This document shows positions 1 to 64,000 of a stretch of DNA of 64,000 nucleotides, in pieces; positions within the stretch are counted from its first letter, which is position 1; the number at the start of each line of letters is the position of its first letter. The position numbers were made by a program, and so were the translations under genes. The stretch lies in sequence record PQ850605.1. The stretch is one strand, 5' to 3'. The DNA is from Escherichia phage HansTraber_Bas100. The notes beneath the pieces were generated by a model, which was not told where the DNA came from, did no database searches, and was given only the letters and a program-made list of their open reading frames with translations.

Positions 1-74
1 ATTTGGTAACGGTTGGAACGGATTCGACTCAATTCACGAATTGGATGTAAACTCATTCAAGGAGTGGTTGAAGG

Positions 75-989
75 GTGATTGCTCTCAAGCATATGGAGCA
101 CTCAATAATCCTACTAATTCACCGAAGCAAGGTTGATATGGCTTTTAAAGCTTCGAAAAAACGTGAACGCCGCTCACCCGATAGAATCGGGCGCGGCAGT
201 CCGATAATCCCATCCAATGCTATTGCGATGGCCTATCGTCGTGAGATGAAAGGTCTTTGCTATGCGATGATTGACGACTATCAAGCAGGAATTGCTGAGT
301 GGCTTGAAAAGAAGCAGGTTAAAAAGTTCTTTGCGCAAGACTCTGCTGATTCAACTTTTCAGACCTTGATGAAGCGACTGCAACTGAAATGGGCAAAAGC
401 TTTCGCCCGTGTCGGGTCAAAGATTGCCGCAGATTTCATCAAGTCAGTTGAAAAGGGTGCCACTTCTGCTACATTTGCAAGTCTTAAATCTGCAGGAATA
501 GAAGCGCCAAAAGCCACATATAATAAATTCGTTGAGAACACTCTTAAAACAAGCGAGACGTTCAACACGACTTTAGTGACTAAGGTTGGCGAAGATATTC
601 ACAACAGGGTGTACGAAGCGGTGATGCTTTCGCTTACTTCGCCAGACCCAGCGCAACAAGGCACGTCCGGCATTCAGGCGGCATTAAGGAATGTAAAACA
701 CTTCTCTGCAAAACGCGTAGACCTTATCGCAAAAGACCAAACGAGCAAACTTTATTGCGTATTAAGTGATGAAAGGATGCGACAGAATGGCGTTGAGGAA
801 TTTGAGTGGGCGCATTCAGGAGCAGGAAAAGAGCCGCGAATATCGCATGAGCACGTCGACGGAATGAGATTTAAACTTGATGACAAGCGCCTATGGGAAG
901 TTGGCGGCGAATTGAAGTTCAAAAAGGGTGACATCGGTCCTCCTGGATGGGCGATACACTGCAAGTGCAGAAAAATACCAATTATCTGA
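75..989 (+). CDS. phage head morphogenesis protein (Mu gpF / SPP1 gp7 family)
   Basis: ORF track (GTG start); C-terminal RISHEHVDGMRF...GPPGWAIHCKCR fits the R-x-H-x-x-DG ... PP-x-H-x-C-R-C signature of this family; sits upstream of scaffold and capsid genes. Confidence 0.6.
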   Translation: MIALKHMEHSIILLIHRSKVDMAFKASKKRERRSPDRIGRGSPIIPSNAIAMAYRREMKGLCYAMIDDYQAGIAEWLEKKQVKKFFAQDSADSTFQTLMKRLQLKWAKAFARVGSKIAADFIKSVEKGATSATFASLKSAGIEAPKATYNKFVENTLKTSETFNTTLVTKVGEDIHNRVYEAVMLSLTSPDPAQQGTSGIQAALRNVKHFSAKRVDLIAKDQTSKLYCVLSDERMRQNGVEEFEWAHSGAGKEPRISHEHVDGMRFKLDDKRLWEVGGELKFKKGDIGPPGWAIHCKCRKIPII

Positions 990-996
990 GGTCATT

Positions 997-1917
997 ATGA
1001 CGATACCAATCAACACATTCCCTCTATCTGGACAAACTCCAGTCTTGCCTGCGGTGTATGCTAATGGCTTGGCAATTGTCTCAGAATTCACTTCTGATAA
1101 AAACTTGATTGTTCCACTGAGCCCGCCGCTTGCATCAGGGTATAACTCAGTAGGTCAATTCTTTATGATTGGCAATGATGGCGATTCGACCAGCAAGCCT
1201 AATCTGACGTTGTCTGTGCCTAAGATGAACATCACAGACGTTCAAACTGGCTTGACTGCATCTACAATCACCATTGCTTTTGGAGAAGCAGTGATTATAG
1301 GGATGGAGTCTGGAGGGTCCAAGAATGCTGTCGCCGTTAAGGTAGTAAAATCCAGCGACAACCAATACACTTTACCAGCTGCGACGGCTTCCGTTCTCGG
1401 CGGCGTCAAAATAGGAAGCGGAATAAGCGTCGCAGGTGACGGTACAATTAGCGTCACTCAATACTCATTGCCGATTGCGTCAGCATCTACTTTAGGCGGC
1501 GTAAAGGTCGGTACAACTCTATCAATTGATGGTTCTGGTATGCTTAATGTAGCGCCAAGCACCGTCCAGAATGCTACTAATAGTGTCAGCAATCCTCCAA
1601 CTACTCTGGTCAATCTGGCGACCTTAAACCTTCCTGCAGGGAAATGGCTTGTAACAGCAAGTCAGTTGACTGTCGCGACAGCAGGAATTCAAGCGAATAC
1701 CGGAATTACAGTCAAATTGTCAACAAGCGATTCAGATATTACGGATGATGCATTTACAATGTCAGCTGGCATTCGGGCTGCAGGTCGTTTCGGCGGCAAT
1801 ATTCCAACAAAGATAATTACTCTTGCCGCGCCTGGCGATGTATGTCTAAACTATCAGTGCACCGATGCGTTGACATCTACCGTTTACGGACAGATCACCG
1901 CAATTAAGCTGAACTAA
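997..1917 (+). CDS. virion structural protein with internal LGGVK(I/V)G repeats
   Basis: Internal ATG at 997 with GAGG RBS; repeated TLPAATASVLGGVKIGSGISV / SLPIASASTLGGVKVGTTLSI segments; located in head module. Confidence 0.4.
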   Translation: MTIPINTFPLSGQTPVLPAVYANGLAIVSEFTSDKNLIVPLSPPLASGYNSVGQFFMIGNDGDSTSKPNLTLSVPKMNITDVQTGLTASTITIAFGEAVIIGMESGGSKNAVAVKVVKSSDNQYTLPAATASVLGGVKIGSGISVAGDGTISVTQYSLPIASASTLGGVKVGTTLSIDGSGMLNVAPSTVQNATNSVSNPPTTLVNLATLNLPAGKWLVTASQLTVATAGIQANTGITVKLSTSDSDITDDAFTMSAGIRAAGRFGGNIPTKIITLAAPGDVCLNYQCTDALTSTVYGQITAIKLN

Positions 1918-1927
1918 AGAGGAAGTT

Positions 1928-2065
1928 ATGCAAAAGATTATTCAGTCACGTTATGTTAAAGTGCGAAATATTAATTGCAACTCTTTGCTTTCTTGGAAAT
2001 GGGCTGTTTATGACTCAATGCTGATTGGCGTTTTAGTTGCAGGAGTGCTATTTAATATTCACTGA
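1928..2065 (+). CDS. small hydrophobic protein (45 aa)
   Basis: ATG preceded by AAGAGGAAG RBS; not in the 60-aa track; hydrophobic C-terminal half (LIGVLVAGVLF). Confidence 0.25.
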   Translation: MQKIIQSRYVKVRNINCNSLLSWKWAVYDSMLIGVLVAGVLFNIH

Positions 2066-2107
2066 ATTCATCGGCAAAGGATTGCCGCGAGTTTTATACG
2101 TATAATG

Positions 2108-2373
2108 ACGTATCATACGTATCAAGTAAGTTATTGTTTTCAAAAGAATCTTACGGATGATACGGATGATACGCGTTGCCGCCGTACTATATAGGAATTC
2201 AAATAAATTAATTTAAAATTATATATCTAATTTAATTTTATTTTTTTTATAAACTCTTATATATGAAAAGTATCCGTATCATCCGTATCATCCGTAGCAC
2301 ACCAGTGATAGCGCGGCTTATACACCGATACGGATAAAAATACGCCTCATTTTATCCGTATCATCCGTATCAC
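2108..2373. repeat. iteron-like 9-bp repeat arrays (ATCCGTATC / GATACGGAT, both orientations) flanking an AT-rich core
   Basis: At least 10 copies or close variants at 2111-2128, 2152-2171, 2272-2296, 2327-2335, 2353-2373; AT-rich core 2191-2262 containing TATATAGGAATTCAAATAAATTAATT. Confidence 0.6.
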
Positions 2374-2481
2374 ACTAATAAAGGCGCGGCTATATCGGTT
2401 GTTATACATATTCAAACCATAATTATTGTTTGCCTAAGTTTTTTTCATTAGATATAATACACAATACTTATTTGAGGGTGG

Positions 2482-3903
2482 ATGCGAATGCAAACGGCAC
2501 GCGAAATTGACAAAAATGGATTCTTGACGATTATGGGTTGTCCAATTTCGTCATTTGGCATTTTTGATTATTCTGCTGGTCAAGTTGGTCTTGATGGTGA
2601 TCCGAATCGCATCGTAAAAGTCTATCGCCCTGAGTCAGCGGTGAAAGACCCCGAAGCGATAGATTCATTCAAAAATATCCCTTTCATCGACAATCACGAA
2701 ATGCTTTCTGGATTTGAAGGTGATGAGGATAACACAGCACCCGAAGAGTATGGAGTTGATGGCGTTCTGACTGGCAATGTTTATTATGACAAGCCATGGA
2801 TGCGCGGCGACCTTAAAGTGTTCAGCCGTCGTCTGAAGAAGGCCATTGATTCTGGAAAGGTTGACTTGTCTTTGGGCTATGACTGTGAATTCATCATACA
2901 GTCTGGAGAGTTTGACGGGCAGCCGTATGAAGTGGTGCAGACAACTCTTCGCGGCAACCACATTGCTCTCGTGGACGTTGGTCGAGTACCAGGTGCACGG
3001 GTGCTGGATGGTCGTTGCTTTGACCATCTTTGTTTGACGACTGTAACACCATCCAACGAGGATTTAGACATGCCAAAACCGTTAAAAGGTAAAGCGCGTG
3101 ATAATGCTGTTGAACAGCTGAAATCACTGATCCCTGCGCTCGAACAATTTCTGAACGAAGAGAGTACTGAAGCTGCTCATCAGGATGAAGTTGAAGTGAA
3201 AGCAGAAGAGAAGGACTCAACCGAAAATCGTGAAGAAGTAATGGTTGATCCAGAAGTCAAGGCAGAAGCAGAAGAAACCCCAGAAGGTGAAGAGAAGTTT
3301 GAAGTTGAAACTGAATCTCACGCTGGCGGCGAACTTCCGCAATTGATCAGCCAAATCGAAGCACTTATTGCAAAACTGAAAGGTGGCGCGGTAGGTGATG
3401 AAGAAGAAGTTGAAGCCGAAGTCAAAGACGAAGAAGAAGTTGAAGTCAAGGCTGAAGATGTATCACCTTGCGACAAAGCTGAAGATGTGGTTAGCGGCCT
3501 GCAAAACAGCAACGTAAAGGGGGCTTCGGTCGAAAAAGATGACAAACCGACAAAAGCGGCGAAAGCGTCGCCAGGTCCAGCAAAAGGGGAACACTCAATG
3601 GCATCTGATTCAGCAGTTGCTGCTTTCTACGCTGATTCTGCTCGTAAGAATAGCCTCTACCAGCGCCTGTCTAAAGTTGTTGGTGCCTTTGATCATGCAA
3701 CTATGGACTCCAAGTCCGTAGCGAAATATGGCGCTAAAAAGTTAGGCTTGAAGTGCGTTGATGGGGCTGAGTTTGACGTGGTGGATAATTATCTGCGCGG
3801 CGTTGAGCACGGTCAAAAACAGCGTGTAGTCGCAAAACAAAAGGCCGCTGCGGATTCTGCAGCAACTGACGAAGCATTTGAAGCTTGGTTGAAAGGGGAA
3901 TAA
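2482..3903 (+). CDS. prohead protease / scaffold protein (Mu gpI-like), acidic helical C-terminal half
   Basis: N-terminal ~180 aa with RGNHIALVDVGR segment; C-terminal half is Glu/Lys/Ala-rich (EEVEVKAEEK..., EEEVEAEVKDEEEVEVKAED) typical of scaffold domains; immediately upstream of capsid gene. Confidence 0.5.
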   Translation: MRMQTAREIDKNGFLTIMGCPISSFGIFDYSAGQVGLDGDPNRIVKVYRPESAVKDPEAIDSFKNIPFIDNHEMLSGFEGDEDNTAPEEYGVDGVLTGNVYYDKPWMRGDLKVFSRRLKKAIDSGKVDLSLGYDCEFIIQSGEFDGQPYEVVQTTLRGNHIALVDVGRVPGARVLDGRCFDHLCLTTVTPSNEDLDMPKPLKGKARDNAVEQLKSLIPALEQFLNEESTEAAHQDEVEVKAEEKDSTENREEVMVDPEVKAEAEETPEGEEKFEVETESHAGGELPQLISQIEALIAKLKGGAVGDEEEVEAEVKDEEEVEVKAEDVSPCDKAEDVVSGLQNSNVKGASVEKDDKPTKAAKASPGPAKGEHSMASDSAVAAFYADSARKNSLYQRLSKVVGAFDHATMDSKSVAKYGAKKLGLKCVDGAEFDVVDNYLRGVEHGQKQRVVAKQKAAADSAATDEAFEAWLKGE

Positions 3904-3905
3904 AC

Positions 3906-4523
3906 ATGACTTTCCAAACTAGTGTAGGCCGTCAATATACAACTGGCTTTCCTGGCGACATCGTTCGCGACGGCCCACAGCGTGGGAAGCCAGGCCGAAT
4001 CGTTAGCGCCAACGACGGTGCAAACGTAAACGCCATCAGCCGTGTGTTTGGTTTTAAGGCTGACGTGTCATTAATGGGTACTGGCCAGACCAAAACCTTG
4101 GGCGCGCAGGACTTTGAAGTTGAACTGGGCGGCACCAATTACTATGGCATCCTTGGCAACAGCAAGCGTTACGCTCTGTATGGCAACTCTACTGGTCCTT
4201 TGGGTGCCAGCATGGTTCTGCCTCAATATAGCGAAGGCGAGTTCTATGATATGTGCACGGGCCTCGTAGTTGAAGTATTCAACCCAAGCACCAGTCCGCA
4301 GACGCTGAACTACGGCGACCTGCTCGCTTATGTACCTAAAGGCATTTCCAGCGGTAACAACCCGAACAACTTGCCTATCGGTGCAATTATCGCCTATACT
4401 GGCTCACTGCCAACTGGCATGGTTGCCATTCCAGGCGGTATCGTGATTGACCCGACTGCTATTGCCCTTTCCGGCCCAAGCGTCCAGTCTTCCACTTATA
4501 CCATTGTACAATTGACTCGTTAA
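3906..4523 (+). CDS. head protein (possible decoration / minor capsid protein)
   Basis: ATG at 3906 with AGGGGAA RBS; Gly-rich 205-aa protein between scaffold and major capsid genes. Confidence 0.4.
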   Translation: MTFQTSVGRQYTTGFPGDIVRDGPQRGKPGRIVSANDGANVNAISRVFGFKADVSLMGTGQTKTLGAQDFEVELGGTNYYGILGNSKRYALYGNSTGPLGASMVLPQYSEGEFYDMCTGLVVEVFNPSTSPQTLNYGDLLAYVPKGISSGNNPNNLPIGAIIAYTGSLPTGMVAIPGGIVIDPTAIALSGPSVQSSTYTIVQLTR

Positions 4524-4537
4524 TAGGCAGGTGAATA

Positions 4538-5677
4538 ATGACTCGCATTAGCCAAACACACTCTCGCCTCCCAGCGAGCAAGGTGCGCCCTTTTGATATG
4601 CAATCCGTTACTGATGCGGCTGTTTCCCAGCTTGCTCGTATCGGTATTGTGTTTGATTCCGCGATTGTGCGTGATCAGATTGAGCACTTAAACCGTGCAG
4701 GCGCTTTTCGCGTAGGTGACGCCGCGTTTACTGCGCCGCAGACTACTCCGTCAATCCCGACCCCGTTGCAATTCCTGCAGCAGTGGTTGCCTGGCTTCGT
4801 CAAAATCATGACCGCTGCTCGTAAAATCGACGAGCTGGTTGGTATTGATACCGTTGGTCAGTGGGAAGATGCAGAAATCGTTCAGGGTATCGTTGAACCA
4901 GCTGGCACCGCAGTTGAATATGGTGATTTCACCTCTATTCCTCTGGCAAGCTGGAACGTAAACTTTGAACGTCGTTCTATCGTTCGTGGCGAAATGGGCA
5001 TGGCAGTTGGTATGCTGGAAGAAGGCCGCGCGTCTGCGATGCGTCTGAACTCCGCAGAAACCAAGCGCCAGCAGGCTGCTGTATCTCTGGAAATCATGCG
5101 TAACGCAATCGGCTTCTATGGCTGGTACAACGGGAACAACCGTACATTCGGCTTCCTGAATGATCCAAACCTGCCAGCGGCGATGACTTCCAACACCACT
5201 TCCGGCTGGGCCACTGCGACCTTCCAACAGGTGACTGCAGACATCCGTTTGATGGTTCGTCAAATTCGTGTGAACTCTCAGGACCAGATTGATCCAGAGA
5301 AGGTTGACATGACTCTGGCACTGCCGACCAACTCTATCGATTGGCTGTCCAACACCACTGACTTCGGTATTTCTGTACGTGACTGGATCACCCAGACTTA
5401 TCCGAAGATGAAGATCAAGTCTGCACCGGAACTCAACGGCGCACTTGGCAGCGACCCGACTTTCTTGAACGTGGCATACCTGTACGCTGATCACATCGAT
5501 TCCTCAATCGATGGTTCAAGCGATGATGGTTCCGTATTCAGTCAGCTGGTTCAGACCAAGTTCATGACTCTGGGCGTTGAAAAGCGTGCTAAGAGCTACG
5601 TTGAAGACTACGCAAACGCAACAGCAGGCGTTCTGCTCAAGCGTCCGTTCGCAGTCGTCCGTATGACTGGTATTTAA
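4538..5677 (+). CDS. major capsid protein
   Basis: 379-aa ORF after protease/scaffold, followed by a strong hairpin; size and position typical of a major capsid protein. Confidence 0.6.
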
Positions 5678-5702
5678 TTGCTGTGATTACACAGTAAAAC
5701 AC

Positions 5703-5732
5703 ATGGGGCGTGGTCGAAAGGCTTCGCCCCAT
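5703..5732 (+). terminator. hairpin downstream of capsid gene (ATGGGGCG...CGCCCCAT)
   Basis: 8-bp GC-rich inverted repeat directly 3' of the capsid stop codon; no clean T-run. Confidence 0.4.
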
Positions 5733-5792
5733 ATCAATAGACCTCAAGGGCTGTAGGGGCTTATCTGAGGCTTATATAAATAGGACTACAAA

Positions 5793-6257
5793 ATGTCAAA
5801 ATACATCGTTTCAACTATGTCTATGTCAGTTAACTACACTTTCTATACGGAAGTGAAAGAAAACCCGAATGCAAAAGCTGGTTCAGGCGCTCTTCCAAAT
5901 ATTCGCAAACAGATTCTAATCAAGGGCGGCGCTGGTCTTACTTCAGCAACTTCCGGCTTTGGTGAAATGGCAAAAGGCGCTGACGGTGCACCTTTGTGGA
6001 CTCCTGAAGGAATCGTCACCGTTGTAAGCGATGCAGATTTTGAGCATCTGAAAGATCATCACGTGTTTAAGCAGCATCTTGAAAAAGGTTTGGTGAAAGT
6101 CGTAAATCACGACATTGTTGGCAATCACAAAGCCGTCGCTAAAGAAGTTCGCGGCATGTCAGACGACCCGTTTGCGCCTATGACGCGCGAAACTGCTGAC
6201 AAGCGCATCAAGGTGAAATTGAGCGGCGACCAAGAAGATGATTTATTCCGCGTTTAA
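5793..6257 (+). CDS. hypothetical head/connector protein
   Basis: ORF track; AGGA RBS; morphogenesis module. Confidence 0.4.
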   Translation: MSKYIVSTMSMSVNYTFYTEVKENPNAKAGSGALPNIRKQILIKGGAGLTSATSGFGEMAKGADGAPLWTPEGIVTVVSDADFEHLKDHHVFKQHLEKGLVKVVNHDIVGNHKAVAKEVRGMSDDPFAPMTRETADKRIKVKLSGDQEDDLFRV

Positions 6258-6271
6258 ATAAGGTGAATGCC

Positions 6272-6727
6272 ATGTCATTAGATTACGAAAAGTTCAGAAT
6301 TAAATTTCCACAGTTTGCTGATCAGGTTAAATTCCCTGACACAACACTTCAAGTATTCTATGACATGGCATGTGAATTTATTGAATCACAAGACAGTCCT
6401 TGTCGTGTTTTAAATGGCAGTAAATTGGAGCTGGCATTGGAATATATGACGGCTCATCTTTTATGCATAGCCACAGACCAACAGGTGTCTGTGTCTTCTG
6501 GTGACGGAGTTGAACAAGGCGGCTTCGTGACTGGTGCAACAATCGGTGACATCACCGTGAATAAGGTAGCGCCGCCTGCAAGTGATGGTTGGGAATACTG
6601 GCTTTCAAGCACTCCTTATGGCATGGCGCTTTGGGCGCTTCTGCAAGCACTGGCTGTCGGCGGCTTGTCGTTTGGCGGTCTTCCAGAGCGCGAAGGATTT
6701 CGTAAAATTGGTGGGGTATTCTGGTGA
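6272..6727 (+). CDS. hypothetical head-tail joining protein
   Basis: ATG at 6272 with AAGGTGA RBS 6 nt upstream; morphogenesis module. Confidence 0.4.
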   Translation: MSLDYEKFRIKFPQFADQVKFPDTTLQVFYDMACEFIESQDSPCRVLNGSKLELALEYMTAHLLCIATDQQVSVSSGDGVEQGGFVTGATIGDITVNKVAPPASDGWEYWLSSTPYGMALWALLQALAVGGLSFGGLPEREGFRKIGGVFW

Positions 6728-7110
6728 GGATTCCTGGCGTAAACTTATATCGAGTTGCGACAAAGGTCATCGGTCGCCAACCGATTCAATATTACATGTA
6801 CAAGGGGCGCACTCTTGATAAAATGCGCAACTACGTTACCACTTATGAAGAACCAATCACGCTACTTGCTTCGGTGCAGGCTGTTCTTCGAAATCAATAC
6901 GTCGAGCTTGGATTGGAGCTTCAAAAGAACTATGTCAAAATCTGGGTAGACAAAGACATTGTTGACCTTGACCGCGACGCTTCCGGCGACTATTTTGTGT
7001 TTGGTGGGAAAACGTATAAAATGGAAGATGAAACGACATGGTTTGACCAAGATGGTTGGACGACTTGCCTTGCCGTGGAAATAAAACAAAGCTTTCCAGT
7101 GTCTACTTGA
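6724..7110 (+). CDS. hypothetical morphogenesis protein
   Basis: ORF track; GTG start overlapping the upstream stop (GTGA). Confidence 0.4.
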   Translation: MRIPGVNLYRVATKVIGRQPIQYYMYKGRTLDKMRNYVTTYEEPITLLASVQAVLRNQYVELGLELQKNYVKIWVDKDIVDLDRDASGDYFVFGGKTYKMEDETTWFDQDGWTTCLAVEIKQSFPVST

Positions 7111-7111
7111 G

Positions 7112-7693
7112 GTGTATATGACAGATGTCGACCTGATTGACATGCTGGCAACGCGAATTGAAGAAGGTCTGGCGACGTATAGTCGTGCAGACCTTTCTGC
7201 TGTTCCGGTCCAGAAAAAGTATCAACCGACTCAACAGGGTATTCCGACTGGTGACCAAATTTGGTTTAACCTTTTATTCTCAGTTCCGTTTGGATGGTCC
7301 ATGAGGAAAAGTGAATTTGTCAATGATGAGTCTCAATTTGTAAACGGAAAATTCAAAGATATTGAAGATCAAATATACGCTACACGTTTTCAAATCAGCG
7401 GCTTATTTCCAGAAGTTCCTGGCAATCCAGAAAAGCCTACTGCTAATGACGTATTGACTTATTTGGCAAGATTCATAACTCATAAAGCGAATTTGAGGGA
7501 TTGGTTCAACAAGCATCAGGCATCAGTATATCGAATCGACATGAATAATAATGAAAAGTTTTATGATGACATGTCGCAATTTGAATCATTCCCTTCTTTT
7601 GATTTGGTAATACTTCACAGAAACGCAATTTCAATTGATACTCCTGCTGTTGCAAGAGCTGTTAATAATGATTTGGGTGATATTCCGGTGTAA
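7112..7693 (+). CDS. hypothetical morphogenesis protein
   Basis: ORF track; start codon uncertain (GTG 7112 or ATG 7118). Confidence 0.4.
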   Translation: MYMTDVDLIDMLATRIEEGLATYSRADLSAVPVQKKYQPTQQGIPTGDQIWFNLLFSVPFGWSMRKSEFVNDESQFVNGKFKDIEDQIYATRFQISGLFPEVPGNPEKPTANDVLTYLARFITHKANLRDWFNKHQASVYRIDMNNNEKFYDDMSQFESFPSFDLVILHRNAISIDTPAVARAVNNDLGDIPV

Positions 7694-7694
7694 T

Positions 7695-8180
7695 ATGACA
7701 AAATCAAAAATGATAGAAAAACAGATTAAGGCGCTTCAGTCTATGAAGGGTCTTACTGTTGAGGCAGGATGGTTTGATTCTACCAGATACCCTTCAGAAA
7801 CTGGTGGAGAAGGAATACTGGTGTCAGAAGTAGCGCGGCTTAACGAGTTTGGTCACATAGCCGTTTTGAACTTTGGACAAGGCCCAGTCAGGGTAGAAGT
7901 GCCACCCAGACCATTCATGAGATATGCCTATGAATTATTCGTTAGTGAGCGCAGTGAAATAGAGAATAAAATTGCTAAAAAGATTTTTTCCGGTAAAATA
8001 GACGCTAGACAGGCATTGGGTCAAATTGGGCTTGCGATGGAAGCAAAGATTGTCGAATCAATTAAAAACGGACCGTGGCAACCAAATGCCAGATATACTG
8101 TACGTGTGAAGGGATTCGACAAGCCTTTGATTCACACTAGCCTCATGTGGCAATCTGTCAGCAGCCAAGTCATTAAATAA
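7695..8180 (+). CDS. virion morphogenesis / tail completion protein (Mu gpG / HK97 gp10-like)
   Basis: Internal ATG at 7695 right after the upstream stop; ~160 aa; positioned immediately before the sheath gene as in Mu-like phages. Confidence 0.4.
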   Translation: MTKSKMIEKQIKALQSMKGLTVEAGWFDSTRYPSETGGEGILVSEVARLNEFGHIAVLNFGQGPVRVEVPPRPFMRYAYELFVSERSEIENKIAKKIFSGKIDARQALGQIGLAMEAKIVESIKNGPWQPNARYTVRVKGFDKPLIHTSLMWQSVSSQVIK

Positions 8181-8192
8181 GAGGACACCGAC

Positions 8193-9731
8193 GTGATCAG
8201 TCAATCTCGTTATATTAAAATTGTATCAGGGGTCGGAGCAGGCGCGGCTGTTGCAGTTCGCAAACTGTCGCTTCGCGTCATGACTTCTAATACAGTTCTG
8301 CCGCCGGGCATTGTAGCAGAATTTTCAACGGCTGATGCTGTTGGATCATATTTCGGTTATTCTTCCGAAGAATATAAGCGCGCAGCATTATATTTTGGAT
8401 TCATCAGCAAGCAAATTAACTCGCCTGATTCAATCAGCTTCTCGCGTATTGTTTCAACTGCGATTCCAGCAATGGTCATCGGTGATACTGAGCCTAAAGT
8501 GCTTGCTACGTTTCAAGCATTCACTGGCGCTATTTTAAGCATCACTTATGATGGCACAGACTACCTGACTGACGCAATTAACCTTTCAGCGGCAACAAGT
8601 CTGGCGAATGTGGCTGAACTTCTGGAAACGGCAATCAATACTAAATTTGCAGCAGAAGGTGGCACGTCGGTGCCTGCACTTGCTGATGCAGAAGTGTATT
8701 GGAACGCTAATACTCAGCAGTTCACGCTGGAAGCAGCGCCGTCGACCGCTGGCGCAGGCAACCTGTCTATCAACGTCACAGGCCAACCGACCGACCCGTC
8801 TCAAGCATTGGGTTGGACCACCACTGGCACCGTAACCGTTGCAGGCCAGGGCGTTTCAAGTCCGGTAGAAGCAATCGCAGCATCTGTGGAAATCTCCAAC
8901 AACTTCGGCTCATTCCTTTTTGCTGGGGCTGACCGAACTCTGGAAGAAATTACCGCTGTGGCAGCGTGGAATCATTCGCAGAATAATATGTACATGTATT
9001 TATTCTCGACTTCGTTCGCTAATATCGGGTCATACTACACCGCTCTGAAAGGGTACTCAGGCGTTGGCATGATGATTCGCGCCACTAACCTTGCAAACGA
9101 TTACATCGACCAAGCGCCTGCTGAAATCCTCGCGGCGACGAACTATAATACTGTGAATGCGACTCAAAACTACATGTATTATCAGTTTGATACTCGCAAC
9201 GTGACTGTTTCAACTGACTCTCGCGCAGATACTGCTGATCAAAACCGTGCTAACTACATCGGTGCAACTCAGCAGGCCGGACAAACCTTGGCATTCTTCC
9301 AGCGCGGCGTATTGATGGGCGGGTCTACCGCAGCAGTTGACATGAATACTTATGCCAACGAGATGTGGCTTAAATCTGCTATCACTTCTCAGCTGTTCAG
9401 CATGTTCTTGAATCTTGGTCGCGTGCCTGCAAACGAAGAAGGTAAAGCGACTGTACAAGCCATGATTCAAGTTGCTGTTGACAATGCGAAGGTTAACGGC
9501 ACCATCTCTGTTGGCAAGGCGCTGACTGAGATTCAGAAACAATACATCACGCAAACTTCCGGTGACAACACTGCTTGGCGGCAGGTTGAAACTATCGGTT
9601 ACTGGCTGACTGTAGATTTTGATACTGAAACCACTTCCGATGGGCGCACCGAATACTATGCAACATACACGCTAATCTACTCTAAAGATGATGCTGTGCG
9701 TCGCGTTGAAGGTCGTGACGTCCTTATCTAA
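8193..9731 (+). CDS. tail sheath protein
   Basis: 512-aa ORF directly upstream of a ~155-aa tube-like gene; order matches sheath-tube of contractile tails. Confidence 0.5.
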   Translation: MISQSRYIKIVSGVGAGAAVAVRKLSLRVMTSNTVLPPGIVAEFSTADAVGSYFGYSSEEYKRAALYFGFISKQINSPDSISFSRIVSTAIPAMVIGDTEPKVLATFQAFTGAILSITYDGTDYLTDAINLSAATSLANVAELLETAINTKFAAEGGTSVPALADAEVYWNANTQQFTLEAAPSTAGAGNLSINVTGQPTDPSQALGWTTTGTVTVAGQGVSSPVEAIAASVEISNNFGSFLFAGADRTLEEITAVAAWNHSQNNMYMYLFSTSFANIGSYYTALKGYSGVGMMIRATNLANDYIDQAPAEILAATNYNTVNATQNYMYYQFDTRNVTVSTDSRADTADQNRANYIGATQQAGQTLAFFQRGVLMGGSTAAVDMNTYANEMWLKSAITSQLFSMFLNLGRVPANEEGKATVQAMIQVAVDNAKVNGTISVGKALTEIQKQYITQTSGDNTAWRQVETIGYWLTVDFDTETTSDGRTEYYATYTLIYSKDDAVRRVEGRDVLI

Positions 9732-9778
9732 ATAATTGCCGCCGTAACTGGCGGCCATCTCTCTGAGAGGAATCTGTA

Positions 9779-10246
9779 ATGATTAACGTTTCCGGTTTTG
9801 GCGCTTCGATTCGTTTAGTGGCATCAAACACTTTTCCAAATGGTGTAACTCTTTCTGATTTCGCAGATGATGCTGATCCGATTGACGCGCCTGATCTTCA
9901 AATCTCTGAAGCGGCAATGGGATTGAACGGTGACTTGGTAGTCTGGAACCGTGCCAACCCTCTTGAAGTAGGCGTCAACATCATCCCTACTTCTGAAAGC
10001 GATGTAAACTTAGATGTTCTGGCAGCGGCTAACCGTGTAGGTAAGCGCAAGAACTCTGCGAAAGACGTGATCACCCTTATTCTGACCTACCCTTCTGGCA
10101 TGGTCATCACACTGAACAAGGGAACTTTGACGACTGGTTCAGTGATTCCTGGCATCCAGTCTCAGGGTCGTGTAAAAACACGTCAATATCGCTTTAAGTT
10201 TGAGAACGTAGTCAAAACTGGCGTGAGCAACCAAGAGATTTTATAA
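9779..10246 (+). CDS. tail tube protein
   Basis: 155-aa protein after sheath; N-terminus MINVSGFGASIRLVA; paralogous to 11197..11694. Confidence 0.5.
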   Translation: MINVSGFGASIRLVASNTFPNGVTLSDFADDADPIDAPDLQISEAAMGLNGDLVVWNRANPLEVGVNIIPTSESDVNLDVLAAANRVGKRKNSAKDVITLILTYPSGMVITLNKGTLTTGSVIPGIQSQGRVKTRQYRFKFENVVKTGVSNQEIL

Positions 10247-10575
10247 TGTATCAAATACCACTTGACAGCGTACCTAACCAGAATATCAGCTTTAACGTTG
10301 ACGGTGCTTATTGGCAGCTGCACATATTCGCCGCAATTGAGCACATGTGCGCAGATGTTTACCGCAATGGCGAATTGTTGATTCAGGGGGTACGTTGTTT
10401 TGGTGGTATACCAATGGTGCCTTATAAATATCTCATGATTGGGTACGGCAACTTTATTTTTGACAGCGTACCCGATTATGAGCATTTTAACTCTGGCGGC
10501 TGTAATTTATATTACATGTCAGAATCTGAGTTGGCTGAATTCCAGAAAACTGCTGAAGCGGAGTTTGCAATTTGA
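10246..10575 (+). CDS. hypothetical tail protein
   Basis: ORF track; start overlaps upstream stop. Confidence 0.4.
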   Translation: MYQIPLDSVPNQNISFNVDGAYWQLHIFAAIEHMCADVYRNGELLIQGVRCFGGIPMVPYKYLMIGYGNFIFDSVPDYEHFNSGGCNLYYMSESELAEFQKTAEAEFAI

Positions 10576-10928
10576 CAACTCTAACGATTGAAGTTAATGA
10601 TAACAATGACCTGTTTCTGCCTGATGGAAGAAATTTGAATATTCTGTCAGGAGAAAAGGCCATGGTACAAGTTATCAAGGCGGCGCATCAAATGCGACTT
10701 GGTGAAGACTTGTACGATATAGAAAACGGGGTCGATTATTTGGGGACCGTTTTCAAGTCGCCCGTTGACGAAGACGGTGCGCGAAAGTCGATTGCAGATG
10801 CTATTCTGAAGAAAGCAGACGTTGCCGGAATCGACTCATTGACTGTCACCATCCAAAACGGTATTCTTGGATTCACCGCTGAAGTGGTGACTATTTATGG
10901 CGAACGTATAAAGGTGAGTAATCAATAA
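10572..10928 (+). CDS. hypothetical tail protein
   Basis: ORF track (TTG start); translationally coupled. Confidence 0.35.
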   Translation: MTTLTIEVNDNNDLFLPDGRNLNILSGEKAMVQVIKAAHQMRLGEDLYDIENGVDYLGTVFKSPVDEDGARKSIADAILKKADVAGIDSLTVTIQNGILGFTAEVVTIYGERIKVSNQ

Positions 10929-11194
10929 TGGCACAAGTAATTCATTTTGCAAATGGCGTCATGAAATTTGGCGAAAAATTTGAAGACGCATCAGAGCTGT
11001 TTAATAAGAAGGTTGAGCCTGTTGCAGAAATCAAAGAGCAGGTCGAAGAAGAATCCGTTGAACAAAAACTAGATTTTGATTCCATGAGCGTTTCAGAATT
11101 GAAGTCTTATGCTAAAGAAAATGGCATTGACATCAAGGGTCTTTCTTATAAGGATGAAATTCTTGCTGCAGTTAAATCTGCATCTGCGGAGTAA
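10928..11194 (+). CDS. small acidic protein with C-terminal HeH/SAP-like motif
   Basis: 88 aa; C-terminal SVSELKSYAKENGIDIKGLSYKDEILAAV resembles a helix-extension-helix motif. Confidence 0.35.
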   Translation: MAQVIHFANGVMKFGEKFEDASELFNKKVEPVAEIKEQVEEESVEQKLDFDSMSVSELKSYAKENGIDIKGLSYKDEILAAVKSASAE

Positions 11195-11196
11195 AC

Positions 11197-11694
11197 ATGG
11201 TCAATATTAGTGGATTTGGCACAAGCATTAGAATTGTCGCTCTTCAATCTTTTCCTGTTGGGCTGAATATCAGTTCTTTGTCTGATGACCAGGATTCGCT
11301 AATTATTGAGGAAGTTGAATCAGTAGGTTATCAACTTACTTACGACGGCGGCATTTGCATATACGACAAAGCCGCCGTCGTTCGCGTATCCATTGCGGTC
11401 ATTCCAAACACTGAAGATGACATAAATCTTAAGCTTTTATTATCTGCCCGTAAAGGTGGATTCAAGTGGTTGCCAATTCAGGATGTGACATCGATGCTTA
11501 TTACATATCCTGACGGTGGAAGGGTAGTATTCTCGAACGGAACAATAATCAGCGGTCCGCTTGGTGACTCCATAGAGCAATCAGGCCGTCGCAAGACAAA
11601 CCGATACACATTTGTGTTTGCCAGCTACGGTGGCGCACAGAGCACGTCTCAAATTGCCAAGGGCGTGGTGCAGAGCATATTGGGGTCCATTTAA
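11197..11694 (+). CDS. tail tube-like protein (paralog of 9779..10246)
   Basis: N-terminus MVNISGFGTSIRIVA parallels MINVSGFGASIRLVA of the upstream tube gene; similar length. Confidence 0.45.
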   Translation: MVNISGFGTSIRIVALQSFPVGLNISSLSDDQDSLIIEEVESVGYQLTYDGGICIYDKAAVVRVSIAVIPNTEDDINLKLLLSARKGGFKWLPIQDVTSMLITYPDGGRVVFSNGTIISGPLGDSIEQSGRRKTNRYTFVFASYGGAQSTSQIAKGVVQSILGSI

Positions 11695-12227
11695 TGGCTA
11701 TCGATTTACTGTCATATAGTCTATCAAACAGAAGCTTCACGATAAAGAGCTTCAACCTTGGAGAAGTATCCACGCTTGGATGGGCCATAGTCAACGTCAA
11801 AATAAGACTCCAAGCGAAGATATTCAAAAACCAAAGGGAAGACGGCAGCTATATTGTCGATGGCAGAGTAAAGATGCCGCGAATACTCACTGTCACCGTG
11901 ATAGCTCAGACGAAAAGCGCATCAGATGCAATCGCTAAGATGTTGCAAAACAGGTCGACTATATACACAATTAATTCCCGTGGTCTAATATTCGAACGTA
12001 TGGTGCTGCAAAATAACAACTTCAGCCAGGACGCTGACAATATAACGTCTCAGCCCATACAATTGGTCTTCCATGAGATATTAACACAGCAGGATGTGTC
12101 TATTCAAACAGCGCAGGCAGGCGACTCAACAGTAATAGAGCGCGGCATTGCATACATAAAAGAAACTTCTGCCAGCGTCACTGGCGTCGCTACAAAGGTG
12201 ATGAATGGTATCAAGGGGATGTTCTGA
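11694..12227 (+). CDS. hypothetical tail protein
   Basis: ORF track; tail module. Confidence 0.4.
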   Translation: MAIDLLSYSLSNRSFTIKSFNLGEVSTLGWAIVNVKIRLQAKIFKNQREDGSYIVDGRVKMPRILTVTVIAQTKSASDAIAKMLQNRSTIYTINSRGLIFERMVLQNNNFSQDADNITSQPIQLVFHEILTQQDVSIQTAQAGDSTVIERGIAYIKETSASVTGVATKVMNGIKGMF

Positions 12228-12787
12228 TGGACTTCGTTTCGATTCTGCTTTCTGGTCAATCTTTGACCATAACGAATGAGTCAACAGGTCTTCCTGTCTG
12301 GACAAGGCTTTCACCTGTTTCTGCAGAAATAACATCCCCAGCAGAAACAACTCAATTCCCTCTTGCTGGTACAGCCATGCAGGTTGTCGAAGTATCAAGC
12401 ACGTCATCAGTAAGCAATTTACAGGCGGCAAAGGTTGTAATGCCAGCCCATATGGCGTTAAACGTAATTTGCAATGACCAGTCTACAATTGAAAATATCA
12501 TAAATTCATTTGATGATGACGAAGTCACATTTTCAATAACTTCTCGAAGCATCATTGCCAGTAAAATGTCGATGTCCGACGTTGAAATAACCCAGTCAGA
12601 AGAAAACTTGAATGGAGTATCAATAGTAATAACTTTCGAGCAAACGTCATTTAGCATTCAAGGAAGCTTCGACCCTAAACAATCTGCAGACGAATCATCA
12701 AATGGTGTTGCTATTAAAGAACCAGTCAGTTTGACTACAACTGTGAGTTCGTTATATAATAAAATAAAATCAACAGTAGGAATATAG
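12227..12787 (+). CDS. hypothetical tail protein
   Basis: ORF track; tail module. Confidence 0.4.
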   Translation: MDFVSILLSGQSLTITNESTGLPVWTRLSPVSAEITSPAETTQFPLAGTAMQVVEVSSTSSVSNLQAAKVVMPAHMALNVICNDQSTIENIINSFDDDEVTFSITSRSIIASKMSMSDVEITQSEENLNGVSIVITFEQTSFSIQGSFDPKQSADESSNGVAIKEPVSLTTTVSSLYNKIKSTVGI

Positions 12788-12788
12788 A

Positions 12789-13205
12789 ATGAAGATCACC
12801 AACAAACAAACTGGTCGTACAGTAGAAATTAAAATCAGCAAAATGACTGCGATGGAAGGCTGGAATATTCAGCGTCGCTTTGTCGAATTTGCAATGTCGA
12901 AAGACCCTGCGTTCCGTTCAGAGTATACGATGGAAGTGTTGAGCTTCGCAAAAGTCGAGCTTGATGTGGGCCAAGAAATCCCATTAAGTACTGGTGCACT
13001 AATTGACAACCATCTTGGTGACTGGGAAAACCTTAAAGAAGTCTTCGAAGCAGTCCTCATGGAGAACGGTATAAACCCAGATACTCACGCCGAGCGTGAA
13101 GGCTACTGGGAACAAGCTGGCGGCGAAATGGCTGCAGCATTCATCGGCGAATCGATGCGATTAATCGCTCCATTCCTCAGCGGCGAGACTCCAAACAAGG
13201 GGTAA
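12789..13205 (+). CDS. putative tail assembly chaperone
   Basis: 138-aa acidic protein immediately upstream of the tape measure gene. Confidence 0.35.
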   Translation: MKITNKQTGRTVEIKISKMTAMEGWNIQRRFVEFAMSKDPAFRSEYTMEVLSFAKVELDVGQEIPLSTGALIDNHLGDWENLKEVFEAVLMENGINPDTHAEREGYWEQAGGEMAAAFIGESMRLIAPFLSGETPNKG

Positions 13206-13208
13206 ACT

Positions 13209-15389
13209 GTGTCTGACTCATTAGAAAAATTTGTGCTTCAATATACGGTGGACTTGAAAGAGTCCATCAATCGTCTTGAGCAATTGCAAGATAAGGTTGA
13301 TCAGACAAACAAAAAGGCAAAATCCGCTGGCAAAGATTTCTCTGGAGCATTCAAAGATGTTTTTGGCGAGCTAAAGCCGCTTACTGGTGAGCTAGGGTCA
13401 ATTGACGGAATACTTGCGCGGCTGACATATCGTTTTGCCGCGCTCGTCCCTGTTGTCGCAGGATTGGCAGTCGTCGTCAAATCCATCGTTGATGTTCGAA
13501 AAGAATACGAAGCGCAAAGAAAGCTTGGTTTTGAAGCCGGACTCTCTCCAATGGGTGTCGAACAACTACAACGACAGTTGAATGAAAGTTCAGGTGGCAT
13601 CCTTGGCGCACAGGGGTCGCGCGATTTAATCAGCAAAGCTTCTAATTTGGCATTCAATGCATACACCAACCCTGATGTGATGAACAAGGACAACTTGTTG
13701 CTGAACAAGATGGGGACAAGTCCTTTCAACAGTAACGGCGGCATCAAAGACACGAATCAGCTGCTTGATGAAATTGGAACAAAGCTGAGAAGTGTTAATG
13801 AGCAAACCGCTCGTGCCATTGGTGCTCTGGCAGGATTCACGGCTGATGAAGTCCGCGCCCTTCGTGAGCGCAACCAGTCTGTGAAAGAAAGCACGCGCAT
13901 AAGTGACGAAGAAACCGCGAAGCTGCAAAGACAGCAAGCTGCTCTTGAGACTATACGAAATAGTATGGGGCAAATTCAAGAAGATTGGCGGCGTATTGAA
14001 CTGGTCATCGGTGAAAACGTTATGCCTGCATTCTCGACGCTTGTCAGCAAAACCGCCGATACAGTCGAAGGATTCCAGATGATGTTCCAAAGAATGTCCG
14101 ATGGGTGGTCTGAATTCGTCGACAATTTCATTGCTGACTTGAAACATCCGTTCGACAAGCAGGCCGCTGTCAACGAGCGTCACGAGCGTGCCGTTGATAG
14201 ATGGATCACGCAGATGGCAGACGGCGATGTGAAACGCCAGAGGAACCAGGAGCAAAACGCTGCTGAACAACGCTCTGCACAAGCACTTTTCACTCGTGAT
14301 ATAAATCTTTTTTCAAGCGCCGTGTCAACTTTTGCTGGCGTGATTGATGAGCGTCAAGCTTGGGCGGCATGGGCAGGTGAAATTGGGCGCAGCGCAGGGC
14401 AATCCGCGATGCCTGGAACGCCTGCATTGAATACTGGCGCGACCATAGGGAGTAATCTTGGGTCAGGAAACCCGACAGCGTATGACTCAATATATGAGGA
14501 AGCTTCAAAACGCTATGGCATACCTGTGGCGATGATGAAGGCCGTGACTGAAGTTGAATCTGGATTCAATCCAAATGCTGTGAGCGGAGCAGGCGCGACT
14601 GGTTTGATGCAAATAATGCCTTCTAACTTCAAGGGTCTTGGAATAACCGATGGCAATGATCCTCGACAAAACATTATGGGCGGCGCTCAACTGTTGAAAG
14701 AGTATTTAAACGCTGCCAACGGCGATTGGAATCTTGCGCTGACGATGTATCACGGTGGCTACGACCGCAGCGGCTGGGGCAAGAATACACGCGCTTATCC
14801 TGGAAAGGTCATGGCCGCTCTCGACCGACAATCCAATGGTGAGTATGCCACGGCAGCGCCGCAAGGTGCACCAGTTACTCCAGTACTTAGCGGTAGCGGA
14901 GCGGAAGCACCAAAGGGCAGCTATGCACCAGTACAAGGCCAATCGCGCCAAACAGTGCAATACAGGCAATTGCAAGAAGCCATTGCAGGATACCTGAACG
15001 TACCAGTTGAGCAGTTGATGCAGGGACAAGTCAACAAAGGTGATATTGACTTTGCTCAAACTTACCTTAAGCTTGGCACGCAAAGGGATTATATTAAAAA
15101 CATGCAACTGGCTTCAACTCCAGGTGTAAGACCGAACATTCAAGCCGAAGCTATGAAAAACGCTCGTCTTGCTGCATTCCAACTTGAAGCATTCCAGAAA
15201 TACGGTGGCGACCTTTCCGCGAATAGTCGACCTGGTGGGCGTGATATTACTATGGGTCAGAAAAACGTTGTCATCAACGTCAACGGCGCTCAAGACCCAC
15301 GCAGCACGGCATTCGAAACGAAACGAGTGCTTGAACAAGATGATATCAACGACATAAACAACCTTACTGCTACACCTTTGAAGTGGTGA
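13209..15389 (+). CDS. tail tape measure protein with lytic transglycosylase (SLT) domain
   Basis: 726 aa; helical N-terminal half with a hydrophobic segment; SLT catalytic signature KAVTEVESGFNPNAVSGAGATGLMQIMPSNF. Confidence 0.7.
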   Translation: MSDSLEKFVLQYTVDLKESINRLEQLQDKVDQTNKKAKSAGKDFSGAFKDVFGELKPLTGELGSIDGILARLTYRFAALVPVVAGLAVVVKSIVDVRKEYEAQRKLGFEAGLSPMGVEQLQRQLNESSGGILGAQGSRDLISKASNLAFNAYTNPDVMNKDNLLLNKMGTSPFNSNGGIKDTNQLLDEIGTKLRSVNEQTARAIGALAGFTADEVRALRERNQSVKESTRISDEETAKLQRQQAALETIRNSMGQIQEDWRRIELVIGENVMPAFSTLVSKTADTVEGFQMMFQRMSDGWSEFVDNFIADLKHPFDKQAAVNERHERAVDRWITQMADGDVKRQRNQEQNAAEQRSAQALFTRDINLFSSAVSTFAGVIDERQAWAAWAGEIGRSAGQSAMPGTPALNTGATIGSNLGSGNPTAYDSIYEEASKRYGIPVAMMKAVTEVESGFNPNAVSGAGATGLMQIMPSNFKGLGITDGNDPRQNIMGGAQLLKEYLNAANGDWNLALTMYHGGYDRSGWGKNTRAYPGKVMAALDRQSNGEYATAAPQGAPVTPVLSGSGAEAPKGSYAPVQGQSRQTVQYRQLQEAIAGYLNVPVEQLMQGQVNKGDIDFAQTYLKLGTQRDYIKNMQLASTPGVRPNIQAEAMKNARLAAFQLEAFQKYGGDLSANSRPGGRDITMGQKNVVINVNGAQDPRSTAFETKRVLEQDDINDINNLTATPLKW

Positions 15390-15393
15390 TAAT

Positions 15394-16266
15394 TTGAAAA
15401 AGAGAATCCTTAAAGTCACCTTATCTATGCCGGATGGCACAAGCCAAGTGCTTGATGAAGGATTGATGCTTAGATGCCGAATCAAAAAGGCAGCACTTTC
15501 CGTGCAAAATAAGGCCACAATCGAAGTCGCAGGATTAACAGGGTACTTGAGAGAGTACCTGCTTTCCAACTTCACCGCATTCAACAAACGTCTGCGTGAT
15601 CAAGGCCAATTGGCGGCGAATTATGTCAACGTAACAATTGAAGCTGGATATAGAGAAGGCAACGTTGTTAGTAGCAACTTAGTCTACAAGGGGCAAGTCA
15701 CAACGGTCGAGATAACAGCGCCGCCGCCGAACATCGTCATACGCATCACTTGCTACACCAACCAGATAAACAGGACTAAGTTCATCACTCAAGCTGCGCC
15801 GTCAAACCCAACATTCAAAGAGTTTGTGGAGTGGTCGGCAAAGCAAATGGATATTGATACTGTTATATGCGATACTTCGATTAACAATCAGCGCCTTGTT
15901 AACCCAGGCCGCACAACATATGTTGCAGCCGCCTTGCTGCTTGAGATTCAGAACTATCAAAGGAACTCTATTGCGGCATATATCGATGATGATACGCTCA
16001 TCGTCAAGGATAAAGACAAAATTCTGAATCCAGAACAAATAACGGTGATTGAGGAATTTGTCGGAATACCGATGTGGAACGAGTGGGGCGCTGACTTCAC
16101 TTGCATGTATAACGCGGATTTGAAGCTTGCCCAAGGTGTGAAATTCAAATCAGTCTTAAACCCAAGCTTGAACGACACCACATTCGTCATCATGCAACTT
16201 GAATATGATTTAGCAAGTCGTGATGACATATTTACGGTGACGGGCGACGTTGCACCATCGGCCTAA
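15394..16266 (+). CDS. tail/baseplate protein
   Basis: 290-aa ORF (TTG start) directly after the tape measure gene. Confidence 0.4.
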   Translation: MKKRILKVTLSMPDGTSQVLDEGLMLRCRIKKAALSVQNKATIEVAGLTGYLREYLLSNFTAFNKRLRDQGQLAANYVNVTIEAGYREGNVVSSNLVYKGQVTTVEITAPPPNIVIRITCYTNQINRTKFITQAAPSNPTFKEFVEWSAKQMDIDTVICDTSINNQRLVNPGRTTYVAAALLLEIQNYQRNSIAAYIDDDTLIVKDKDKILNPEQITVIEEFVGIPMWNEWGADFTCMYNADLKLAQGVKFKSVLNPSLNDTTFVIMQLEYDLASRDDIFTVTGDVAPSA

Positions 16267-16268
16267 AT

Positions 16269-16790
16269 ATGAGAAAGAATAAAGTAATTGAGCTGTTTGG
16301 AGTTACTTATGAAATACATCAATTCAGCGCAATAGATGCGTTTGAAATGGTTGATGCGATAAGCATATTAACTCCACTTGAATTATTGAGTGAATGTCAT
16401 GTTATCAAATATGACGGAACTAAAGTCAGGTTAAACTCTGAGAAGGCAATAAGTGAAGAGGTGAAAAGTGTGCCAAATCACTTGCCGCCCAACCTTGTAT
16501 TGAAAGTTCTAATGGAAGCGGTAAAGAAGCACAATTTTGGATTCCTCAGCGATTGGAAAGGTACTAAGATTCCAAATAGATTCTTGGCTGACGTTCCGAC
16601 CGTAGAGCCTAATTATCTTGAGCCGATGGTTGCAAGCCTAATAAACAATGGTCTTGCTTCGTTAAAAGAATTGGAAGAATATTATTCATTGCGTGATGCA
16701 TTCGCTATGTTTGATGGACTAATAGCAAAATCACTTAATGAAGCCTACTCAAACGAAGCTGCCATTAAAGAATCAAAGTCAAATCGCTAA
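16269..16790 (+). CDS. hypothetical baseplate-region protein
   Basis: ORF track. Confidence 0.4.
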   Translation: MRKNKVIELFGVTYEIHQFSAIDAFEMVDAISILTPLELLSECHVIKYDGTKVRLNSEKAISEEVKSVPNHLPPNLVLKVLMEAVKKHNFGFLSDWKGTKIPNRFLADVPTVEPNYLEPMVASLINNGLASLKELEEYYSLRDAFAMFDGLIAKSLNEAYSNEAAIKESKSNR

Positions 16791-16847
16791 AATATTGCTT
16801 ATAGACTCCTTATAGATTATAATTTGTTGATCAGATATAAGGAGTCT

Positions 16848-17576
16848 ATGATGGCAGAAAAGTTAACCCAACTTACAAGCCCCAACCAAACTGACAAATC
16901 AAGTATGTTTGCCGCGCTGCAGGGAATGCTGGACCGTGGCAAGTATACCACTGACGGCATGATTCCTGCACAAGTAATATCTTATGACCGCAAACAGAAT
17001 TTAGCAGTCATAAAGCCTGTTATTCATTTCGTAAGTCTTGATGATAAACCAGTGGAGCGTCAACCTTTGGTGTCAATTCCTGTATTGGCAATCGGCGGCG
17101 GCGGCTTCGTAATCAACTTTCCTCTGAAAGAGGGTGATTTGGGCTGGATATTCGCTGGCGACCGCGAGTTGTCGACATTCCTTGAAGAATTGAAGCCGAC
17201 CGCGCCTACCAATGGCCGCGCGAAAACTTTTGCTGATGGACTGTTCATACCGGATGTATTTCGAAAATACGCCATAAGCGGAGAGGATGCAGGCTCAATG
17301 GTAATCCAGTCACTCAGCGGAGCTGTCCGCATCGCATTAAGTGATGACTCGATAAACATAACTGCATCGGCTGGAGTAAATGTGAAAACACCAATAACCA
17401 CTATCGACCAACAATTGATAGTTAATGGAAAGGCAACGTTCAATGGTGGTATAGAAGGGAAAGAAGGAACGACGGCAACGCTTCCGACTGGCACAACAAT
17501 CGGCGGCACAAATGTATCCACTCACGGTCACATAGGTAACGGACCTGGAAACAGAACTGGGGATATGATAGAATGA
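16848..17576 (+). CDS. baseplate spike protein (P2 gpV / Mu gp45-like)
   Basis: ATG with AAGGAG RBS; central PLKEGDLGWIFAGDRELSTF resembles the conserved GD-x-V-x-V-x-F-x-GD spike motif. Confidence 0.45.
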   Translation: MMAEKLTQLTSPNQTDKSSMFAALQGMLDRGKYTTDGMIPAQVISYDRKQNLAVIKPVIHFVSLDDKPVERQPLVSIPVLAIGGGGFVINFPLKEGDLGWIFAGDRELSTFLEELKPTAPTNGRAKTFADGLFIPDVFRKYAISGEDAGSMVIQSLSGAVRIALSDDSINITASAGVNVKTPITTIDQQLIVNGKATFNGGIEGKEGTTATLPTGTTIGGTNVSTHGHIGNGPGNRTGDMIE

Positions 17577-18844
17577 GTGCACAATATTCTTACATAGTAA
17601 GCACTGGTGTAATAACCATCGACACAGCCGATTTGCTGGCTGACGTTCAAAGTGAATGGATTGAGTCATTAGGGGTCGGGCTTGACGTTGATGCCTCGAC
17701 ACCGCAAGGCACCCTAATCGCAACGGAGACTTTGGCAAGAACTTCAGTGATGAAGAACAACGCCGAGCTGGGAAGTCTCATCAACCCAAATTATTCGTAT
17801 GGCGTATACCTTGATGCCATCGCGGCATTGCTTGGGATTGAGCGAACTAAAAACATCAGCACGATGCTAAAAGGAATTACCGCAGAAGGAACGCCGCTGT
17901 TGGAGATTCCTGCTGGAAGTTTGCTGACGGATTCAAATGGCACATACTGGTATGTTTTGGAAGACGTTCAAATCACTTCGACTGGCAAGACAAGTAATAT
18001 GACTCTTGCATCAAAAGAGTATGGCTCATTTACTGTTGCACCTGATGAAGAGTTTACCGTGGTGCAAGGATATGACGTCATCGGATGGTCAAGAACGTAT
18101 TCAACATCAGCAACGACGACCGTACCAGGTACGCAATACATGGGCGACGGAGCGTTAAAGGCCGCTCGCGTTAAGCGCCTTTACCAGCAGGGAATTGCAT
18201 CGCTTGGTGCTATTCGCGCTCGCGCCATGTCGGTCGACGGCGTGGAATCGGTGATGGTCGTGGAGAACGACACGGGATTGCCTGGAACGGTGCGCGGCAT
18301 CACCTTTTCAACGCCTAACGGTGTCTGGGTGTGCGCAAGCGGAACGTTCGATAAGCAAGTCTTTGCTGAGACTATTTTCAAGGCAAAGATGGGTGGCCAG
18401 CCGTGGGACTTTGGTGCTACCAACCAGGGTGATCCAGTCAACTCGCCTGATGGAATAGAAGTTGTCGACGAAGAATCGCAACTGTCTTATTTCGTAAAGT
18501 TCAACACTGCTGTCATATATGACTTGTATGTCGATATTACTGTTGTAAGAGGCACCGCAACCGCCGATGCCGAATCTATTATTGCCGCTGTGTTGAATTA
18601 CGGTAATGGAAATTTTAACGGCGAGCAAGGATATGCAGTGGGCCAATCTCAATCTTCTTTTGAGATTGCTTCAGCAGTGTCTTGCGAGTATCCAGGTCTG
18701 TACATTAAAGATTGCAAAATTGCAGCAGTAAAAAGCGGACAGGCAGCGCCAAATTATCCATCCGATTACGGCAGCGAGTGGATTGCCAATCCTTGGGATA
18801 AGGCTAATACTATGCGCGGCTTCATCAACGTTAAATTTGTGTGA
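17573..18844 (+). CDS. baseplate J-like protein
   Basis: 423 aa; follows the spike gene with 4-nt overlap; size and order as for P2 gpJ / Mu gp47. Confidence 0.5.
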   Translation: MSAQYSYIVSTGVITIDTADLLADVQSEWIESLGVGLDVDASTPQGTLIATETLARTSVMKNNAELGSLINPNYSYGVYLDAIAALLGIERTKNISTMLKGITAEGTPLLEIPAGSLLTDSNGTYWYVLEDVQITSTGKTSNMTLASKEYGSFTVAPDEEFTVVQGYDVIGWSRTYSTSATTTVPGTQYMGDGALKAARVKRLYQQGIASLGAIRARAMSVDGVESVMVVENDTGLPGTVRGITFSTPNGVWVCASGTFDKQVFAETIFKAKMGGQPWDFGATNQGDPVNSPDGIEVVDEESQLSYFVKFNTAVIYDLYVDITVVRGTATADAESIIAAVLNYGNGNFNGEQGYAVGQSQSSFEIASAVSCEYPGLYIKDCKIAAVKSGQAAPNYPSDYGSEWIANPWDKANTMRGFINVKFV

Positions 18845-18850
18845 GGAACT

Positions 18851-21589
18851 ATGCAAAAGTTTGACACAAACCTGTTGCAAAACCTTAAGTGGATGCAGAA
18901 CAATGCGCCAAACATCACATCTTTGGTGCAAAAGAAAAGTGACTGGTATGAAAGATACCAAGATCAGTTTTGGACTGACTGGTACAATAACATTTTTAAC
19001 ATTGACACTTGTGATGCAATGGGCATTTATATTTGGTGCGACATTCTTTGCATACCAAGAGACTTTGTGGACTTAAGCAATTATGAGCACAACTGGGCGT
19101 TTGGAACGACGCGCGACAACTTTGAAGGTGCGGACAACATCGGCGGCAACTTCTTTGGTGCTGGCGGGAAGGTTGTAAAGAATATCGAAGAAGCACGCAT
19201 ACTTCTTAAGCTTCGTTATCTGACGCTCACAAGTGATGGTCGCATCGAAAGTATCAACCGCATGCTTAAGTGGATTTTCAACCGTGGAGAGGCTTGGGAT
19301 TACTCTTCATCACGCTACGCATACGTGACCGACAACACTCAAGGCGCAGTATCTTCATCTGAATCAACAAATGGATCATTCCTTCTATACGACTGGCAGG
19401 GGTCAACTGAGATTCAGCACGATTATAAGCAGATACTTTTAAGCCATGGCAACAACGCCGGACTGACTATCAGCGGAGTGTCAGGCACCGTGTCACGGAT
19501 GGCGCACCCAGATTGGTACTCATGGGGGAATGGTTCCGGCACAGGTCTTGTCGGCGGCGACACAAGACAGTATGGCGGCCCTGATTACTATGGGCAGTTG
19601 TGTGGCGATTACCCAGGTGAGGCAATAGAGAATTTTGCCAACGCAGTAAGGGTCGTCAAGACGGCTTCAAGCGGTGAGCCTGTGTATTCTTTGGCCAATA
19701 ATCCAAGCGCACAGTCAATTGCCCTTCCTTCGCAGGCTGGCGTTAACGTTTGCTATAGCTTCTACATAAAGGTGCTTTCTGAAAACGTCGCTTCTGTTTC
19801 TGTTACAGAGAATAGTGATGCATCGAGTAATGGAAAGCTGTTTGACCCCGTCACTGGCCAGTTCAACTTGGACCCGTCATTGAGCTATTTCATCAAAGGC
19901 AAATTCGATGGAGTAAGAAGGGAATCAAACCGTGGTGGCATAAAAGCAATTGGCGGCGATTGGTATCGAATCTGGATTGTAGAGCAGACGGCAACCGCTG
20001 CTTCTGGAGTAAGTACCAGCTTTTCAATAGAGTTGAAGGCGACTGCCGCTGGATCAACTCAAACTCGTGAATTGCCTGAAGGGTCTGATGCTCTTTTGTT
20101 TGGATACTCGATTTGCGTCTGCGACCCTGTTCAGAATCCAAATGGACCTGAGCCTTATTTTTATGGAACGCAAAACCCTCCTTCTGACGGAATAGCAATC
20201 CTGTCTGTAACGGCGGGAACGCTCAATAACATCTCCTGTGCAAACGGACCGCTGACGACAAGAAACGGTGTAGTTGGCGAGTCATTCATGCAACCTGGCT
20301 CATCACTTGCATACTCTGGCTCAATCGGCGGCTACCCGTACCCAGGGAACGCCACGCTGATTGCAGAGACTGATGGAATCAGACGCTCATGGAACGTTAG
20401 CAGGCTGGATGGAGTACCGCCGCCGCCGACCGCCGACTATTACATGGAATACGTCATCGGACCTTATTTCGCCAACAACCTGTCTGACAACTTTAAGACG
20501 CTAGTTGGCGACAGGAATGAAGGATTCTTGCCAGCAAATGCCGGAATACGCTGGCAGCTTTACCAAGAAGTCGCAGACTTATCTGATATCGATTTGACTG
20601 TCAGCGACATAACAGACACGCGCGTAGGATTTGAAACGGAAGGTGTTGCGTGGATTAACACTGACGGCATCATCAGAGTTGGCGGCATTAACGAGTGGCC
20701 GCTGAACAACTTCAACGGTGTGATACGCCAGCTTGAATCTTTGAAAGGTGTAAACCAGGTCGTCGACGGCGCGCTTGTCAACGACTATTCAATCTCAAAA
20801 GCATCAAGAGATGACTTTGGTCGTGAAATACCACGCGCGGCAATCACTAACTATTGGCGCTACACACAGCCAAATGACGGTACATCTTTTGGCAATATCA
20901 TTGAGGATGGCGCAAACACTGTCACAGCGACGCCAATCAGCGGTGCGCCCAACCAGTTCCCATCATTCAAGCTTTCCGCTACAATAGGGACTGTGCCAGC
21001 GTCCGGTTATGCACGCGCTGTACTTGCTACTAAATACACTGGCACCCTGACTGGCCCTTTGTCATTTATCGCAATAGTCAAAAACAACACGGTTAACGGT
21101 CAAAAACTTTTTGTAACTGTACCGGATGGGATGGGCAGCTATATCCCTAAATTCTACAACATAGGCGCAGGTGATTTGCAACGTATCGAAATCGACCTTG
21201 GCGCTGAGATTGTTGAAGGCGCTACCTGGGATGGATCAACAGGCGGCATCAGCATCGGTTTGATATCAGGGAAAGACTTGCCGACCGAAGTTGGTACGAC
21301 TCTTGAACTTGATATTTTAAGCTTGATGCTTGTGTCTGGTAGTACGATGAATGCGCTTGCAATTTCAACAAGCGAAGATTTCGCAAAGAAAACTGCGACT
21401 TCTATATACATCAAAAACCCAGGATCACTTGCCACTGGAGTTCAATTGATTGCTTCTAATGGTGATGTTGTAGCAACAGTAAACTTTCCGAGAAGTGCTG
21501 CTGGTGGTTATGTTTCAAGCATGAACATAACTGACTTAACTGGTGATTGGGCATCAACCCTTTTATCAAAAATTAAATACATCGTGTAG
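18851..21589 (+). CDS. baseplate wedge / tail fibre protein (gpI-like N-terminus)
   Basis: 912 aa; Trp/Asp-rich N-terminal ~90 aa followed by a long Gly/Ser/Thr-rich region typical of fibres. Confidence 0.5.
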   Translation: MQKFDTNLLQNLKWMQNNAPNITSLVQKKSDWYERYQDQFWTDWYNNIFNIDTCDAMGIYIWCDILCIPRDFVDLSNYEHNWAFGTTRDNFEGADNIGGNFFGAGGKVVKNIEEARILLKLRYLTLTSDGRIESINRMLKWIFNRGEAWDYSSSRYAYVTDNTQGAVSSSESTNGSFLLYDWQGSTEIQHDYKQILLSHGNNAGLTISGVSGTVSRMAHPDWYSWGNGSGTGLVGGDTRQYGGPDYYGQLCGDYPGEAIENFANAVRVVKTASSGEPVYSLANNPSAQSIALPSQAGVNVCYSFYIKVLSENVASVSVTENSDASSNGKLFDPVTGQFNLDPSLSYFIKGKFDGVRRESNRGGIKAIGGDWYRIWIVEQTATAASGVSTSFSIELKATAAGSTQTRELPEGSDALLFGYSICVCDPVQNPNGPEPYFYGTQNPPSDGIAILSVTAGTLNNISCANGPLTTRNGVVGESFMQPGSSLAYSGSIGGYPYPGNATLIAETDGIRRSWNVSRLDGVPPPPTADYYMEYVIGPYFANNLSDNFKTLVGDRNEGFLPANAGIRWQLYQEVADLSDIDLTVSDITDTRVGFETEGVAWINTDGIIRVGGINEWPLNNFNGVIRQLESLKGVNQVVDGALVNDYSISKASRDDFGREIPRAAITNYWRYTQPNDGTSFGNIIEDGANTVTATPISGAPNQFPSFKLSATIGTVPASGYARAVLATKYTGTLTGPLSFIAIVKNNTVNGQKLFVTVPDGMGSYIPKFYNIGAGDLQRIEIDLGAEIVEGATWDGSTGGISIGLISGKDLPTEVGTTLELDILSLMLVSGSTMNALAISTSEDFAKKTATSIYIKNPGSLATGVQLIASNGDVVATVNFPRSAAGGYVSSMNITDLTGDWASTLLSKIKYIV

Positions 21590-21599
21590 AGGAACGGCA

Positions 21600-23387
21600 A
21601 TGCCAACACTTATTAACAGACCTTTCGCGCAAAGCGGTGATGTATCCGTGGTGCCGGATGCAAGTCCAAGCGGTTATGTGAACTTCCAGCGCGGCTACAC
21701 CCCTGACTATGCACTTGCGCTGGAAGCCGGAAACGTCGCCGCGAAAGCAGTTGAACGTGAGTCGATGAACTGGTTGCTGAATCTGATCACCGACAACCTT
21801 ATGTTCATCCAGGACCACGGCGCTCAACAGTATTTCTCGTCTGACTTGAAGCCAGATGGATACCCGAAAAATGCCATCGTTGTCAGCAACTCTGGCACCC
21901 CTTCAGCGCCTGAATGGCGCATTTTCCAGAGTGTGGTAGACGGCAACACCAGCGCAGTCCCAGCTAACGGCGAAACAGAATCTTGGCAGGAATTGACGCT
22001 GCCTAGCGAAGCGAGAAAATATATTCCTATGCCTGCTGGCGGCGATGCGCAAAACCCGTATTTTGTTCGCGGACTGATTTCAAACTTTGTGGACTTTGAT
22101 AATATCACGACTTCCACAACTATTGTCATTCAATCTGATGCCGTTGCCGCTCTCTGCTCTAACATCCCGAACGCGGTTGGTGCGACGAAGGTTGCAGGTC
22201 GTCTCCAGGTTTGCGCTTGGCAGGTTGATGCGCAGACTTTCGCCCTGCAACAATACACGTCAATGAACGGATATGTTTTCACCCGCTCTTATACGTCTGG
22301 TGCTTGGAGTGCTTGGATTCAAAATGCAACTGTTCAAGATGTGCAAATCGGCACGCCGAATCTTGCATCAGGTAAAGGCGCACAAGATATAATCCTTACC
22401 GTTCCGGCAGGTTATGCATGGCCGCCGTCAGCAGGTAGTCGCCTGACAATTGTCAATGATGTAACGACTACCGGACCTGTTACCGTGACCATTGGTGCAA
22501 ACAAAGTTGCAGTCCTTGGATTCGACGGCGGCGAGCTGCCAGCAGGGTCCATCGTCGGGCTTCTTCCTTTTACTATTATTTATGACGGCACCGTTTGGCG
22601 TCTTCTTCAAGCATTCGGCGCGGCGCAAATCGGTGTCGATGCTAGTGAGCCGCAACAGTTTGTTACAAAGCGCCAACTCGATGCTTTGGCCGCGAAGTTG
22701 ATCACTATGGGTGATGTGTTCGAAGTCGGTGAGACTCGATTCTTGACTAATGGCACCAACCCAAATACTAAACTGGGCGCTTACGGTCAGGTATGGACCA
22801 GATTGCCTGATAACATGGTCATCAGGACGTCTGGCACGGCAAGAAACGGTCTTGACACTGGAGGTGCAGACTCTGTTACTCTTACTGCCGCCATGCTTCC
22901 TCTGCACAATCACAGCGTGAACATAACTACGCGACAAAGTGGTCCATGGTCCAATACCACTGGAGACGCAGGCAACCATAACCACACAGGCGATACCAGT
23001 CAAAACGGTGCTCACGTGCACGGAATGGATTCAGCAGGCAACCACCACCATGACAGTAGCTGGGGTGAAGCAAATACGAATGATGCGCGGTATGGCGTGT
23101 ATGATGGGACGCACAACAACTTCGGAAGTCGAAAGGGCGGCGACTGGGACAACTATAAATACAACACCTCAACTAACGGCAACCACGTTCACAATATTCA
23201 ATCTTCTGGGTCACACACTCATGGGTTGAATATAAATTACGCTGGCAATCACAGCCATGGATATACCCTCCCCGCTCACACTCACGATGTGGTCGGTAAC
23301 ACTGGCGATGCAGGGCAGTCCGTCCCAACGGCTGTTTCAACTCTGCCGCGATATGTCGTCTTGAACGGCTGGTACAGAAGCGCATAA
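21600..23387 (+). CDS. long tail fibre distal protein with His-x-His repeats (T4 gp37-like tip)
   Basis: ATG at 21600 with GAGGA RBS; C-terminal region carries repeated H-x-H motifs (HNHTGD, HVHGMD, NHHHD, HVHNIQ, HTHGL, HSHGY, HTHDV). Confidence 0.55.
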   Translation: MPTLINRPFAQSGDVSVVPDASPSGYVNFQRGYTPDYALALEAGNVAAKAVERESMNWLLNLITDNLMFIQDHGAQQYFSSDLKPDGYPKNAIVVSNSGTPSAPEWRIFQSVVDGNTSAVPANGETESWQELTLPSEARKYIPMPAGGDAQNPYFVRGLISNFVDFDNITTSTTIVIQSDAVAALCSNIPNAVGATKVAGRLQVCAWQVDAQTFALQQYTSMNGYVFTRSYTSGAWSAWIQNATVQDVQIGTPNLASGKGAQDIILTVPAGYAWPPSAGSRLTIVNDVTTTGPVTVTIGANKVAVLGFDGGELPAGSIVGLLPFTIIYDGTVWRLLQAFGAAQIGVDASEPQQFVTKRQLDALAAKLITMGDVFEVGETRFLTNGTNPNTKLGAYGQVWTRLPDNMVIRTSGTARNGLDTGGADSVTLTAAMLPLHNHSVNITTRQSGPWSNTTGDAGNHNHTGDTSQNGAHVHGMDSAGNHHHDSSWGEANTNDARYGVYDGTHNNFGSRKGGDWDNYKYNTSTNGNHVHNIQSSGSHTHGLNINYAGNHSHGYTLPAHTHDVVGNTGDAGQSVPTAVSTLPRYVVLNGWYRSA

Positions 23388-23395
23388 GGTGATTT

Positions 23396-24040
23396 ATGAT
23401 TAATGCAAACGTAATATCTAAAGGGACCGGATGCAGCATGGATGTTGCTGAAAAATGGGTCGACCCCTTCAAGCAGGCTTGTGAGCACTACGGAATCAAA
23501 AGCAAGAATGCCATCGCTGCGCTGCTTGCAAACGTAGGAGTGGAAACAGGCAGTCTGAAGACCTTTGTGGAAAATCTGAATTATTCCGCTCAAGGTCTTG
23601 CTAATACGTGGCCTAGCCGTTACAGCGCCAGCGGTCGTTTCGGTGGCGCACCAAACTCCTTGGCATTGTCGATTGCCCGTAAACCAATGGAAATCGCCAA
23701 TAATACATATGCAAACCGAATGGGAAATGGTTCGGTAGCATCTGGCGACGGTTGGAAGTACCGTGGCCGTGGTGCCATTCAGCTGACTGGAAAGGATAAC
23801 TATGCAGAGTATTCAAAGCAATCAGGGTATGACGCATTGAATAACCCTGACATTTTGACTGAGCCGAAATACATTGCTGACAGCGCGGCATGGTTCTTCA
23901 AGAACAGCGGTTGCATTCCACTTGCCGATGCGGGCGCATTTGATTCGACCGTGAAGCGGATTAACGGGGCCGCGCCAAATACGGCTAACCATGGGGATTT
24001 GCGACGAAAGCGTTACAAGGAAGCACTAGCAGTTATGTAA
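23396..24040 (+). CDS. endolysin, glycoside hydrolase family 19 (chitinase-like) fold
   Basis: WKYRGRGAIQLTGKDNY matches the GH19 Y-R-G-R-G-x-I-Q-L-T signature; follows the tail fibre genes. Confidence 0.7.
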   Translation: MINANVISKGTGCSMDVAEKWVDPFKQACEHYGIKSKNAIAALLANVGVETGSLKTFVENLNYSAQGLANTWPSRYSASGRFGGAPNSLALSIARKPMEIANNTYANRMGNGSVASGDGWKYRGRGAIQLTGKDNYAEYSKQSGYDALNNPDILTEPKYIADSAAWFFKNSGCIPLADAGAFDSTVKRINGAAPNTANHGDLRRKRYKEALAVM

Positions 24041-24065
24041 GAAAAAGGCCCATATGGGCCTTTGT

Positions 24066-24296
24066 TTATTTTACGGCTTCAACCTGGACGGGCGGCGCGG
24101 AACTTGTATCGATGTCTGGCAAGTCGAAGTAATACCCCGCCATGCCAATCACGCCAACAATCGCGGCCCGTGCCACCTTGTTGCTAATTGACTCCCCAAT
24201 AAGCTTTACCAACAGGGACAAGATTTGAGACGTCAAAGCCTTTTTCAGCCTTTTGTTTTCTTCCAAATCTTTCTGCATAACTACCACCCATGTCAA
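24066..24296 (-). CDS. small membrane protein (holin candidate)
   Basis: 76 aa; one hydrophobic segment AAIVGVIGMAGYYF; convergent with the endolysin gene. Confidence 0.35.
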   Translation of the reverse strand: MTWVVVMQKDLEENKRLKKALTSQILSLLVKLIGESISNKVARAAIVGVIGMAGYYFDLPDIDTSSAPPVQVEAVK

Positions 24297-24835
24297 CGCA
24301 CATCCTGTGTCTTAACATTACCTGAAGCATCTCTTAATGGCAGTGGATAGTAGGCCATTTGGTAGTCTGATACGCCTTCAACATGATAAAACACGATTAC
24401 GTCTTTGCTGTTGATGAGCATGTTAACGACATCTGATTTATCTTCTGGAGTGAGTATGAGTGCGCCGCCTGTCCTGCTGTCTACTGCAACAGGGTATGTC
24501 TTATCGACAAGGCCGCTGTCCAATGTATTATACCTGACAACGATTTCAGGGGCATCAACTTTTGCAATTGACATTCCGAACACAAACGACACGACTTGGC
24601 GACCGCGATCATTCATTACGCACATCTTTTCCTTGTCAAACCTTTCCTTTATCACATCGTATTTATTCCAGCAAAATTCGAACGATTGGCCGTTGTTAAA
24701 ATATCTCGTTAACACTTTGGCATTACTATTTGGCGGCGTAAACATACTTTCAGCCGCTGCACTTTTGGTGAAGAACAAAACTGTCAGCATAGCCATGATG
24801 ATGATCAAAACAATCTTTAAGTTTTTCGATTTCAT
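24293..24835 (-). CDS. secreted protein with N-terminal signal peptide
   Basis: N-terminus MKSKNLKIVLIIIMAMLTVLFFTKSAAAE is a signal-peptide-like segment. Confidence 0.4.
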   Translation of the reverse strand: MKSKNLKIVLIIIMAMLTVLFFTKSAAAESMFTPPNSNAKVLTRYFNNGQSFEFCWNKYDVIKERFDKEKMCVMNDRGRQVVSFVFGMSIAKVDAPEIVVRYNTLDSGLVDKTYPVAVDSRTGGALILTPEDKSDVVNMLINSKDVIVFYHVEGVSDYQMAYYPLPLRDASGNVKTQDVR

Positions 24836-24910
24836 TATAATTCACCTTTTGATTACGAATATTAATAGTATAGGCCGAAGGTTTTGAAAGTAAATAAGGC
24901 GAAAGGTAAA

Positions 24911-24940
24911 TAAAAGAAAAGCCGGAGATTTCCGGCTTTA
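24911..24940. terminator. bidirectional rho-independent terminator (GCCGGAGATTTCCGGC)
   Basis: Perfect 6-bp stem with A-run upstream and TTTA downstream; downstream of ligase gene on the - strand. Confidence 0.55.
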
Positions 24941-25011
24941 TGTATACACTGTATATTAAATTCTATAAAACGACGCGATAGATTATCCGCACCAATTACT
25001 TATCTAGTGTC

Positions 25012-25989
25012 TTAAAAATACTCCATATCGGTAATATCACGGAAGCATTTATACAAAGCAGAGCGCGGCACGTCGACGATGCCAAAGTTAAAGAATTTAT
25101 ACGTTAGGTATTTATCGCGATAGTTCTCGCGATTCTCCCAAAGCATTTTACGCTCTGCCATAGGCATTGAACCAGCGGAGACGCGGAAAGGAATCATTTC
25201 ACCTTTCTCATCCACATATTTTGGATTGACGACTACGAATGAGCCAAGGTATCCTTTCGCAACTAAACCTTCAGCCTCTTTTGAACGCTTGGTGCGACCC
25301 AATTCGTCAATGAATGCTTCGTTGTTGTTCTCCATCATCTCAACGAAGTCTATGATCAACCCTTCTTCATCGGTCCACGGCTTGTCCTTCCACACATCAC
25401 GTGACTTCGGCGTCGCGCGGCCATGCTTATATTTGCCCGTCCAAGACTTGCCATACAAGCCTTCATAGCCAAGCTGGTCTGCTTCGATTTGCATTGCCGC
25501 GTACTGGTCCATATTTTCGATGTTGCGATATTCGAGAGCGCGAAGGAATGGACGTCGGCCATGGTCAATGAGATGTTGATTGACCTCAGCAACACGTCGA
25601 TTGTACTTCTCATAACGGGCCGAGAATGGCAAATCAGGTTCGCTAAAGTCATCAAACACCCACCATGTAAAGTTAGTGATTGCATCAGTGTTCATGCATG
25701 CAGTATAGGCCTGTTGCATGACGTTCTTGTCATTTGGATTGCCGTCGATTAGCTCTCCATCAAGTCCGTGAATTAATTCACCCAAGAAGAGGAACTCTTT
25801 TTTGATTTGAATGTTGCGCAGCGCCATGCCGGACGTGCCCATTGGCAAGTTGTCATACGCCATTGCGCGTATGCCATCGACCTTGAATGACAATCCGCAA
25901 GGCAGCGGCACGTCTTCGCCGCGCTCGATTATTTGCTTACGCTGGCAACCCTTCATTGGTTTTAATGCTTTGATTTCTCCTGCCATCAC
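25012..25989 (-). CDS. ATP-dependent DNA ligase
   Basis: Adenylation motif FKVDGIRA (K-x-DG) near the N-terminus, followed by DGELIDG, EGLYGK and KDK motifs. Confidence 0.6.
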   Translation of the reverse strand: MMAGEIKALKPMKGCQRKQIIERGEDVPLPCGLSFKVDGIRAMAYDNLPMGTSGMALRNIQIKKEFLFLGELIHGLDGELIDGNPNDKNVMQQAYTACMNTDAITNFTWWVFDDFSEPDLPFSARYEKYNRRVAEVNQHLIDHGRRPFLRALEYRNIENMDQYAAMQIEADQLGYEGLYGKSWTGKYKHGRATPKSRDVWKDKPWTDEEGLIIDFVEMMENNNEAFIDELGRTKRSKEAEGLVAKGYLGSFVVVNPKYVDEKGEMIPFRVSAGSMPMAERKMLWENRENYRDKYLTYKFFNFGIVDVPRSALYKCFRDITDMEYF

Positions 25990-26579
25990 TCAAACTCCTT
26001 ATTCATCACTTGTTCCAGCGCATAGGCGTAATCCTGATCAGTCGATTTGATAAACGTGCCGTTGTACATGACGCCTTTGCGGTCTTTGATGTCTTCGTAG
26101 GCAGCTTGCGCACAGTCGGATAAGCGAAGGCCATAATCATGAGCTACGCCGGAAAGGTAATCGACTGCGGCCATGATGTTGACGTCAATATCCATGGTTT
26201 GATTCTTGGCAATAGCATCACCAAGTCGTCCAAGGGTCTTTGCCAGGCGAAGGATAAATGAATGAGGGTGAGCGCCTTTATCAGCGCAACCGCCGCCATT
26301 AATGTTTTCGATTTCAGCACCGTTTTGCGCTGCCAGGATGGTCAACACAACAAGGCAATCGCCAATGTCGTCCTTAATTGCAGCTTGCAAGTCACAGATG
26401 GCCTGCTCTGTATATCCAATTTCAGGGTCGAAGAACACAAGGTCATGGAGTTGATCAACGTGGTCGGTTAACTCCCCAAACTCGCTGATAAGCTTCGGGT
26501 ATTGGTCCTTAAGGTCGCAACCTTGGATGATGTTACGGTCAGAAGCCCACTGGCGAATGTTTGCATAAATCTGTTTCAT
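25986..26579 (-). CDS. mazG: MazG-like nucleoside triphosphate pyrophosphohydrolase
   Basis: LISEFGELTDHVD and IKDDIGDCLVVLTILA match the MazG E-x-x-E-L-x-D / D-x-x-G-D helical motifs. Confidence 0.5.
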   Translation of the reverse strand: MKQIYANIRQWASDRNIIQGCDLKDQYPKLISEFGELTDHVDQLHDLVFFDPEIGYTEQAICDLQAAIKDDIGDCLVVLTILAAQNGAEIENINGGGCADKGAHPHSFILRLAKTLGRLGDAIAKNQTMDIDVNIMAAVDYLSGVAHDYGLRLSDCAQAAYEDIKDRKGVMYNGTFIKSTDQDYAYALEQVMNKEFE

Positions 26580-27094
26580 TTATTTTCCTTTGATGCATTG
26601 AATTGATCGATTTTTATTTTAGCCTGATTATAAGTATCAATCAAGCTATTAACTTTCTCTTTTAATCGATTTGTTTCTGCGGCGAACTGAACAAGAAATC
26701 TGACATCTTCTTCTGATAGTCCACAGTTTCCTTCTGGGATAGAGAGGCGTCCAGTGGTCGCAGAGTCGGGCACACTCCTGAGTAACTCACGGGAGCAGCT
26801 GAGTTGCTCGCGCAGCTTGATATTCCCAGACTTGTAACGAGCAATAGTGTCATCAGCAACCAGTTGCGCTTCCTGGCGACCTTTCTCATATGCCGATGCC
26901 GATTCAACCTGTAAAGATGCAATTTGCTCTTCGAGTGCATTTATCTTGTCCTTACGCTCATTAAGCGATGTCAGATATTGATTATCCTTGGCCAGTGATG
27001 CGTTGGTTTGCTGCAGGTCTTCAACGTATGATCCAGCGGCGAACGCGCCAACAAGGGCCAGAATCTTCAGGAGCGGTACAATTCTTTCTATCAT
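26576..27094 (-). CDS. i-spanin (Rz-like)
   Basis: N-terminal transmembrane segment IVPLLKILALVGAFAAGSY followed by a long coiled-coil-like region; contains an embedded out-of-frame lipoprotein ORF. Confidence 0.45.
   Translation of the reverse strand: MIERIVPLLKILALVGAFAAGSYVEDLQQTNASLAKDNQYLTSLNERKDKINALEEQIASLQVESASAYEKGRQEAQLVADDTIARYKSGNIKLREQLSCSRELLRSVPDSATTGRLSIPEGNCGLSEEDVRFLVQFAAETNRLKEKVNSLIDTYNQAKIKIDQFNASKENK
26662..26853 (-). CDS. o-spanin (Rz1-like lipoprotein) embedded in the i-spanin gene
   Basis: 63-aa ORF in a different frame inside 26576..27094; N-terminus MTLLLVTSLGISSC has a lipobox-like I-S-S-C; Pro-containing mature region. Confidence 0.35.
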   Translation of the reverse strand: MTLLLVTSLGISSCASNSAAPVSYSGVCPTLRPLDASLSQKETVDYQKKMSDFLFSSPQKQID

Positions 27095-27106
27095 GATGCA
27101 CCAGAT

Positions 27107-27132
27107 AAATAAAAGGCCGCCAATCGGCAGCC
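27107..27132 (-). terminator. rho-independent terminator downstream of SSB-like gene
   Basis: On the - strand GGCTGCCGATTGGCGGCC hairpin followed by TTTTATTT. Confidence 0.45.
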
Positions 27133-27151
27133 TTGTTGATTTGATTGTCGA

Positions 27152-28012
27152 TTAAAACTCTTCTGCGTCGGTCGGAGTTTCATTGACAGGACCAGCGGCA
27201 CCGCTTGCTTCTTCCTGCTTGCTGCGGTCAATGTTAACGTTGCCGCCAACTACGTCGTTGTGGAATGCTTTAGCGACTTCGTACAGACCTTTATCCTGCA
27301 CCAGACCTTCCAGCTCAAACTTAAGAACTGACCAGGTGTTGCCGTCTTTGGACTGAGATGCAGTGCCCATGCGAACAATGTTCATAAAGGTCGGCGGCGT
27401 TTTCAGACCCTGCGGAGTCTGAACTTTCTTCTGCTGCAGAGCGGTCATCAGCATGCGAGACGGCTTGATCATGGAAGAAGTCAGAGACAGCATTGCGCTA
27501 CCAAATTCACCAGTTTCTTCGTTCAACAGAATTACGAAGTGGTTGCGTGTATCTGCGTAGTAAGGCGATTTCTTCTCGTGCACCTTGCCGTTTTCGTCCG
27601 GCACGAATACCTTACCGTTGATCTCAACAGCGCGGCCTGCCGCGACTTCTGCATCAACGTGCTCTTTGGTGAATTCACCTTTAAAGCCTTTATCGTCGGA
27701 CTCGCGACCGCCCCAAAGGATGAAGGTGCGTTTGAATGCGCAAGGGATGATCTGCACGCCTTTCTTGCCGTCATACAACTCACCAGTAACGGTGTTGTAA
27801 AGCATGCCAGCTTTTGCACCAGGAACGTGTTTTGGATCATCTTCGTCGACCATAGGAGACATCTTCTGCAGGACGACGATAAAAGGAATGGCATACGCAT
27901 CGGCATCGGCACCTTCAAAACCAGCGCCAAAATCGGTCATGTCGACAAAATCAGCCATAGCGGACATCTGGGTGTTTTTCACTGCAACTTCGGTAGTTTC
28001 TTTCTTAGACAT
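27152..28012 (-). CDS. single-stranded DNA-binding protein (T7 gp2.5-like, tentative)
   Basis: 286 aa ending in an acidic tail with terminal Phe (ETPTDAEEF), as in gp2.5-type SSBs; replication module. Confidence 0.4.
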   Translation of the reverse strand: MSKKETTEVAVKNTQMSAMADFVDMTDFGAGFEGADADAYAIPFIVVLQKMSPMVDEDDPKHVPGAKAGMLYNTVTGELYDGKKGVQIIPCAFKRTFILWGGRESDDKGFKGEFTKEHVDAEVAAGRAVEINGKVFVPDENGKVHEKKSPYYADTRNHFVILLNEETGEFGSAMLSLTSSMIKPSRMLMTALQQKKVQTPQGLKTPPTFMNIVRMGTASQSKDGNTWSVLKFELEGLVQDKGLYEVAKAFHNDVVGGNVNIDRSKQEEASGAAGPVNETPTDAEEF

Positions 28013-28071
28013 TTGATATTTTCCTATAGTATCAAGTTTCGTGGCAACCTGATTTCAAGATAAAGGTTAAA

Positions 28072-28629
28072 TTACTTTTTGCTTTTAGGCAAGGTTATTT
28101 TAGCTTCTTTGTATTCAAAAACGCTAATATCTTCACTAACTGGATTGCCCGCTTCCAGCTGTTCTTTTACAAACGACTTCAGTGTAGCAGAATGAACGCC
28201 TTGTTTCAACGTGGCTTCAACACCATCTTCACGCAGCGCGGCAACAATCTCTTGCGCCTGTTCGATTTCTTCGCGACCGAACTCAGCCGTGACGCTGGAC
28301 TTGATCAAGCCGCCGTAACCGTTGTTGACAAGCCAATCGAAAACTTTTAATTCGTTTTCTTTCTTGATTGAAGCGTTCACCTTGGACTCGACCTTGATTT
28401 TGGTCTTGTCCTCAAGCTTGATTTCGGACACACCAAGCTCATCCATAACGCCAGGAAGCAGAACAGTTTTGATTTCACTGATGCGCTGCTTTTGCATATC
28501 AGCTTCATCTTCAAGCTCTGTCAAAGCCTCTTGGCGTTCTGCCAGTTCAGATACTAAGCGCGCAAGGCGCTCTTGAATGCTCTCAGGAGCGACCTGCGGC
28601 AAATCATCTTCCCAATTAATATTGCTCAT
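28072..28629 (-). CDS. hypothetical replication/recombination-module protein
   Basis: ORF track; acidic coiled-coil-like N-terminus. Confidence 0.4.
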   Translation of the reverse strand: MSNINWEDDLPQVAPESIQERLARLVSELAERQEALTELEDEADMQKQRISEIKTVLLPGVMDELGVSEIKLEDKTKIKVESKVNASIKKENELKVFDWLVNNGYGGLIKSSVTAEFGREEIEQAQEIVAALREDGVEATLKQGVHSATLKSFVKEQLEAGNPVSEDISVFEYKEAKITLPKSKK

Positions 28630-28889
28630 ATTTTACCTTCTTGCATTAGCCCTTCAACACGGGTCATTTGATAACGTTCAGGTTTCCAAGCCGCCAAAGC
28701 CTTCTCAGCGCCTTTTAAGGTTTTATATGCCTTGATGCCAGGCATAATAACGGTATTCACCCCAGCACCGTTGCCATAATCAAACTCTTTAACAACGCGG
28801 AACATCCCGTCAATTTCTTTGACCAAAAGACGTTTGAAAGCGATTGCGCCAGTAGCTTCATTTTTGTAACGTTCAAGGATGCGTACCAT
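28626..28889 (-). CDS. hypothetical protein
   Basis: ORF track; translationally coupled to flanking genes. Confidence 0.4.
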   Translation of the reverse strand: MVRILERYKNEATGAIAFKRLLVKEIDGMFRVVKEFDYGNGAGVNTVIMPGIKAYKTLKGAEKALAAWKPERYQMTRVEGLMQEGKI

Positions 28890-28963
28890 TTTGTATTCCT
28901 CTGTTTCGTTTCGATGAAGTAATTATGACTCATCTTCCGTGACAAGTCAAATTATTTTTGATA

Positions 28964-30487
28964 TTAATTCATCTTTTTGCCGTCGAGGATGTGATCAGCA
29001 AGCATAGACTTCATACTTAGTGATCGCTGAATTTCTTCGTCGATGGTGTCAACACCAATAAAATCAACATACAACACGCTTGATTTGGTGCCGATGCGGT
29101 GATTTCGGTCTTCGGATTGCTTGCGCAGCTCGTTGTCATAGTTGCAAGAATAATAGATTGCCAAGTCAGCGGCGGTAAGCGTGATTCCGATGCCTGCCGC
29201 TGCAGCGTGACAAACCAACACTTGCGTCCCACCGTTCTCGACTGTGTTCTTCTGGAAGTCATCAATCAAAAACTCGCGTTGCTCTTTTGATGTTTCACCG
29301 TTATATACACCAGTGACCACGCCTTCAGACTCAAGCCAATCCTTAATCTGGTTCATCTCTTCCTTAAAGATGGCCCACACAATGAATTTGCGCTCTGGGT
29401 CGTCTTCCAGCACCCCTTCCACATAGTCCTTAAAGGCCGTGAATCGTGGGTTGTCTTCCATGTAGACCATCTCATCATACACCTTAACAAAGCCTGATGT
29501 CACCTGCTTCATCTTGGTGCGAGACGCGATCATCTCAAACTTAACGTTTTCTTCTTCGCCTTTGTACTCCATCAGATAGTTGTACTCATTCTTGAGTTCA
29601 TCGTATACATCGCGCTGCTTAGGTGACAACTCGAAGTCGATAAACTTGTACACCTTCTCTGGAAGGTCCGGCAAGTATTCTGCTTTTGTCGCGCGGAAAT
29701 AATGCGGCTCCATCAGCCGGATAAGCTTGTCAAGGTTTTTGTACATCGGTCGGCCAAACTGGTCTTTGCGCGGCACTTGCGGAATGCCATAACCGTTGCC
29801 GCCGATTTTCTTGAGAATGGCCTGCATCTCTGGGTCGTGCGCTTCAAGCAGCACCGTGAATTCAGAATTGAATGCACGGAACGATTTTGTGCCAAGCAAG
29901 CCAGCTTCAAGGAAGTGATACTGCATGTAAATATCAGCAGGCGAGCGCGGCAGCGGCGTACCGGAAAGGATTCGACGGGCCTTTGCCAGCCGTCCCAATT
30001 CCACAACCTTGATGGAGCGTTTGGCTGTGTTATTTTTGATACGCGTCGATTCATCAATGATCATCAAACAGCGGTACTTCTTCAGGACGGACTCAATGTG
30101 TTGATAACCGACTGGCGTATTCACCGTATCAATGTTGAATGAGAAGATGCGCGCAGGCACTTCACCTTCAGGGTAGTGATCAGCAAACATCTTCTCCCAA
30201 AGCGCCTTGCCCTTTTTAGTCTTCATCTTGTCATTGCCGCGCCAGTAATGACCAATCCATTTGATGGAAAGGTGCTCTGGTGCTTCACGGCGAATCCAGT
30301 TCGAGTGGACACCGTTAGGAGCGATGACAACCATGGCATCAAATGCGCCAGCGGCGAAGTGTTTTTCAAACTCTGCCAAAGCAGTCCAGGTTTTGCCAAG
30401 ACCCTGCTCCATGAAATAAGCAAAGTATTTTCTGCGGCCTGCTTTATCAAGCGCCAATAATTGGTGGCGCATTCCTTGTGTTTTCAT
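28964..30487 (-). CDS. SNF2-family helicase
   Basis: N-terminal MEQGLGKTWTA (SNF2-type Walker A); 507 aa; adjacent VRR-NUC gene. Confidence 0.65.
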   Translation of the reverse strand: MKTQGMRHQLLALDKAGRRKYFAYFMEQGLGKTWTALAEFEKHFAAGAFDAMVVIAPNGVHSNWIRREAPEHLSIKWIGHYWRGNDKMKTKKGKALWEKMFADHYPEGEVPARIFSFNIDTVNTPVGYQHIESVLKKYRCLMIIDESTRIKNNTAKRSIKVVELGRLAKARRILSGTPLPRSPADIYMQYHFLEAGLLGTKSFRAFNSEFTVLLEAHDPEMQAILKKIGGNGYGIPQVPRKDQFGRPMYKNLDKLIRLMEPHYFRATKAEYLPDLPEKVYKFIDFELSPKQRDVYDELKNEYNYLMEYKGEEENVKFEMIASRTKMKQVTSGFVKVYDEMVYMEDNPRFTAFKDYVEGVLEDDPERKFIVWAIFKEEMNQIKDWLESEGVVTGVYNGETSKEQREFLIDDFQKNTVENGGTQVLVCHAAAAGIGITLTAADLAIYYSCNYDNELRKQSEDRNHRIGTKSSVLYVDFIGVDTIDEEIQRSLSMKSMLADHILDGKKMN

Positions 30488-30906
30488 GACAATTCCTCTA
30501 AATACTTGATGATGTGATGAATAGTTCCCTTCACGATTATCTCACGTTGAACGTCTGCAGTATTATAACGCTTTAATTCAATAGAAGGGTGGACTAAATA
30601 AAACATCTTCTCAGAATCAACCTTAAGCAAAACGAATGATGGGTATCGCCAATCATTCCACGAAGAAAGGAAGCTGCACTGTCCTTTCTCAAATGCATTT
30701 CTGAAAGGTGCAGTGGTTGCCCTTGCAGGCCACGATTCAAAGAACTTCATTTCAAGCCAAAAGCCGCGCCCTTTCCGGTTGGTGCCGATTACGTCCGGCA
30801 CGCCATCACCAGTCATCGACTCGATTCGTTGAAGCTTCAATACCGATTCTGAATGCTTCTTCAAAGGCACGAATATGTATTTCTGCTCACGGTTATTTGT
30901 TGCCAT
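30484..30906 (-). CDS. VRR-NUC domain nuclease
   Basis: GDGVPDVIG...GRGFWLEMKF gives a PD-(D/E)xK-type PD...E-x-K arrangement; paired with the SNF2 helicase. Confidence 0.5.
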   Translation of the reverse strand: MATNNREQKYIFVPLKKHSESVLKLQRIESMTGDGVPDVIGTNRKGRGFWLEMKFFESWPARATTAPFRNAFEKGQCSFLSSWNDWRYPSFVLLKVDSEKMFYLVHPSIELKRYNTADVQREIIVKGTIHHIIKYLEELS

Positions 30907-33790
30907 CTGGATACACCTGTTTGATCACGTCAACGATGAACATGTCAATGCCTTCAAGCTTACGACCTTTCATCAGGAAGAATGCGCCGTTCCCGACGTT
31001 TTCAGCAATGTACTTCCCGTACTTCTGGAACTTCTCTGGACGAATCCTGAAGCGCATTGGCGAGTCGGTCGAGTCGTCTTTGCACATAAGGTCGATGAAC
31101 TGAGTCTCAAGCTTGTTCCCGTACTGGTCAAACTCTGCGTAGCGGCCATCAGCTTGAAGACCCTTTTTAAGCTTTCCGTACTTTGTATAAATGCCGCGCT
31201 CAAGACGTTTGCGGATGCGTGTTGCTTCGTTCTCGTCTGCAAGCACTTTCTTTGTCAACTTGCCGATTACTATTGCGCGCTCGTCATCACCGACTTCCTT
31301 CATCTGGCGTATTGAAGCGCCGGACGTCACGCCAATAAGATAAGGGTCATTATACGCCCAGCCAAACTTTGTGTGCATCTCTGTAAGGTCGCCGTATTTG
31401 ACTTCAGCATTGGCCAATGCATCCTTTTGCTTTTGCGTTAAGGTTCCGGCTTCACGTGCTTCGATATACTTCATCGCCTTCACCATTCCGTACCCTTTCG
31501 CGTTCATGATGCCGCCGATTAGCTTTCCGTTCGCGATGGTCCAGTTCATCGAAGAGTGATCAGGGTCGATTGGCACATAATCCACGCCTTCCTTCGCAAG
31601 TTCACGTAATATCGCAATCGTCTGGTCTTCGTCCTTAGCAGCGCGTAAGCAGGCAGCGGCAAATTCCAACGGGTAGTGTCGCTTAAGCCACAAGGTCCAG
31701 TAGGTCACGACCGCGTATGACACGGAGTGTGACTTGTTAAAGCCCCATGACCCGAACGTAGCCATCGCTTGCCAAAGCTTTCTTGCATCCGCTTCCGGTA
31801 CGCCGTTATTGATTGCGCCTGCAACGAAGTCCTCGCCAAGCTTGTTAAAGTATTCTTCACCCTTACGGCCTGACATTGCCTTACGTACAGCGGACGTTTT
31901 CGCCCAGTCAAATGAACCAATCTCTTTAACCACTGCCATGATTTGCTCTTGGTAAAGAAACACGCCGTAAGTCTCTTTTAAGTACGGCTCAAGCTGCGGC
32001 ACGTCGTATTCAATCGGCGCACGCCCTGCCGCGCGTTCAATGTATTTCTGGGCCATACCGGATGACAACGGGCCAGGTCGACCCAAAGCTGTCAGGTTGT
32101 CGATTTTGTTAAAGTTATCGACGTGAACAAAGTTTGTTACTGATCGTACAGCATCACCTTCAAACTGGAAGATGCCTGACATCTTGTTTTCGTTAAGAAT
32201 GTCAAGGACGCTTTGATCATCAAGCTTGATTCCGTAGAGCGTTTCAGCATCAATAACGCCTGTATCAGAAATAATGCCGAGAGTACGAAGGCCCAGCGCA
32301 TCAAGCTTCAAAAGGTTGAGGTATTCGCTGTCAGGCTTATCGATTTGCGCAATCCCTTCTGCAGTTACAGTACAGTAATCAGAGATTGGGTCATTACACA
32401 CGATGATTCCCGCTGCGTGAACACCTGTGTGGGATGGGTGAATCTCAAGGTCACCCATGCAACGCGCGGCATCAGGATATTTCGCCACGAACTCTTGACC
32501 CGTGGTCGTTGTTGCAAAGGTATCCTCCAGGCCGTGACCATAACGGGCGTCACCGGATGAGTATTCAAGCAATGCGTTTTTAATGTTGGCCGTTTCGTGG
32601 TATCCAATGTTGAACTTCTTACCAACCTGCGCCATTACTGAGTTGGCCTTAAGCGTGTTGATGTTGCCAAGTTTTGCAACGTTCATTTCGCCGTATTTTT
32701 CTTTAAGGTAATCAAACACCATATAGCGTTTGGTATCCTCAAAGTCGATGTCGATGTCAGGAAGGTCGGCGCGGCTTACGTCGATGAATCGGGCAAACAG
32801 CAGCTTATACGGGATTGGGTCCACTTCCGTGATGCCGAGGCAATAGCAAACAAGTGAACCAGCTGATGAGCCGCGAGCAGGACCGACGAGCATTTTTGTT
32901 TTTGCGAATCGTACAAGGTCAGCTACTACCAGAAAGTATGAGTCGAAATCTTTCAGCTGAATCTGGTGAATTTCTTCATTGAATCGGTCCTCATATTCCT
33001 GAGTCCATTCTTTGATGTGACCTGCTTTTAGACGATACTCCATCCCCTCGCGAGCAAGTTTTACCATGTCACCAGCAAGGTGAATAATCGGTGCCTTGCG
33101 CAATTTCAAGTCAAGTCCGACTATGCCGTTTGCGATGTCAACAGCATTGGCCGTTGCCTGATCAAGTTCATCTTCAGTCAAGATGCCTTTAAGCTGTTTG
33201 CGCAAATCTTCAACGTCCACGATGCAATGCGGCTTAACCGTGTCGCGCACTTCCCACGCATAAGCGAAGTAAACATGCTCAGGAGAAGGCATGTGATTGT
33301 ATCCGGTTAAAACCAGCGGCCTTCCACCACTACGATGAGCCAATGCCTGGCGTTTTGCCAAAAGGAACGACGATGGGTTGACGTCTATATAGTCGTAGTC
33401 CTCTGGCCGCAGCAGCTCCACGGCACCGCCACAGAATTTAACGACGCCATCGAGCGCCCCGAACTCTGCACGGGTAAGCCCGCCGCGCTGCGTTGCAAGC
33501 GTTGTAGCATTGTAAAAAGATTTTAAGTCAAGGGCCAATATCCAAGCCTTCGGTTTAAATCCCTTTTTCGGGTCCGCATCAGGGTCGATGATTGGAATCT
33601 CCATCCCAAACATAGGCTTAATATCATTTTTCTGGCATTCCTTTTCCCAGCGAACGTGACCCCATGTATTGTTATCAACTAATGCCGCGACTTCGCAGCC
33701 CAACTCTTTGAGCCGTGCTATAATTTCAGGATGCCGTCCATAAACTTCTTTGAACGTGTAACCGCTGCGAACTCTCAATTGTGGAAACAT
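30893..33790 (-). CDS. dnaE: DNA polymerase III alpha subunit-like replicative polymerase (family C)
   Basis: Palm motifs PDIDIDF and GVHAAGIIV; LGRPGPLSSGM; GFNKSHSVSYAVVTYWTLWLKRHYP closely parallels bacterial DnaE. Confidence 0.75.
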   Translation of the reverse strand: MFPQLRVRSGYTFKEVYGRHPEIIARLKELGCEVAALVDNNTWGHVRWEKECQKNDIKPMFGMEIPIIDPDADPKKGFKPKAWILALDLKSFYNATTLATQRGGLTRAEFGALDGVVKFCGGAVELLRPEDYDYIDVNPSSFLLAKRQALAHRSGGRPLVLTGYNHMPSPEHVYFAYAWEVRDTVKPHCIVDVEDLRKQLKGILTEDELDQATANAVDIANGIVGLDLKLRKAPIIHLAGDMVKLAREGMEYRLKAGHIKEWTQEYEDRFNEEIHQIQLKDFDSYFLVVADLVRFAKTKMLVGPARGSSAGSLVCYCLGITEVDPIPYKLLFARFIDVSRADLPDIDIDFEDTKRYMVFDYLKEKYGEMNVAKLGNINTLKANSVMAQVGKKFNIGYHETANIKNALLEYSSGDARYGHGLEDTFATTTTGQEFVAKYPDAARCMGDLEIHPSHTGVHAAGIIVCNDPISDYCTVTAEGIAQIDKPDSEYLNLLKLDALGLRTLGIISDTGVIDAETLYGIKLDDQSVLDILNENKMSGIFQFEGDAVRSVTNFVHVDNFNKIDNLTALGRPGPLSSGMAQKYIERAAGRAPIEYDVPQLEPYLKETYGVFLYQEQIMAVVKEIGSFDWAKTSAVRKAMSGRKGEEYFNKLGEDFVAGAINNGVPEADARKLWQAMATFGSWGFNKSHSVSYAVVTYWTLWLKRHYPLEFAAACLRAAKDEDQTIAILRELAKEGVDYVPIDPDHSSMNWTIANGKLIGGIMNAKGYGMVKAMKYIEAREAGTLTQKQKDALANAEVKYGDLTEMHTKFGWAYNDPYLIGVTSGASIRQMKEVGDDERAIVIGKLTKKVLADENEATRIRKRLERGIYTKYGKLKKGLQADGRYAEFDQYGNKLETQFIDLMCKDDSTDSPMRFRIRPEKFQKYGKYIAENVGNGAFFLMKGRKLEGIDMFIVDVIKQVYPDGNK

Positions 33791-34332
33791 TATTTACTCC
33801 AGATGTCATATACGCCAATTTGTTGGCAGACTTTGTGCAGTAATATTACGTCGTCTAATGCACGGTGCTTCTGTTCATATTTTCCGAAATATAATTCATA
33901 CAACTCTTGAAGCTTAACTCTTCGGCCAAAAATAGGCAAGGTTTGCTCAACTGTACAGATGTTTATTTCTGGGAAATTAACATCATCAAGTGTAAGTCCT
34001 TCGCGCTGTAGTGCATAATCAAGAATGTTCTTATCGAACGCATGGTTGTGCGCGATAGTTGCATCCGTCTTCTTGAATATTTCTTTTAGCTGCGGGACAA
34101 AATTGATGAATGGTGGATTGCACTCAAGGTCTTCATTTGTTAATCCGGTAATCTTTGTGATGATTTCTTCAATCACGATTTCAGGATTAATTATGAATTC
34201 AAACGTTTCAAGAATCTCTTTGCCGTCCGTCAACAGGCCTGCAAATTCAATAGGGCGCGGCTGCATCCCAAGCGGCGCTTTCGGGTGCACGGTCAATCCG
34301 GTTGTTTCGAAGTCATAAGGGAGAAATAACAC
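33790..34332 (-). CDS. dnaQ: DnaQ-like 3'-5' proofreading exonuclease
   Basis: Exo I DFETTG, Exo II AHNHAFD, Exo III HRALDDV; GTG start with AGGAGG RBS; immediately upstream of the polymerase gene. Confidence 0.75.
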   Translation of the reverse strand: MLFLPYDFETTGLTVHPKAPLGMQPRPIEFAGLLTDGKEILETFEFIINPEIVIEEIITKITGLTNEDLECNPPFINFVPQLKEIFKKTDATIAHNHAFDKNILDYALQREGLTLDDVNFPEINICTVEQTLPIFGRRVKLQELYELYFGKYEQKHRALDDVILLHKVCQQIGVYDIWSK

Positions 34333-34345
34333 ATTAGCCTCCTAC

Positions 34346-34370
34346 AAAAAGGCCGCCCATTAGGACGGCC
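34346..34370 (-). terminator. intra-operon terminator/attenuator hairpin
   Basis: On the - strand GGCCGTCCTAATGGGCGGCC followed by TTTTT, between the VOC-like and exonuclease genes. Confidence 0.45.
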
Positions 34371-34386
34371 ACAGATTCACGATTCG

Positions 34387-34938
34387 TTATACGGTGTACG
34401 GAGTACCGTCTTGATTCAAGCGCACGATGAATTTCAAATCGACGCCGATGATTTCACGCGTATCAAAGATCACATAGTTGTAACGACGTTGGCCAGCAAT
34501 GTTTGGGTTGGTGTGAGAGTCAGTCACGACTTCCTGTGCAACCTGAATGCCTTCTTCGCTAAAGAACTTACGCCATTCGGCAAGTTCAACGGCAGTAACG
34601 TGCATGCCAAGATGGCTCACTTGATTGTCGTGCGCATCGAGCATTTCGATGTTTTCTTCAATCCAGTTACACCCTTTTGTATAGTCGAGAATTTCAAGCT
34701 CAAGAGGCTTACCAGCGCCGCCATCCGTGCCATTGCCAGACTGATAGTTGAAGCGCAAGTCAGCTTCATTGGTGCAATCGTCGCGACGACCTTTAAAGTC
34801 ATCAGCTTCAAATACGCGACCAGTAGCAACAACATGATCATGGAACCATTCTGTCAGGCCGATTTTAGCCAAGAAATCCTGTGCGCGCTGAGCATCTGGA
34901 ATTGACAGGGCGATTTGTTCAATTTTAAAATGTGGCAT
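34387..34938 (-). CDS. hypothetical protein (possible VOC/glyoxalase-like fold)
   Basis: 183 aa; fold assignment is weak, based only on general composition. Confidence 0.3.
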   Translation of the reverse strand: MPHFKIEQIALSIPDAQRAQDFLAKIGLTEWFHDHVVATGRVFEADDFKGRRDDCTNEADLRFNYQSGNGTDGGAGKPLELEILDYTKGCNWIEENIEMLDAHDNQVSHLGMHVTAVELAEWRKFFSEEGIQVAQEVVTDSHTNPNIAGQRRYNYVIFDTREIIGVDLKFIVRLNQDGTPYTV

Positions 34939-35035
34939 TTTTGTTTCCTTAATTAAATATTATTGATTAATTACTGTGTTGTCTTCGTCCTGTTTCTTTT
35001 CAGGAGCGGGTGTGACAACTTCAAATGTTCGTGAT

Positions 35036-35719
35036 TTATTTACCAAATGGAATATCAGTACCAGACATAAAGCGCCATGCGCCAGTAATTAAGATATGGC
35101 GAATGAAGTCGGCAATTACTTGCGGCTCAGTCTCCAATCCATTCATCAATGCCTTTTTCTGGTATTCAGCGGCGTATTCAGGAGTCCAGCCGCGAGTCGC
35201 ACAAACGGCATCTTCAATCTGTTTAGACATGCCGGTGCCGCGCAACTTGTTAGGACTAATAGAGAATACCGTGATGCCGTACTTAGGCGTAAGTTCGTGA
35301 GCCATCTGCTTGCTGATCATAAGCGCAGCAGCCTTGGATGCATTATAACACAAGCTGGACGTCATAGGAATATGCGCAGCGTTGGAAACGATGTTGATCA
35401 CAAAGCCTTTGTTGTCGATAAGACTTTTCAGCGCAGCCTGAGTCGTGTTAACGAAAGAGAATGCGTTGGTGTGCATAACGCGGTTAAACTCTTCATAGTT
35501 TACATCTTCAAACCAATTGTTAGAGTTGACACCAGCACAGTTGATCAAGCCTTCAACATCATATGGGCTTAAAATTTCTTTCATCTGTTTAGCATCGCGG
35601 ACGTCATATCCGTATGCTGAATCGATGCCAAGCACGTTATGACCGTAAGCGCCAAGGGTGTCAAAAATAGATTTACCAAGACCGGAATTGGAACCTGTTA
35701 CAACAATTACTTTTTTCAT
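35036..35719 (-). CDS. short-chain dehydrogenase/reductase (SDR)
   Basis: N-terminal VTGSNSGLGKS (TGxxxGxG) and catalytic YNASK (Y-x-x-x-K). Confidence 0.65.
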   Translation of the reverse strand: MKKVIVVTGSNSGLGKSIFDTLGAYGHNVLGIDSAYGYDVRDAKQMKEILSPYDVEGLINCAGVNSNNWFEDVNYEEFNRVMHTNAFSFVNTTQAALKSLIDNKGFVINIVSNAAHIPMTSSLCYNASKAAALMISKQMAHELTPKYGITVFSISPNKLRGTGMSKQIEDAVCATRGWTPEYAAEYQKKALMNGLETEPQVIADFIRHILITGAWRFMSGTDIPFGK

Positions 35720-35785
35720 TTATTTATCCTTTTTTGGACTTCGTTTCGATGAGGTAAATATAACTCATCGAAACGCACAAGTAAA

Positions 35786-36661
35786 CTATTTATTGAAATT
35801 AATATTATGGGTGTTGACAAGACGTTCACACATGGCGCTATAAACACCATCGTCGTGTATCGAGTCTTCATGCTTCAGGCCGCTGATTGCGAAGCGTGTA
35901 AGCTTGACAATCTTAAGCTCGAACAGGTGCCACATGTGGTAGTCTTCCGGTGTCTTCAACGTTACGCCATTAGGGAACAACACCTGCATAACCTGACCTA
36001 CCATCACAGCGTTATCGCCATAAACGGCATTGCGCTCACGGAAGGTCGCGGCCATCGCATCAAGAATATCAGCAGCGGTTGCTGGGGCTTGTTGTTCAAC
36101 TTCAACAAGTTTAGTCTCTTCTTTTCCTGTTGCACTTGGATCAACTGCTAATTGTTGCACCACTTCACCTGCCTTGCAAAGATTAAATGTAAAGGCGATT
36201 TTATTTTGCGCCATGGAATTATAATGCAAAGCTTCTTCTTGCATCCGCGCGAGTACGTCTTGTCTATCTTCAAATACGTTGATTATTCGATAATCGCCGT
36301 GTCGCAATACATACGATAACCATGCAGATTTCATAACAGTTGATGGACGCTTGTCGCCATGTTCTCTCATCTTGATTGTGAATTCATCAAAAGGGAAAAC
36401 GTTGTCCAGACGTTCAAAAGTGACTTGTCTGTATTTTTCTGGTCTTGCAGTCCAATATTCGACCGCCTCACCGCGAAGTGATGCCGTCTCTACTGCTGAC
36501 GCAATGTTAGGATAGAACTGATCATAACCAATGCCGCTGTGGTAATCATCATAGTCGGACAACGGGCCTGCCACCCTGATACGGTCTAAGCGCCAACGGT
36601 CATCAAACAGAGTTCCGTCAAGGTCGAATACGTTTAAGATTTGGTTATTTTTGATACTCAT
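35786..36661 (-). CDS. HAD-superfamily hydrolase with C-terminal extension
   Basis: Motif I FDLDGTL near the N-terminus; ~120-aa C-terminal domain of unknown function; stop overlaps the ThyX-like gene. Confidence 0.55.
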   Translation of the reverse strand: MSIKNNQILNVFDLDGTLFDDRWRLDRIRVAGPLSDYDDYHSGIGYDQFYPNIASAVETASLRGEAVEYWTARPEKYRQVTFERLDNVFPFDEFTIKMREHGDKRPSTVMKSAWLSYVLRHGDYRIINVFEDRQDVLARMQEEALHYNSMAQNKIAFTFNLCKAGEVVQQLAVDPSATGKEETKLVEVEQQAPATAADILDAMAATFRERNAVYGDNAVMVGQVMQVLFPNGVTLKTPEDYHMWHLFELKIVKLTRFAISGLKHEDSIHDDGVYSAMCERLVNTHNINFNK

Positions 36662-37461
36662 CCTTTTGATACTCCATCTTTGGCAACTGGATTATTGGTG
36701 ATTGGCATCGCATCCCAAAACTGGATGCGCAACTCTTCTTGCTGTGCAGTGGTATCCATCCAATCACGATACCATGGGCAATGGGCCTTACCGTGACGAG
36801 GAAATGCGCACTTACCCATACCGATGCACTGCGGCTGTAGTAAAGGATTGGCCCACGGGTGCACCTTAAGGACTTCCGCAACCATTGCACGGAATACTTC
36901 TTGATACTCGCCTTGAGTACGCGTGCACAAGCGGTTAGAGGCCATTTGTTGTAGAGTGCGCAAGTTGAACTTTGCCATGATATGCGTTTGCATATTAGAA
37001 GGCAACACGGCACGTGCATCTTGAATCTCTGCACCAGCCGCGCGAAGTTCTTGGTATAGGGCGTCAATGGTTGCCATTGCATCATCCCACTTCTCTGCAA
37101 GTTCAGCGGCCTTCTTGTCGTGACGAGTCCATCCCCTTGGATCATCCTCTGGGTAAGTGAATTTAGCAGGACGAATCGCATCAAATGCAGAAGATTCCTG
37201 AGCGCGGCTGGTGCGTTCTTGATATGCGCCTGTGCGTGTGCGTACCATCTGATGAGTCATATTCTTTGATACAGCGGTGATGTCAAAGATATAGTCCACA
37301 AAGTCAAAAGGCGACTTGATGGTGTCAAGCATGTAGTGCCAATGCTCTTGCTTCTCTGATTCCGTCATCTCAGAGACAGGCTTACCAGTCATGCGCGTGC
37401 TCTTTGTTTCCAGCAAAAGGTCAAGTGCATCTTGGGTGTATCGAATTAATTCAACTTTCAT
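36658..37461 (-). CDS. thyX: flavin-dependent thymidylate synthase (ThyX)-like protein, variant signature
   Basis: SPFDFVDYIFDITAVSKNMTHQMVRTRTGAYQERTSR and ARAVLPSNMQTHIMAKFNLRTLQQMASNR align with ThyX motifs, but RHR-x7-S appears as RTR-x7-T. Confidence 0.6.
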   Translation of the reverse strand: MKVELIRYTQDALDLLLETKSTRMTGKPVSEMTESEKQEHWHYMLDTIKSPFDFVDYIFDITAVSKNMTHQMVRTRTGAYQERTSRAQESSAFDAIRPAKFTYPEDDPRGWTRHDKKAAELAEKWDDAMATIDALYQELRAAGAEIQDARAVLPSNMQTHIMAKFNLRTLQQMASNRLCTRTQGEYQEVFRAMVAEVLKVHPWANPLLQPQCIGMGKCAFPRHGKAHCPWYRDWMDTTAQQEELRIQFWDAMPITNNPVAKDGVSKG

Positions 37462-37474
37462 TTTAATTATCCTA

Positions 37475-37921
37475 TTAACGGTAATTTACTAGTTGCTGAT
37501 CACCAGAGAAGGTGCAATGATAAACGAATTGTGCGTTATAAAGCAACTGAAAACTTTTCTTTGGTTCATTATTAGAACTCATTGATGTAAAGATTTCTGC
37601 ACCAGAACGGTTTTCACCAATCAGGTTGATAAAGCCGCCAGTTGAACGAGGCTGAACGAAAGTGAAACGTTGCATCCAAGGAGTGCGGTTGGCACCTTTG
37701 CCTGTGAATCCTTGAATCTGAATATTCAGACCTTCTTGCTCGTTCACGCCGATGTAAGCCGTGATAGTTGCGCCAGTGGCTGCTGCGGTTTTACCGTCCA
37801 TCGCTTCGCAATCATACACAGCGATTGAATCGGAAGTACGGACAGCGGCTTCAGTCGCTTCCATATACATGGTGCCGAGAATAGCAGTTGCGGCAAGCGC
37901 GATTCCAGTGATTCGTTTCAT
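37475..37921 (-). CDS. secreted protein with signal peptide
   Basis: N-terminus MKRITGIALAATAILGTMYMEA is signal-peptide-like. Confidence 0.4.
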   Translation of the reverse strand: MKRITGIALAATAILGTMYMEATEAAVRTSDSIAVYDCEAMDGKTAAATGATITAYIGVNEQEGLNIQIQGFTGKGANRTPWMQRFTFVQPRSTGGFINLIGENRSGAEIFTSMSSNNEPKKSFQLLYNAQFVYHCTFSGDQQLVNYR

Positions 37922-37986
37922 TTTCGTTTCCTCTATGAGTTCTGCTTCAATGATTAAAGTATACGCCCATTGAAGCAGAAAGCAAA

Positions 37987-38982
37987 TTATTTATTAGCAA
38001 TATAAGCAAATTTTTGATAGTTATTTGCTTTGATGAGTTTTTCAACTTCAACAAGGTCATGAGCGACATCATCAAGCAAAATGTTGCGCCAGGTAGCAAA
38101 TCGACCGACACTAAACACGTTCAAATCCATAGTCAGCTGCAGGAGTAGGGCGTGTCGCAAGTCCTTCGGAATGTCGACAATCTTGCCATATTTCTGGTCG
38201 ACCTTTTCAACTTCTTCAAGAGTAATGTCACTCCATGAGAGGCCAAAGGCTGTCAACACTTCGTCGACTTCTGCGCGCAGCTTCATGTCGCGGTAACGAG
38301 TGATGCCGCCTGCGGCTTCAACTGCAGCTGCACTTACGCTGACCAAAGGAATGGTTTCGATGATAAGTGTGTCACCAGTGATTGATGCGCGGTAAGTTCT
38401 GACGGAGTAGTCAGGGAAGTAAATTGTCTGATACAACTCACACTTACGTTTAATCTTAAAGCGGTAAACACGAATGTTTGTTTTATCAAATGAAAAATCA
38501 AGCTTTTGATCAATCCCAGCCAGCTTCATCATAACTGGAAGCGGCGACGTGTTGATGATTGGCGTCTCGCTATAGCCGCAAAGCGTGTCAACCGGAGTGT
38601 TAAAGAATATACGGTCCCCCAGTTTATCGACAAGCTGATCATAGAAGTCGTCTGGCGCAATATAACGCGTTGCAGTTTTAAGCTTCATGATTGAGCGGCT
38701 GCCAAACTGATTGGTGACCTTCATGGAATACATATTGGCAAGGTTGATTGGGCAATGGTCGTGATAGTAGTTACCGCGAAAATACACAGCCTTGTCAACT
38801 GTCACTGCCTTAAAAGGGATTCCGGTAATACGGCTTACTTCTTCGCCGCGAAAGCGTAGCAGCGCCTTGTGCTGTGGCGCTCGCTCCCCTGCTTCGTACA
38901 CAATAGAGTTCGGGAAGTGACACGCGGTAATAAGTCCTGCCAAACCGCCGCCGATAATCATTACAGGTTGTTTCATGTTCAT
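37987..38982 (-). CDS. FAD/NAD(P)-binding oxidoreductase
   Basis: N-terminal VMIIGGGLAGL Rossmann G-x-G-x-x-G dinucleotide-binding motif; 331 aa. Confidence 0.55.
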   Translation of the reverse strand: MNMKQPVMIIGGGLAGLITACHFPNSIVYEAGERAPQHKALLRFRGEEVSRITGIPFKAVTVDKAVYFRGNYYHDHCPINLANMYSMKVTNQFGSRSIMKLKTATRYIAPDDFYDQLVDKLGDRIFFNTPVDTLCGYSETPIINTSPLPVMMKLAGIDQKLDFSFDKTNIRVYRFKIKRKCELYQTIYFPDYSVRTYRASITGDTLIIETIPLVSVSAAAVEAAGGITRYRDMKLRAEVDEVLTAFGLSWSDITLEEVEKVDQKYGKIVDIPKDLRHALLLQLTMDLNVFSVGRFATWRNILLDDVAHDLVEVEKLIKANNYQKFAYIANK

Positions 38983-39061
38983 TTGTCCTTTGTGGGTGAT
39001 ATGAGAAGTATAATAGCTAAATTATTTTACAGCAACAAGTCATTTCTATTTAGTACAGACG

Positions 39062-39088
39062 AAAAAAGACCCACAACAAGTGTGGGTC
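39062..39088 (-). terminator. rho-independent terminator
   Basis: On the - strand GACCCACACTTGTTGTGGGTC hairpin followed by TTTTTT, downstream of the repeat-protein gene. Confidence 0.55.
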
Positions 39089-39116
39089 AATTACCGCTAT
39101 ATAACCGTCCTACAGG

Positions 39117-39962
39117 TTATTCCGCTTGATCACCGTCTTCAGCATCGTCGTTGGATTCAACATCGACAAACTCGATGTGGCCCATCTCTTCCAGCTTGCT
39201 CAGGTAGGAGCGAACGGAAGCGCCAAACAGTTGATCTTTAACTTTCTCGCCCAGCTCATCGATAGACTGTGCCACGCCAACTTCGCCTTCTTTGATCGCA
39301 GCCAGAACGCGTCCACGGGTGGAATGCTCTTGCGGCTGGCTCAGGCCATTACCAGTGTAGATGAAGTGAGTAGCTTTTGCACGACGCTGACCGTTTGCCT
39401 TTTTAGCAGCCTTACGTTCTGCGATGGCTTTGCGACGTTCTTCAGCTTCTTTCTTACGCTGTTCTTTCTGCTGTTCTGCAGCTTCTTTCGCCGCAATCTT
39501 AGCAGCTTCACGCTCTGCCTTGCGTTTCGCTTTAGCTTCTTCTTTGGCCTTCTCTTTTTCGGCCTTCGCTGCAGCACGGGCTTGATCACGCTCTGCTTTC
39601 TTAGCAGCAGCTTGTTCAGCTTTCAGGCGCTTGGCTTCTTCTTTAGCCTTTGCCTTTTCGATTTCTTTCGCTGCTTTAGCGGCTTCACGCTCTGCTTTCT
39701 TAGCAGCGGCCTTTTCTGCACGCTCTTTAGCTTTCTTGGCTGCTTCTTCAGCACGCTTCTGAGCCTTCTCATCAGCAGCCTGCTTGCGTTTCAGCGCAGC
39801 TTCTTCACGCTTGGCTTGTTTTTCCTGCTCACGCTTCTGGCGTTTTTCTTCGGCTTCTTTCTTTTTAGCCAGGCGTTTTTCTTCAGCCACGCGACGACGT
39901 TCTGCTGCAGCTGCTTGTTTTTCTTCTTTAGATAATACTTTGATTGCTTCGGCCATGTTCAC
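39117..39962 (-). CDS. Lys/Ala/Glu-rich repeat protein (TolA-like helical region) with ~80-aa C-terminal globular domain
   Basis: ~200 aa of KAEE/AAKK-type repeats visible at DNA level; distinct C-terminal domain. Confidence 0.5.
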   Translation of the reverse strand: MNMAEAIKVLSKEEKQAAAAERRRVAEEKRLAKKKEAEEKRQKREQEKQAKREEAALKRKQAADEKAQKRAEEAAKKAKERAEKAAAKKAEREAAKAAKEIEKAKAKEEAKRLKAEQAAAKKAERDQARAAAKAEKEKAKEEAKAKRKAEREAAKIAAKEAAEQQKEQRKKEAEERRKAIAERKAAKKANGQRRAKATHFIYTGNGLSQPQEHSTRGRVLAAIKEGEVGVAQSIDELGEKVKDQLFGASVRSYLSKLEEMGHIEFVDVESNDDAEDGDQAE

Positions 39963-40115
39963 AGTCCTTAAATAAATTAGTTTATTTTATATTCCCCGTT
40001 TGGGATAACTTAATTATGCCTTCAGTCGCCGCCAGTAGCAACTAAAAACTATGGCGGCGATGCCACTTTAATTAAACTGATTTTCAGTTTTATTTTTCGT
40101 AAATTTACGTCAACA

Positions 40116-41300
40116 TTAACGCGCTTTCAAATCACGGTACACGGTCAGATTCTTCTTAGCACGGGTGATTGCGGTGTACATCATCTTGGAGTACGGAACG
40201 CCGCGCAAGATTTCTTCCAGCACGCACACATTATCCCACTCGCTGCCTTGCGATTTGTGCACCGTGATGACATAGCCATAGTCCATCCCGCCAACAGCGC
40301 GTTGCGCTTCTTTGCGCACTTCCTGATCAGTAGAGAAGGAAAGAGGATTAATCTTAACCTTTATATCTTTACCATCAGTCAATGAACGCAAGTTGACATA
40401 CATTATTTCATTCGACTCATCTTCACCCCTTTCAAAGTCCGGCACTGGCTCATAGCCAATAACAATCCCTTGCTCGCCATTACAGAATCCTGGCCCGTGT
40501 TGGTTGAAGGTGCAAATAACCTTCTCGCCGATTCCTGGCATTGGTGTTATACGTCCGCTCACTTGCCGTAATAATGAATTCCATTTATCTTTGGTGCTAT
40601 TATAGGAGCAAATAATTTGATCATCTTCGCCCATGAATTTCTTCAATGCAGTAACGCGCGGCGATTCTGCCAATACTTTGACGTCATCGTATTCACGCGG
40701 AGGAAGGCGGTTGCCTTGGCGAACGAAGAAGGAAGCACGGATGATGTTGGACTCTTTCCCTTGCCGCATGATTTCTGTTAACAGTACGTCAACGGCTTCT
40801 TCGGTAAAGTAGGCGGCGGCTTTTACCGGAGGGACTTGTCCAATGTCGCCTAATGCCAGTACAGGGATGCGGTGATCAAGAAGGCGCTCTGTGTCCCACT
40901 CGCCAACCATTGAAGCTTCATCAAGGACGACAAGGAGCGGCTTTTCGTCAAGCTTTGACTTTCTCGAAAAGATTGGCTCATTGTCGTCATTCACGCCGCG
41001 CACGTTATAGATGAACTGGTGAAGGGTCTTAGCGCCACGACAACCTTTCTGCTTTAATCGGCTTGCAGCCTTTCCGGTCGGCGCAATATAGATAGCGCCG
41101 TACTCACCGACACAACGGCGCACAATCTCGCGAGCAATAGAGGTTTTACCAGTCCCTGCATAGCCAGCAATGAAAAACACGCGCTTCGTCGTTTTACCGT
41201 CCTGCAATCGCTTGTACCATGCAACGGCCTTCTCGATGGCATCGATTTGTTGCGCGTTAAACTGAATCACTGGCTCATCATTAAATTCTGGAATGTTCAT
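40116..41300 (-). CDS. Dda/RecD-like SF1 DNA helicase
   Basis: Walker A GYAGTGKTS, Walker B LLVVLDEASMVG; 394 aa. Confidence 0.65.
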   Translation of the reverse strand: MNIPEFNDEPVIQFNAQQIDAIEKAVAWYKRLQDGKTTKRVFFIAGYAGTGKTSIAREIVRRCVGEYGAIYIAPTGKAASRLKQKGCRGAKTLHQFIYNVRGVNDDNEPIFSRKSKLDEKPLLVVLDEASMVGEWDTERLLDHRIPVLALGDIGQVPPVKAAAYFTEEAVDVLLTEIMRQGKESNIIRASFFVRQGNRLPPREYDDVKVLAESPRVTALKKFMGEDDQIICSYNSTKDKWNSLLRQVSGRITPMPGIGEKVICTFNQHGPGFCNGEQGIVIGYEPVPDFERGEDESNEIMYVNLRSLTDGKDIKVKINPLSFSTDQEVRKEAQRAVGGMDYGYVITVHKSQGSEWDNVCVLEEILRGVPYSKMMYTAITRAKKNLTVYRDLKAR

Positions 41301-41626
41301 TATAACTCCACTACGCTTTCAAGGTCCAGATATACTGGAATAAAATGGCAATCTTCTTTTCGTTCAAACATCTCACCATCAACATGGCTGAAGAAAACAG
41401 TCGTGTTTGGTATCTTCCATCCTTTCTCGTCGCGCACTAAGTACGCCATGGATTCAACAGGGATGTACAGCGATACCGGATTTGCGGCAAAAATAAATTT
41501 GATTCTGTCTGGTTGACCCAGGAATCGCATAATTGTTAGGCTTGAGTTCAATCTTGTATTAAGGAAGGACTCAACGATGCCGACGTGTGTTGCACGTTCG
41601 CGTTGCTTCGTATCTTTTTCGTTCAT
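41300..41626 (-). CDS. hypothetical protein (first gene of the - strand operon)
   Basis: ORF track; start adjacent to the divergent promoter region. Confidence 0.4.
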   Translation of the reverse strand: MNEKDTKQRERATHVGIVESFLNTRLNSSLTIMRFLGQPDRIKFIFAANPVSLYIPVESMAYLVRDEKGWKIPNTTVFFSHVDGEMFERKEDCHFIPVYLDLESVVEL

Positions 41627-41729
41627 TTCAGGCGACCTTTGTTAGTGCGGAAATATTTTCTGATAGTATAATTGCAGATATAGTATAAAGCAAAGTAAAT
41701 CGAAATTGTGAACTAAATGGTAAATATTG

Positions 41730-41757
41730 TTGACTTTGTATCACTCAATATTATACT
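41730..41757 (+). promoter_or_regulatory. sigma70-like promoter in the divergent control region (TTGACT-16-TATACT)
   Basis: Hexamers with 16-nt spacer about 30 nt upstream of the primase-like gene. Confidence 0.45.
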
Positions 41758-41786
41758 GCAGGTATTGATCACCGAAGGAAAGAAAG

Positions 41787-42869
41787 ATGGCTAGTTTAAG
41801 AGAAGAAGCAAAAATAATCGAAGAGTTTTTAACAGAACTCCAAAGAGGCATTCCAGAAGATGAGCGCGTCATGACGGTGTTTGCGCCTGAAGCAACGGTG
41901 CAGACTGACGAGCGCGGCAAGAAGATTAACAGCAGCTTCTGGCCTAAGCCTTGGAAGTTGGGCAAGCCGCTCATGCAGCACCAAAACGGCTATGCCTGCA
42001 TCAGTTCAATGCGTAAGTCTCCCAACCCGAAGACGGGTGAGATGCGATACTGGCGTACAGAGTCAGCCTTTGGTCACGGTATGGCGATGATGGTCGACGA
42101 CATCGGTCACGGTAAAGGGTCCAAAGGCGATTTAGATTTGGAATTCTTTTTCGAGCGACTGAAGCCGACTGTCATTGTCGAGACGTCACCGAACAACCAC
42201 CAGCTGTGGTACTTCTTTAAAGAACCAATTGACCATCTTATTCAGTTCAAAGCATTCCTTGGGTCTTTCGTAAACATGGTACTCAAGAAGGGCGGCGACA
42301 ACACGATTAAAGACGTAACGCGCGTGGGCCGTGTTCCTGGGTGCATCAACAACAAGCGCGTGACTCACGACGGCCCCTATAAATATGTCGATGAGAACGG
42401 CGACCCGTTCCGCTGCCGACTTGTCCATGCAGATTACTCCTTGCGCTACACCATCGAAGACATTTGTCAGGCATTCGGCTTTCACGTTGTAATGCCGCAA
42501 AAGCGTGAGATTCAAATTGACGTCGATGAATACAAATACGATGCTGTTTGGTATAAGATAGCCCAGCAGATTCTAGCGCGCAACAAGATGGGTGAAGGGT
42601 CTGATGGCGACGTTATCGAGAATATGTCAGGTAAGTGTCGCATAATCTGTCCTTGGGGTGAAGAGCACACCAACGGCGACCCGTATGGCGCTTACTTTCG
42701 CGGCCCTATTCCTGGTGCAGAACATGAATTTGTGTTCGGTTGCGCCCACGACTGTCACCGGAAAGGGGAAGGCAAGAAAGGTTGGACCGCTTTTGTTGAA
42801 GCAATCGTCATGCCTTATATTGAGAATCAACTTGACATGATAAATCGTCGTGCAGGTGGCATAAAATAG
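41787..42869 (+). CDS. putative DNA primase (primase-polymerase-like core with C-terminal Cys/His cluster)
   Basis: MMVDDIGH and VIVETSPNNHQLWYFF resemble prim-pol Asp and H-x-W motifs; C-terminal CPWGEEH...CAHDCH; followed by a D5/VirE-like helicase. Confidence 0.45.
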   Translation: MASLREEAKIIEEFLTELQRGIPEDERVMTVFAPEATVQTDERGKKINSSFWPKPWKLGKPLMQHQNGYACISSMRKSPNPKTGEMRYWRTESAFGHGMAMMVDDIGHGKGSKGDLDLEFFFERLKPTVIVETSPNNHQLWYFFKEPIDHLIQFKAFLGSFVNMVLKKGGDNTIKDVTRVGRVPGCINNKRVTHDGPYKYVDENGDPFRCRLVHADYSLRYTIEDICQAFGFHVVMPQKREIQIDVDEYKYDAVWYKIAQQILARNKMGEGSDGDVIENMSGKCRIICPWGEEHTNGDPYGAYFRGPIPGAEHEFVFGCAHDCHRKGEGKKGWTAFVEAIVMPYIENQLDMINRRAGGIK

Positions 42870-42927
42870 TTTGCTTTTATTTTTATAGCAACTATAATCA
42901 TTTTATGAACTGAAGCAGAGGTGGTTT

Positions 42928-43074
42928 ATGCAAAGCGAAGAATTGAACATCGAGGTTGAAGGTCTGTTAAAGGCGTTAGAACCTAAACCAGTAGAGCTTC
43001 CGACCCTTCAAGGCGTCATGGCTCACCATCAAGCGGCTGCGGCCCAATACTACTCTGAATTTGTTAAGGAATAA
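42928..43074 (+). CDS. small ORF (48 aa)
   Basis: ATG with GAGGTGG RBS; below the track size cutoff. Confidence 0.25.
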   Translation: MQSEELNIEVEGLLKALEPKPVELPTLQGVMAHHQAAAAQYYSEFVKE

Positions 43075-43077
43075 AAG

Positions 43078-43368
43078 ATGAACGAACCAAAAATGATGAC
43101 CGTTGAAGAAGCACAAAAGCTTCGTGTTGAAAACGAGCTTAAGCTTGTCAACCAGATTCTCCCCTTGTTTGCAGGCTACGCAGTGGAGGAAGTTGTTGGT
43201 GCAATCCTTAACGTATCAACGCATGTCGCTATGAATCTTCAGGCCGAGCGATTCAACACACTTCTGACTATTAAAGACCTTACCGTCAGCGCAACGTTCA
43301 CTGTTGAGCCAGTCAATTTTGACGAAGCTTCAGCCGCGATTCAACAGCAAAGAGATCAAGAGGTGTAG
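43078..43368 (+). CDS. hypothetical early protein
   Basis: ORF track. Confidence 0.4.
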   Translation: MNEPKMMTVEEAQKLRVENELKLVNQILPLFAGYAVEEVVGAILNVSTHVAMNLQAERFNTLLTIKDLTVSATFTVEPVNFDEASAAIQQQRDQEV

Positions 43369-43369
43369 C

Positions 43370-43633
43370 ATGGGCGCTTTCCGTAACGAGTTCATCTGGA
43401 ACGTTACCAGCAATCTCTCGACTTGTCCTAACTGTGCGAGCGATGTTATCAAGGTGCGGCAGCATCGCAACGCGGAGGAAGGTGCCTGGGAAGATGGCGA
43501 CCTTGTAGAGTGCCAGTGCTGCTCTCATGAAGGTGTTGTGGAGCTTTACGCTGGCGAAGGTTGCCCACCAGCAGAACGCACAGCACGCGTTGAATGGGAT
43601 GCGACAGACTCCATTGGTGATCCTCAACAGTAA
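43370..43633 (+). CDS. zinc-ribbon protein
   Basis: Internal ATG at 43370; CPNC...CQCC cysteine pairs. Confidence 0.4.
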   Translation: MGAFRNEFIWNVTSNLSTCPNCASDVIKVRQHRNAEEGAWEDGDLVECQCCSHEGVVELYAGEGCPPAERTARVEWDATDSIGDPQQ

Positions 43634-43651
43634 ATTTAGGTATAGATACTT

Positions 43652-43756
43652 ATGAAAGCCGTAAAGAAATACACATTAATCATTTCCCTTGTTATCATCC
43701 TGGGGCTATTATATGTATTGGATATGGCATATTATTTGGCAGGGGTGAGCGGATGA
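43652..43756 (+). CDS. micro-protein, 34 aa, hydrophobic
   Basis: MKAVKKYTLIISLVIILGLLYVLDMAYYLAGVSG; stop overlaps the next start (ATGA). Confidence 0.2.
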   Translation: MKAVKKYTLIISLVIILGLLYVLDMAYYLAGVSG

Positions 43757-44043
43757 ATATTGTAATTCTTTATGGTGAAAATATCAGCGATGACGACATC
43801 GAAGTTGCCGTTGATGTTTACGGTATCGATGAGGTGAAACGTGTTGAAGAAATTAGTGGCGCAAATCTCAATGAGATTGTCAAAGAAGCTGGTTGCCCTT
43901 CGGAAGAGATTCTGGTGGTTACTAACGATGACCTGTCTTCTATGGATCATTTGCGCCGCATCTTCACCGATTGCCAATACCTTCATGCTGTTCAATCAGT
44001 AAACAAATTGAGAAAGGCATACGCCAACCAATTTCCTTGCTGA
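43753..44043 (+). CDS. hypothetical early protein
   Basis: ORF track. Confidence 0.4.
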   Translation: MNIVILYGENISDDDIEVAVDVYGIDEVKRVEEISGANLNEIVKEAGCPSEEILVVTNDDLSSMDHLRRIFTDCQYLHAVQSVNKLRKAYANQFPC

Positions 44044-44094
44044 TAGTTCACCAGTTATATTGCTTTAAATTGAGTTTTACTATATTAATATACA

Positions 44095-44119
44095 ACGCCA
44101 GATTTCTGGCGTTTATTTA
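44095..44119 (+). terminator. rho-independent terminator (ACGCCAGATTTCTGGCGT + TTATTTA)
   Basis: 7-bp stem hairpin followed by a T-rich run, upstream of the helicase gene. Confidence 0.5.
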
Positions 44120-44179
44120 CCGCACCCTGAAAGGATATATCCATGCAACAATATAACAAAGCCGTATCAGGAGGATTAA

Positions 44180-45850
44180 ATGTCAATTAATAACGACAAT
44201 CTTCCAGAGGATACAGGTGATGAATTTGGTGCAATCTTTGACGAAATTCAAGATGCAGGCGTTTCGGAAGAAATGCAGGCAGCAGAGCAGCAAGGCACCA
44301 GAGCTAAAATCAGCCTTCAACATAAAGCCGTTGAAAAAGATTCAGAGCGCATGGAATGCTACGGTGAAGAAGACTTGGTTGAAAGAGCACGCTTGCTCGC
44401 CTCACTTCAGGTAATCAAGTTCCCTCACTACAAGCCGACCAAAGATGACTTCGTTCTACAGGCAGACCGGACGAGTGACATGAACCGTTATGCGGTTTTC
44501 GACGCGTTGTTTGATAAGGGAAGTGGCGTTGTTCCATTCCCTCACAAAGATACCTTTCGTGGGCGCTTAGTCGACCATCGCGGCGAAACATTCACCGACC
44601 GTACTTTGGAAGTCACAGAGATAGTTGCCGCTGTCGACGCAGCAGGATTGTCCAACCCAAACTCACGTCAGGTCGCTCAATCCTATAAGGAATGGGCCAT
44701 GCGTTATCAGCGCGACGACCTGATGGACTTCTTCTACAAGAAGCTGCCTGAATGGGACGGTACTGCGCGCATCGAGAAATACCTTATCGAGCTATTCCGA
44801 CCGTTCGATACAGAGTTAAACCGACAAATCGGTGTGTATTTTTGGCTATCGCTCTACAACCGCCTGACCAACCCTGGCTGTCAAGCGCCAATCTCCATTG
44901 CGCTCATCGGCGGCCAGAACGCAGGGAAGAGTTATTTTAGCAAGCTGCTTTGCGAAGCTATTATGAACGACCGCCACGCAACACCGATTCCGTTGAACTT
45001 AGCCGCGCAGAACTTCAACCCGTTCTTGCGAGCTATTACGGGTCGCTCAATTATCGCGAACGTCGGCGAGATGACAGGCTTTAAAAAGGCCGACATCGAA
45101 AACATGAAAGCATTCCTGACTAAGACGGAAGATGACCTGGACTTCAAATTTGAAGATACGCAGGTTAAACCACGCCAGTGGATTGCTATCATGGACGGCA
45201 ACGAATACGCAGGCATGCAGCGTGATGACACGGGCAACCGTCGTGTGTATCCTATCTTTGTTGGCCAACTCGCTGACAAGGACGGGCAACCGAACTGGTC
45301 GAAAGACTTCCAAGCTGACCTTTCCACTTTGAAAGAAGATGTTTGGCAATTGATGGCTGAGTGCGCTGCTTGGATGGAGAAGCACGGCGAAGCAGGCTAC
45401 AACGCGTTTGTTGGTGAAACATCTCGCATGCTTACTGAGTTCAGTAAAAACGAAATGGAACGTGCGCGCGGCGTTATCCGTGATGAGATGGTTGACAATG
45501 ACCTTGTTGAAGTCGTCATCACCGCGCCTTATGACCGACATCACAGCGGACGCTGGCACATCACCAGTGGTGCTATTGCTATGGGATTCAGAGCGAAGTG
45601 TGGCAAGTCGCCTTTCTCTCGTACCCTTGCGCCGCACATGTCGAAGCTTGGTTTTGAGCCTGCAACCTATCGCAACCAGCGCGGTTACTTTACGCCGCTG
45701 ATTAAGAATGAAGCAGGGGAATACATTTCTGACTTGATGACCATCTTAGCGTATCTTATCCGTGATGAGTCTGACCCTGAAGATATTGAATTCTTGAAGA
45801 AGGTTATCGAGCGTAAACGTTCTTTGGGAAGAGATAAGGATGAATTCTGA
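44180..45850 (+). CDS. primase-associated helicase (D5 / VirE-like P-loop NTPase)
   Basis: 556 aa; Walker A IALIGGQNAGKSYF; downstream of the primase-like gene. Confidence 0.6.
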   Translation: MSINNDNLPEDTGDEFGAIFDEIQDAGVSEEMQAAEQQGTRAKISLQHKAVEKDSERMECYGEEDLVERARLLASLQVIKFPHYKPTKDDFVLQADRTSDMNRYAVFDALFDKGSGVVPFPHKDTFRGRLVDHRGETFTDRTLEVTEIVAAVDAAGLSNPNSRQVAQSYKEWAMRYQRDDLMDFFYKKLPEWDGTARIEKYLIELFRPFDTELNRQIGVYFWLSLYNRLTNPGCQAPISIALIGGQNAGKSYFSKLLCEAIMNDRHATPIPLNLAAQNFNPFLRAITGRSIIANVGEMTGFKKADIENMKAFLTKTEDDLDFKFEDTQVKPRQWIAIMDGNEYAGMQRDDTGNRRVYPIFVGQLADKDGQPNWSKDFQADLSTLKEDVWQLMAECAAWMEKHGEAGYNAFVGETSRMLTEFSKNEMERARGVIRDEMVDNDLVEVVITAPYDRHHSGRWHITSGAIAMGFRAKCGKSPFSRTLAPHMSKLGFEPATYRNQRGYFTPLIKNEAGEYISDLMTILAYLIRDESDPEDIEFLKKVIERKRSLGRDKDEF

Positions 45851-46497
45851 TGAATAAAGCAATCAACATCGCTAAATTCTTTCAACATCTTGGTGAACTG
45901 AACAAAGAAAGTGACGTTCACGGCGAAGAAATGAACCGGATGATCTCAACCGTGTTGCGTGGCTTTGGTTATGATAAGGACTCAATCACTTGCAAGCGTA
46001 CAAAGCTTGTTGATGAGTCTTATCTTTACTACGTAGAGCTGCGCATCGGGAAAGATGTGATGATCATTGACCCTAAACTGGAAGGGGCGCACTGTTTTGG
46101 CGCTCACCCTCGTGCGAGTGAATTCAAGGGTCGCGGTCGCAACCGAATCCAGAAGCTTGATGACGCAGGCGACTTGAACATTGCAATGTTCCTCAAAGAG
46201 TTCCTTGCTCTTCCAAAGGTTGCATCATCCACGGGTCGCGATGACCCTTGCAAGATTGGCTTCAGAACTAAAGATTTGCGCAATGCGCTACGCAAGAAGG
46301 GATTTGTGCCTTCTTATGACAACGTCGCCGCGCTGATGGCTTCAATGGAGGAAGCTGAAGCGATGGACAAGGTGCGCGGCTATTTCCTGAATACAGGCTT
46401 CACCATGTATGAATGGCACACGAAGGGATTGACTGTCGCCGACTTCATCTATTCATTAGAGCAGAAGTATGTACGCAATATGCAGGCCACAGGATAA
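45850..46497 (+). CDS. hypothetical early protein
   Basis: ORF track; start overlaps the helicase stop. Confidence 0.4.
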   Translation: MNKAINIAKFFQHLGELNKESDVHGEEMNRMISTVLRGFGYDKDSITCKRTKLVDESYLYYVELRIGKDVMIIDPKLEGAHCFGAHPRASEFKGRGRNRIQKLDDAGDLNIAMFLKEFLALPKVASSTGRDDPCKIGFRTKDLRNALRKKGFVPSYDNVAALMASMEEAEAMDKVRGYFLNTGFTMYEWHTKGLTVADFIYSLEQKYVRNMQATG

Positions 46498-46536
46498 TTA
46501 TCATCAAAATATTTGCTTTTCTGACGAGGTGATATT

Positions 46537-46761
46537 ATGATTAATTTAGACAGGATTGAGTTAGCACTTAGTACCTTAATCAAATATTACCAGTTTGCGT
46601 TTAAGGCTAGTTTGTTTGGCTTGTTCAATCCTCATCAAGCAGCAAAGGCGAGAAGCAATGCCAACCGCCTGCGCTGTACTGGTATAGTTATCCATGACCG
46701 GATATTGACAGAGGGTAGATTCAGCCATGAATACACAGGGGAGAATAACAAATCAACGTAG
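46537..46761 (+). CDS. hypothetical early protein
   Basis: ORF track. Confidence 0.3.
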   Translation: MINLDRIELALSTLIKYYQFAFKASLFGLFNPHQAAKARSNANRLRCTGIVIHDRILTEGRFSHEYTGENNKST

Positions 46762-46936
46762 GGCTTTACAAGTCCTCATCCACTACCTGTCACGCCTTTA
46801 TCCAACGGCGCACGAGCAGAATCCAGCAACTGGTCATCTGTTTAAGCGCCGTAACCTTTCGCTAAAAACATTCACTTTAATCCAATATGACCGCTACCTG
46901 GACGGGCGCTACTGCGGCCCGAAGGATTCTCTATGA
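46727..46936 (+). CDS. hypothetical early protein
   Basis: ORF track. Confidence 0.3.
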   Translation: MNTQGRITNQRRALQVLIHYLSRLYPTAHEQNPATGHLFKRRNLSLKTFTLIQYDRYLDGRYCGPKDSL

Positions 46937-47211
46937 TTAATACATACAAAGTATTCTTTGTCAAGTGCACATCATCTATTGATGACCAATTTACTGCTGG
47001 CAAGAATTATCCCGTGATTTCTGAGTCAAGGCTAGATATAATCTTGAATGATCATGAAATCTATGAGCCGATGCCAGCGACTGCGTTTGATGTTATCGGT
47101 CACGTTCGGATTAAGACTAATGTTGAGACGATGCATGACCCGTTGTTCAAGAAACAAATCAAGAATGCCATGCAAGACTTTTGCGCGGCCATGTTTAAAT
47201 ATTATAAGTGA
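46933..47211 (+). CDS. hypothetical early protein
   Basis: ORF track. Confidence 0.35.
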   Translation: MINTYKVFFVKCTSSIDDQFTAGKNYPVISESRLDIILNDHEIYEPMPATAFDVIGHVRIKTNVETMHDPLFKKQIKNAMQDFCAAMFKYYK

Positions 47212-47218
47212 GTTGAAG

Positions 47219-47440
47219 ATGAGCAAGAAAACCCTTAAGGCTGGCGACCGTATCCGTTGGGTGTCAGGACAGCACATGCGTGCGGGCACCATCCTTGAGC
47301 TGGATGAATACCTTACCGATTCTCGCGGTCGCAATCATTACCGTGTAAGAATCGATACAGTAAAAGAAGATGACAAGTCAATGGTTGGTGAAGTGGTCAT
47401 CGTTACTCCACGTCAAATTAAGGCGGCTTGTGAAGCATGA
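47219..47440 (+). CDS. hypothetical early protein (73 aa)
   Basis: Internal ATG of track ORF 47048..47440; the upstream part overlaps the preceding gene. Confidence 0.35.
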   Translation: MSKKTLKAGDRIRWVSGQHMRAGTILELDEYLTDSRGRNHYRVRIDTVKEDDKSMVGEVVIVTPRQIKAACEA

Positions 47441-47592
47441 ATAAATATCAATTTAGCGATAATAAAATCAGTAAGGCAGATGCAATCAAGCAGCTTCGCC
47501 GCGTACTTGAAGCCAGCGGCCATACGAAAGAGCGCGCACGCGTCCTGGCCAAAGAACATTATAAACGTTTTGTGTCACAAATCAGAGGTTAA
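47437..47592 (+). CDS. small ORF (51 aa)
   Basis: ATGA overlap with the upstream stop; ends 2 nt before the next start. Confidence 0.3.
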   Translation: MNKYQFSDNKISKADAIKQLRRVLEASGHTKERARVLAKEHYKRFVSQIRG

Positions 47593-47594
47593 TT

Positions 47595-48089
47595 ATGATC
47601 ATCCATCGCCCTTTAATGTTAAACAAAGAAGAAGCTAAAGAAATTTTACACGCATTGAGACGTGCAGAAGCAGATGTTAACCTTCGTGTAAGGGTGAGAG
47701 ACTTTATCATGAAGGAGTTTGAAAGTGATGACGTTGACTATGCCATTGATGAATTACTGAAGCGCAACGTCAAAGGCGCAACAAGACCCATTTGCCATCA
47801 ATCACGTTGCGTACAAGTTCCTATCAAGACTTATGTTGATAAAAAGCCGCGCCTTAAGCCTGTTCCGGCTGATAAAATAGAAGTCGGTGATGTTATCGTC
47901 TGCGTCTATTACGGCAGTCAGATTTTCAATGCTGTTGTAGTAAGGCGATACAGCATAAACGGTTGCCAATACATGGAAGTGACAAACGCAAAGAAAGAAC
48001 CTGGCAGCTTGAACGTGGCTTACGCATTAAGGGAATTCAGCAGTCCTTCTTGCACTCTTTATAAGGTACTCGACCATGGCTCATGTTAA
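47595..48089 (+). CDS. hypothetical early protein
   Basis: ORF track. Confidence 0.4.
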   Translation: MIIHRPLMLNKEEAKEILHALRRAEADVNLRVRVRDFIMKEFESDDVDYAIDELLKRNVKGATRPICHQSRCVQVPIKTYVDKKPRLKPVPADKIEVGDVIVCVYYGSQIFNAVVVRRYSINGCQYMEVTNAKKEPGSLNVAYALREFSSPSCTLYKVLDHGSC

Positions 48090-48423
48090 AGACGAAGTGT
48101 TGTTTGGCGCAGAGATTAAGAAACGTGTCAGAGAAATGGCAGGAGAAGAAAGAGTGAAGCCGCTGCGAAAAGGTTTTGATCACATCAATGGTGTATCCGG
48201 CACGAAGGAGATGGGCGTGTTGGTAAAAGACATTCGCATTGGCGATGTCATGGTCATCGACCGACAAGCGCGCGTCGTTATCCAGGTACAGACGAACGAT
48301 GATGAAGGTTGTGTCCTATTGAAGCTGAAGAAGCTTTCATCAAGCCCAGCGAAGGCCGTTATCAAGAAGGTGTGGCCCGAAGGGTTACGCAAACTCATCC
48401 GTCGACCCGTGGAGAATGTATAA
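48076..48423 (+). CDS. hypothetical early protein
   Basis: ORF track. Confidence 0.4.
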   Translation: MAHVKDEVLFGAEIKKRVREMAGEERVKPLRKGFDHINGVSGTKEMGVLVKDIRIGDVMVIDRQARVVIQVQTNDDEGCVLLKLKKLSSSPAKAVIKKVWPEGLRKLIRRPVENV

Positions 48424-48659
48424 TGGAAGATTATATCAACGCTATGTATATGGCATTCTATGTCGTGCAACTTCCGAATGGCGCGGTATTCTATGGCGAG
48501 TATACCTTTGACGTTCAATATGACGTTTCAGAGCGTACAGTGTTAACAAGGGAGTTGATTGCTGACCTTAAGGACGACATCAAACGCGTCGCGCGGCAGC
48601 AGTTCAATTTGGATGACACAGTCATCGTTCGAATTACCGGAATAACAGAGGTGCAGTGA
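48423..48659 (+). CDS. hypothetical early protein (78 aa)
   Basis: Internal ATG at 48423 overlapping the upstream stop (TAATG). Confidence 0.35.
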   Translation: MEDYINAMYMAFYVVQLPNGAVFYGEYTFDVQYDVSERTVLTRELIADLKDDIKRVARQQFNLDDTVIVRITGITEVQ

Positions 48660-48988
48660 TGACCCGTGATCAGATACTCGCCGCGCACAGACGCGGATCA
48701 GTAAAAGACATCTGGAAAAGACACAACGCCTTTGCCGAAGCCTATTACTTCTTAAAGAAGTGCATAAAAGAGAATGTGAGGATGGGCGATACCGTTTTGA
48801 CATTCAACCTTTTGTCTTATGGCAATAAGCTTAATGCAATATATGCTTGTCGCCTTGCAAGCATGAGGTTTGATGCAGGCAGCGACGGAGAGTTGACCAT
48901 CTATCGATTCTCTCACCGGACGGGTGATACAAAGATAACAAGGACAAGGCACGAGATAGAGATTGACCTACTCCACTATGTAAAATGA
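48656..48988 (+). CDS. hypothetical early protein
   Basis: ORF track. Confidence 0.4.
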   Translation: MMTRDQILAAHRRGSVKDIWKRHNAFAEAYYFLKKCIKENVRMGDTVLTFNLLSYGNKLNAIYACRLASMRFDAGSDGELTIYRFSHRTGDTKITRTRHEIEIDLLHYVK

Positions 48989-49006
48989 ATATCAAAAAGG
49001 TGATTT

Positions 49007-49201
49007 ATGAGTGTTAAACTAGACATACAGAAAACTCTTGATAAGGCCGCTGCAATAAAGAACTTCATGGATTGTTATGCCAGTTGCACGCTTTATGGAA
49101 GCGTTCCAAACGGCGACGTAAGACCGGAAAGCATGCTTGAGTGGCTTGTTGAACATCGTTACATCATCGACATAGTTGATGAATACATAAAGCAGAAATG
49201 A
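49007..49201 (+). CDS. hypothetical early protein
   Basis: ORF track; AAAGGTGA RBS. Confidence 0.35.
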   Translation: MSVKLDIQKTLDKAAAIKNFMDCYASCTLYGSVPNGDVRPESMLEWLVEHRYIIDIVDEYIKQK

Positions 49202-49224
49202 ATATCAAAAGGTGAGCTAAATGC

Positions 49225-49253
49225 TTGCCTTTTCTTTTATCAATACTTATACT
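49225..49253 (+). promoter_or_regulatory. sigma70-like promoter (TTGCCT-17-TATACT) within a repeated intergenic element
   Basis: Hexamers with 17-nt spacer; element repeated at 50478..50505. Confidence 0.4.
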
Positions 49254-49285
49254 CTTTTCATCAAGACGAACAAGTGAGGTGAATT

Positions 49286-49603
49286 ATGATTTACTTAGGA
49301 ATGGACGAAGACGCGCACAAAGACCTTTCAAGGGTGCCAAACGTTAAGTTAGACACAGCTGTACACATCAAGCCTTGGCCAATCGCCCACCCCGACGTAG
49401 TTGTACCAGTTGCGCCTGGCACGCGTTACGTGGCCATTGATGACGACGGAGTAATTCACTGTTATTCGGAAAAACCAAAGTATATAAAGCAATATCACGG
49501 TTGGTTTTTGGACGAGCACGCAATGGCGCGTTACTGCGGCGAAGTCGGTCTGGAAGGCTGGAGCTTCGAGGCTAGTGAATCGTGTGTCGAGGTGCAATTA
49601 TGA
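49286..49603 (+). CDS. hypothetical early protein
   Basis: ORF track; AGGTGA RBS. Confidence 0.4.
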   Translation: MIYLGMDEDAHKDLSRVPNVKLDTAVHIKPWPIAHPDVVVPVAPGTRYVAIDDDGVIHCYSEKPKYIKQYHGWFLDEHAMARYCGEVGLEGWSFEASESCVEVQL

Positions 49604-49818
49604 ATGCCGCGCTGGGTAAGCTGTCTTTCAACAAGCGCAACGAGTTGCGTATGGTGTCGCGCTTTCAACAAACGCATTTATCACTAATCAAGATTGCAAA
49701 CAAGGCCTACTCTCTAAATTGTCCTGAAGAAGAATGGAAAGAATTGAATGAGCGTCGTAAACAATTACAAAAGGCTGCATTTAAGCTGCAGCAATATGCT
49801 ATGGAGTATGCAAAATGA
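49600..49818 (+). CDS. hypothetical early protein (72 aa)
   Basis: Internal ATG at 49600 overlapping the upstream stop (ATGA). Confidence 0.35.
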   Translation: MNAALGKLSFNKRNELRMVSRFQQTHLSLIKIANKAYSLNCPEEEWKELNERRKQLQKAAFKLQQYAMEYAK

Positions 49819-50198
49819 GAATGAAGCGTTGCCCTTATTGCCACGATGTGATGCACCTTCCACACGAAGAGTTCGTGCAGCACATGATTAACTGTGATAA
49901 GAATCCTAAGAGCGAAAGCGAACTTGAACAGAGGATGTTACTTATTGCATTCAAGACGTCATCTTATCACCGCCAATTAAGTTATGGAGAGCGATGCGAC
50001 TCTGGGTCGACAACAACATTGATAACAGACATTGACTCAATTCAAATTTCTGTCTGGCTAAATGTAAAAGAGGGAATTACACCGCACATAATATCGCGCA
50101 TACAATCTCAGATTCTACAAATTAAGCGCGAACATAACAAGCGTATTGCAGAAGTAAAAGTTTTATCCATAACGCCGATGAATAAGGAGTTGCCGTGA
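49815..50198 (+). CDS. zinc-finger-like early protein
   Basis: N-terminal CPYCHD...H...C cluster. Confidence 0.4.
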   Translation: MRMKRCPYCHDVMHLPHEEFVQHMINCDKNPKSESELEQRMLLIAFKTSSYHRQLSYGERCDSGSTTTLITDIDSIQISVWLNVKEGITPHIISRIQSQILQIKREHNKRIAEVKVLSITPMNKELP

Positions 50199-50455
50199 AC
50201 AAGGGTCCGATGAATAAGTTGGCCGTTGCCGCGCGGAAGCTTCGACAAGCCGTTAATGGGTCGCGGCCCGTGGCGTTAACACTCGACGATGCAAAGGCAT
50301 TGGTAGAGCTACTCGACGAGCACAACAGACGCAAGAATCTGGAGAACACATTACGATGGCGCGTTACTCCAGCCGGGCGGGAGAGCGAGAAGAAAGCTTA
50401 CTTGCGACGCAAACTAAGGTCGGTCGGCCTCCACGAAGAGGCGAAGAATATTTAA
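50195..50455 (+). CDS. hypothetical basic early protein
   Basis: ORF track. Confidence 0.4.
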   Translation: MNKGPMNKLAVAARKLRQAVNGSRPVALTLDDAKALVELLDEHNRRKNLENTLRWRVTPAGRESEKKAYLRRKLRSVGLHEEAKNI

Positions 50456-50477
50456 TTCAAAAAGGTGAGCTAAGTGC

Positions 50478-50505
50478 TTGCCTTTTTATTTGCCTGTATT
50501 ATACT
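50478..50505 (+). promoter_or_regulatory. sigma70-like promoter (TTGCCT-16-TATACT), second copy of the repeated intergenic element
   Basis: Near-identical context to 49199..49260 (AAAAGGTGAGCTAA(A/G)TGCTTGCCTTTT...TATACT). Confidence 0.4.
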
Positions 50506-50533
50506 TAGTTCATCAAGCAAAGGAGAGGTGATT

Positions 50534-50839
50534 ATGAGTTGCGACGAAAGGTTTGGCAGAAGCGGATTGTTTCATGATGCTGTATACAAAGACAGCCAAG
50601 ATGTTGTCTGCGTAGCGTTGAATGAATCTTATAACGGTGTGTTCAAGCCGTTCAAAATCGGTGAGACATACGAGCTGTTTCACGGATGGTTGACGCGTCG
50701 CAACAACCTTCCTGATATGGAAGTCTGGTGGATAGAATACAAGGGTCAGGCTCATCGGTGCAAGGTTGTAGAGATGCACGGCGTCAAATACTATCAATCG
50801 ATTATCAGCGGCTTTGTTTTTAAAGAGGGTGAGCTATGA
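50534..50839 (+). CDS. hypothetical early protein
   Basis: Internal ATG at 50534 with AGGAGAGG RBS. Confidence 0.4.
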   Translation: MSCDERFGRSGLFHDAVYKDSQDVVCVALNESYNGVFKPFKIGETYELFHGWLTRRNNLPDMEVWWIEYKGQAHRCKVVEMHGVKYYQSIISGFVFKEGEL

Positions 50840-51141
50840 GTACCGAAGCGATGAAGAAAAAGATTTTGAACGCTTTGCAAGAAGCCGTGAATTGTGGTGC
50901 CATTAAAGAGTTCAATGAAGCGGAAGTTAGCGGAGAGAATGCAATAGGATTCAGCAATAATCAAGGTGGAATTGCCGCGATACTTTTATTAAATAACAGC
51001 GATGACAAGTTTATCCTTTACGTCGGCGGGTATGAGCTTGTTGTCGATGATTTATTCATCACCTGTGCCGACGGCCTTAATCCTATGTTAACATTTGAGC
51101 GCTGTGGCATCCGTGTTGCAACATTTGGAGGGAAGTTATGA
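50836..51141 (+). CDS. hypothetical early protein
   Basis: ORF track. Confidence 0.4.
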   Translation: MSTEAMKKKILNALQEAVNCGAIKEFNEAEVSGENAIGFSNNQGGIAAILLLNNSDDKFILYVGGYELVVDDLFITCADGLNPMLTFERCGIRVATFGGKL

Positions 51142-51350
51142 GACTAAGCCTAGCACAAATTCAAACGTTGTACCGAATGGAAGATGGAACGCCATACATG
51201 CTGCGCGGCGACCGAAAGAAGGCTTATGAAAGCGGCCTTCGTTATTCCATGACGTCAACGCGCCATCCATCCCTGTCTTATTCCGGTTGGGCCTTGTTGA
51301 TTGGGCGATGCCAGGAGAGAAAGACACAACGCGATATTCATCCGTGGTGA
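51138..51350 (+). CDS. hypothetical early protein
   Basis: ORF track. Confidence 0.35.
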   Translation: MRLSLAQIQTLYRMEDGTPYMLRGDRKKAYESGLRYSMTSTRHPSLSYSGWALLIGRCQERKTQRDIHPW

Positions 51351-51413
51351 TGACAAAAGCAGGTCGCGCAGCATTAAAAGAGATTAAAGAGAATATGACC
51401 GGAGGTAAATATT

Positions 51414-51578
51414 ATGACATCAAATCTTAAAGCCCGTTTATTATTCATCAAGCCGCATGTGCCGTATAAGATTAGTAAGCGCACCTGGCTTAACATCTAC
51501 AACCGCAGCGGCGACCGTTGCTTGTACAAGGCCAAGCGGCGCAAGAAAACCTATTCACACAATACGCAATCTAATTGA
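51414..51578 (+). CDS. small basic protein (54 aa)
   Basis: ATG with GGAGG RBS 7 nt upstream; Lys/Arg-rich. Confidence 0.3.
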   Translation: MTSNLKARLLFIKPHVPYKISKRTWLNIYNRSGDRCLYKAKRRKKTYSHNTQSN

Positions 51579-51593
51579 ATCAGGAGTAAAGAA

Positions 51594-52103
51594 ATGAAAA
51601 TTGAACAACTTGAAGCAGTTCTGGAAATGGCTGTAAAGGCCGGAGCAATCAAAAGCTACAGCCGCGAGAAGTCTGATGATGCTGCGCACTTTTGTCGCAA
51701 CTTCTATATCGTCGGCAACCTTAATGACCACTACACCATCGAGTGGTATACAAATGTCATGACTCTTAAGTCGCGCACCATGGAGCTTTGGTGCGATGAC
51801 GTTTGCCTTTCTCATAGTCACCCGTGCTACGACGTTGCAATTGGATTCTTTCACGAAAGCAAACGTCCAATTGCCCACATCGGCGAGAAGCATGAGCATT
51901 TGAAGGATAAACAAAAGACTGCTGACGGTTGGATTGATTGGGATGGTGGAGACTTGAATCCAGTCCCAGGTAAGAAGGTGCTTTACATGCTGCGCGACGG
52001 TGCTACAGCGACAAAGCCGATTGCATCAAATGAATTGCGCTGGGAGAAGATTGAGCGCCACCGCGACGGCGATGTCATTAAATACAAAGTCGTGGAGGAA
52101 TAA
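51594..52103 (+). CDS. hypothetical early protein; C-terminal domain shared with 53110..53535
   Basis: C-terminus DWDGGDLNPVPGKKVLYMLRDG...IKYKVVEE parallels VWLGGDNPVPGEIVEYKLRNG...IAYRVVKEG. Confidence 0.4.
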   Translation: MKIEQLEAVLEMAVKAGAIKSYSREKSDDAAHFCRNFYIVGNLNDHYTIEWYTNVMTLKSRTMELWCDDVCLSHSHPCYDVAIGFFHESKRPIAHIGEKHEHLKDKQKTADGWIDWDGGDLNPVPGKKVLYMLRDGATATKPIASNELRWEKIERHRDGDVIKYKVVEE

Positions 52104-52444
52104 TGGAAGAGCAAGAAGGCCGTGAGCTAACGTTCGACGAGCAAATGCAAGAGCTTCAGCGCACATCGCCGCTGCGCGGTAAGGTTGTTGACATCGAGGC
52201 GAGCGAATCCAATCTCACCCAGTGGCGGCTCAAGTGCACCAGCACAAGCAAAGAGCTGTCGAGCTTCAAGGTCGGTCAGACCTATTTGCTTTATGAGGCA
52301 AAAGGACTTATTATTGATGGAAGGCAAATTGTCTTCACGGTAGTCAGCGGAATGCGCTGGTTCGTGAAGCGTGATGTCGAGGGCCGTGACATGTTTGTCG
52401 CAGGCTTTCCAGAAACAAGATTCCAATTGGAGAAGGTTAAATGA
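52103..52444 (+). CDS. hypothetical early protein
   Basis: ORF track. Confidence 0.4.
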   Translation: MEEQEGRELTFDEQMQELQRTSPLRGKVVDIEASESNLTQWRLKCTSTSKELSSFKVGQTYLLYEAKGLIIDGRQIVFTVVSGMRWFVKRDVEGRDMFVAGFPETRFQLEKVK

Positions 52445-53106
52445 CTAATAAAACGCAGCGCATTAATTTCGAAGGCAAAGAATATGAAATCGATGCTCGT
52501 GCAAAGTTTATCGCGCGCGATTCTAACGGAACCATCTGGGCGTATGAGGGAAAGCCTGCATGGAACGATTGGCGCGGCCAGTGGGGATGTGCAATTGGCG
52601 ATTCACTTTGGTGTAAGCAAATTGGTGATGGAAAGATGTTCGAAGAGAATAGACCATCATCACGTGATTCATTGAAGGAAGTTGAATCAATCAAAATCCA
52701 AGACCAAGCGCCATCGACCGATAATCAATACGCAGTCGGACAACGTGACATCGAGCAACTCGACGAGGGCGGCTATTATACGCGCCACATCTATGCCATG
52801 ACTCAAGAAGGACTTTACAGCAAGTCGGACATCGCCGCTGAACTGGCCCATCGTGACTTGCAAATTGACCTTATGAGAAATTCAGGTGAAGAATATACTG
52901 TTGTCAAAATGGTCAATGCTCCTGGTAGCGTTTATGCATTCCCGACCAGCGATAACAGCGACGGCATAATCTATGAGATTGTTGACGGTCAACCTTGTCG
53001 CACCACTTGGATGCGTTTCGAACTCCTTCGCGCAATCGAATATAAACGCGCAAAAGTAATTGGAAAGGCCAACGTAAAATTAACTATTCAATACAAACAG
53101 GATTAA
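52441..53106 (+). CDS. hypothetical early protein
   Basis: ORF track. Confidence 0.4.
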   Translation: MTNKTQRINFEGKEYEIDARAKFIARDSNGTIWAYEGKPAWNDWRGQWGCAIGDSLWCKQIGDGKMFEENRPSSRDSLKEVESIKIQDQAPSTDNQYAVGQRDIEQLDEGGYYTRHIYAMTQEGLYSKSDIAAELAHRDLQIDLMRNSGEEYTVVKMVNAPGSVYAFPTSDNSDGIIYEIVDGQPCRTTWMRFELLRAIEYKRAKVIGKANVKLTIQYKQD

Positions 53107-53109
53107 ATC

Positions 53110-53535
53110 ATGATACAACGTTACGACCTGACATATGATGTGGTATCAGAAGATTGCGCCATCACTCCCGTTCCAGAGAGTCATGAAGGACGTTTTGTTG
53201 CATATGAGGACTATGAATCATTGCTCAAACTTAATGAGTCGCTAACAAAAGAGATCGAGCAATACCGCGAGCGCATCAAAGCCGCTGAAGATGTTATCAA
53301 GCTTTTTAGCGAGGCTGTTGATAAATACAAGGAGTGCAACGTACCGATTAAGGAGGAAGCGTGGACCGTGTGGCTTGGCGGCGATAATCCGGTGCCTGGC
53401 GAGATTGTTGAATACAAGCTGCGCAATGGAGGTGATAAAGTACTGTCGAGACTTTCTGACTATCTTCACTGGGGTCATATAGGAGCACTCAAAGGCAGCG
53501 ACATCATTGCTTATCGGGTTGTTAAGGAGGGGTGA
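53110..53535 (+). CDS. hypothetical early protein; C-terminal domain shared with 51594..52103
   Basis: See 51594..52103. Confidence 0.4.
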   Translation: MIQRYDLTYDVVSEDCAITPVPESHEGRFVAYEDYESLLKLNESLTKEIEQYRERIKAAEDVIKLFSEAVDKYKECNVPIKEEAWTVWLGGDNPVPGEIVEYKLRNGGDKVLSRLSDYLHWGHIGALKGSDIIAYRVVKEG

Positions 53536-54068
53536 TGGGTAACGATGCAGGATGGGGCAAGCCGCGATACTCAAAACTTGCCCACTACTTTGACGACGGC
53601 GAGCAAATCAGCTTGTGCGGTAAATTCAGCAAAGGCAATACAGAGTTGACCGATGCTCAAGAAATGGAATCAAGTTTGACAATTGGTGATTGCTCTAAGT
53701 GCAGAAAGGCATTATATGAGTTATTAACTCTAAGGGGATTGAAAGCGGCAAAATCAAGGGATGAATGGGTCATTAACGTCTGTGAAGGGAATCCAGAATT
53801 AATGGATGAATTGCTGAAAACAGATGCCGTAAATGCAATTTTCAAAAGGCATTATAAAACTTGTATGCGTTACAAGATGAATGATGATATTATTTTTATG
53901 GTATTATCTTATTCAAGGAGCACAATGGACGTCAAAAAGCTTCGACAATATCGCCACAAGGTCATGTGTGAATTGCGCCGTTTAGGAGTTATTGTGGATA
54001 ATAATGTCATTAAAACGGAATTGAAGAAGCGTGATAAAAGGAATGGTGACTGGAAGGTCAGCGGATAA
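53532..54068 (+). CDS. hypothetical early protein
   Basis: ORF track. Confidence 0.4.
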   Translation: MMGNDAGWGKPRYSKLAHYFDDGEQISLCGKFSKGNTELTDAQEMESSLTIGDCSKCRKALYELLTLRGLKAAKSRDEWVINVCEGNPELMDELLKTDAVNAIFKRHYKTCMRYKMNDDIIFMVLSYSRSTMDVKKLRQYRHKVMCELRRLGVIVDNNVIKTELKKRDKRNGDWKVSG

Positions 54069-54330
54069 ATAAACACTGTTTACGTGTTTTGAAGAATGGA
54101 ATGTGTGCAATTGGTCGCTTTATGCGGCCTTTTGTCGTTTGGGTCGTGTTTTGCGATGGAATGATTATGAGGTTGTGTTTTATTTATTGATTGTGCGGAA
54201 ATATTTAGAAATATATATAAACAGGATTGTTAATATTTTAATAGTGTATGGCTATTGGTCCGTGGTGTTTGTTAGATTATATCTATGGATTGAAATTTTA
54301 GTGTCGTGAAACGTGGTTTTGAACACATTT

Positions 54331-54700
54331 GATACGCCTAAAATACGGTTAAAAATTAAGCGTATCATGGCTGCAGGCCGCGCCGTTGCTGGATTCCTAT
54401 TTTCAAAAGTGGTACACCCTTACGTCATGATACGTCATGGTTTTCTATCCGTAAGAGTGTACAGCCCTTGCCGCGCCTGGCTTGTACATTAATCTTACGG
54501 ATGATACGGATAAAACTGAGCATCGTTATATATAGAATTCGAAAAATTAATTAACTCCATTTTAAAAACATTTATATTAATTTTTTTCATATCCTCATAC
54601 TTATGTTAATTTATATATTTAACGTATCATCCGTAAGATATAAGTAAAAACAAAGACTTGCGGCAATACGGATGATACGTCATGATACGCTTCAACCAGC
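54331..54700. repeat. second iteron-like ATCCGTATC/GATACGGAT repeat region with similar AT-rich core
   Basis: Same architecture as 2108..2373; core TATATAGAATTCGAAAAATTAATTAAC closely resembles the first region. Confidence 0.6.
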
Positions 54701-54917
54701 CAGCAGCGGCTAAGTCATTGATTTGCATAACAAGCGGCGAAAGGGATGGATTTCTTTTATACGTATCAAACAGTACACCACGCACCACGGTCCGCTATTC
54801 ATTCAGCACTATGATTTATGTACTTTTACAGCCAATCTGAACATCAATCTGCACTTGAATATAATGTTCATTCATTGTATAATTCACACTATTAATTTGC
54901 ACTATGGGATTTGCACT

Positions 54918-55391
54918 ATGAGTCAAGATTATGTAGCAATGCCTGAAGACTTTGAAGACCCGCGATTTGCAGAGCATAATCAGGCATTATTCGATGAGTT
55001 CATTGACCTTGTTATTCAGGGCCATGACATGCGCGCAGCTTTTGCACTAGTATTTGGCATGGAGGTTGCGACCGATAACTACACTGGCCAGCGAATCCTC
55101 TGCACGCAACGCAATCCGTACTACAAGATGCGCTACAAAAAGCGTATGGAAGAGATGCCATTGAAGGAATTGTGGAGCGTAAAGAGTTCCATCCACAATT
55201 TAGTGAAGCTTGTGCGTGATCCAGAAGTCGCGGCGTCAGCCAAGCTTAATGCCATTCGTGAACTGAATATCATCTACGGCATCACGATGATTGATGAAAA
55301 TGGCAATAGTAAAATGGGCCGTTCCATGGACGATTTCTACAAGGATTTTGGAGAGGCAGCCAAAGAGGGTGAGCAATTCTCCCGCCACTAG
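54918..55391 (+). CDS. hypothetical protein (158 aa); start codon embedded in the ATTTGCACTATG motif
   Basis: Internal ATG at 54918 preceded by two motif copies; phage-like base composition; function unknown. Confidence 0.4.
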   Translation: MSQDYVAMPEDFEDPRFAEHNQALFDEFIDLVIQGHDMRAAFALVFGMEVATDNYTGQRILCTQRNPYYKMRYKKRMEEMPLKELWSVKSSIHNLVKLVRDPEVAASAKLNAIRELNIIYGITMIDENGNSKMGRSMDDFYKDFGEAAKEGEQFSRH

Positions 55392-55408
55392 CCAATTTGC
55401 ACTATAAA

Positions 55409-55446
55409 ATGGCCCTAGAACACATTTTCTCCACTTCTAGGGCCAT
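55409..55446. other. perfect 12-bp-stem hairpin (ATGGCCCTAGAA / TTCTAGGGCCAT, 14-nt loop)
   Basis: Perfect inverted repeat 3 nt after the motif copy at 55394-55405 and 18 nt after the stop of 54918..55391; no T-run. Confidence 0.5.
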
Positions 55447-55505
55447 CGGTAATACGACGGGGAAGGTTACAACCATAAACGCGTTAGAAAGTGTATTATT
55501 ATAAG

Positions 55506-55769
55506 TCATCTTTTAGTCACTTTACGTAACAATTTACGACCTTCCGCCGTCCAGTCGAACGACTCCACCAGCAGATTTGCACTATAACCTAAGACGATGC
55601 GTCCCTTCTCGTTATCGACCCGCCAACAAGTCTCGAATAGCATTCGATTTGCACTATTAACTATCGCCGCGACGCGCGTTGGGTAAGCGCAATTTGCACT
55701 ATGGTCATAAAGGGATAAGGTGCGACCGCTTCCGATGGACAACGTAGCGATAAGAATAAGCGTATTCAT
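55506..55769 (-). CDS. doubtful ORF reading through the motif array (motif encodes S-A-N three times)
   Basis: ORF track; hydrophobic N-terminus MNTLILIATLSIGSG; weak RBS; may be an artefact of the in-phase DNA repeats. Confidence 0.2.
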   Translation of the reverse strand: MNTLILIATLSIGSGRTLSLYDHSANCAYPTRVAAIVNSANRMLFETCWRVDNEKGRIVLGYSANLLVESFDWTAEGRKLLRKVTKR

Positions 55770-55819
55770 AAGCCACCAATTTGCACTATGAAAAGCGACC
55801 CCGAAGGGCCGCCATTCGA

Positions 55820-56446
55820 TTAGATAATCTGGAATGTGTAGGACTTGTTGCCGAACTCGAAGTTCAAGCGTCCAGCTTCCTTAAGCTTCATGCGGAAGCG
55901 AATGTGCTTGCTATCCGGTAATCCCAGCGCGGCGAACGCTACGCGGACCGATTTGAACTCGCCTACACCCTCGACCATGACACCGTTACGGGTGAGACGC
56001 TTTTGCGCCACTTCCTTATTATCCCAGCTTTTTGCAATACCTTCGCTATTCGAACGGCGATGGGAAGGAGTTCCATTTTGCACTACGCAATTTGCACTAT
56101 CGTTTAAACCGCTCTTAACGAAGGCTTCATACTCTTCGTCGGTCATCGCGTCGAGTTCTTCCTGGGTCGGCTCGGCCTTTTTAACGACCGCACGCGCCTT
56201 ATGCGTTTTTACATCGCTGGGCACTTCCTCGCGCGACTTCGCGTCTGGGATGGGCGACTCGTTGGACGGCTCATCGAGCGCGTTTAAGGACTCGATTAAC
56301 GCTATTACGCGAGTCTCGGCGGTCCGGCGGTCCGCAAATTTTTTGATCGGCTTCGAACCGGAATTTGCATTGTAAAATGCAACGAGGTCGGCGGTCTTAG
56401 TTGCGATAACGTCGCCGCTAGTCGAGAAACGATTTAAGCTAACCAT
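55820..56446 (-). CDS. hypothetical two-domain protein (208 aa) of the foreign cassette
   Basis: ATG with AGGAG RBS; structured N- and C-terminal regions separated by an acidic low-complexity linker; contains motif copies at 56075-56100; CpG-rich codon usage. Confidence 0.5.
   Translation of the reverse strand: MVSLNRFSTSGDVIATKTADLVAFYNANSGSKPIKKFADRRTAETRVIALIESLNALDEPSNESPIPDAKSREEVPSDVKTHKARAVVKKAEPTQEELDAMTDEEYEAFVKSGLNDSANCVVQNGTPSHRRSNSEGIAKSWDNKEVAQKRLTRNGVMVEGVGEFKSVRVAFAALGLPDSKHIRFRMKLKEAGRLNFEFGNKSYTFQII
56075..56100 (+). repeat. two adjacent motif copies (ATTTTGCACTAC, AATTTGCACTAT) inside the 208-aa gene
   Basis: Read directly; on the coding strand they translate as D-S-A-N-C-V-V-Q-N. 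Confidence 0.6.
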
Positions 56447-56526
56447 AATGAACTCCTATTTGTTAGGGCGCTAGGCGCGAAAGAATTTTATTAAAGCGCC
56501 GCGCACGACGCTCTAAAAATCCTCTC

Positions 56527-56811
56527 TTACGCTTCGACGAGGGAGAAGGTCTCAAATTCTTCTTCGCCCATAACGAGTAAGATGTTACCGATTTCGACCG
56601 CTTCGAAGAAGTATCCGTTAACGTTTACTTCGAAGGCTTCGCGGTCCGATTCCGGTAACGCCGCGTAAAGTTTAAAAGCCTCGGCGACCGTTACCCCACC
56701 CGCCTCGATAGTTTGGTCTACGTTCGCGGCGTAGACTTCGGATAAAATTTGTTTTACGCCGTAGTTCTCGACGATAGCGTTACGAATAGAAGAAACGTTA
56801 AGAATAGCCAT
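56527..56811 (-). CDS. small acidic protein, paralog family member 1 (94 aa)
   Basis: AGGAG RBS; shares SEVYAANVDQTIE and VNVNGYFFEAVEIG blocks with 57445..57735; net charge about -12. Confidence 0.5.
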   Translation of the reverse strand: MAILNVSSIRNAIVENYGVKQILSEVYAANVDQTIEAGGVTVAEAFKLYAALPESDREAFEVNVNGYFFEAVEIGNILLVMGEEEFETFSLVEA

Positions 56812-56834
56812 TTTAAACTCCTAGTTGGGAGAGG

Positions 56835-56860
56835 CGTTAACGACCTATTCGTTAACTCAT
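56835..56860 (-). promoter_or_regulatory. 5' leader element: mini-uORF (ATG-AGT-TAA) overlapping a hairpin GTTAACG-AATAGGT-CGTTAAC
   Basis: Conserved with the leader of 57445..57735; stem differs but stays complementary, loop AATAGGT identical. Confidence 0.45.
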
Positions 56861-56879
56861 CCCGTCCCGATATGAGTAC

Positions 56880-56907
56880 ATTATAATATAGTGTAGAAAA
56901 AAGTAAA
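56880..56907 (-). promoter_or_regulatory. cassette promoter P1 (TTTACT-17-TATAAT on the - strand)
   Basis: - strand reads GTGCTTTACTTTTTTCTACACTATATTATAATG, near-identical to P3. Confidence 0.45.
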
Positions 56908-56917
56908 GCACTTTTTC

Positions 56918-56944
56918 GATAAAAATGAGATAAATTATTTTATC
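56918..56944. promoter_or_regulatory. palindromic operator-like element between divergent promoters (GATAAAAA-11-TTTTTATC)
   Basis: 8-bp inverted repeat centred between the -35 elements of P1 and P2. Confidence 0.35.
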
Positions 56945-56951
56945 TTTTTTC

Positions 56952-56979
56952 TTTACTTCTTCGTACACTCGCGTATACT
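56952..56979 (+). promoter_or_regulatory. cassette promoter P2 (TTTACT-16-TATACT)
   Basis: CTTTACTTCTTCGTACACTCGCGTATACT shares the TTTACTTCTTCGTACACT block with P3. Confidence 0.4.
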
Positions 56980-57035
56980 TGTTTATATCGAGACGGGCGA
57001 TGGCCCTTCCTTCTACTAGCATCGGGAGTTTTATT

Positions 57036-57338
57036 ATGACTACTTTAATCTCTTCTATCCTTACTTACGACGAAGACCGTTTAACCGTTCGTTCTCTTAT
57101 CGCCGCCGTTAACGCGGAACTAGAATCCACCATCATTAAGGTCCGCGCGGTCGCTTTCGTCGGGCTTTCCTTCGACGATATGAAATACGCCGAACGTAGC
57201 GCCATCCGCTTCGCGAAGACCGACGACGAAGCCGTTACCCTTATCGAGACGGTTACGCCTCACGGCGAAGCGTTAATTATCGTCGAGTATATCGACGTAG
57301 AAGGCGATAAAGCTTATAAACATTTTATCGCAAAATAA
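57036..57338 (+). CDS. small acidic protein, possible divergent paralog family member 2 (100 aa)
   Basis: ATG with GGGAG RBS 7 nt upstream; an in-frame upstream ATG at 57000 is also possible; N-terminus MTTL resembles the other two. Confidence 0.45.
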   Translation: MTTLISSILTYDEDRLTVRSLIAAVNAELESTIIKVRAVAFVGLSFDDMKYAERSAIRFAKTDDEAVTLIETVTPHGEALIIVEYIDVEGDKAYKHFIAK

Positions 57339-57348
57339 CGAAAAGTGC

Positions 57349-57377
57349 TTTACTTCTTCGTACACTAAGACTATAAT
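57349..57377 (+). promoter_or_regulatory. cassette promoter P3 (TTTACT-17-TATAAT)
   Basis: GTGCTTTACTTCTTCGTACACTAAGACTATAATG upstream of 57445..57735. Confidence 0.45.
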
Positions 57378-57395
57378 GTTTTATATCGAGAGGGG

Positions 57396-57419
57396 ATGAG
57401 GTAGCGAATAGGTCGCTAC
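57396..57419 (+). promoter_or_regulatory. 5' leader element: mini-uORF (ATG-AGG-TAG) overlapping a hairpin GTAGCG-AATAGGT-CGCTAC
   Basis: Counterpart of the 56835..56860 element with compensatory stem changes. Confidence 0.45.
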
Positions 57420-57444
57420 CCGCCCGACCAACTAGGAGATTATT

Positions 57445-57735
57445 ATGATTACTTTAGCCGCTATCCGTTCCGCTCGCGTCGAGACTTCCGAAAACTCTAA
57501 CGTATTTGGCGAGACTTTAGAGAGCGTTTATCTCTCTAACGTCGACGCGACTATCGAGTCTATTTATGAGCCGATCAACTTCCTCGACCTTTACAAGTAT
57601 CGCGACGAGGACATCGTATCGTCCCGCGTAACGATCAACGGCTTCGTTTATACGATTACCGAAATCGGCGGCGAATATATCGCGGTCCCGCAACTCGGCG
57701 GCGAAGTAACTTATTTTAAAATCGTCTCCTTATAA
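57445..57735 (+). CDS. small acidic protein, paralog family member 3 (96 aa)
   Basis: AGGAG RBS; ESVYLSNVDATIES and VTINGFVYTITEIGG blocks shared with 56527..56811. Confidence 0.5.
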   Translation: MITLAAIRSARVETSENSNVFGETLESVYLSNVDATIESIYEPINFLDLYKYRDEDIVSSRVTINGFVYTITEIGGEYIAVPQLGGEVTYFKIVSL

Positions 57736-57755
57736 TACCCTTCCGTTACTAATAG

Positions 57756-57780
57756 GCCGCGCTTAGTCGCGGCTTTTCTT
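57756..57780 (+). terminator. rho-independent terminator (GCCGCG-CTTAGT-CGCGGC + TTTTCTT)
   Basis: Perfect 6-bp GC stem followed by a T-run 20 nt after the stop of 57445..57735. Confidence 0.6.
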
Positions 57781-57900
57781 CGTCCCTATCTCGTTGCGCT
57801 CCTACGCGAAAACTCCTTTATCCTTCCCTTCGTCGTCGCATAATCTTCGTCGGTATGCGCCTTAGTTCGCATAACAGGTATTACGTTAAATGGAGAACAT

Positions 57901-57973
57901 CGCGTAAGTCCTTGTTTTATATAGACACCTATATCGGACCGTTAGGGCGGGTCGCGTAAGTCGTTGTTTTATA
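57901..57973 (+). repeat. 21-bp direct repeat CGCGTAAGTC(C/G)TTGTTTTATA, two copies 52 bp apart
   Basis: Copies at 57901-57921 and 57953-57973 inside the 0.6-kb non-coding stretch; palindrome ATATAG-ACAC-CTATAT between them. Confidence 0.55.
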
Positions 57974-58202
57974 AAGGCGCAAAACTTTCCCTTCGTTCCG
58001 AACTAAAACGAGAAATATGCGGACCCTTCGCTCGAAAATAGTACGCATGCGAAATTACCGACATCTAGAATAATCCCCATCGATATTATCCTACGCGCAA
58101 CCATTCGCTTTCGAATTGTAACGCTGGAAACTGTAACGGCGATTGATTATTGCGTTCGTGTGGTTTTTAGGGCATGGGTCTTTTGGTGCGTTTTGCTACT
58201 TG

Positions 58203-58318
58203 ATGGAATTTGCAGTACACTAATCAAAATACGACACATTTGGTCCACTAACTTTTCAAAGAAAAAGTCCTAGACAGTACCGTACTATTTTGTATCCACA
58301 GGAAATTTGCAGTACACT
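58203..58318 (+). repeat. two copies of 17-bp GGAA(A)TTTGCAGTACACT, a variant of the left-end motif
   Basis: Copies at 58203-58219 and 58301-58318; palindrome CAGTACCGTACT between them at 58274-58286. Confidence 0.55.
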
Positions 58319-58390
58319 CCTGCGCGCGGCAGGCAAAATAAAGGGCCGCACTAAGCGACCCACGATTCACGGTTAAATCAACAACACCCA

Positions 58391-58771
58391 CTATTCACTC
58401 TTATGGGCATCACCAAATCCATCAGCAATCTGGCTGATCAACGACTCAATGGACACAGTTTTACCAATTGATCGAGCGGTTATGGCGAGCATATTATCAA
58501 TCAAACCGTGATTAACACAATACTCTGGAGATTTAGAATCATCTTCAGAACAACCAAAAAGCTGGTCGCGCAGACTTTCAAGAGAACGCTCAATATTTTC
58601 CAACTTCTCTTCTAAATCGGATTGGCGACGTAAAACCCATGTCAAGTCACGGTTGCCAACTTCCAATCCATCAGAATAGCAAGGTGGAGCGTCAATTTTG
58701 ATGCTGGAACCAAAAGCAGTGCCGCTGCCTTTAGTATAAGTATGGCTCATAGAATCATTTTTATTTGACAT
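58391..58771 (-). CDS. hypothetical protein
   Basis: Internal ATG at 58771 with AGGTAA RBS; phage-like composition resumes here. Confidence 0.4.
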   Translation of the reverse strand: MSNKNDSMSHTYTKGSGTAFGSSIKIDAPPCYSDGLEVGNRDLTWVLRRQSDLEEKLENIERSLESLRDQLFGCSEDDSKSPEYCVNHGLIDNMLAITARSIGKTVSIESLISQIADGFGDAHKSE

Positions 58772-58846
58772 ATCATTACCTTTAATATTTGGGTGATTAA
58801 CAATAACTATAATAAAGCCGCATAGCGCGGCATTCAAATCGATTTA

Positions 58847-59095
58847 TTAATTGTGACGATTGGATTCATCAATCGATACCAATTGTGCAGGGTCGCCGGA
58901 CACCGTTGCGTCGATGATTCCCATTTGAGAGAAAAATTCTGAATAAACTTCTTTCCAGTACTTGCGCGCAGCTTTCTGGGCCTGCCCTTTGCGCTTGTAA
59001 CTTTTTCCTTGAAAGATGAAGCGGTCGTTTGCTGCGTTATACTCCACCACACCTTCCAGCCATTGTAAGAATGCTGCTGATTCATTTTGATTCAT
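58847..59095 (-). CDS. hypothetical protein
   Basis: ORF track. Confidence 0.4.
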   Translation of the reverse strand: MNQNESAAFLQWLEGVVEYNAANDRFIFQGKSYKRKGQAQKAARKYWKEVYSEFFSQMGIIDATVSGDPAQLVSIDESNRHN

Positions 59096-59102
59096 GTTAA
59101 CC

Positions 59103-59498
59103 TCAATATTTTAATAAGAAAGCACCCAACCAACTTTCCTCAATCTCGCGGCCAGTAGCCACACGGTCGGTCTTGGCTATGGGTCTGGATTCGCCGCAGG
59201 GCAATCCGTCCTGTAGTTGTGTACTATTGCCAATTCTCACCAGAATCTTTCCATCAGGGTCGATATAAGCGCGACAGCCCATGATTTCGAGCCGTTGTAG
59301 ACACTGGCGAATCGTTTTCAGCTTCTCACCGGACCGGATAGAGCGCGGTCGCGACCGCTGACCATTCTTATTCACTGTACGCTTGAAGACCGGAATATCA
59401 TTGGTGCGTTGCGGCTTCGGTCGGTAGTAGGCTTCTTCGCCAGGAGTCGCGCCTGGCGTCAGTTCGCGCTTAAGCGCCTTTTCAATATCAATGATCAT
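59103..59498 (-). CDS. hypothetical basic protein
   Basis: ORF track. Confidence 0.4.
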   Translation of the reverse strand: MIIDIEKALKRELTPGATPGEEAYYRPKPQRTNDIPVFKRTVNKNGQRSRPRSIRSGEKLKTIRQCLQRLEIMGCRAYIDPDGKILVRIGNSTQLQDGLPCGESRPIAKTDRVATGREIEESWLGAFLLKY

Positions 59499-59592
59499 AA
59501 TTCATGCCGCAGCAGCGTGAATGATTGCGTAAACAATTCCTAACAGGGCGACGACACAAACCGTGCCCCAAAATGCAAAGCGCCTTGCTTCT

Positions 59593-59880
59593 TTATCCAT
59601 TAGACCCTTCTCCGCTGTTAATGTTGTCTAGAATCAAGGTTGGAATTTCATCTTGAGTCCTGACTTTGTAATGCGAAGGCATCTTGCTTTCTAACAATGC
59701 CTGTTCTGCTTCTCCCTTTGTCTCAAAGAGCGGGATGCACCAATCAACTGCATTGCCGTGTTCATCACTATTGACGGCCTTCAAAAAGACAAGTCGTTTG
59801 TCTGCAGGGTCGATTCCGCAAATTAAGTATTTTGGAAGAGCCTTTGCTTTCTGAGCCTTATCAATATCTTCAAATTTCAT
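59593..59880 (-). CDS. hypothetical protein
   Basis: Internal ATG at 59880 with GAGGTG RBS. Confidence 0.4.
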   Translation of the reverse strand: MKFEDIDKAQKAKALPKYLICGIDPADKRLVFLKAVNSDEHGNAVDWCIPLFETKGEAEQALLESKMPSHYKVRTQDEIPTLILDNINSGEGSNG

Positions 59881-59927
59881 AAAACACCTCACTTGTTAAC
59901 GTATAATGAGTATAACTTAATTGCGCA

Positions 59928-59952
59928 TAAAGTAAAGGCGCTGAAAAGCGCC
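59928..59952 (-). terminator. terminator-like hairpin downstream of the second tail-fibre gene
   Basis: GGCGCTGAAAAGCGCC hairpin; on the - strand followed by a T-rich run. Confidence 0.4.
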
Positions 59953-59961
59953 TTGAGTGAA

Positions 59962-62295
59962 TTATTTTGCTGCTTTCAGCGCGGCTATCTCTGCCTCTAG
60001 GGATTCAACTTTTTTCATCAACTCCTGCACCACGTGCATAGTATCCAAGAGCATAGGCGTGGTGTCAAGTTGCTTTTGCTCGACCTCTACACCTTCACTC
60101 GGATAAAACTTCACCGTTTTTACATACAACGGGTCGATTATCTCTGCTTTTTGAGCGATGACGCCCCTTCTTACCCTTTCCTTTTCATCATTGTTGTAGA
60201 TGAACGTTACATACTCCAGCGATGAAAGGTTGCTCCATGCCTTTTCAACCGTTCCTGGTTGTATGTCATGCTTCAAATTCTCATCAGAGATGGCATTCTT
60301 CTGAAGAGTGTAAAAGCTATCTGATCCAAGAATTGACACAGAGAAAAATACATCATGAGAGTTAGGCTGTATGTTCATCCTTGTCTGGTACTGAGCGTTG
60401 TCATCACCAACAACAAGCCAAGTCCCCTGCGCAAAACTTCCGTTATTATTATGGATCAAACCGTGATGAAGAGTGGTTGCATAGCCTGTATCTACTTGTT
60501 GACCGCCGCTGAAAAGGCTGTTGAATGCATAGTTTTGACCTATTGACTGTCTCACCGTTGCATAAGTGCCGATTCTTGTGCCAGTCTCGCTCCAAGACAT
60601 GAGACTTCCATATCTCGCAGCAAATCTGTCACTGCTAAGGGTGCCCGCATCGTCAAATGCAAGGTCCTTAGTCACCCCTTTTGTTTTATTGTACACAGAC
60701 AGGATTGCATAATAAAGCCCATCCATGTATGCATCACACCGCAATCCAGCATCTGCTTCAACAACAGCACCAATTTTGTATTGTGCTCTTACCTGCCCTG
60801 AAGATGCCTTGACTCCTGAACCTGGGCGAACAGCATCAGCATTGATGACTTGCCATTGCGTATTCGCAGCAACAAATCCACCCGATGCACGAATCACCCA
60901 AACGCCAACAAAGTTACGCGGAACGATTTCCGCTGCTGAACGACCATAAACAGGACTGCAGCGAGAAGCGTCAAAGTTTGTTTGTATGAATCTTGACCCA
61001 GAGCCTGCTGCCGCAGGAGAGTCACCCGAAGTGATTGACTGAAAAGCACCGTTAGTCGCCACCTGGCTTGGCGCAGAAGCCAATGTCACCATTGTGTGCG
61101 GCGCTGCGTAAGTTATATTTGGAGCGCCTGATTCAGACACGATACCGTTGGATGATGAATTCCCGCCGTCACCCCTGCCGAATAAGGCTTGTATGGAACC
61201 GGTCTGGACACCATTTCTGTCTGGTACACGGAATGTCGTTGTGCCGTTACCCAGAGAATATTTGCCGCGTTTCGCTGGGTCCGCTAACCAATCTGCATCT
61301 GCAATAGGTGAAAGCATTTGCGCATACGCCCAAAGCTCAGGCCAGTCCGCACGGTTTAGCAACTGTCCATCAGCAACGACTTCATACGGTTGGATGTAGG
61401 CGCGACTGTCGCGCAAGTGGAAGTCGCCAACACCATAGTTCATAACGCCGTTCATACTTGGTCCAACGGTGCCTGTGCTTACTAAATTCTCAACCCAACG
61501 CTTAGTCGCGGCATCATAATCATTAACGGGGTCGCCAGCCAGTGGTGTTGAGCCTTGTGGACGAATATTCAACCATGCTTGCGCATTGTCTGCTGATCCG
61601 GTGCCGCCCATGGAAGTTGGGACGATGTTTTGATCAGCAACAGTCCCGAATCCAAAAGCAGACTTCATTCCTTGGATGGTAGTTTGGCCTGTGCCGCCAT
61701 TTACTACAGGGATTACGCTTGACTCGGAGTAAATCATTACCCAAGAAGACCATGATTGAGTTTCCATGGTGAATCTTCTTTGATATGTATTGTTGGAATC
61801 GAATGTCGTATATCGCTGAATGCAACTTTCTGCGATAACGCCAGTTTGCAATACTTCTAATATTCCTGCTTGCTGCGCAGGGTAGTTCAGCGCGGAAGAA
61901 GCACCACCGTTTGAATTTTGGAAGTATTGCCCAAACCAAGTCCCTGTAAGGGCATTGAGATTCATGCCGGACGGAACAATACCAAAATTTCGGACAGTGC
62001 CTGTCAAAGTGGCAGCAGTGGTTCGAATGGAAAGCATGTCACCAGCCGCCCATGCACGCGCTGCAGTTCCTTCCTGCGCACGCTGCACGGTTAGCACGTT
62101 TCCAACTACGGCTGTTACTGTGACGATTTCAAATTGGAGGCCTGTTGCAGCGTCGACGATTGTCGCCACTACACGCTCGTTCGCGCCCAAGGTCGGAAAG
62201 CCCGACCCTGAGCGGATTGTGATTGTGGTGTCTGAAGTCGTCGTTGGCTGGGCAAGCGCGACCTCAAAGTTGTTTTTGAATATTAGCCTTGGCAT
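59962..62295 (-). CDS. tail fibre / tailspike with C-terminal intramolecular chaperone (peptidase S74-like) domain
   Basis: 777 aa; C-terminus ...QKNAISDENLKHDIQPGTVEKAWSNLSSLEYVTFIY...LEAEIAALKAAK matches the autoproteolytic chaperone domain of endosialidase-type fibres. Confidence 0.65.
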   Translation of the reverse strand: MPRLIFKNNFEVALAQPTTTSDTTITIRSGSGFPTLGANERVVATIVDAATGLQFEIVTVTAVVGNVLTVQRAQEGTAARAWAAGDMLSIRTTAATLTGTVRNFGIVPSGMNLNALTGTWFGQYFQNSNGGASSALNYPAQQAGILEVLQTGVIAESCIQRYTTFDSNNTYQRRFTMETQSWSSWVMIYSESSVIPVVNGGTGQTTIQGMKSAFGFGTVADQNIVPTSMGGTGSADNAQAWLNIRPQGSTPLAGDPVNDYDAATKRWVENLVSTGTVGPSMNGVMNYGVGDFHLRDSRAYIQPYEVVADGQLLNRADWPELWAYAQMLSPIADADWLADPAKRGKYSLGNGTTTFRVPDRNGVQTGSIQALFGRGDGGNSSSNGIVSESGAPNITYAAPHTMVTLASAPSQVATNGAFQSITSGDSPAAAGSGSRFIQTNFDASRCSPVYGRSAAEIVPRNFVGVWVIRASGGFVAANTQWQVINADAVRPGSGVKASSGQVRAQYKIGAVVEADAGLRCDAYMDGLYYAILSVYNKTKGVTKDLAFDDAGTLSSDRFAARYGSLMSWSETGTRIGTYATVRQSIGQNYAFNSLFSGGQQVDTGYATTLHHGLIHNNNGSFAQGTWLVVGDDNAQYQTRMNIQPNSHDVFFSVSILGSDSFYTLQKNAISDENLKHDIQPGTVEKAWSNLSSLEYVTFIYNNDEKERVRRGVIAQKAEIIDPLYVKTVKFYPSEGVEVEQKQLDTTPMLLDTMHVVQELMKKVESLEAEIAALKAAK

Positions 62296-62333
62296 TTTAC
62301 GGTCCTCGTTTTGTCGACAACCGTATTATAACC

Positions 62334-62675
62334 TTAATTTCTTTTGAGAGGAATATGACGGTGGCTGCCATTATTTGGTTTAATAATGAGCATAAAAACG
62401 ATTAGAAAGATGATGGCTGATATACTTAATTCAATCAGCGCGGCTTGAGATATAGATTGATCTTCATGATACTGCTTTTGCATTTCCGCTTTCTTCTGAG
62501 CGCAAACTTCAGGTGATATGTAATCGCCTTTTGAGTTGCCATAATAAATTTCACCGTTTTCAGAAATCAGTCTGCCGCAAATATCCGTTTCAGCCTTTGC
62601 GCTTGACATCATAATAACGGTGCCGATGATAGCGGCGATAGTCCAGATTAGCAGTTGTGATAAAGTGTTGTTCAT
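62334..62675 (-). CDS. membrane protein (113 aa)
   Basis: Internal ATG at 62675 with AAGAGG RBS; N-terminal signal/TM segment and C-terminal TM segment LIELSISAIIFLIVFMLII. Confidence 0.4.
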   Translation of the reverse strand: MNNTLSQLLIWTIAAIIGTVIMMSSAKAETDICGRLISENGEIYYGNSKGDYISPEVCAQKKAEMQKQYHEDQSISQAALIELSISAIIFLIVFMLIIKPNNGSHRHIPLKRN

Positions 62676-62871
62676 GATAACCTCTTTAAATTCCCTTCCC
62701 GAAGTGGGAAGGGTGATAATTATTTTACGCGAAAGAATAGGCGCGTACCACACAGCGAGTCCCAACGGCCTTCGCCATCCCATACCGACCCAACGCCAGC
62801 GGTGATGACGCCAGCAGAATTGGCGGCATTGGCCCAGGCAAGACGTTTCAACTTCCAACTGCACCAACGAT

Positions 62872-63123
62872 TCACAGTTCGTCTCCAGATTGCAAAATCA
62901 GACCTGTATAGAGTATTGCCAGAGCTAAAGGCGCACCGCTTCCAGCCTCTCTATTCTCTTTAATTTGAAGCGTGTCCTTAAGGAATTGCAATTGAACGTT
63001 AAATTCATTTTCAATCCCAAGCACCACGGCCAATTCTTTTACAGAATCTGCATATGTCTTATCTAGCACTTCTTTTGGTACTTTTAAAGTTAATTCACTT
63101 GCCATTTTCTTTCCACTCCACAA
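62872..63123 (-). CDS. hypothetical protein
   Basis: ORF track. Confidence 0.35.
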   Translation of the reverse strand: MWSGKKMASELTLKVPKEVLDKTYADSVKELAVVLGIENEFNVQLQFLKDTLQIKENREAGSGAPLALAILYTGLILQSGDEL

Positions 63124-63316
63124 ATGTGCTGCCGATTGTTTCTCTGTTTAGCAGGTATCTGCCGCGCATTCCATGAAGGCTAAACTCAACCGTCGATGGA
63201 TTAGATTTTGAAAGCCACATCGCTTGACCGTCGAATGGACCGCCTACGCATGTATATTTCGCTTTTGGCTCACTCCTTTTGGGACGTTTTGCCCGCTCTT
63301 TTATTGATAGTCTCAT
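63095..63316 (-). CDS. hypothetical basic protein
   Basis: ORF track. Confidence 0.35.
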   Translation of the reverse strand: MRLSIKERAKRPKRSEPKAKYTCVGGPFDGQAMWLSKSNPSTVEFSLHGMRGRYLLNRETIGSTFVEWKENGK

Positions 63317-63531
63317 CAGTCTTCACCTTGAGATTCCAGACAAGTAAGGACAAGCCACGTCATCGGAAGAATCAAAACCAGAGAAATGAGGGACCAGATA
63401 GACCAGCACAAGATGACAGACTTGAATGTGTGAACGTCGCCAAACGCAGCAGTAAAACAGAATCCCATTACAAATGCAATAGCCGTGGAATGGTTGTCTA
63501 TGGCTTTGATGGCGCGGTCGATGAGTTTCAT
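63316..63531 (-). CDS. small membrane protein
   Basis: Two hydrophobic segments (ITSGFELI-side context; WSIWSLISLVLILPMTWLVL). Confidence 0.35.
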   Translation of the reverse strand: MKLIDRAIKAIDNHSTAIAFVMGFCFTAAFGDVHTFKSVILCWSIWSLISLVLILPMTWLVLTCLESQGED

Positions 63532-63619
63532 ATTACCTCCGGTTTTGAGTTAATATGATTATAACGCAGAGTTTCAGAAAGGCAAACTTTTTGTGAATTA
63601 TGCCGTCCATGGCATCGTA

Positions 63620-63850
63620 TCAGTGTGAAGACACAATTAATGTGCCACTTCCCTTTGCGAAAATCTCAACGCCTGGCGGGATTGTGACTGTACCAACAAC
63701 TGCGATTCCGATCAAATTGTCATCGGCCTTTTCCCCAAAACAAATCTCAGCGGCACCGCCGCGAACTTGAATAAGTGCTCCTGATACGTTTTCAGCAACA
63801 GAGATTACGGAAGTATAAGAGGGAGTGAGTTGAATGTTGACTAGGGCCAT
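63620..63850 (-). CDS. hypothetical protein
   Basis: ORF track; AGGAGT RBS. Confidence 0.35.
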   Translation of the reverse strand: MALVNIQLTPSYTSVISVAENVSGALIQVRGGAAEICFGEKADDNLIGIAVVGTVTIPPGVEIFAKGSGTLIVSSH

Positions 63851-63863
63851 GGTTTACTCCTGA

Positions 63864-63891
63864 TAAAAAAATGGCCAGAAAGAATCTGGCC
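63864..63891 (-). terminator. rho-independent terminator
   Basis: On the - strand GGCCAGATTCTTTCTGGCC hairpin followed by TTTTTTT. Confidence 0.5.
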
Positions 63892-64000
63892 GAAAGATCA
63901 CCCTTTATCCACTACTAAGCTGGAATCATAATTTTACTTGATATAGCTTGCACAAGCAAACTATAATATGAATAAAATATTAACACATAATTGGAAAGTC

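What the first reader, a model, noticed from the sequence alone, without database searches (positions are those of the whole stretch)
2108..2373. Iteron-like ATCCGTATC repeat arrays around an AT-rich core, upstream of the capsid operon
Ten or more copies of a 9-bp unit in both orientations surround a 70-bp AT-rich core. The same architecture with a closely similar core recurs at 54331-54700. This suggests binding sites for one regulator controlling two transcription units, or paired origin-like elements.
Basis: seen in the sequence. Interest (0 to 1): 0.55.

Follow-up and report, generated by a model that had tools for sequence, protein, structure and literature searches.

The report
Paired origin-like elements in coliphage
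This E. coli phage carries two copies of a non-coding DNA element built like a replication origin (short repeats on both sides of a very AT-rich stretch); the second copy also holds the physical end of the packaged genome, which suggests that genome copying and genome packaging start from the same kind of site.

Summary
The window is a Wifcevirus, an E. coli myophage 98% identical to vB_EcoM_WFC. Locus 1 (2108-2373) has about 12 copies of the 9-mer ATGATACGK, in opposed arrays around a 93-bp core with 9-16% G+C. Locus 2 (54331-54772) is a paralogue (69% over 207 nt). 16 of the 27 TGATACG heptamers in the window lie in these two loci (P about 2e-24).

The same pair occurs in five genera: upstream of the head protease gene and upstream of terS. 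The two copies within a genome resemble each other, but the repeat unit differs between genera. So one genome-specific protein probably binds both.

The architecture matches SaPI-type origins, which have iterons in opposite orientation on each side of an AT-rich centre. The phage encodes a VapE/SF3 helicase whose best structural match is SaPI Rep1, plus a RepB'-type primase. Locus 1 occupies the same slot as SPP1 oriR.

A pac start mapped by reads in Pbunavirus JG024 falls at the equivalent place.

Best reading: paired origin-type elements, with the terS-proximal copy also serving as the packaging start. No replication data exist, so function is inferred.

The parts
2072..2087 (+). Terminator-like hairpin that closes the upstream transcription unit (portal, Mu-F-like, head-fibre-like and 45-aa ORF genes). 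It overlaps a TTGCCGCG motif.
   Evidence: sequence
2108..2125 (+). Locus 1, outer-left iteron pair (ACGTATCAT ACGTATCAA).
2149..2176 (-). Locus 1, inner-left array of three 9-mers in the opposite orientation (cTTACGG ATGATACGG ATGATACGc). It is the left arm of the perfect 22-nt inverted repeat.
   Evidence: I9
2177..2269 (.). Locus 1 AT-rich core, the putative DNA-unwinding element. 93 bp at 16% G+C; 2189-2268 is 8.8% G+C and is the most AT-rich 80-bp stretch of the window. It carries a CTATATAGGA box at its left edge that recurs in other genera.
2270..2298 (+). Locus 1, inner-right array of three 9-mers (TATCCGTATC ATCCGTATC ATCCGTAgc). It is the right arm of the inverted repeat.
2311..2318 (+). 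GCGCGGCT motif, a member of the (C)GCGGC(W) class. This class flanks the cores symmetrically and is shared by all five genera.
   Evidence: (D3)
2325..2346 (-). Locus 1, two reversed units (GATACGGAT ... AATACGcc).
2351..2373 (+). Locus 1, outer-right array of two 9-mers (TTATCCGTATC ATCCGTATCAc).
2384..2391 (+). Second GCGCGGCT motif, 73 bp after the first.
   Evidence: D3
2430..2458 (+). Sigma-70-like promoter (TTGCCT-17-TATAAT) for the protease and capsid operon. It lies outside the element and downstream of it.
54331..54513 (.). Locus 2, left flank with about 8 iteron-like units in alternating orientation: 54331-49, 54359-68, 54419-41, 54446-57, and the inner array 54493-54513 (cTTACGGATGATACGGAT). 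It also has two inverted GGCGCGGC motifs. This flank exists in three unrelated versions among Wifcevirus subclades, and each version still carries the iterons.
54514..54620 (.). Locus 2 AT-rich core (107 bp, 18% G+C). The left physical end of virion DNA lies between 54558 and 54559. The cut-site sequence AATTAACTCC|ATTTT is invariant in 7 Wifceviruses and in a sister contig.
54621..54772 (.). Locus 2, right flank, which is the packaged side. Iterons lie at 54621-38 (+), 54665-92 (-, three units) and 54758-70 (+). GCGGC motifs lie at 54658-66, 54704-11 and 54733-39. It is more than 95% conserved within the genus.
54838..54883 (+). Two overlapping sigma-70-like promoters upstream of terS. They lie outside the element.
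54896..56100 (+). Array of 10 direct copies of (A)ATTTGCACTAT, all on the + strand, at +337 to +1532 from the genome end. They are present only on the locus 2 side and are candidate packaging-side recognition sites.
   Evidence: (D5)
54918..55391 (+). Small terminase subunit gene (157 aa). The protein is a homologue of the solved E217 TerS decamer, 7UXE.
54559..58264 (.). Region homologous to the direct terminal repeat of vB_EcoM_WFC (3784 bp). The left boundary is firm. The right boundary differs by about 83 nt between the WFC and Mansfield records.
44180..45850 (+). VapE-like SF3 helicase (556 aa), the proposed initiator that reads the iterons. It has a predicted winged-helix-like C-terminal domain at residues 436-504.
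41787..42869 (+). RepB'-type primase (360 aa).

Best explanation
Locus 1 (the finding) and locus 2 are two paralogous copies of an origin-type element.

Proposed mechanism:
- Opposed arrays of 9-bp iterons (ATGATACGK) are bound by the C-terminal winged-helix domain of the phage's VapE/SF3 self-loading initiator-helicase (window 44180-45850).
- One hexamer loads on each side of the extremely AT-rich core, which melts.
- The RepB'-type primase (41787-42869) then starts DNA synthesis.

The terS-proximal copy (locus 2) has a second job. Terminase makes the packaging-initiating cut inside its core, at AATTAACTCC|ATTTT (window 54558/54559), which produces the left end of virion DNA and the start of the ~3.7-kb direct terminal repeat.

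The copy in the finding (locus 1) lacks that cut-site sequence and lacks the neighbouring ATTTGCACTAT array. It therefore most likely acts only on the replication side. It could be a second origin, or, like SPP1 oriR, which sits in the same slot of the head-gene cluster, an initiator-bound site where forks stall and replication switches to making concatemers.

What is shown: the anatomy, the paralogy, the concerted evolution across five genera, the position of the genome end, and the homology of the helicase and of TerS.

What is inferred: who binds the iterons, that the core melts, that replication starts here, and the role of locus 1.
For: Anatomy:
- At least two iterons lie on each side of an AT-rich centre and point in opposite directions. 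This is the conserved hallmark of SaPI origins as described in PMC9371898.
- The two cores are the two most AT-rich stretches of the window.

Cognate protein:
- Window 44180-45850 matches Pfam VapE-like domain PF05272 (1.6e-28).
- By sequence it hits solved SaPI Rep 7PDS (4e-11).
- The AF2 model (pLDDT 89) matches SaPI1 Rep1 best (Foldseek E = 2e-17, about 480 aligned columns).
- Residues 436-504 have a helix-strand-helix-helix-hairpin topology.
- A RepB' primase gene lies nearby.

Position:
- In MTx, PCSE1, E217 and JG024 the terS-proximal element lies directly downstream of this helicase gene, as SaPI ori does with rep.

One binder for both loci:
- Within-genome blastn scores between the two loci are 64-94 bits in five genera, against 30 bits or less between genera, apart from 48 bits between the locus 1 elements of Bas98 and PA1.
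- The repeat units are genus-specific and almost exclusive to the two elements: ATGATACG 13/14, ATATAACG 10/10, AAACGGTT 8/8.

Precedent for two copies:
- SPP1 oriL and oriR have the same organisation (repeats plus an AT-rich DNA-unwinding element) and are bound by one protein.
- oriR lies between gene 7 and the scaffold gene, bracketed by transcription signals (PMC6316719).
- Locus 1 lies between a Mu-F-like gene (PF04233) and the protease and capsid genes, between a terminator-like hairpin and a promoter.

Packaging role of locus 2:
- Five linear records with terminal repeats, from several laboratories, start 359-360 nt upstream of terS, which is window 54559. PhageTerm made the call for Mansfield (PMC6753283).
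- The Serratia phage MTx left end lies at the equivalent place.
- In Pbunavirus JG024, 36 of 161 long reads start at 59,376 +/- 5, which is inside the equivalent core (PMC10913387).
- The adjacent gene is TerS (E = 9e-33 to 7UXE).
Against: - There are no replication data for any of these phages.
- Cumulative GC and AT skews turn at the strand-switch points (24.2 and 41.7 kb), not at the elements. Published Pbunavirus skew minima lie in the polymerase region.
- The iterons have a 9-10-bp period, whereas SaPI iterons are 5-6 nt.
- In Wifcevirus and PA1, 6-8 kb of small ORFs separate the helicase gene from locus 2, and locus 1 is never next to the helicase gene.
- The only experimentally anchored function of either copy is packaging, and locus 2 is always next to terS. 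Terminase is therefore an equally well-placed candidate binder.
- A genome end inside an origin's unwinding element has no well-studied precedent that I know of.
- A second conserved motif class, (C)GCGGC(W), is unexplained.
- Xanthomonas phage FoX7, a more distant relative, shows no such pair.
- The winged-helix assignment rests on a predicted model and was not checked domain by domain.
Confidence: 0.5

Rival explanations
1. Both loci are terminase assembly sites. The 9-mers are bound by the decameric small terminase (TerS), in the manner of SPP1 pacL/pacR or the P1 pac hexamer clusters that flank a central cleavage zone. Locus 2 is the functional pac or terminus site. Locus 1 is a second TerS docking site that is not cut, for example for synapsis of two sites as proposed for T4 gene 16/19, or to couple packaging with head-gene expression.
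For: - The virion DNA end lies in the locus 2 core in three genera.
- Locus 2 is directly upstream of terS in all five genera.
- A 9-10-bp tandem period roughly fits one unit per subunit of a ~10-mer ring wrapped by DNA. This is my inference; the decamer is from PMC9611059.
- The packaged side of locus 2 is strongly conserved, as lambda cosB is.
Against: - Known pac and cos sites are single-copy. A second full copy conserved over five genera is not expected, and it would be harmful if cut in phages with defined ends.
- The opposed arrays and the ~100-bp AT-rich centre are hallmarks of origins.
- E217 TerS showed no appreciable DNA binding in vitro (PMC9611059).
- A separate array of direct repeats (ATTTGCACTAT x10) exists only on the terS side and suits a ring-wrapping TerS better.
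Confidence: 0.2
2. The arrays are operator or enhancer sites for one phage transcription factor. It co-regulates two late transcription units, the protease and capsid operon and terS, from the promoters just downstream of each element.
For: - A good sigma-70-like promoter lies 57-66 bp downstream of the last iteron at both loci (2430-2458; 54838-54883).
- Both downstream genes have late functions.
- A TATA(T/A)AGG box at the left edge of the core recurs in several genera. In E217 it is followed by CTGGG, the core of the non-sigma-70 promoter motif reported for Pbunavirus 14-1 (PMC10914365).
Against: - Promoter-like hits inside the cores are no more frequent than in shuffled sequence.
- The elements and the TATATAGG box are absent from the other late operons for terL, portal and tail.
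- A 300-450-bp dyad-symmetric structure with a ~100-bp AT-rich centre is far more than an operator needs.
- This reading does not explain the genome end in the core.
Confidence: 0.08
3. The inverted arrays act as DNA structure, not as protein sites. They would form a cruciform or hairpin used to duplicate the terminal repeat during concatemer processing, as in the hairpin model for T7. Alternatively they would be recombination hot spots that keep two copies homogenised.
For: - There is a perfect 22-nt inverted repeat at locus 1 and a 27-nt (85%) one at locus 2. Inverted arms are also present in MTx and E217.
- Locus 2 lies at the boundary of the terminal repeat.
- The FEC19-type left arm of locus 2 is nearly identical to the left arm of locus 1, which indicates gene conversion.
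Against: - The cut lies between the arms, so neither product carries both arms of the inner pair.
- Loops of 100 nt or more make cruciform extrusion unfavourable.
- Locus 1 is 16 kb from any genome end.
- Pbunaviruses, reported as headful packagers without fixed terminal repeats, keep both copies.
- The tandem 9-bp periodicity and the genus-specific units point to protein recognition.
Confidence: 0.05

Closest known systems
Replication origins of Staphylococcus aureus pathogenicity islands (SaPI ori) with their Rep self-loading SF3 helicases
   Same: - Six to twelve short iterons, split by a central AT-rich region, with at least two on each side pointing in opposite directions.
- Bound by the C-terminal winged-helix domain of an SF3 helicase that loads as two hexamers.
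- The ori lies immediately downstream of rep (PMC9371898).
- The phage helicase is the closest structural match to SaPI1 Rep1.
- The terS-proximal element follows the helicase gene in four of five genera.
   Different: - The iterons have a 9-10-bp period rather than being 5-6 nt.
- There are two copies per genome instead of one.
- The copy in the finding is far from the helicase gene.
- One copy contains the packaging cut.
- The primase is of RepB' type and is a separate gene.
- Binding and melting are untested here.
Bacillus phage SPP1 oriL / oriR pair bound by gp38
   Same: - Two distant loci share the same organisation: repeats plus an AT-rich unwinding element.
- Both are bound by one phage protein.
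- One lies in or next to the initiator gene. The other lies in a non-coding island inside the head-assembly cluster between the Mu-F-like gene 7 and the scaffold gene, bracketed by transcription signals (PMC6316719).
- Locus 1 occupies the equivalent slot.
   Different: - SPP1 uses a separate origin-binding protein, a loader and a DnaB-type helicase, not an SF3 self-loading helicase.
- The SPP1 repeats are direct.
- SPP1 pac is a separate site, not inside an origin.
- There is no sequence homology.
Satellite phage P4 ori and crr bound by the alpha primase-helicase
   Same: - An SF3 primase-helicase with a C-terminal origin-binding domain recognises octamer iterons at two separate loci of one small genome.
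   Different: - crr is a cis-acting helper, not a copy of the whole ori.
- There is no AT-rich centre flanked symmetrically at both loci.
- P4 packaging uses a separate cos site.
Packaging sites with flanking recognition repeats: SPP1 pacL-pacC-pacR, P1 pac, lambda cosN-cosB (from my own knowledge)
   Same: - For locus 2 only: cleavage occurs in a central zone flanked by repeated motifs.
- The site lies immediately upstream of the small terminase gene.
- The conserved recognition side lies on the packaged side of the cut.
   Different: - Those sites are single-copy and are not centred on a ~100-bp AT-rich segment.
- Locus 1 has no genome end, no terS neighbour and no cut-site sequence.
Phage T7 primary origin and the secondary origins next to the concatemer junction (from my own knowledge)
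   Same: - Related origin-type elements, each with an AT-rich region, occur once inside the genome (about 15% from the left end in T7, about 23% here) and again next to the terminal repeat, where concatemers are processed.
   Different: - T7 origins are defined by phage RNA polymerase promoters, not by iterons.
- There is no SF3 helicase.
- The T7 terminal repeat is 160 bp.

Membership tests
SaPI/P4-type iteron origin served by an SF3 self-loading initiator-helicase | Short iterons, at least two on each side of a central AT-rich region, pointing in opposite directions | tested here: met
   Locus 1 has three units at 2149-2176 (-) and three at 2270-2298 (+) around a 93-bp core of 9-16% G+C. Locus 2 has the same plan. 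The definition is from PMC9371898.
SaPI/P4-type iteron origin served by an SF3 self-loading initiator-helicase | The same genome encodes an SF3 (VapE/D5-like) helicase homologous to Rep | tested here: met
   PF05272, 1.6e-28. phmmer to 7PDS, 4e-11. Foldseek best hit is SaPI1 Rep1, E = 2e-17, TM (target) about 0.6.
SaPI/P4-type iteron origin served by an SF3 self-loading initiator-helicase | The helicase carries a C-terminal winged-helix domain that reads the iterons | tested here: inconclusive
   The model (pLDDT 89) has a helix-strand-helix-helix-hairpin at 436-504, and about 480 columns align to the 453-residue Rep1 chain. The domain was not superposed on its own, and DNA binding cannot be tested here. 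The C-terminal ~140 residues are the most divergent part between genera, which is compatible with changing specificity.
SaPI/P4-type iteron origin served by an SF3 self-loading initiator-helicase | The origin lies immediately downstream of the helicase gene | tested here: inconclusive
   Met for the terS-proximal copy in MTx, PCSE1, E217 and JG024. Not met in this window or in PA1, where 6-8 kb intervene. Never met for locus 1.
SaPI/P4-type iteron origin served by an SF3 self-loading initiator-helicase | Supports initiation: specific binding, melting of the AT-rich region and replication of linked DNA | not testable with these tools
   This needs EMSA or footprinting, permanganate probing, a plasmid replication assay or marker-frequency sequencing. 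Skew analysis gave no signal.
Terminase recognition and cleavage site (pac / cos) | A physical end of virion DNA maps inside the site | tested here: met
   This holds for locus 2 only. WFC, WFH, SP13, Ro157lw and Mansfield all start at window 54559. MTx and JG024 have their end or pac start at the equivalent place. No record places an end at locus 1, and locus 1 lacks the invariant AACTCC|ATTTT sequence.
Terminase recognition and cleavage site (pac / cos) | Adjacent to, or within, the small terminase gene | tested here: met
   For locus 2, terS starts 359 nt after the cut. For locus 1 this is not met: the neighbours are a 45-aa ORF and the head protease gene.
Terminase recognition and cleavage site (pac / cos) | The repeats are bound by the small terminase | not testable with these tools
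   The only published datum is that E217 TerS showed no appreciable DNA binding in vitro (PMC9611059). The DNA used in that assay is unknown to me.
Operator or enhancer array of a transcription regulator | Sites overlap or closely precede promoters of the regulated units and recur at co-regulated operons | tested here: not met
   The promoters lie 57-66 bp beyond the last iteron. There are no iteron clusters or TATATAGG boxes at other late operons. Transcription start sites could not be examined, because the supplement of PMC10914365 is not held.

The most novel reading that the evidence does not exclude
The AT-rich unwinding centre of a replication origin is itself the substrate for the packaging-initiating cut. 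The initiator-helicase bound to the iterons melts or marks the core. Terminase is guided by the neighbouring ATTTGCACTAT repeats and terS-side motifs and cuts there, so that replication initiation and packaging initiation are physically coupled in PB1-like phages. The internal twin (the finding) would be a cut-proof copy that acts as a second origin or as a fork barrier driving concatemer formation.
Probability: 0.2. Interest if true: 0.75.

Novelty: new variant of a known kind. Interest (0 to 1): 0.58.

Why it matters
Neither the replication origins nor the packaging signal of Wifcevirus, Pbunavirus and their relatives have been defined. For Pbunavirus even the structure of the genome ends is disputed. 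These phages are widely used or proposed for therapy and are being rebuilt synthetically, so it matters which non-coding segments are essential.

The analysis turns two 'empty' intergenic gaps into specific, testable predictions:
- which protein binds, namely the C-terminal domain of the VapE-type helicase;
- where the DNA opens;
- where terminase cuts;
- why only one of the two copies is cut.

If the origin and the packaging start really share one site, that would be an unusual way of coupling the two processes. It could bear on the very short latent period reported for Wifceviruses (PMC11990801).

Tried and rejected
- **General late promoter.** A CTATA[TA]A[GA][GA] box was searched in four genomes and found only at the elements, not at other late operons.
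- **Promoters in the cores.** Hits were no more frequent than in shuffled sequence.
- **Structured RNA or tRNA.** There is no Rfam family at gathering score and no tRNA in the window.
- **Origin from skew.** Cumulative GC and AT skews follow gene orientation only. The published Pbunavirus minima lie elsewhere.
- **A motif shared by both ends of the terminal repeat.** CACTAACTTTTC occurs near the Wifcevirus right end and at the MTx left end, but it is not enriched. The right end itself differs by ~83 nt between two records, so I dropped this.
- **Host or satellite copies.** Locus 1 has no match in 5,426 complete E. coli genomes.
- **More diversity from IMG/VR.** A scan with the 14-mer TACGGATGATACGG returned almost only single chance hits and was not useful.
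- **Telling TerS from the helicase as binder by covariation.** Both proteins have divergent regions and both are linked to the element, so this was not informative.
- **Single-sequence structure prediction of the helicase.** It failed (pLDDT 34) and was repeated with an alignment.
- **Transcription start maps.** The maps for Pbunavirus 14-1 are in a supplement that is not held. The E217 terminase paper is not held.
- **Wider distribution.** Xanthomonas phage FoX7 shows no paralogy between the two gaps. BcepF1, tabernarius and Gekk3-15 were not examined.
Full report
**What the window is.** The window is a Wifcevirus, an E. coli/Shigella myophage of about 68 kb. It is 98% identical to vB_EcoM_WFC and Bas98 over 1500-3500. 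In the region of locus 1, window coordinates equal Bas98 coordinates minus 4485; indels shift this offset further along the genome. These phages are distant relatives of Pseudomonas Pbunavirus, the PB1-like phages (PMC11990801).

Locus 1 fills most of a 416-bp gap between a 45-aa ORF and the head maturation protease gene (2482-3903). Reading 5' to 3' it contains:
- two 9-mers (2108-2125);
- three 9-mers in the opposite orientation (2149-2176);
- a 93-bp AT-rich core (2177-2269; 2189-2268 is 8.8% G+C);
- three 9-mers (2270-2298);
- two reversed units (2325-2346);
- two more units (2351-2373).

The consensus is ATGATACGK with a 9-bp period. The inner arrays are a perfect 22-nt inverted repeat. 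Exact ATCCGTATC occurs 7 times against 0.27 expected. Sixteen of the 27 TGATACG heptamers lie in 1.2% of the window (P about 2e-24). In the full Bas98 genome, 13 of 14 ATGATACG copies lie in the two elements, so there is no third cluster. Locus 2 (54331-54772) has about 14 units on the same plan and aligns with locus 1 through the core. The two cores are the two most AT-rich 80-bp stretches of the 64 kb.

**A second motif class.** (C)GCGGC(W) motifs sit in inverted orientation on the left of each core and in direct orientation on the right. Examples are 2082-2089, 2176-2183, 2311-2318 and 2384-2391 at locus 1, and 54658-66, 54704-11 and 54733-39 at locus 2. I have no explanation for them.

**Locus 2 holds the genome end.** The linear record of vB_EcoM_WFC carries a 3784-bp direct terminal repeat. 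Its first base corresponds to window 54559, in the middle of the locus 2 core.
- WFH, SP13, Ro157lw and Mansfield start at the same place, 359-360 nt upstream of the next gene.
- For Mansfield the boundary was called by PhageTerm (PMC6753283).
- That next gene (54918-55391) is the small terminase. It matches the solved E217 TerS decamer 7UXE at E = 9e-33.
- In an alignment of seven Wifceviruses, the sequence left of the cut exists in three unrelated versions, each of which still carries TGATACGG units beside the core.
- AATTAACTCC|ATTTT is invariant, and the packaged side is more than 95% conserved.
- A sister contig whose helicase is 75% identical keeps the same cut-site sequence and the same iteron family.
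- Locus 1 lacks this cut-site sequence.
- The right end of the repeat is less certain. WFC and Mansfield differ by about 83 nt.

**The pair is old and evolves in concert.** In Serratia phage MTx (Myosmarvirus), Salmonella phage PCSE1, Pantoea phage PA1 (Kylevirus) and Pseudomonas phage E217 (Pbunavirus), the gap upstream of the head protease gene is paralogous to the region upstream of terS in the same genome (E = 2e-16 to 3e-22).
- Within-genome scores are 64-94 bits. Scores between genera are 30 bits or less, except 48 bits between the locus 1 elements of Bas98 and PA1.
- The repeat unit is genus-specific but shared by both copies: ATGATACGG, ATAACGGTT, AATATCGGCT/GCCGTTATAT, ACTTTTCGTTTTT and GGTAATTTG.
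- These units are almost confined to the two elements.

So one genome-specific DNA-binding protein must recognise both loci.
- MTx's PhageTerm left end lies in the core of its terS-proximal copy, 27 nt after a CTATAAGG box. The corresponding distance is 30 nt in Wifcevirus.
- In Pbunavirus JG024, 36 of 161 long reads start at 59,376 +/- 5 and a pac fragment fits that start (PMC10913387). That position lies inside the equivalent core.
- Xanthomonas phage FoX7 shows no such pair.

**What the shared function is likely to be.** Both copies keep the whole architecture, but only one is an end of the genome. A second cut site would be harmful in phages with fixed ends. I therefore infer that the shared function is not cleavage.

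The architecture is that of an iteron origin. In SaPI origins, six to twelve iterons lie immediately downstream of rep, an AT-rich region sits in the centre, and at least two iterons on each side point in opposite directions. They are read by the C-terminal winged-helix domain of an SF3 self-loading helicase that loads one hexamer per side (PMC9371898).

This phage encodes such a helicase (44180-45850):
- Pfam VapE-like domain;
- a sequence hit to SaPI Rep 7PDS;
- a confident model (pLDDT 89) whose best structural match is SaPI1 Rep1 over nearly its whole length;
- a winged-helix-like topology at residues 436-504.

A RepB'-type primase gene lies at 41787-42869. In four of the five genera the terS-proximal element directly follows the helicase gene. 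In Wifcevirus and PA1, 6-8 kb of small ORFs have been inserted between them.

A two-copy precedent exists in SPP1. oriL lies in the initiator gene. oriR has the same repeats-plus-unwinding-element organisation and binds the same protein. It sits in a non-coding island of the head-gene cluster between gene 7 and the scaffold gene, bracketed by transcription signals, and is proposed to stall forks and trigger the switch to concatemer synthesis (PMC6316719; PMC3485210 abstract). Locus 1 lies in the equivalent slot, after a Mu-F-like gene (PF04233) and before the protease and capsid genes, between a terminator-like hairpin (2072-2087) and a sigma-70-like promoter (2430-2458).

**Why only locus 2 would be cut.** Besides the cut-site sequence, the locus 2 side carries a third repeat family. 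Ten direct copies of (A)ATTTGCACTAT, all on the + strand, lie from +337 to +1532 after the genome end, with only two other TGCACTA heptamers in the window. The family is conserved in the sister contig and absent near locus 1. Direct repeats on the packaged side next to terS are what a ring-shaped small terminase would be expected to use. This is inference.

**Rivals.**
- TerS could be the iteron binder. Locus 2 is always next to terS, and the only anchored function is packaging. Against this stand the second conserved copy, the dyad symmetry with an AT-rich centre, and the reported lack of DNA binding by E217 TerS.
- A purely regulatory role is unlikely. The promoters lie outside the elements, and the elements do not recur at other late operons.
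- A structural hairpin role, as in the T7 model, does not fit the position of the cut between the arms.

**Limits.** Nothing here shows replication, binding or melting. Skew analysis is uninformative. Iteron length differs from SaPI. The GCGGC motifs are unexplained. I found no paper that describes these elements among those retrieved.

**Verdict.** The feature is real, conserved and specific. The added finding is that the twin site is the packaging start of the genome. I rate it a new variant of a known kind (iteron origin of the SaPI/SPP1 type), of moderate to good interest. Confidence is 0.5 for the composite mechanism and about 0.8 for the narrower claim that locus 2 is the packaging start.

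Noticed in passing
window 54896-56100 (+ strand): Ten direct copies of (A)ATTTGCACTAT, all on the + strand, lie in the first 1.5 kb of the terminal repeat. Two sit just before or over the terS start codon, and several lie antisense inside minus-strand ORFs. Only two other TGCACTA heptamers occur in the 64 kb. The family is conserved in the sister contig L149 (15144-16084).
   Followed up: partly
window 58205-58222 and 58303-58320: The direct repeat GGAA(T/A)TTTGCAGTACACT flanks the right end of the terminal repeat as given by WFC (58264). The Mansfield record places that end about 83 nt further left, so the right boundary is not settled.
   Followed up: partly
window 56809-56873 / 57383-57447 and 56889-56915 / 57341-57367: Nested long inverted repeats (65 nt at 78% and 27 nt at 89%) enclose a ~425-bp centre inside the terminal repeat, in a region of small divergent ORFs.
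   Followed up: no
window 57900-57924 and 57952-57976: A 25-nt direct repeat, TCGCGTAAGTC(C/G)TTGTTTTATA(T/A)AG (92%), lies in a poorly coding stretch of the terminal repeat. It is weakly similar to 2122-2146 in the left flank of locus 1.
   Followed up: no
window 2080-2396 and 54370-54740; also MTx L015 100-245 and E217 58766-58890: A (C)GCGGC(W) motif is shared by all five genera. It is inverted on the left of each core and direct on the right, at 30-75-bp intervals. No protein or role can be assigned to it.
   Followed up: partly
window 39388-39861: Several families of 96-99-nt-spaced repeats lie inside a 281-aa minus-strand ORF (39117-39962) that has no Pfam match. A 269-aa ORF is open on the opposite strand, which points to a repetitive, low-complexity protein.
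   Followed up: no
window 3184-3456: GAAGAAG-rich repeats in the C-terminal half of the 473-aa protease gene encode an acidic Glu/Lys-rich repetitive segment, probably the scaffold-like part of the protein.
   Followed up: no
E217 record MF490240 58488-59108 and FoX7 record MT161387 7306-7717: Annotated small 'hypothetical protein' ORFs, one of them labelled a putative DNA methyltransferase of 43 aa, lie over the non-coding elements or gaps. They are probably annotation artefacts.
   Followed up: no
E217 L023 about 58990-59090 (record coordinates): A tandem ~45-bp direct repeat (CCCACCATCGTCGCCCACCAACCGCCGACTCGATCCTCA, two copies) lies between the terS-proximal element and terS in Pbunavirus. 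It may be the counterpart of the Wifcevirus ATTTGCACTAT array.
   Followed up: no
locus 2 left arm in FEC19, ECML-117 and Mansfield (alignment, window ~54490-54530): In this subclade the left arm, ATCTTACGGATGATACGGATGATACGCGTCGCCGC, is almost identical to the locus 1 left arm (2147-2183). This indicates recent gene conversion between the two loci.
   Followed up: partly

What the first reader, a model, noticed from the sequence alone, without database searches (positions are those of the whole stretch)
34387..38982. Cluster of ThyX-like, HAD, SDR and flavoprotein genes in the replication operon
Five enzyme-like genes (possible VOC-fold protein, SDR with TGxxxGxG and YxxxK, HAD hydrolase with DxDGT, ThyX-like protein, Rossmann-fold FAD/NAD(P) oxidoreductase) plus a secreted protein are co-oriented and tightly packed between the helicase and polymerase genes. 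Together with the MazG-like gene nearby this suggests nucleotide-pool remodelling or a DNA base modification pathway rather than simple dTMP supply.
Basis: inference. Interest (0 to 1): 0.65.

Follow-up and report, generated by a model that had tools for sequence, protein, structure and literature searches.

The report
Candidate thymidine-hypermodification gene block in coliphage
A six-gene block in this E. coli phage, built around a sugar-mutase-like flavoprotein and an unusual ThyX enzyme that always occur together, is the best candidate for the unknown pathway that puts sugar-derived groups on thymine in related phages' DNA and helps them escape restriction enzymes.

Summary
The window is a Wifcevirus (E. 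coli myovirus). Six co-oriented minus-strand genes at 34387-38982 form one unit bracketed by two strong terminator hairpins.

In transcription order they are: a UGM/PPOX-like flavoprotein, a signal-peptide protein, a divergent ThyX, a HAD(PNKP-type)-DUF6378 fusion, an SDR and a methylmalonyl-CoA-epimerase-like VOC protein.

Comparative genomics gives the key result. The flavoprotein is phage-specific. In 59 of 59 loci with enough downstream sequence it is followed by this ThyX clade (RTR in place of the RHR motif), and usually by HAD and DUF6378. SDR and VOC come and go together. Other phages carry a methyltransferase or a sulfotransferase in that slot. The secreted protein is a lineage-specific insert.

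Literature supplies the link to DNA. Pbunavirus relatives, which carry the core trio, have sugar-derived hypermodified thymidine with no known genes. Wifceviruses resist EcoRI despite 36 sites, with no known protection mechanism.

I conclude, by inference only, that the block is a new flavin-based thymidine-hypermodification module (about 0.5). Plain dTMP supply remains a serious rival (about 0.3). Nobody has analysed Wifcevirus DNA chemically.

The parts
39068..39088 (-). Intrinsic-terminator-like hairpin (8 bp stem plus T-run) ending the upstream KA-rich gene. It marks the 5' boundary of the block.
   Evidence: The same feature is annotated as a terminator in phage Mansfield.
39021..39048 (-). 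Weak sigma-70-like promoter match (9 of 12) just upstream of the flavoprotein gene.
   Evidence: This is a consensus match only, and such matches are no more frequent here than in shuffled sequence.
37987..38982 (-). UGM/PPOX-like FAD flavoprotein (331 aa, phrog_4828). Phage-specific core gene of the module.
37475..37921 (-). 148-aa protein with a signal-peptide-like N-terminus. It is a Wifcevirus-specific insert between the flavoprotein and ThyX, and probably not part of the pathway.
36658..37461 (-). Divergent ThyX (267 aa). It has RTR instead of RHR, conserved dUMP-binding Arg/Gln residues, and four clade-specific Cys. Its stop codon overlaps the next gene's start by 4 nt.
35786..36661 (-). 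Two-domain protein (291 aa). The N-terminal part, about residues 1-150, is a HAD phosphatase of the PNKP type with DxDGT. The C-terminal part, about residues 190-291 (DNA 35789-36109), is DUF6378.
35036..35719 (-). Classical short-chain dehydrogenase/reductase (227 aa). Asp at the end of strand beta-2 (VLGID) suggests NAD(H) use; that reading is my inference.
34387..34938 (-). VOC-fold protein (183 aa) with two beta-alpha-beta3 modules, methylmalonyl-CoA-epimerase-like. Phage-specific family that always accompanies the SDR.
34351..34370 (-). Strong intrinsic-terminator-like hairpin (8 bp, 7 GC, T-run) marking the 3' boundary of the block, before the exonuclease/PolIII-alpha genes.
   Evidence: Annotated as a terminator in Mansfield.
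25986..26579 (-). It is 8 kb away and not part of the conserved module. Any link is conjectural.
   Evidence: Pfam MazG, E 0.018, below cut-off; GenBank annotations

Best explanation
The block is a self-contained transcription unit that encodes a flavin-based pathway for a sugar-derived hypermodified thymidine in the phage's DNA.

The conserved core has three parts:
- the UGM-like flavoprotein;
- a divergent ThyX;
- a HAD phosphatase with its DUF6378 partner domain.

The SDR and the epimerase-like VOC protein are an optional tailoring pair. They would oxidise and epimerise or isomerise the polyol or sugar side chain, so Wifcevirus should carry a different adduct from Pbunavirus.

Favoured mechanism (inferred, not shown). 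The modification is made at the nucleotide level, as in Bacillus phage SP-15.
1. A reduced-flavin N5 forms an iminium adduct with C1 of a pentose or pentose phosphate. This is the chemistry UGM uses on galactose.
2. C5 of dUMP attacks that adduct. This is how ThyX accepts the flavin-N5-methylene.
3. Flavin elimination and hydride transfer give a 5-(polyhydroxyalkyl)-dUMP.
4. The HAD enzyme removes a side-chain or competing phosphate.
5. Host kinases and the phage PolIII-alpha incorporate the product alongside dTTP.

Less favoured variant: the flavoprotein works on DNA. It abstracts hydride from the thymine methyl and a sugar hydroxyl traps the resulting methylene intermediate.

In either version the modified DNA would explain the unexplained restriction resistance of Wifceviruses.
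For: 1. Discrete unit. Terminator hairpins flank the six genes, and the ThyX and HAD genes overlap by 4 nt.

2. Tight coupling.
- The flavoprotein family is phage-only. It has 1912 homologues and 1145 50%-identity clusters. Among 185,579 species genomes there are only 3 hits, all on MAG contigs and all with ThyX next door.
- In 59 of 59 loci with at least 4.5 kb downstream, ThyX follows (median gap 380 bp). HAD is present in 54 of 59 and DUF6378 in 56 of 59.
- In GenBank phages the flavoprotein (361 records) and this ThyX clade occur in the same groups: Pseudomonas 292/292, Escherichia 26/26, Serratia 9/9, Xanthomonas 6/6. The next ThyX hits fall to 30% identity or less.
- The trio also sits together in a 40-kb Vibrio podophage and in 206-kb Rhizobium jumbo phages.

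3. The ThyX clade is atypical. 0 of 30 members keep the His of the RHR motif. T. maritima positions H53, Y91 and usually E86 are replaced. The score is below the NCBIfam equivalog cut-off.

4. Variable tailoring slot.
- SDR and VOC co-occur: 32 loci have both, 12 have neither, 1 has VOC only.
- Two loci have a SAM methyltransferase there, and the Vibrio phage has a sulfotransferase.
- This is the pattern of a biosynthetic cluster that decorates hydroxyl groups.

5. Chemistry in relatives.
- Pbunavirus F8 and 14-1 carry the core trio.
- About a quarter of their T is replaced by nucleosides of mass 362 and 390, described as a tetrose-alcohol derivative and a cyclised pentose derivative. No known modification genes are present (PMC12191111).
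- 362 = T + 120. This continues the series SP-15 dihydroxypentyl-U (T+88) and the YerA41 linker (T+104). The series reading is my arithmetic; the YerA41 figure is and the SP-15 structure.

6. SP-15 precedent. Its side chain is labelled from ribose and made as a dNTP. The phage carries two ThyX-family genes (PMC5977210).

7. Rhizobium phage RHph_TM30. Its ThyX next to the flavoprotein (YP_010670981.1) is the gene listed for a phage with the YerA41/Carin-5/SP-15-type polymerase of T-hypermodified phages (PMC12686479).

8. Phenotype. Bas98-100 plate at EOP of about 0.3-1.7 on EcoRI and EcoRV strains. Bas98 has 36 EcoRI and 6 EcoRV sites and 93 EcoCFT_II sites.

9. No alternative candidates. No other enzyme-like gene turned up among 30 further proteins scanned from the non-structural part of the window: no TET/JBP, ParB, glycosyltransferase or kinase.
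Against: - No nucleoside analysis or restriction digest of any Wifcevirus DNA was found.
- The restriction resistance could be protein-based, as in T5-like phages.
- The ThyX keeps Q75, R78, R80, R90, R147 and R174 (T. maritima numbering). It passes Pfam Thy1 at 105 bits, so it may simply make dTMP.
- Much of the synteny comes from phages that share one PolIII-alpha replication module, so common descent inflates the counts.
- The Pbunavirus modification was inferred to sit in TG context, which fits a post-replicative, sequence-reading enzyme better. No such enzyme is identified here.
- F8 DNA is cut by EcoRI, whereas Wifceviruses resist EcoRI in vivo. The two groups cannot carry the same pattern.
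- F8 and 14-1 differ in adduct, yet their flavoprotein (97%) and ThyX (94%) are nearly identical.
- The fold match to UGM is only slightly better than to protoporphyrinogen oxidases.
- No dNMP kinase for a bulky dUMP derivative is present.
- DUF6378 has no known function.
Confidence: 0.5

Rival explanations
1. Ordinary nucleotide supply. ThyX is a normal flavin-dependent thymidylate synthase that feeds rapid phage replication. The flavoprotein is its redox helper, for example re-reducing flavin. HAD-DUF6378 trims or sanitises nucleotides. The SDR is a pterin/folate-type reductase. The VOC protein is an unrelated small-molecule enzyme. No DNA base is altered.
For: - Pfam Thy1 at 105 bits, with all dUMP-phosphate and uracil-binding residues conserved.
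- The block sits inside the replication gene region.
- GenBank annotators call it thymidylate synthase.
- HAD_PNKP-type phosphatases are common in phage nucleotide metabolism.
- Eukaryotic UGMs, the best fold match, are reduced directly by NAD(P)H; PDB entries 5vwu and 5vwt appear.
Against: - A helper that is obligatory in 59 of 59 loci is unknown for any characterised ThyX.
- It does not explain why methyltransferases or a sulfotransferase replace SDR+VOC in the same slot.
- It does not explain why the flavoprotein family exists only in phages.
- It does not explain why the clade lost the RHR histidine.
- It leaves both the Pbunavirus hypermodification and the Wifcevirus restriction resistance without any candidate genes.
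Confidence: 0.3
2. The genes modify a sugar or cofactor that is not attached to DNA. One example is making a furanose or keto-sugar nucleotide to alter host O-antigen or LPS (superinfection exclusion). Another is making a small-molecule anti-defence product. ThyX is merely adjacent.
For: - UGM-like fold, an SDR, an epimerase-like VOC, a phosphatase and a secreted protein together look like sugar-nucleotide metabolism.
- Wifceviruses depend on O-antigen as their receptor.
Against: - There is no glycosyltransferase, nucleotidyltransferase or flippase in the window.
- The secreted protein is confined to Wifcevirus.
- The invariant partner of the flavoprotein is ThyX, a nucleotide enzyme, across hosts with unrelated surface glycans: Pseudomonas, Vibrio, Rhizobium, Xanthomonas.
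- The phages are strictly lytic, with very short latent periods.
Confidence: 0.07
3. There is no joint function. The genes are a mosaic of unrelated accessory genes held together only by inheritance of one ancestral replication module.
For: - Most loci share the PolIII-alpha, exonuclease and SNF2 neighbours.
- Homing endonucleases and small ORFs insert freely between the genes.
Against: - The trio persists when the surrounding genome differs: the Rhizobium jumbo phage, the Vibrio podophage and locus L060.
- The HAD and DUF6378 halves are fused in 46 ORFs and split in about 25 loci, a classic sign of shared function.
- SDR and VOC are gained and lost as a pair.
- Terminators delimit the unit.
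Confidence: 0.08

Closest known systems
Pbunavirus (PB1-like; F8, 14-1) thymidine hypermodification reported with the END nucleases (Yee et al., bioRxiv 2025, PMC12191111)
   Same: These are related myoviruses with the same replication module. They carry the same core trio: flavoprotein 39-40% identical, ThyX 49%, plus HAD-DUF6378. Their DNA escapes many restriction enzymes, and no known modification genes are present.
   Different: Pbunavirus lacks the SDR and VOC genes. Its DNA is cut by EcoRI and the modification is read as TG-specific. Wifceviruses resist EcoRI in vivo. The responsible genes have not been assigned in that work, and Wifcevirus DNA has never been analysed.
SP-15 / YerA41 / Carin-5 ('RP13-like') 5-(dihydroxypentyl)uracil-type hypermodification
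   Same: A polyhydroxy-alkyl chain sits on C5 of uracil and partly replaces T. The SP-15 side chain comes from ribose and is made as a dNTP. SP-15 has ThyX-family (Pfam Thy1) genes. Rhizobium phage RHph_TM30, placed in this polymerase group, carries the flavoprotein-ThyX-HAD/DUF6378 trio.
   Different: Those phages are 110-220 kb and use a PolA with a UDG-like N-domain. They also have blocks of sugar-nucleotide and glycosyltransferase genes that build oligosaccharide or phosphoglucuronate decorations. None of these features is in this window. Whether they have the UGM-like flavoprotein was not determined.
Canonical flavin-dependent thymidylate synthase ThyX (e.g. T. maritima TM0449)
   Same: Same fold family (Pfam Thy1). 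The dUMP-binding residues are conserved. Its chemistry, a flavin N5 carrying a carbon unit to C5 of dUMP, is the template for the proposed mechanism.
   Different: RTR replaces RHR. H53, Y91 and mostly E86 are replaced. A 4-Cys C-terminal extension is present in this subclade. The score is below the NCBIfam equivalog cut-off. The flavoprotein is an obligatory neighbour.
UDP-galactopyranose mutase (Glf/UGM)
5-hmdU-based thymidine hypermodification (ViI, M6, SP10, phiW-14: ThyA-type hydroxymethylase, 5-HMUDK kinase, aGPT-Pplase)
   Same: The biological outcome is the same: partial replacement of T by bulky adducts that block restriction. Both have a phage-encoded multi-enzyme cluster containing a thymidylate-synthase homologue.
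   Different: None of that pathway's defining enzymes is present here. The TS homologue is ThyX-type, not ThyA-type. The adducts in the relatives are sugar-derived rather than amino-acid or polyamine-derived.

Membership tests
ThyX (flavin-dependent thymidylate synthase) | Pfam Thy1 (PF02511) domain above the gathering score | tested here: met
   105.2 bits against a cut-off of 24.8, covering profile positions 2-191 of 191
ThyX (flavin-dependent thymidylate synthase) | NCBIfam equivalog TIGR02170 above its curated cut-off | tested here: not met
   81.6 bits against a cut-off of 87.9
ThyX (flavin-dependent thymidylate synthase) | ThyX signature RHRxxSxxxxSxR | tested here: not met
   The window has RTRTGAYQERTSR. 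His is replaced in 30 of 30 clade members, and the second Ser is mostly Thr.
ThyX (flavin-dependent thymidylate synthase) | dUMP-binding residues (T. maritima Q75, R78, R80, R90, R147, R174) | tested here: met
   All are conserved in the alignment with T. maritima ThyX. Residue roles are taken from established ThyX structures.
ThyX (flavin-dependent thymidylate synthase) | Catalyses dUMP to dTMP with CH2-THF and NADPH; complements thyA | not testable with these tools
   Needs an enzyme assay or genetic complementation.
UDP-galactopyranose mutase | FAD Rossmann domain with GxGxxG and the UGM three-domain fold | tested here: inconclusive
UDP-galactopyranose mutase | Sequence membership (Pfam GLF / NAD_binding_8) | tested here: not met
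   No Pfam or NCBIfam hit at E<0.1.
UDP-galactopyranose mutase | Catalytic His and the Arg pair that bind the UDP diphosphate | not testable with these tools
   No residue-level superposition was available. Many invariant Arg/Lys/His exist (H38, R43, R45, R96, R106, R198, R276, R294), but their positions are unassigned.
Classical SDR | TGxxxGxG cofactor motif, catalytic Ser-Tyr-Lys, adh_short domain | tested here: met
   adh_short 109 bits. TGSNSGLG and YNASK are read in the sequence.
HAD phosphatase, PNKP type | DxDGT nucleophile motif and the HAD_PNKP domain above cut-off | tested here: met
   FDLDGT is present. PF25109 scores 30.8 bits against a cut-off of 27.6.
VOC superfamily (methylmalonyl-CoA epimerase / glyoxalase I type) | Paired beta-alpha-beta3 modules | tested here: met
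VOC superfamily (methylmalonyl-CoA epimerase / glyoxalase I type) | Four metal ligands, one on each module's first and last strand | tested here: inconclusive
   Invariant Q8, E82, H109 and D167 lie on the expected strands. Assigning them as ligands is my reading, not a superposition.
5-hmdU thymidine hypermodification pathway (Lee et al. 2018/2022) | ThyA-type dUMP hydroxymethylase, 5-HMUDK kinase and aGPT-Pplase | tested here: not met
   None was found among the 40 window proteins scanned with Pfam, nor in the GenBank annotations of Bas98 and Mansfield.
Base-J-like route (T-dioxygenase 5mYOX/JBP, with or without ParB, then a glycosyltransferase) | TET/JBP dioxygenase domain, ParB-like activator, glycosyltransferase | tested here: not met
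   No such domains in the proteins scanned. Small ORFs under 85 aa were not scanned.
SP-15-type (RP13-like) polyhydroxypentyl-uracil phages | ThyX/TS homologue plus a PolA with a UDG-like N-domain plus a sugar-nucleotide/glycosyltransferase block | tested here: not met
   A ThyX homologue is present, but the polymerase is PolIII-alpha and there is no glycosyltransferase block. The criteria are taken from PMC12686479.
Pbunavirus-type sugar-derived thymidine hypermodification | Non-canonical T-derived nucleoside in virion DNA | not testable with these tools
   Needs LC-MS of Wifcevirus DNA. Only the shared gene trio and the restriction-resistance phenotype are available.

The most novel reading that the evidence does not exclude
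The UGM-like flavoprotein and the RTR-type ThyX form a two-flavoenzyme system that C-alkylates C5 of dUMP with C1 of an aldose or aldose phosphate through a flavin-N5 iminium adduct. This would merge UGM and ThyX chemistry. The product would be 5-(polyhydroxyalkyl)-dUMP. It would be the long-missing biosynthetic route to the SP-15/YerA41/Pbunavirus family of sugar-chain thymidine analogues. SDR+VOC, methyltransferase or sulfotransferase modules would diversify the side chain between phage lineages.
Probability: 0.2. Interest if true: 0.9.

Novelty: new variant of a known kind. Interest (0 to 1): 0.72.

Why it matters
Pbunaviruses are among the phages most used for Pseudomonas therapy, and Wifceviruses are candidate anti-EHEC agents. 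How well either plates on clinical strains depends on restriction systems and on modification-dependent nucleases such as the END family.

The genes behind the newly reported Pbunavirus thymidine hypermodification have not been assigned. The restriction resistance of Wifceviruses is explicitly unexplained. This analysis names a small, testable gene set for both.

If it is right:
- It reveals a flavin-based route to base hypermodification with none of the known hallmark enzymes, so current gene-based screens would miss it.
- It may explain the 50-year-old problem of how SP-15-type polyhydroxypentyl-uracil is made.
- It marks well over a thousand uncultivated phage lineages as likely carriers of modified DNA.

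Tried and rejected
- Sequence searches of the PDB with the flavoprotein, alone and as a profile, gave only noise. The same was true for the VOC profile and the DUF6378 profile.
The UGM link therefore rests on the fold search and on another group's HHpred note.
- I tested my recollection that DUF6378 is MazG-like. hhalign against the window's MazG-like protein gave 0.8% probability, and the literature has nothing on it. The idea is dropped.
- I looked for a T-dioxygenase, ParB, glycosyltransferase or kinase elsewhere in the window, because a ParB-dependent phage T-dioxygenase prefers NTG. None was found.
- I compared F8 with 14-1 to find the determinant of their different adducts. The only strongly divergent protein is gp070 (57%), a coiled-coil/zinc-finger protein. 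The divergence in HAD-DUF6378 (80%) lies largely in a low-complexity linker. The result is uninformative.
- A TG-only modification was considered for Wifcevirus and rejected, because GAATTC has no TG yet EcoRI does not restrict these phages.
- The bacterial genome scan found no cellular homologues that could hint at function.
It was redone with database homologues.
- No restriction or nucleoside data for WFC, WFH or vB_Eco4M-7 exist in the papers read.

Full report
**What the window is**

The 4.6-kb region is 92-97% identical to 28 sequenced Wifcevirus genomes, including vB_Eco4M-7, WFC, ECML-117, FEC19 and BASEL phages Bas98-101. These are about 68-kb E. coli myoviruses distantly related to Pseudomonas PB1-like phages (Pbunavirus).

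**The observation**

| Coordinates | Size | Identity | Evidence |
|---|---|---|---|
| 37987-38982 | 331 aa | Flavoprotein with GxGxxG; phrog_4828, function unknown; no Pfam or NCBIfam hit | |
| 37475-37921 | 148 aa | N-terminus looks like a signal peptide; no family hit | |
| 36658-37461 | 267 aa | ThyX; Pfam Thy1, 105 bits | |
| 35786-36661 | 291 aa | HAD_PNKP phosphatase with DxDGT plus a C-terminal domain | |
| 35036-35719 | 227 aa | Classical SDR with TGxxxGxG and YxxxK | |
| 34387-34938 | 183 aa | Weak Glyoxalase_4 hit only | |

- Two strong terminator-like hairpins bracket the six genes, at 39088-39068 and 34370-34351. The Mansfield annotators marked the same features.
- ThyX and the HAD gene overlap by 4 nt.
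- The block is therefore its own transcription unit inside the replication region.

**Individual proteins**

*Flavoprotein.*
- An AlphaFold2 model built on 41 homologues has pLDDT 87.
- Foldseek places it in the amine-oxidase/UGM/monooxygenase flavoprotein superfamily.
- It is best called UGM/PPOX-like. Membership in the UGM family is not established.

*VOC protein.*
- The model has pLDDT 92.7 and two beta-alpha-beta3 modules.

*HAD protein.*
- Its C-terminal 100 residues are Pfam DUF6378, matched in 14 of 15 homologues.
- In about 25 loci the two halves are separate adjacent ORFs. In 46 ORFs they are fused.

*SDR.*
- It resembles FabG-type enzymes only generically.

**ThyX is atypical**

I aligned 30 clade members with T. 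maritima ThyX.
- Q75, R78, R80, R90, R147 and R174 are conserved.
- The RHR histidine is absent from all 30 members.
- H53 becomes Ile or Pro, and Y91 becomes Ala or Val.
- E86 is mostly Gln.
- The subclade containing the window and Pbunavirus has four invariant cysteines in a C-terminal extension.
- The score falls just below the NCBIfam equivalog cut-off.

**Comparative genomics**

*The flavoprotein family is large and viral.*
- It has 1912 homologues and 1145 clusters at 50% identity, all about 300-330 aa.
- Among 185,579 species genomes there are only three hits. All are on MAG contigs and all have ThyX next door.

*Gene content across 86 loci carrying the flavoprotein*, from IMG/VR, GenBank and those MAGs. 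The counts below are for the 59 loci with at least 4.5 kb of downstream sequence.

| Gene downstream of the flavoprotein | Loci |
|---|---|
| ThyX (median gap 380 bp) | 59 of 59 |
| HAD | 54 of 59 |
| DUF6378 | 56 of 59 |
| SDR | 41 of 59 |
| VOC | 40 of 59 |

- SDR and VOC appear or vanish together: 32 loci have both, 12 have neither and 1 has VOC only.
- Pbunavirus has the short form, without SDR and VOC.

*The pairing holds in GenBank phages.*
- The flavoprotein (361 records) and this ThyX clade occupy the same groups.
- The next ThyX hits drop to 30% identity or less.

*The trio occurs in unrelated genome backgrounds.*
- It is present in a 40-kb Vibrio podophage and in 206-kb Rhizobium jumbo phages.

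*The slot after HAD-DUF6378 varies.*
- SDR+VOC are usual.
- Two loci have a SAM methyltransferase, and the Vibrio phage has a sulfotransferase.
- Some loci add a second, zinc-finger HAD_PNKP phosphatase.

*The secreted protein* occurs only in Wifcevirus.

**What the literature adds**

*BASEL collection paper.*
- Bas98 has 36 EcoRI sites, 6 EcoRV sites and 93 EcoCFT_II sites, and plates at EOP of about 0.6-1.5 on those strains. It forms no plaques at all on EcoP1_I.
- The window itself has 19 EcoRI sites, so these sites are not avoided.

*END-nuclease preprint.*
- Pbunavirus F8 and 14-1 replace about a quarter of T with nucleosides of mass 362 and 390. These are read as a tetrose-alcohol derivative and a cyclised pentose derivative of thymidine, in TG context.
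- The authors stress that these phages carry no known modification genes.
- I found no paper linking Pbunavirus and ThyX.

*SP-15 and its relatives.*
- SP-15 carries 5-(4,5-dihydroxypentyl)uracil. Its side chain is labelled from ribose and is made as a nucleoside triphosphate.
- SP-15 has two ThyX-family genes.
- YerA41 has a T+104 linker.
- By my arithmetic, 362 is T+120. That is one more hydroxyl along the same series (T+88, T+104, T+120). It is also equivalent to dU bearing a 1-deoxypentityl chain.
- Rhizobium phage RHph_TM30 is listed among phages with the polymerase type of T-hypermodified phages. The ThyX cited for it is the one beside the flavoprotein.

**Interpretation**

The block is most likely a thymidine-hypermodification module of new enzymology.
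- The core is the flavoprotein, ThyX and HAD-DUF6378.
- The tailoring enzymes are exchangeable between lineages.

The mechanism I favour is inference only. It joins two established chemistries, both cited from general knowledge of those enzymes:
- the flavin-N5 sugar iminium of UGM;
- the flavin-N5 carbon relay to C5 of dUMP in ThyX.

Together they would give a 5-(polyhydroxyalkyl)-dUMP that is incorporated during replication.

An on-DNA variant fits the reported TG context better. In it, the flavoprotein oxidises the thymine methyl and a sugar hydroxyl adds to the product.

**Weaknesses**

- There is no chemistry on Wifcevirus DNA.
- Restriction resistance could be protein-mediated.
- ThyX may be a plain thymidylate synthase.
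- Shared ancestry of the replication module inflates the synteny counts.
- F8 and 14-1 differ in adduct without clear differences in these genes.
- F8 is cut by EcoRI whereas Wifceviruses resist it.
- No kinase or sequence-reading enzyme is identified.
- DUF6378 remains of unknown function.

Ordinary dTMP supply therefore remains a real alternative (about 0.3).

**Novelty and verdict**

- The genes are already annotated in GenBank under generic or wrong names.
- The hypermodification in relatives is published, but assigning it to this module is not in the searchable literature.
- I rate the block a new variant of a known kind (phage thymidine hypermodification).
- There is about a one-in-five chance that the chemistry is of a categorically new type.
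- A single LC-MS run on Bas98-101 DNA and a handful of deletions would settle the question.

Noticed in passing
window 39117-39962 (-): 281-aa protein with a long Lys/Ala/Glu-rich low-complexity N-terminal part and a conserved C-terminal domain (phrog_4765, function unknown). It is conserved in Pbunavirus (F8 gp066, 53% over the C-terminal domain). It sits immediately upstream of the block behind its own terminator. It might be a DNA-coating protein.
   Followed up: partly
window 36658-37461 (-), residues C179, C212, C218, C228: Four cysteines are invariant in the ThyX subclade that contains the window and Pbunavirus (15 of 15). They are absent from the other subclade and from T. maritima ThyX. 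They may form a metal or Fe-S site in a C-terminal extension.
   Followed up: partly
literature on Bas98-100 (BASEL S1 Data); the window has 83 AGACC sites: Wifceviruses form no plaques at all on the EcoP1_I strain (EOP below 1e-13), yet are untouched by EcoRI, EcoRV, EcoCFT_I and EcoCFT_II. A block this complete is stronger than ordinary restriction and is unexplained.
   Followed up: partly
whole window: HindIII sites (AAGCTT) occur 52 times against about 16 expected. EcoRV sites occur 3 times against about 16 expected. EcoRI (19) is near expectation. TA is depleted (odds 0.70). 26.5% of T residues are followed by G.
   Followed up: no
L091 (Rhizobium phage RHph_TM30, NC_070966) 6953-7912 and 13093-13815: The RefSeq product names 'polysaccharide deacetylase' (gp190) and 'phosphoheptose isomerase' (gp205) look wrong. 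The first is the UGM-like flavoprotein. The second is a HAD-like/DUF6378 protein.
   Followed up: partly
L003 (Vibrio phage VA-RY-3) 8229-8984; L061 12619-13116; L080 8826-9326: In phages lacking SDR+VOC, the slot after HAD-DUF6378 holds a sulfotransferase-domain protein (Vibrio phage) or a small SAM methyltransferase (two metagenomic phages).
   Followed up: partly
L017 11517-12170; L020 11023-11817; L025 11217-11798: Some relatives carry a second, strongly scoring HAD_PNKP phosphatase with an N-terminal CXXCXGXG zinc-finger-like motif, between the flavoprotein and ThyX. Homing endonucleases (HNH, GIY-YIG) are also inserted within the module in several loci.
   Followed up: no
window 27152-28629 (-): A gene pair matches Pfam Pam3_Gp34 (4e-86) and DUF7307 (Pam3 gp33-like). 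These are families named after a cyanophage and have unknown function. The pair lies between the spanin and helicase genes.
   Followed up: no
L090 (Pseudomonas phage F8) 13894-15090 versus L002 (phage 14-1): F8 gp070, a coiled-coil protein with a zinc-finger-like motif, is only 57% identical between F8 and 14-1, while its neighbours are 91-99% identical. It is a local hotspot of divergence of unknown meaning.
   Followed up: partly

What the first reader, a model, noticed from the sequence alone, without database searches (positions are those of the whole stretch)
36658..37461. ThyX-like protein with altered signature (RTR-x7-T instead of RHR-x7-S)
The protein aligns with ThyX over both conserved blocks, but the His of the RHR motif and the following conserved Ser are both replaced by Thr. 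Changes at substrate-contacting positions could indicate altered substrate or product, although this is speculative without structural analysis.
Basis: partly seen in the sequence, partly recalled or inferred. Interest (0 to 1): 0.55.

Follow-up and report, generated by a model that had tools for sequence, protein, structure and literature searches.

The report
Virus-only ThyX variant with flavoprotein partner
This phage gene belongs to a virus-only branch of the flavin-dependent thymidylate synthase (ThyX) family that has lost several residues invariant in cellular ThyX and almost always sits beside an uncharacterised flavoprotein, so it probably still makes thymidylate but in a way nobody has tested.

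Summary
ORF 36658-37461 (-) of this Wifcevirus-like E. coli phage encodes a 267-aa ThyX/Thy1 protein with R74-T75-R76-x7-T84 in place of RHR-x7-S.

- All residues that bind dUMP in T. maritima ThyX are kept, so a new nucleotide substrate is unlikely.
- The two substitutions belong to a larger coordinated change: H53→I, H59→F, H79→T, Y91→A, W181→G, I183→Y (T. maritima numbering).
- This change defines a clade seen only in viruses. Of 79 cellular relatives, 77 have RHR..S..RY and none has Thr.
- Within the viral clade, position 79 varies (T/S/N/H) and the Ser position varies (S/T/A).

The new result is a gene pairing. The clade's gene lies behind a UDP-galactopyranose-mutase-fold flavoprotein (phrog_4828) in 79/80 loci, and 75/79 in the reciprocal test. 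It usually lies before a PNKP-type HAD phosphatase. None of 79 cellular ThyX loci has either neighbour.

Most likely this is a thymidylate synthase with remodelled flavin/folate-side chemistry, helped by the partner. A different product is not excluded; Wifceviruses resist restriction with no known mechanism. No member of the clade has been assayed.

The parts
36658..37461 (-). ThyX-like CDS, 267 aa (viral-type Thy1 family member)
   Evidence: ORF. Pfam Thy1 E 4.9e-30. AlphaFold model pLDDT 93.8. Foldseek best hits are T. maritima FDTS, probability 1.0, TM 0.75 over 206 columns.
37470..37473 (-). Shine-Dalgarno-like AGGA, 8 nt before the ATG
   Evidence: Read directly from the minus-strand sequence.
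37201..37242 (-). Altered ThyX motif R74-T75-R76-T-G-A-Y-Q-E-R-T84-S-R86-A87 (canonical R-H-R-x7-S-x-R-Y)
   Evidence: Ungapped alignment to T. maritima ThyX. Column statistics.
37300..37323 (-). T47-I48 ... F54, replacing G52-H53 ... H59 of canonical ThyX (H53 is the folate/flavin-stacking His)
   Evidence: Cellular relatives: H53 100%, H59 91%. Viral type: I/V/L and F. Role of H53 from PMC11940539.
36904..36933 (-). R177-L-C179-T-R-T-Q-G184-E-Y186 block: the activating Arg (Tm R174) is kept, W181->G, I183->Y
36778..36828 (-). C-terminal extension carrying C212, C218 and C228, which with C179 form a conserved four-Cys set
   Evidence: The four Cys are conserved in the cellular relatives (77/77 at three of the positions, 67/77 at the last) and in the query subclade. 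They are absent in T. maritima ThyX. The extension is modelled at pLDDT 97-98.
37987..38982 (-). Partner flavoprotein, 331 aa, GxGxxG at the N-terminus, UDP-galactopyranose-mutase / protoporphyrinogen-oxidase-like fold (phrog_4828)
37475..37921 (-). 148-aa ORF with a hydrophobic N-terminus, inserted between the flavoprotein and ThyX genes
   Evidence: No family match. Found in only 2/80 related loci, so it is not a conserved part of the module.
35786..36661 (-). HAD phosphatase of the PNKP type plus a C-terminal domain of about 85 aa with no family match; its start overlaps the thyX stop by 4 nt (ATGA)
   Evidence: Pfam HAD_PNKP 3.6e-07 and PHROG 4889 1.3e-116. Present in 70/80 and 64/79 viral loci. 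C-terminal domain has no Pfam or PDB match.
35036..35719 (-). Short-chain dehydrogenase/reductase (FabG-like)
   Evidence: Pfam adh_short 2.6e-31. Present in 37/80 and 38/79 related loci.
34387..34938 (-). Glyoxalase/VOC-superfamily-like protein, 183 aa
   Evidence: Weak Pfam Glyoxalase_4 match, 0.009. Annotated as glyoxalase family in phage Mansfield. Present in 34/80 and 32/79 related loci.
39068..39088 (-). Intrinsic-terminator-like hairpin upstream of the flavoprotein gene (start of the putative transcription unit)
   Evidence: 8-bp stem, 5 GC pairs, T run. A terminator is annotated at the equivalent place in phage Mansfield.
34351..34370 (-). Intrinsic-terminator-like hairpin after the VOC gene (end of the putative transcription unit)
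   Evidence: 8-bp stem, 7 GC pairs, T run. A terminator is annotated at the equivalent place in phage Mansfield.

Best explanation
The ORF encodes a member of a virus-specific branch of the ThyX (Thy1) flavin-dependent thymidylate synthase family.

Shown:
- It has the ThyX fold.
- It keeps the residues that hold dUMP and polarise the uracil: Q71, R74, R76, E82, R86, R150, R177 (equivalent to T. maritima Q75, R78, R80, E86, R90, R147, R174). It also keeps N166/R168 (N163/R165).
- It has lost a coordinated set of residues invariant in cellular ThyX: H53, H59, H79, Y91, W181.
- It lies in a terminator-bracketed gene string with a UGM-fold flavoprotein and a PNKP-type HAD phosphatase, and these accompany this ThyX branch almost everywhere.

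Inferred:
- It binds FAD and dUMP and transfers a one-carbon unit to C5 to give dTMP. This would top up dTTP for the phage's own Pol III-type replicase in a genome that carries no ThyA, dCMP deaminase, DHFR or RNR.
- The histidine that stacks on folate and on the reduced flavin is gone, as is the H53-Y91 latch. The reductive half-reaction and/or the handling of the methylene donor must therefore differ from the T. maritima enzyme.
- The partner flavoprotein most likely serves that half of the reaction by supplying electrons or the one-carbon unit.
- The His->Thr and Ser->Thr changes are lineage markers of this remodelling. They are not switches of nucleotide specificity.
For: - Family and fold.
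- dUMP-side residues are invariant in 98 representatives and in the comparison of 54 viral with 77 cellular sequences.
- Purifying constraint: RTR occurs in 120/120 close homologues.
- The clade is separate from cellular ThyX in 99/100 neighbour-joining bootstraps.
- Cellular ThyX are canonical in 77/79. The only RTR 'cellular' locus is a phage contig carrying the same module.
- No second thymidylate synthase and no dCMP deaminase, DHFR or NrdA is found in the window or within 10 kb in 159 related viral loci. This is as expected if the gene is the phage's own thymidylate synthase.
- In a 206-kb Rhizobium phage the same trio sits beside dUTPase and ribonucleotide reductase.
- Pairing with the flavoprotein: 79/80 loci, 75/79 in the reciprocal test, and 0/79 cellular loci. 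Genus counts in the phage collection are identical for the two genes: Pseudomonas 292/292, Escherichia 26/26, Serratia 9/9.
- S88A is active (PMC4913046).
- DNA of PB1-like phages, which carry the same clade, was cut by restriction enzymes without comment, whereas YuA-like phages in the same study were flagged as resistant (PMC4482731).
Against: - No member of this clade has been assayed, as far as ten literature searches could find.
- The score against NCBIfam's thyX equivalog model is below its cut-off (81.6 against 87.9).
- Y91 and H53 are described as conserved and important, and Y91 mutation slows flavin oxidation about 1000-fold in T. maritima (PMC11940539). Activity here needs an unidentified compensation.
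- The string of flavoprotein, phosphatase, SDR and VOC genes is more than thymidylate synthesis is known to need.
- Other non-canonical phage ThyX (mycobacteriophage Leopard RSR, Gordonia phage Gibbin RQR) lack the flavoprotein within 6 kb. The partner therefore cannot be a general compensation for losing the histidines.
- Shared gene order could partly reflect common descent of a replication module.
Confidence: 0.5

Rival explanations
1. It is an ordinary ThyX thymidylate synthase. The altered motif is neutral or mildly adaptive drift in a fast-evolving viral lineage, and the neighbouring flavoprotein and phosphatase are unrelated genes that merely share a conserved replication module.
For: - Position 79 toggles among T/S/N/H and the Ser position among S/T/A within the clade.
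- S88A is active (PMC4913046).
- Public records annotate the gene as thymidylate synthase.
- Most loci with the pairing also share Pol III alpha downstream, which suggests common ancestry of the whole module.
Against: - Five positions that are 91-100% conserved in 77 cellular relatives change together and then stay fixed (I/V/L, F, non-Tyr, G, Y) across the clade. That is not drift.
- The pairing persists in a 206-kb Rhizobium phage with a different genome architecture and in a 42-kb Vibrio phage.
- The pairing holds at 33-45% protein identity, with the two genes usually less than 400 nt apart.
Confidence: 0.2
2. The ThyX-like enzyme, together with the flavoprotein, phosphatase, SDR and VOC proteins, makes a non-canonical C5-substituted pyrimidine nucleotide. 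One example would be 5-hydroxymethyl-dUMP, formed by water capture of the exocyclic methylene intermediate or by flavin-dependent hydroxylation of dTMP. The modified nucleotide ends up in phage DNA and accounts for the restriction resistance of Wifceviruses.
For: [quoted passage not shown]
- The residues lost (S88->T, Y91->A, H53->I) are those proposed to manage the flavin carbinolamine/methylene step (PMC11940539).
- Six metabolic-looking genes lie between two terminators.
- The score is below the thyX equivalog cut-off.
- Thymidylate synthase ThyA homologues are known to have been recruited for modified pyrimidines (PMC13326640, PMC8989533).
Against: - No nucleotide kinase, glycosyl or other group transferase, or DNA-level modification gene is annotated in these genomes.
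- No PADLOC hit or other family hit points to modification.
- The core trio is shared with Pbunaviruses, whose DNA is routinely cut by restriction enzymes (PMC4482731).
- SDR and VOC are present in only about 45% of loci.
- No ThyX-family hydroxymethylase was found in the literature searched.
Confidence: 0.17
3. It acts on a ribonucleotide or another uridine compound, like the ThyX paralogue PolB (a UMP/dUMP C5-methylase of polyoxin biosynthesis), or it is a catalytically dead ThyX with a regulatory or structural role.
For: - PolB structures are among the Foldseek hits (4p5b, rank 9, TM 0.69).
- The canonical motif is broken.
Against: - The catalytic arginines, Gln and Glu are all invariant under long-term purifying selection, which argues against a dead enzyme.
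- The gene sits among DNA replication genes.
- PolB is not a closer match than T. maritima ThyX.
Confidence: 0.06

Closest known systems
Thermotoga maritima ThyX / FDTS (TM0449; PDB 1o26, 4gt9, 8reo)
   Same: - Same fold: Foldseek probability 1.0, TM 0.75 over 206 residues.
- Same Pfam family.
- Same dUMP- and flavin-contacting Arg/Gln/Glu/Asn residues.
   Different: - About 21% identity.
- RHR-x7-S-x-R-Y becomes RTR-x7-T-x-R-A.
- H53, H59 and W181 are replaced.
- There is a 60-residue C-terminal extension with three Cys, plus a fourth Cys at position 179.
- The gene is always encoded next to a flavoprotein that cellular thyX loci lack.
Cellular 'THQLVRHR'-type ThyX of Clostridia, Bathyarchaeia, Eggerthellaceae and Desulfovibrio (nearest cellular relatives, 26-33% identity)
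   Same: - Shares the THQxVR..R block.
- Shares the four-Cys set (R-L-C ... C-x5-6-C-x7-9-C), which suggests descent from this group.
   Different: These keep H53, H59, H79, S88, Y91 and W181 in 91-100% of 77 sequences. They have neither the flavoprotein nor the HAD neighbour.
PolB, ThyX-like UMP/dUMP C5-methylase of polyoxin biosynthesis (PDB 4p5a/4p5b)
   Same: It is a ThyX paralogue recruited into a multi-enzyme pathway. The fold is similar.
   Different: - The sequence match is only marginal (E 0.46).
- PolB is a Streptomyces cellular enzyme.
- The residues that give PolB its ribose tolerance were not compared here.
UDP-galactopyranose mutase (for the partner protein; PDB 4dsg, 3hdq)
   Different: - 17% identity or less.
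- No Pfam or NCBIfam match of any kind.
- A profile search against PDB sequences finds nothing significant.
- It is about 100 residues shorter than the matched eukaryotic UGMs.
- Protoporphyrinogen and amine oxidases score nearly as well.
ThyA-homologue pyrimidine hydroxymethylases/hydroxylases of phages (dUMP/dCMP hydroxymethylase, 5-hydroxy-dCMP synthase)
   Same: They are a precedent that a thymidylate synthase scaffold with altered active-site residues makes a modified pyrimidine nucleotide for phage DNA (PMC8989533, PMC13326640).
   Different: They are an unrelated fold (ThyA, not ThyX). Those phages also carry kinases and transferases that are absent here.

Membership tests
ThyX / Thy1 (flavin-dependent thymidylate synthase) | Pfam PF02511 Thy1 domain above the gathering score | tested here: met
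   105.2 bits against a cut-off of 24.8; profile positions 2-191 of 191.
ThyX / Thy1 (flavin-dependent thymidylate synthase) | ThyX fold | tested here: met
   AlphaFold model pLDDT 93.8. The top 50 Foldseek hits are almost all ThyX structures (two are the ThyX paralogue PolB), TM up to 0.77 normalised to the target.
ThyX / Thy1 (flavin-dependent thymidylate synthase) | ThyX motif RHR-x7-S (Myllykallio 2002, as cited in PMC2826268) | tested here: not met
   The query has R74-T75-R76-x7-T84. Two of the four specified residues differ.
ThyX / Thy1 (flavin-dependent thymidylate synthase) | NCBIfam TIGR02170 thyX equivalog score above the curated cut-off | tested here: not met
   81.6 bits against a cut-off of 87.9.
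ThyX / Thy1 (flavin-dependent thymidylate synthase) | dUMP-binding and activating residues (Tm Q75, R78, R80, E86, R90, R147, R174) | tested here: met
   All are present in the query (Q71, R74, R76, E82, R86, R150, R177). The arginines and Q75 are 92-100% conserved in 98 representatives; the E86 position is mostly Gln in relatives, with Glu in the query.
ThyX / Thy1 (flavin-dependent thymidylate synthase) | H53 (folate/flavin stacking) and Y91 (active-site loop), described as conserved and important for turnover (PMC11940539) | tested here: not met
   The query has I48 and A87. Cellular relatives have H 100% and Y 99%. The viral clade has I/V/L and V/T/A/I.
ThyX / Thy1 (flavin-dependent thymidylate synthase) | FAD-bound homotetramer that converts dUMP to dTMP with CH2-H4folate and NAD(P)H | not testable with these tools
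   Needs protein biochemistry or thyA complementation. No assay of any clade member was found in the literature searches.
PolB-type UMP/dUMP methylase | Closer similarity to PolB than to thymidylate-forming ThyX | tested here: not met
   PolB 4p5a scores E 0.46, against 4.5e-05 for T. maritima ThyX. Foldseek TM 0.69 against 0.75.
PolB-type UMP/dUMP methylase | PolB-specific loop residues that accommodate the 2'-OH | not tested
   These determinants were not compared. No residue-level structural superposition was available.
UDP-galactopyranose mutase (partner protein 37987-38982) | Sequence-family membership (Pfam GLF / NAD_binding_8 or equivalent) | tested here: not met
   No Pfam or NCBIfam match. 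Profile search against PDB sequences is not significant.
UDP-galactopyranose mutase (partner protein 37987-38982) | UGM-like two-domain flavoprotein fold | tested here: met

The most novel reading that the evidence does not exclude
The viral-type ThyX, its UGM-fold flavoprotein and the HAD phosphatase (with SDR and VOC proteins in Wifce- and Carpasinaviruses) form a previously unrecognised nucleotide pathway. There are two versions.
- A folate- or NADPH-independent thymidylate synthesis, in which the partner flavoprotein delivers electrons or a formaldehyde-level one-carbon unit to a ThyX that has lost its folate-stacking histidine.
- Synthesis of a non-canonical C5-modified pyrimidine that enters phage DNA and explains the so far unexplained restriction resistance of Wifceviruses.
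Probability: 0.2. Interest if true: 0.85.

Novelty: new variant of a known kind. Interest (0 to 1): 0.55.

Why it matters
- ThyX is studied as an antibiotic target, and its mechanism has been worked out on a few cellular enzymes that all carry H53, RHR, S88 and Y91.
- A large, strongly constrained viral branch does without those residues. It would show which parts of the mechanism are dispensable or replaceable.
- Its near-obligate flavoprotein neighbour is a concrete candidate for a new way of feeding electrons or one-carbon units to the enzyme.
- The branch is present in every Pbunavirus, among the Pseudomonas phages most used in therapy, and in Wifceviruses.
- Wifceviruses replicate unusually fast and resist restriction by an unknown mechanism. 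The operon is therefore a testable lead for both properties.

Tried and rejected
- **Domain fusions.** I scanned ten long ThyX-like proteins for fused domains such as dUTPase or dCMP deaminase that would point to the substrate. Only an intein and a phage gp59-like piece were found.
- **Chlamydial guess.** I guessed that the ~500-aa 'RQR' proteins were chlamydial ThyX, a biochemically proven enzyme (from memory), which would have shown a bona fide ThyX without the His. This was not supported: they carry no organism names, sit on contigs of at most 66 kb, and resemble Gordonia phage Gibbin ThyX.
- **Mutagenesis data for the motif His.** The relevant papers (PMC2258874, PMC3465422) are not held. 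My recollection that residues 78-80 are annotated as FAD-binding is untested.
- **C-terminal domain of the HAD protein.** I suspected it was MazG-like, but it has no Pfam or PDB match.
- **Defence-system models.** PADLOC gave nothing for six genes of the operon.
- **Context of a distant homologue.** The contig carrying P0129 was only 1.4 kb.
- **Nearby dTMP-pathway genes.** ThyA, dCMP deaminase, DHFR and NrdA were searched near the gene in 159 viral loci; none was found. tblastn with T4 queries has limited sensitivity.
- **Four-Cys site.** No paper on a metal site in ThyX was found.
- **Tree building.** The first neighbour-joining attempt timed out and a second crashed. The third worked.
Full report
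**What the window is.** The region 35000-40000 is 97% identical to Escherichia phage vB_EcoM_WFC and 93-97% identical to other Wifcevirus genomes. Public records annotate the gene in question as 'thymidylate synthase' or 'putative FAD-dependent thymidylate synthase'.

**Checking the observation.**
- ORF 36658-37461 on the minus strand starts with ATG, is preceded by AGGA at an 8-nt spacing, and encodes 267 aa.
- It matches Pfam Thy1 over the whole profile (E 4.9e-30) and PHROG 85.
- An AlphaFold model built on 60 homologues is confident (pLDDT 93.8). Its best structural matches are T. maritima ThyX structures (TM 0.75 over 206 columns).
- The ungapped alignment to T. maritima ThyX places R74-T75-R76 on R78-H79-R80 and T84 on S88.
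- It is not a lesion. All 120 closest homologues, down to 53% identity, have R-T-R, and the Ser position is T in 108, S in 10 and A in 2.

I aligned the query with 98 full-length representatives of 50%-identity clusters. I then compared 54 viral-type sequences with 77 cellular ThyX.
- A coordinated set of changes emerges, in T. maritima numbering with the query residue after the arrow: G52->T47, H53->I48, H59->F54, H79->T75, Y91->A87, F170->M173, W181->G184, I183->Y186.
- In the 77 cellular sequences these positions are 91-100% conserved as G, H, H, H, Y, F, W, I.
- In the viral set they are T, I/V/L, F, T/S/N, V/T/A/I, L/M, G, Y.
- By contrast Q75, R78, R80, R90, R147, R165 and R174 are invariant or nearly so in both sets.
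- According to the literature, R78, R80, S88 and R90 hydrogen-bond dUMP (PMC3498832) and R78 faces N1/C2=O of the reduced flavin (PMC11940539).
- H53 stacks on the folate pterin or on the reduced isoalloxazine and is held by Y91. Mutation of Y91 slows flavin oxidation during methylation about 1000-fold (PMC11940539).
- S88A remains active (PMC4913046).
- The nucleotide side of the active site is therefore intact. The flavin si-face / folate side is remodelled.

**How common the altered signature is.**
- A scan of one genome per species (185,579 species) used patterns that accepted T, H or S after 'VR'. The 80 loci most similar to the query were kept.
- Of the 79 real ThyX genes in them, 77 read RHR..S..RY, one reads RHR..S..RF and one reads RTR..S..RV.
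- The RTR locus is labelled an Elusimicrobiota MAG. It is in fact a PB1-like phage contig with the same flavoprotein - ThyX - HAD phosphatase - Pol III epsilon/alpha string.
- Among viral contigs the altered form is the rule. Position 79 was T 76, H 1, S 1, N 1 in 79 loci seeded with ThyX. It was T 62, S 8, H 2, N 1 in 73 loci seeded with the partner, none with Tyr at position 91.
- Within the viral-type background (no H53, no Y91), 17 of about 90 representatives still have His at position 79. That position is relaxed and does not act as a switch.
- A neighbour-joining tree separates the viral set from all 35 sampled cellular ThyX in 99 of 100 bootstraps. A canonical phage ThyX (Bacillus phage Wes44, RHR..S.RY) and T. 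maritima stay on the cellular side.
It is not met: they are common only in unassayed viral proteins.
- The query also scores just below NCBIfam's thyX equivalog cut-off (81.6 against 87.9).

**The surroundings.**
- Two strong terminator-like hairpins on the minus strand (39088-39068 and 34370-34351) bracket six genes. The same terminators are annotated in phage Mansfield.
- The six genes are:
  - a 331-aa protein with an N-terminal GxGxxG motif (37987-38982);
  - a 148-aa ORF;
  - the ThyX-like gene;
  - a PNKP-type HAD phosphatase whose start overlaps the thyX stop (35786-36661);
  - an SDR (35036-35719);
  - a VOC/glyoxalase-like protein (34387-34938).
- Pol III epsilon and alpha follow.
- The 331-aa protein has no Pfam or NCBIfam match but belongs to PHROG 4828.
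- A sequence profile finds no solved relative.

**The pairing.**

| Loci examined | Flavoprotein gene | ThyX-like gene | HAD phosphatase | SDR | VOC | ThyA / dCMP deaminase / DHFR / NrdA |
|---|---|---|---|---|---|---|
| 80 IMG/VR loci seeded with ThyX (39-98% identity) | 79 | seed | 70 | 37 | 34 | 0 |
| 79 viral loci seeded with a flavoprotein alignment led by a Rhizobium phage homologue | seed | 75 | 64 | 38 | 32 | 0 |
| 79 cellular canonical thyX loci | 0 | seed | 0 | not a target | not a target | 0 |

- In the ThyX-seeded loci the flavoprotein gene is on the same strand and usually directly upstream. The single miss has the ThyX gene at the contig edge.
- In the flavoprotein-seeded loci the ThyX-like gene is downstream, in most cases less than 400 nt away. 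Two of the four misses are contig ends.
- In the curated phage collection the two genes have the same genus counts: Pseudomonas 292/292, Escherichia 26/26, Serratia 9/9, Rhizobium 10/8. The ThyX homologues of Gordonia, Mycobacterium, Microbacterium, Bacillus, Clostridium and Streptomyces phages have no such partner.
- The trio also occurs in a 42-kb Vibrio phage. It occurs too in a 206-kb Rhizobium phage of unrelated architecture, where it lies beside dUTPase and ribonucleotide reductase.
- Two other non-canonical phage ThyX (Leopard RSR, Gibbin RQR) lack the flavoprotein within 6 kb.

**Interpretation.**
- The conserved dUMP-side residues, the replication context, the dUTPase/RNR context in the Rhizobium phage and the absence of any other thymidylate synthase favour dTMP as the product.
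- The loss of the H53-Y91 latch and of three histidines and a tryptophan, together with a near-obligate flavoprotein neighbour, argues that flavin reduction and/or one-carbon loading work differently.
- T. maritima ThyX can load its flavin from formaldehyde, as the titles of PDB entries 7ndw and 7ndz show. An oxidase-type partner delivering a formaldehyde-level carbon is therefore chemically conceivable, but nothing here tests it.
- A different product cannot be excluded.
[quoted passage not shown] The operon also contains more enzymes than thymidylate synthesis needs.
  - Against: these genomes encode no nucleotide kinase or transferase. The core trio is shared with Pbunaviruses, whose DNA was digested by restriction enzymes without comment in a study that did flag YuA-like phages as resistant (PMC4482731). 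No ThyX-type hydroxymethylase was found in the literature.

**Verdict.**
The signature really is aberrant and is restricted to viruses. It marks a whole clade and a remodelled cofactor side, not a changed nucleotide pocket.
- The thing is a new variant of a known kind: a virus-specific ThyX branch with a dedicated flavoprotein neighbour.
- No member has been tested, so function rests on inference.

Noticed in passing
window 36778-36927 (-): codons for C179, C212, C218, C228: Four cysteines (R-L-C179 ... C212-x5-C218-x9-C228) are conserved in 77/77 cellular relatives at three of the positions and 67/77 at the last; these relatives come mostly from anaerobes (Clostridia, Bathyarchaeia, Eggerthellaceae, Desulfovibrio). 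They are also conserved in the query subclade. They are absent in T. maritima ThyX and in the viral 'RLSPRAQGEY' subclade. This may be a Zn or Fe-S site. No paper on it was found.
   Followed up: partly
window 37987-38982 (-): A 331-aa GxGxxG protein of PHROG 4828 with no Pfam, NCBIfam or PDB sequence match, but a UGM / protoporphyrinogen-oxidase-like fold. It has many invariant Arg/Lys residues (HKALLRFR, RASITG, DQKYGKI, GRFATWRN..LLDD), which suggests an anionic, possibly nucleotide, substrate. Public records name it inconsistently: UDP-galactopyranose mutase, polyamine oxidase, oxidoreductase, polysaccharide deacetylase, NTP pyrophosphohydrolase.
   Followed up: yes
window 35786-36661 (-), residues about 207-287: The HAD/PNKP-type phosphatase carries a C-terminal domain of about 85 aa with no Pfam or PDB match. 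The same domain is attached to the HAD hydrolase next to thyX in Rhizobium phage RHph_TM2_3B (L007 9228-9458). In some loci (L008) the HAD domain stands alone as a 149-aa ORF.
   Followed up: partly
window 37475-37921 (-): A 148-aa ORF with a signal-peptide-like hydrophobic N-terminus is inserted between the flavoprotein and ThyX genes. It has no family match and is found in only 2 of 80 related loci.
   Followed up: partly
window 39117-39962 (-): A 281-aa Lys/Ala/Glu-rich low-complexity protein (PHROG 4765; called 'TolA protein' in some records) with a structured C-terminal tail. It lies just upstream of the terminator that precedes the operon.
   Followed up: no
L008 (JAYTIE010000032.1, 'Elusimicrobiota MAG'): This 42-kb contig, binned as a bacterial genome, carries a PB1-like phage replication module: PHROG 4828 - ThyX - HAD - Pol III epsilon/alpha - helicase. 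It is probably a phage contig or a prophage.
   Followed up: partly
L006 5113-6004 (Vibrio phage PVA7, PQ582223.1): The flavoprotein homologue upstream of thyX is annotated as two hypothetical ORFs. tblastn matches both halves in different frames, which suggests a frameshift or a sequencing error. Several other genes in the same record (DNA polymerase, ligase, RadD) are also split.
   Followed up: no
P0170 (637 aa, metagenomic ThyX-like protein): A ThyX-like protein interrupted by an intein (Pfam Intein_splicing, residues 101-462).
   Followed up: no
P0245 and relatives; L250 5857-7056 (Gordonia phage Gibbin): A second non-canonical viral ThyX type, 'RQR..S.RF', 330-630 aa long with N- and C-terminal extensions, on contigs of at most 66 kb. 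The flavoprotein partner is not nearby. Mycobacteriophage Leopard has an 'RSR..S.RA' type.
   Followed up: partly
window 25986-26579 (-): A MazG-like pyrophosphatase (weak Pfam match, E 0.018) is, besides ThyX and the HAD phosphatase, the only other nucleotide-metabolism gene recognised in this genome.
   Followed up: no
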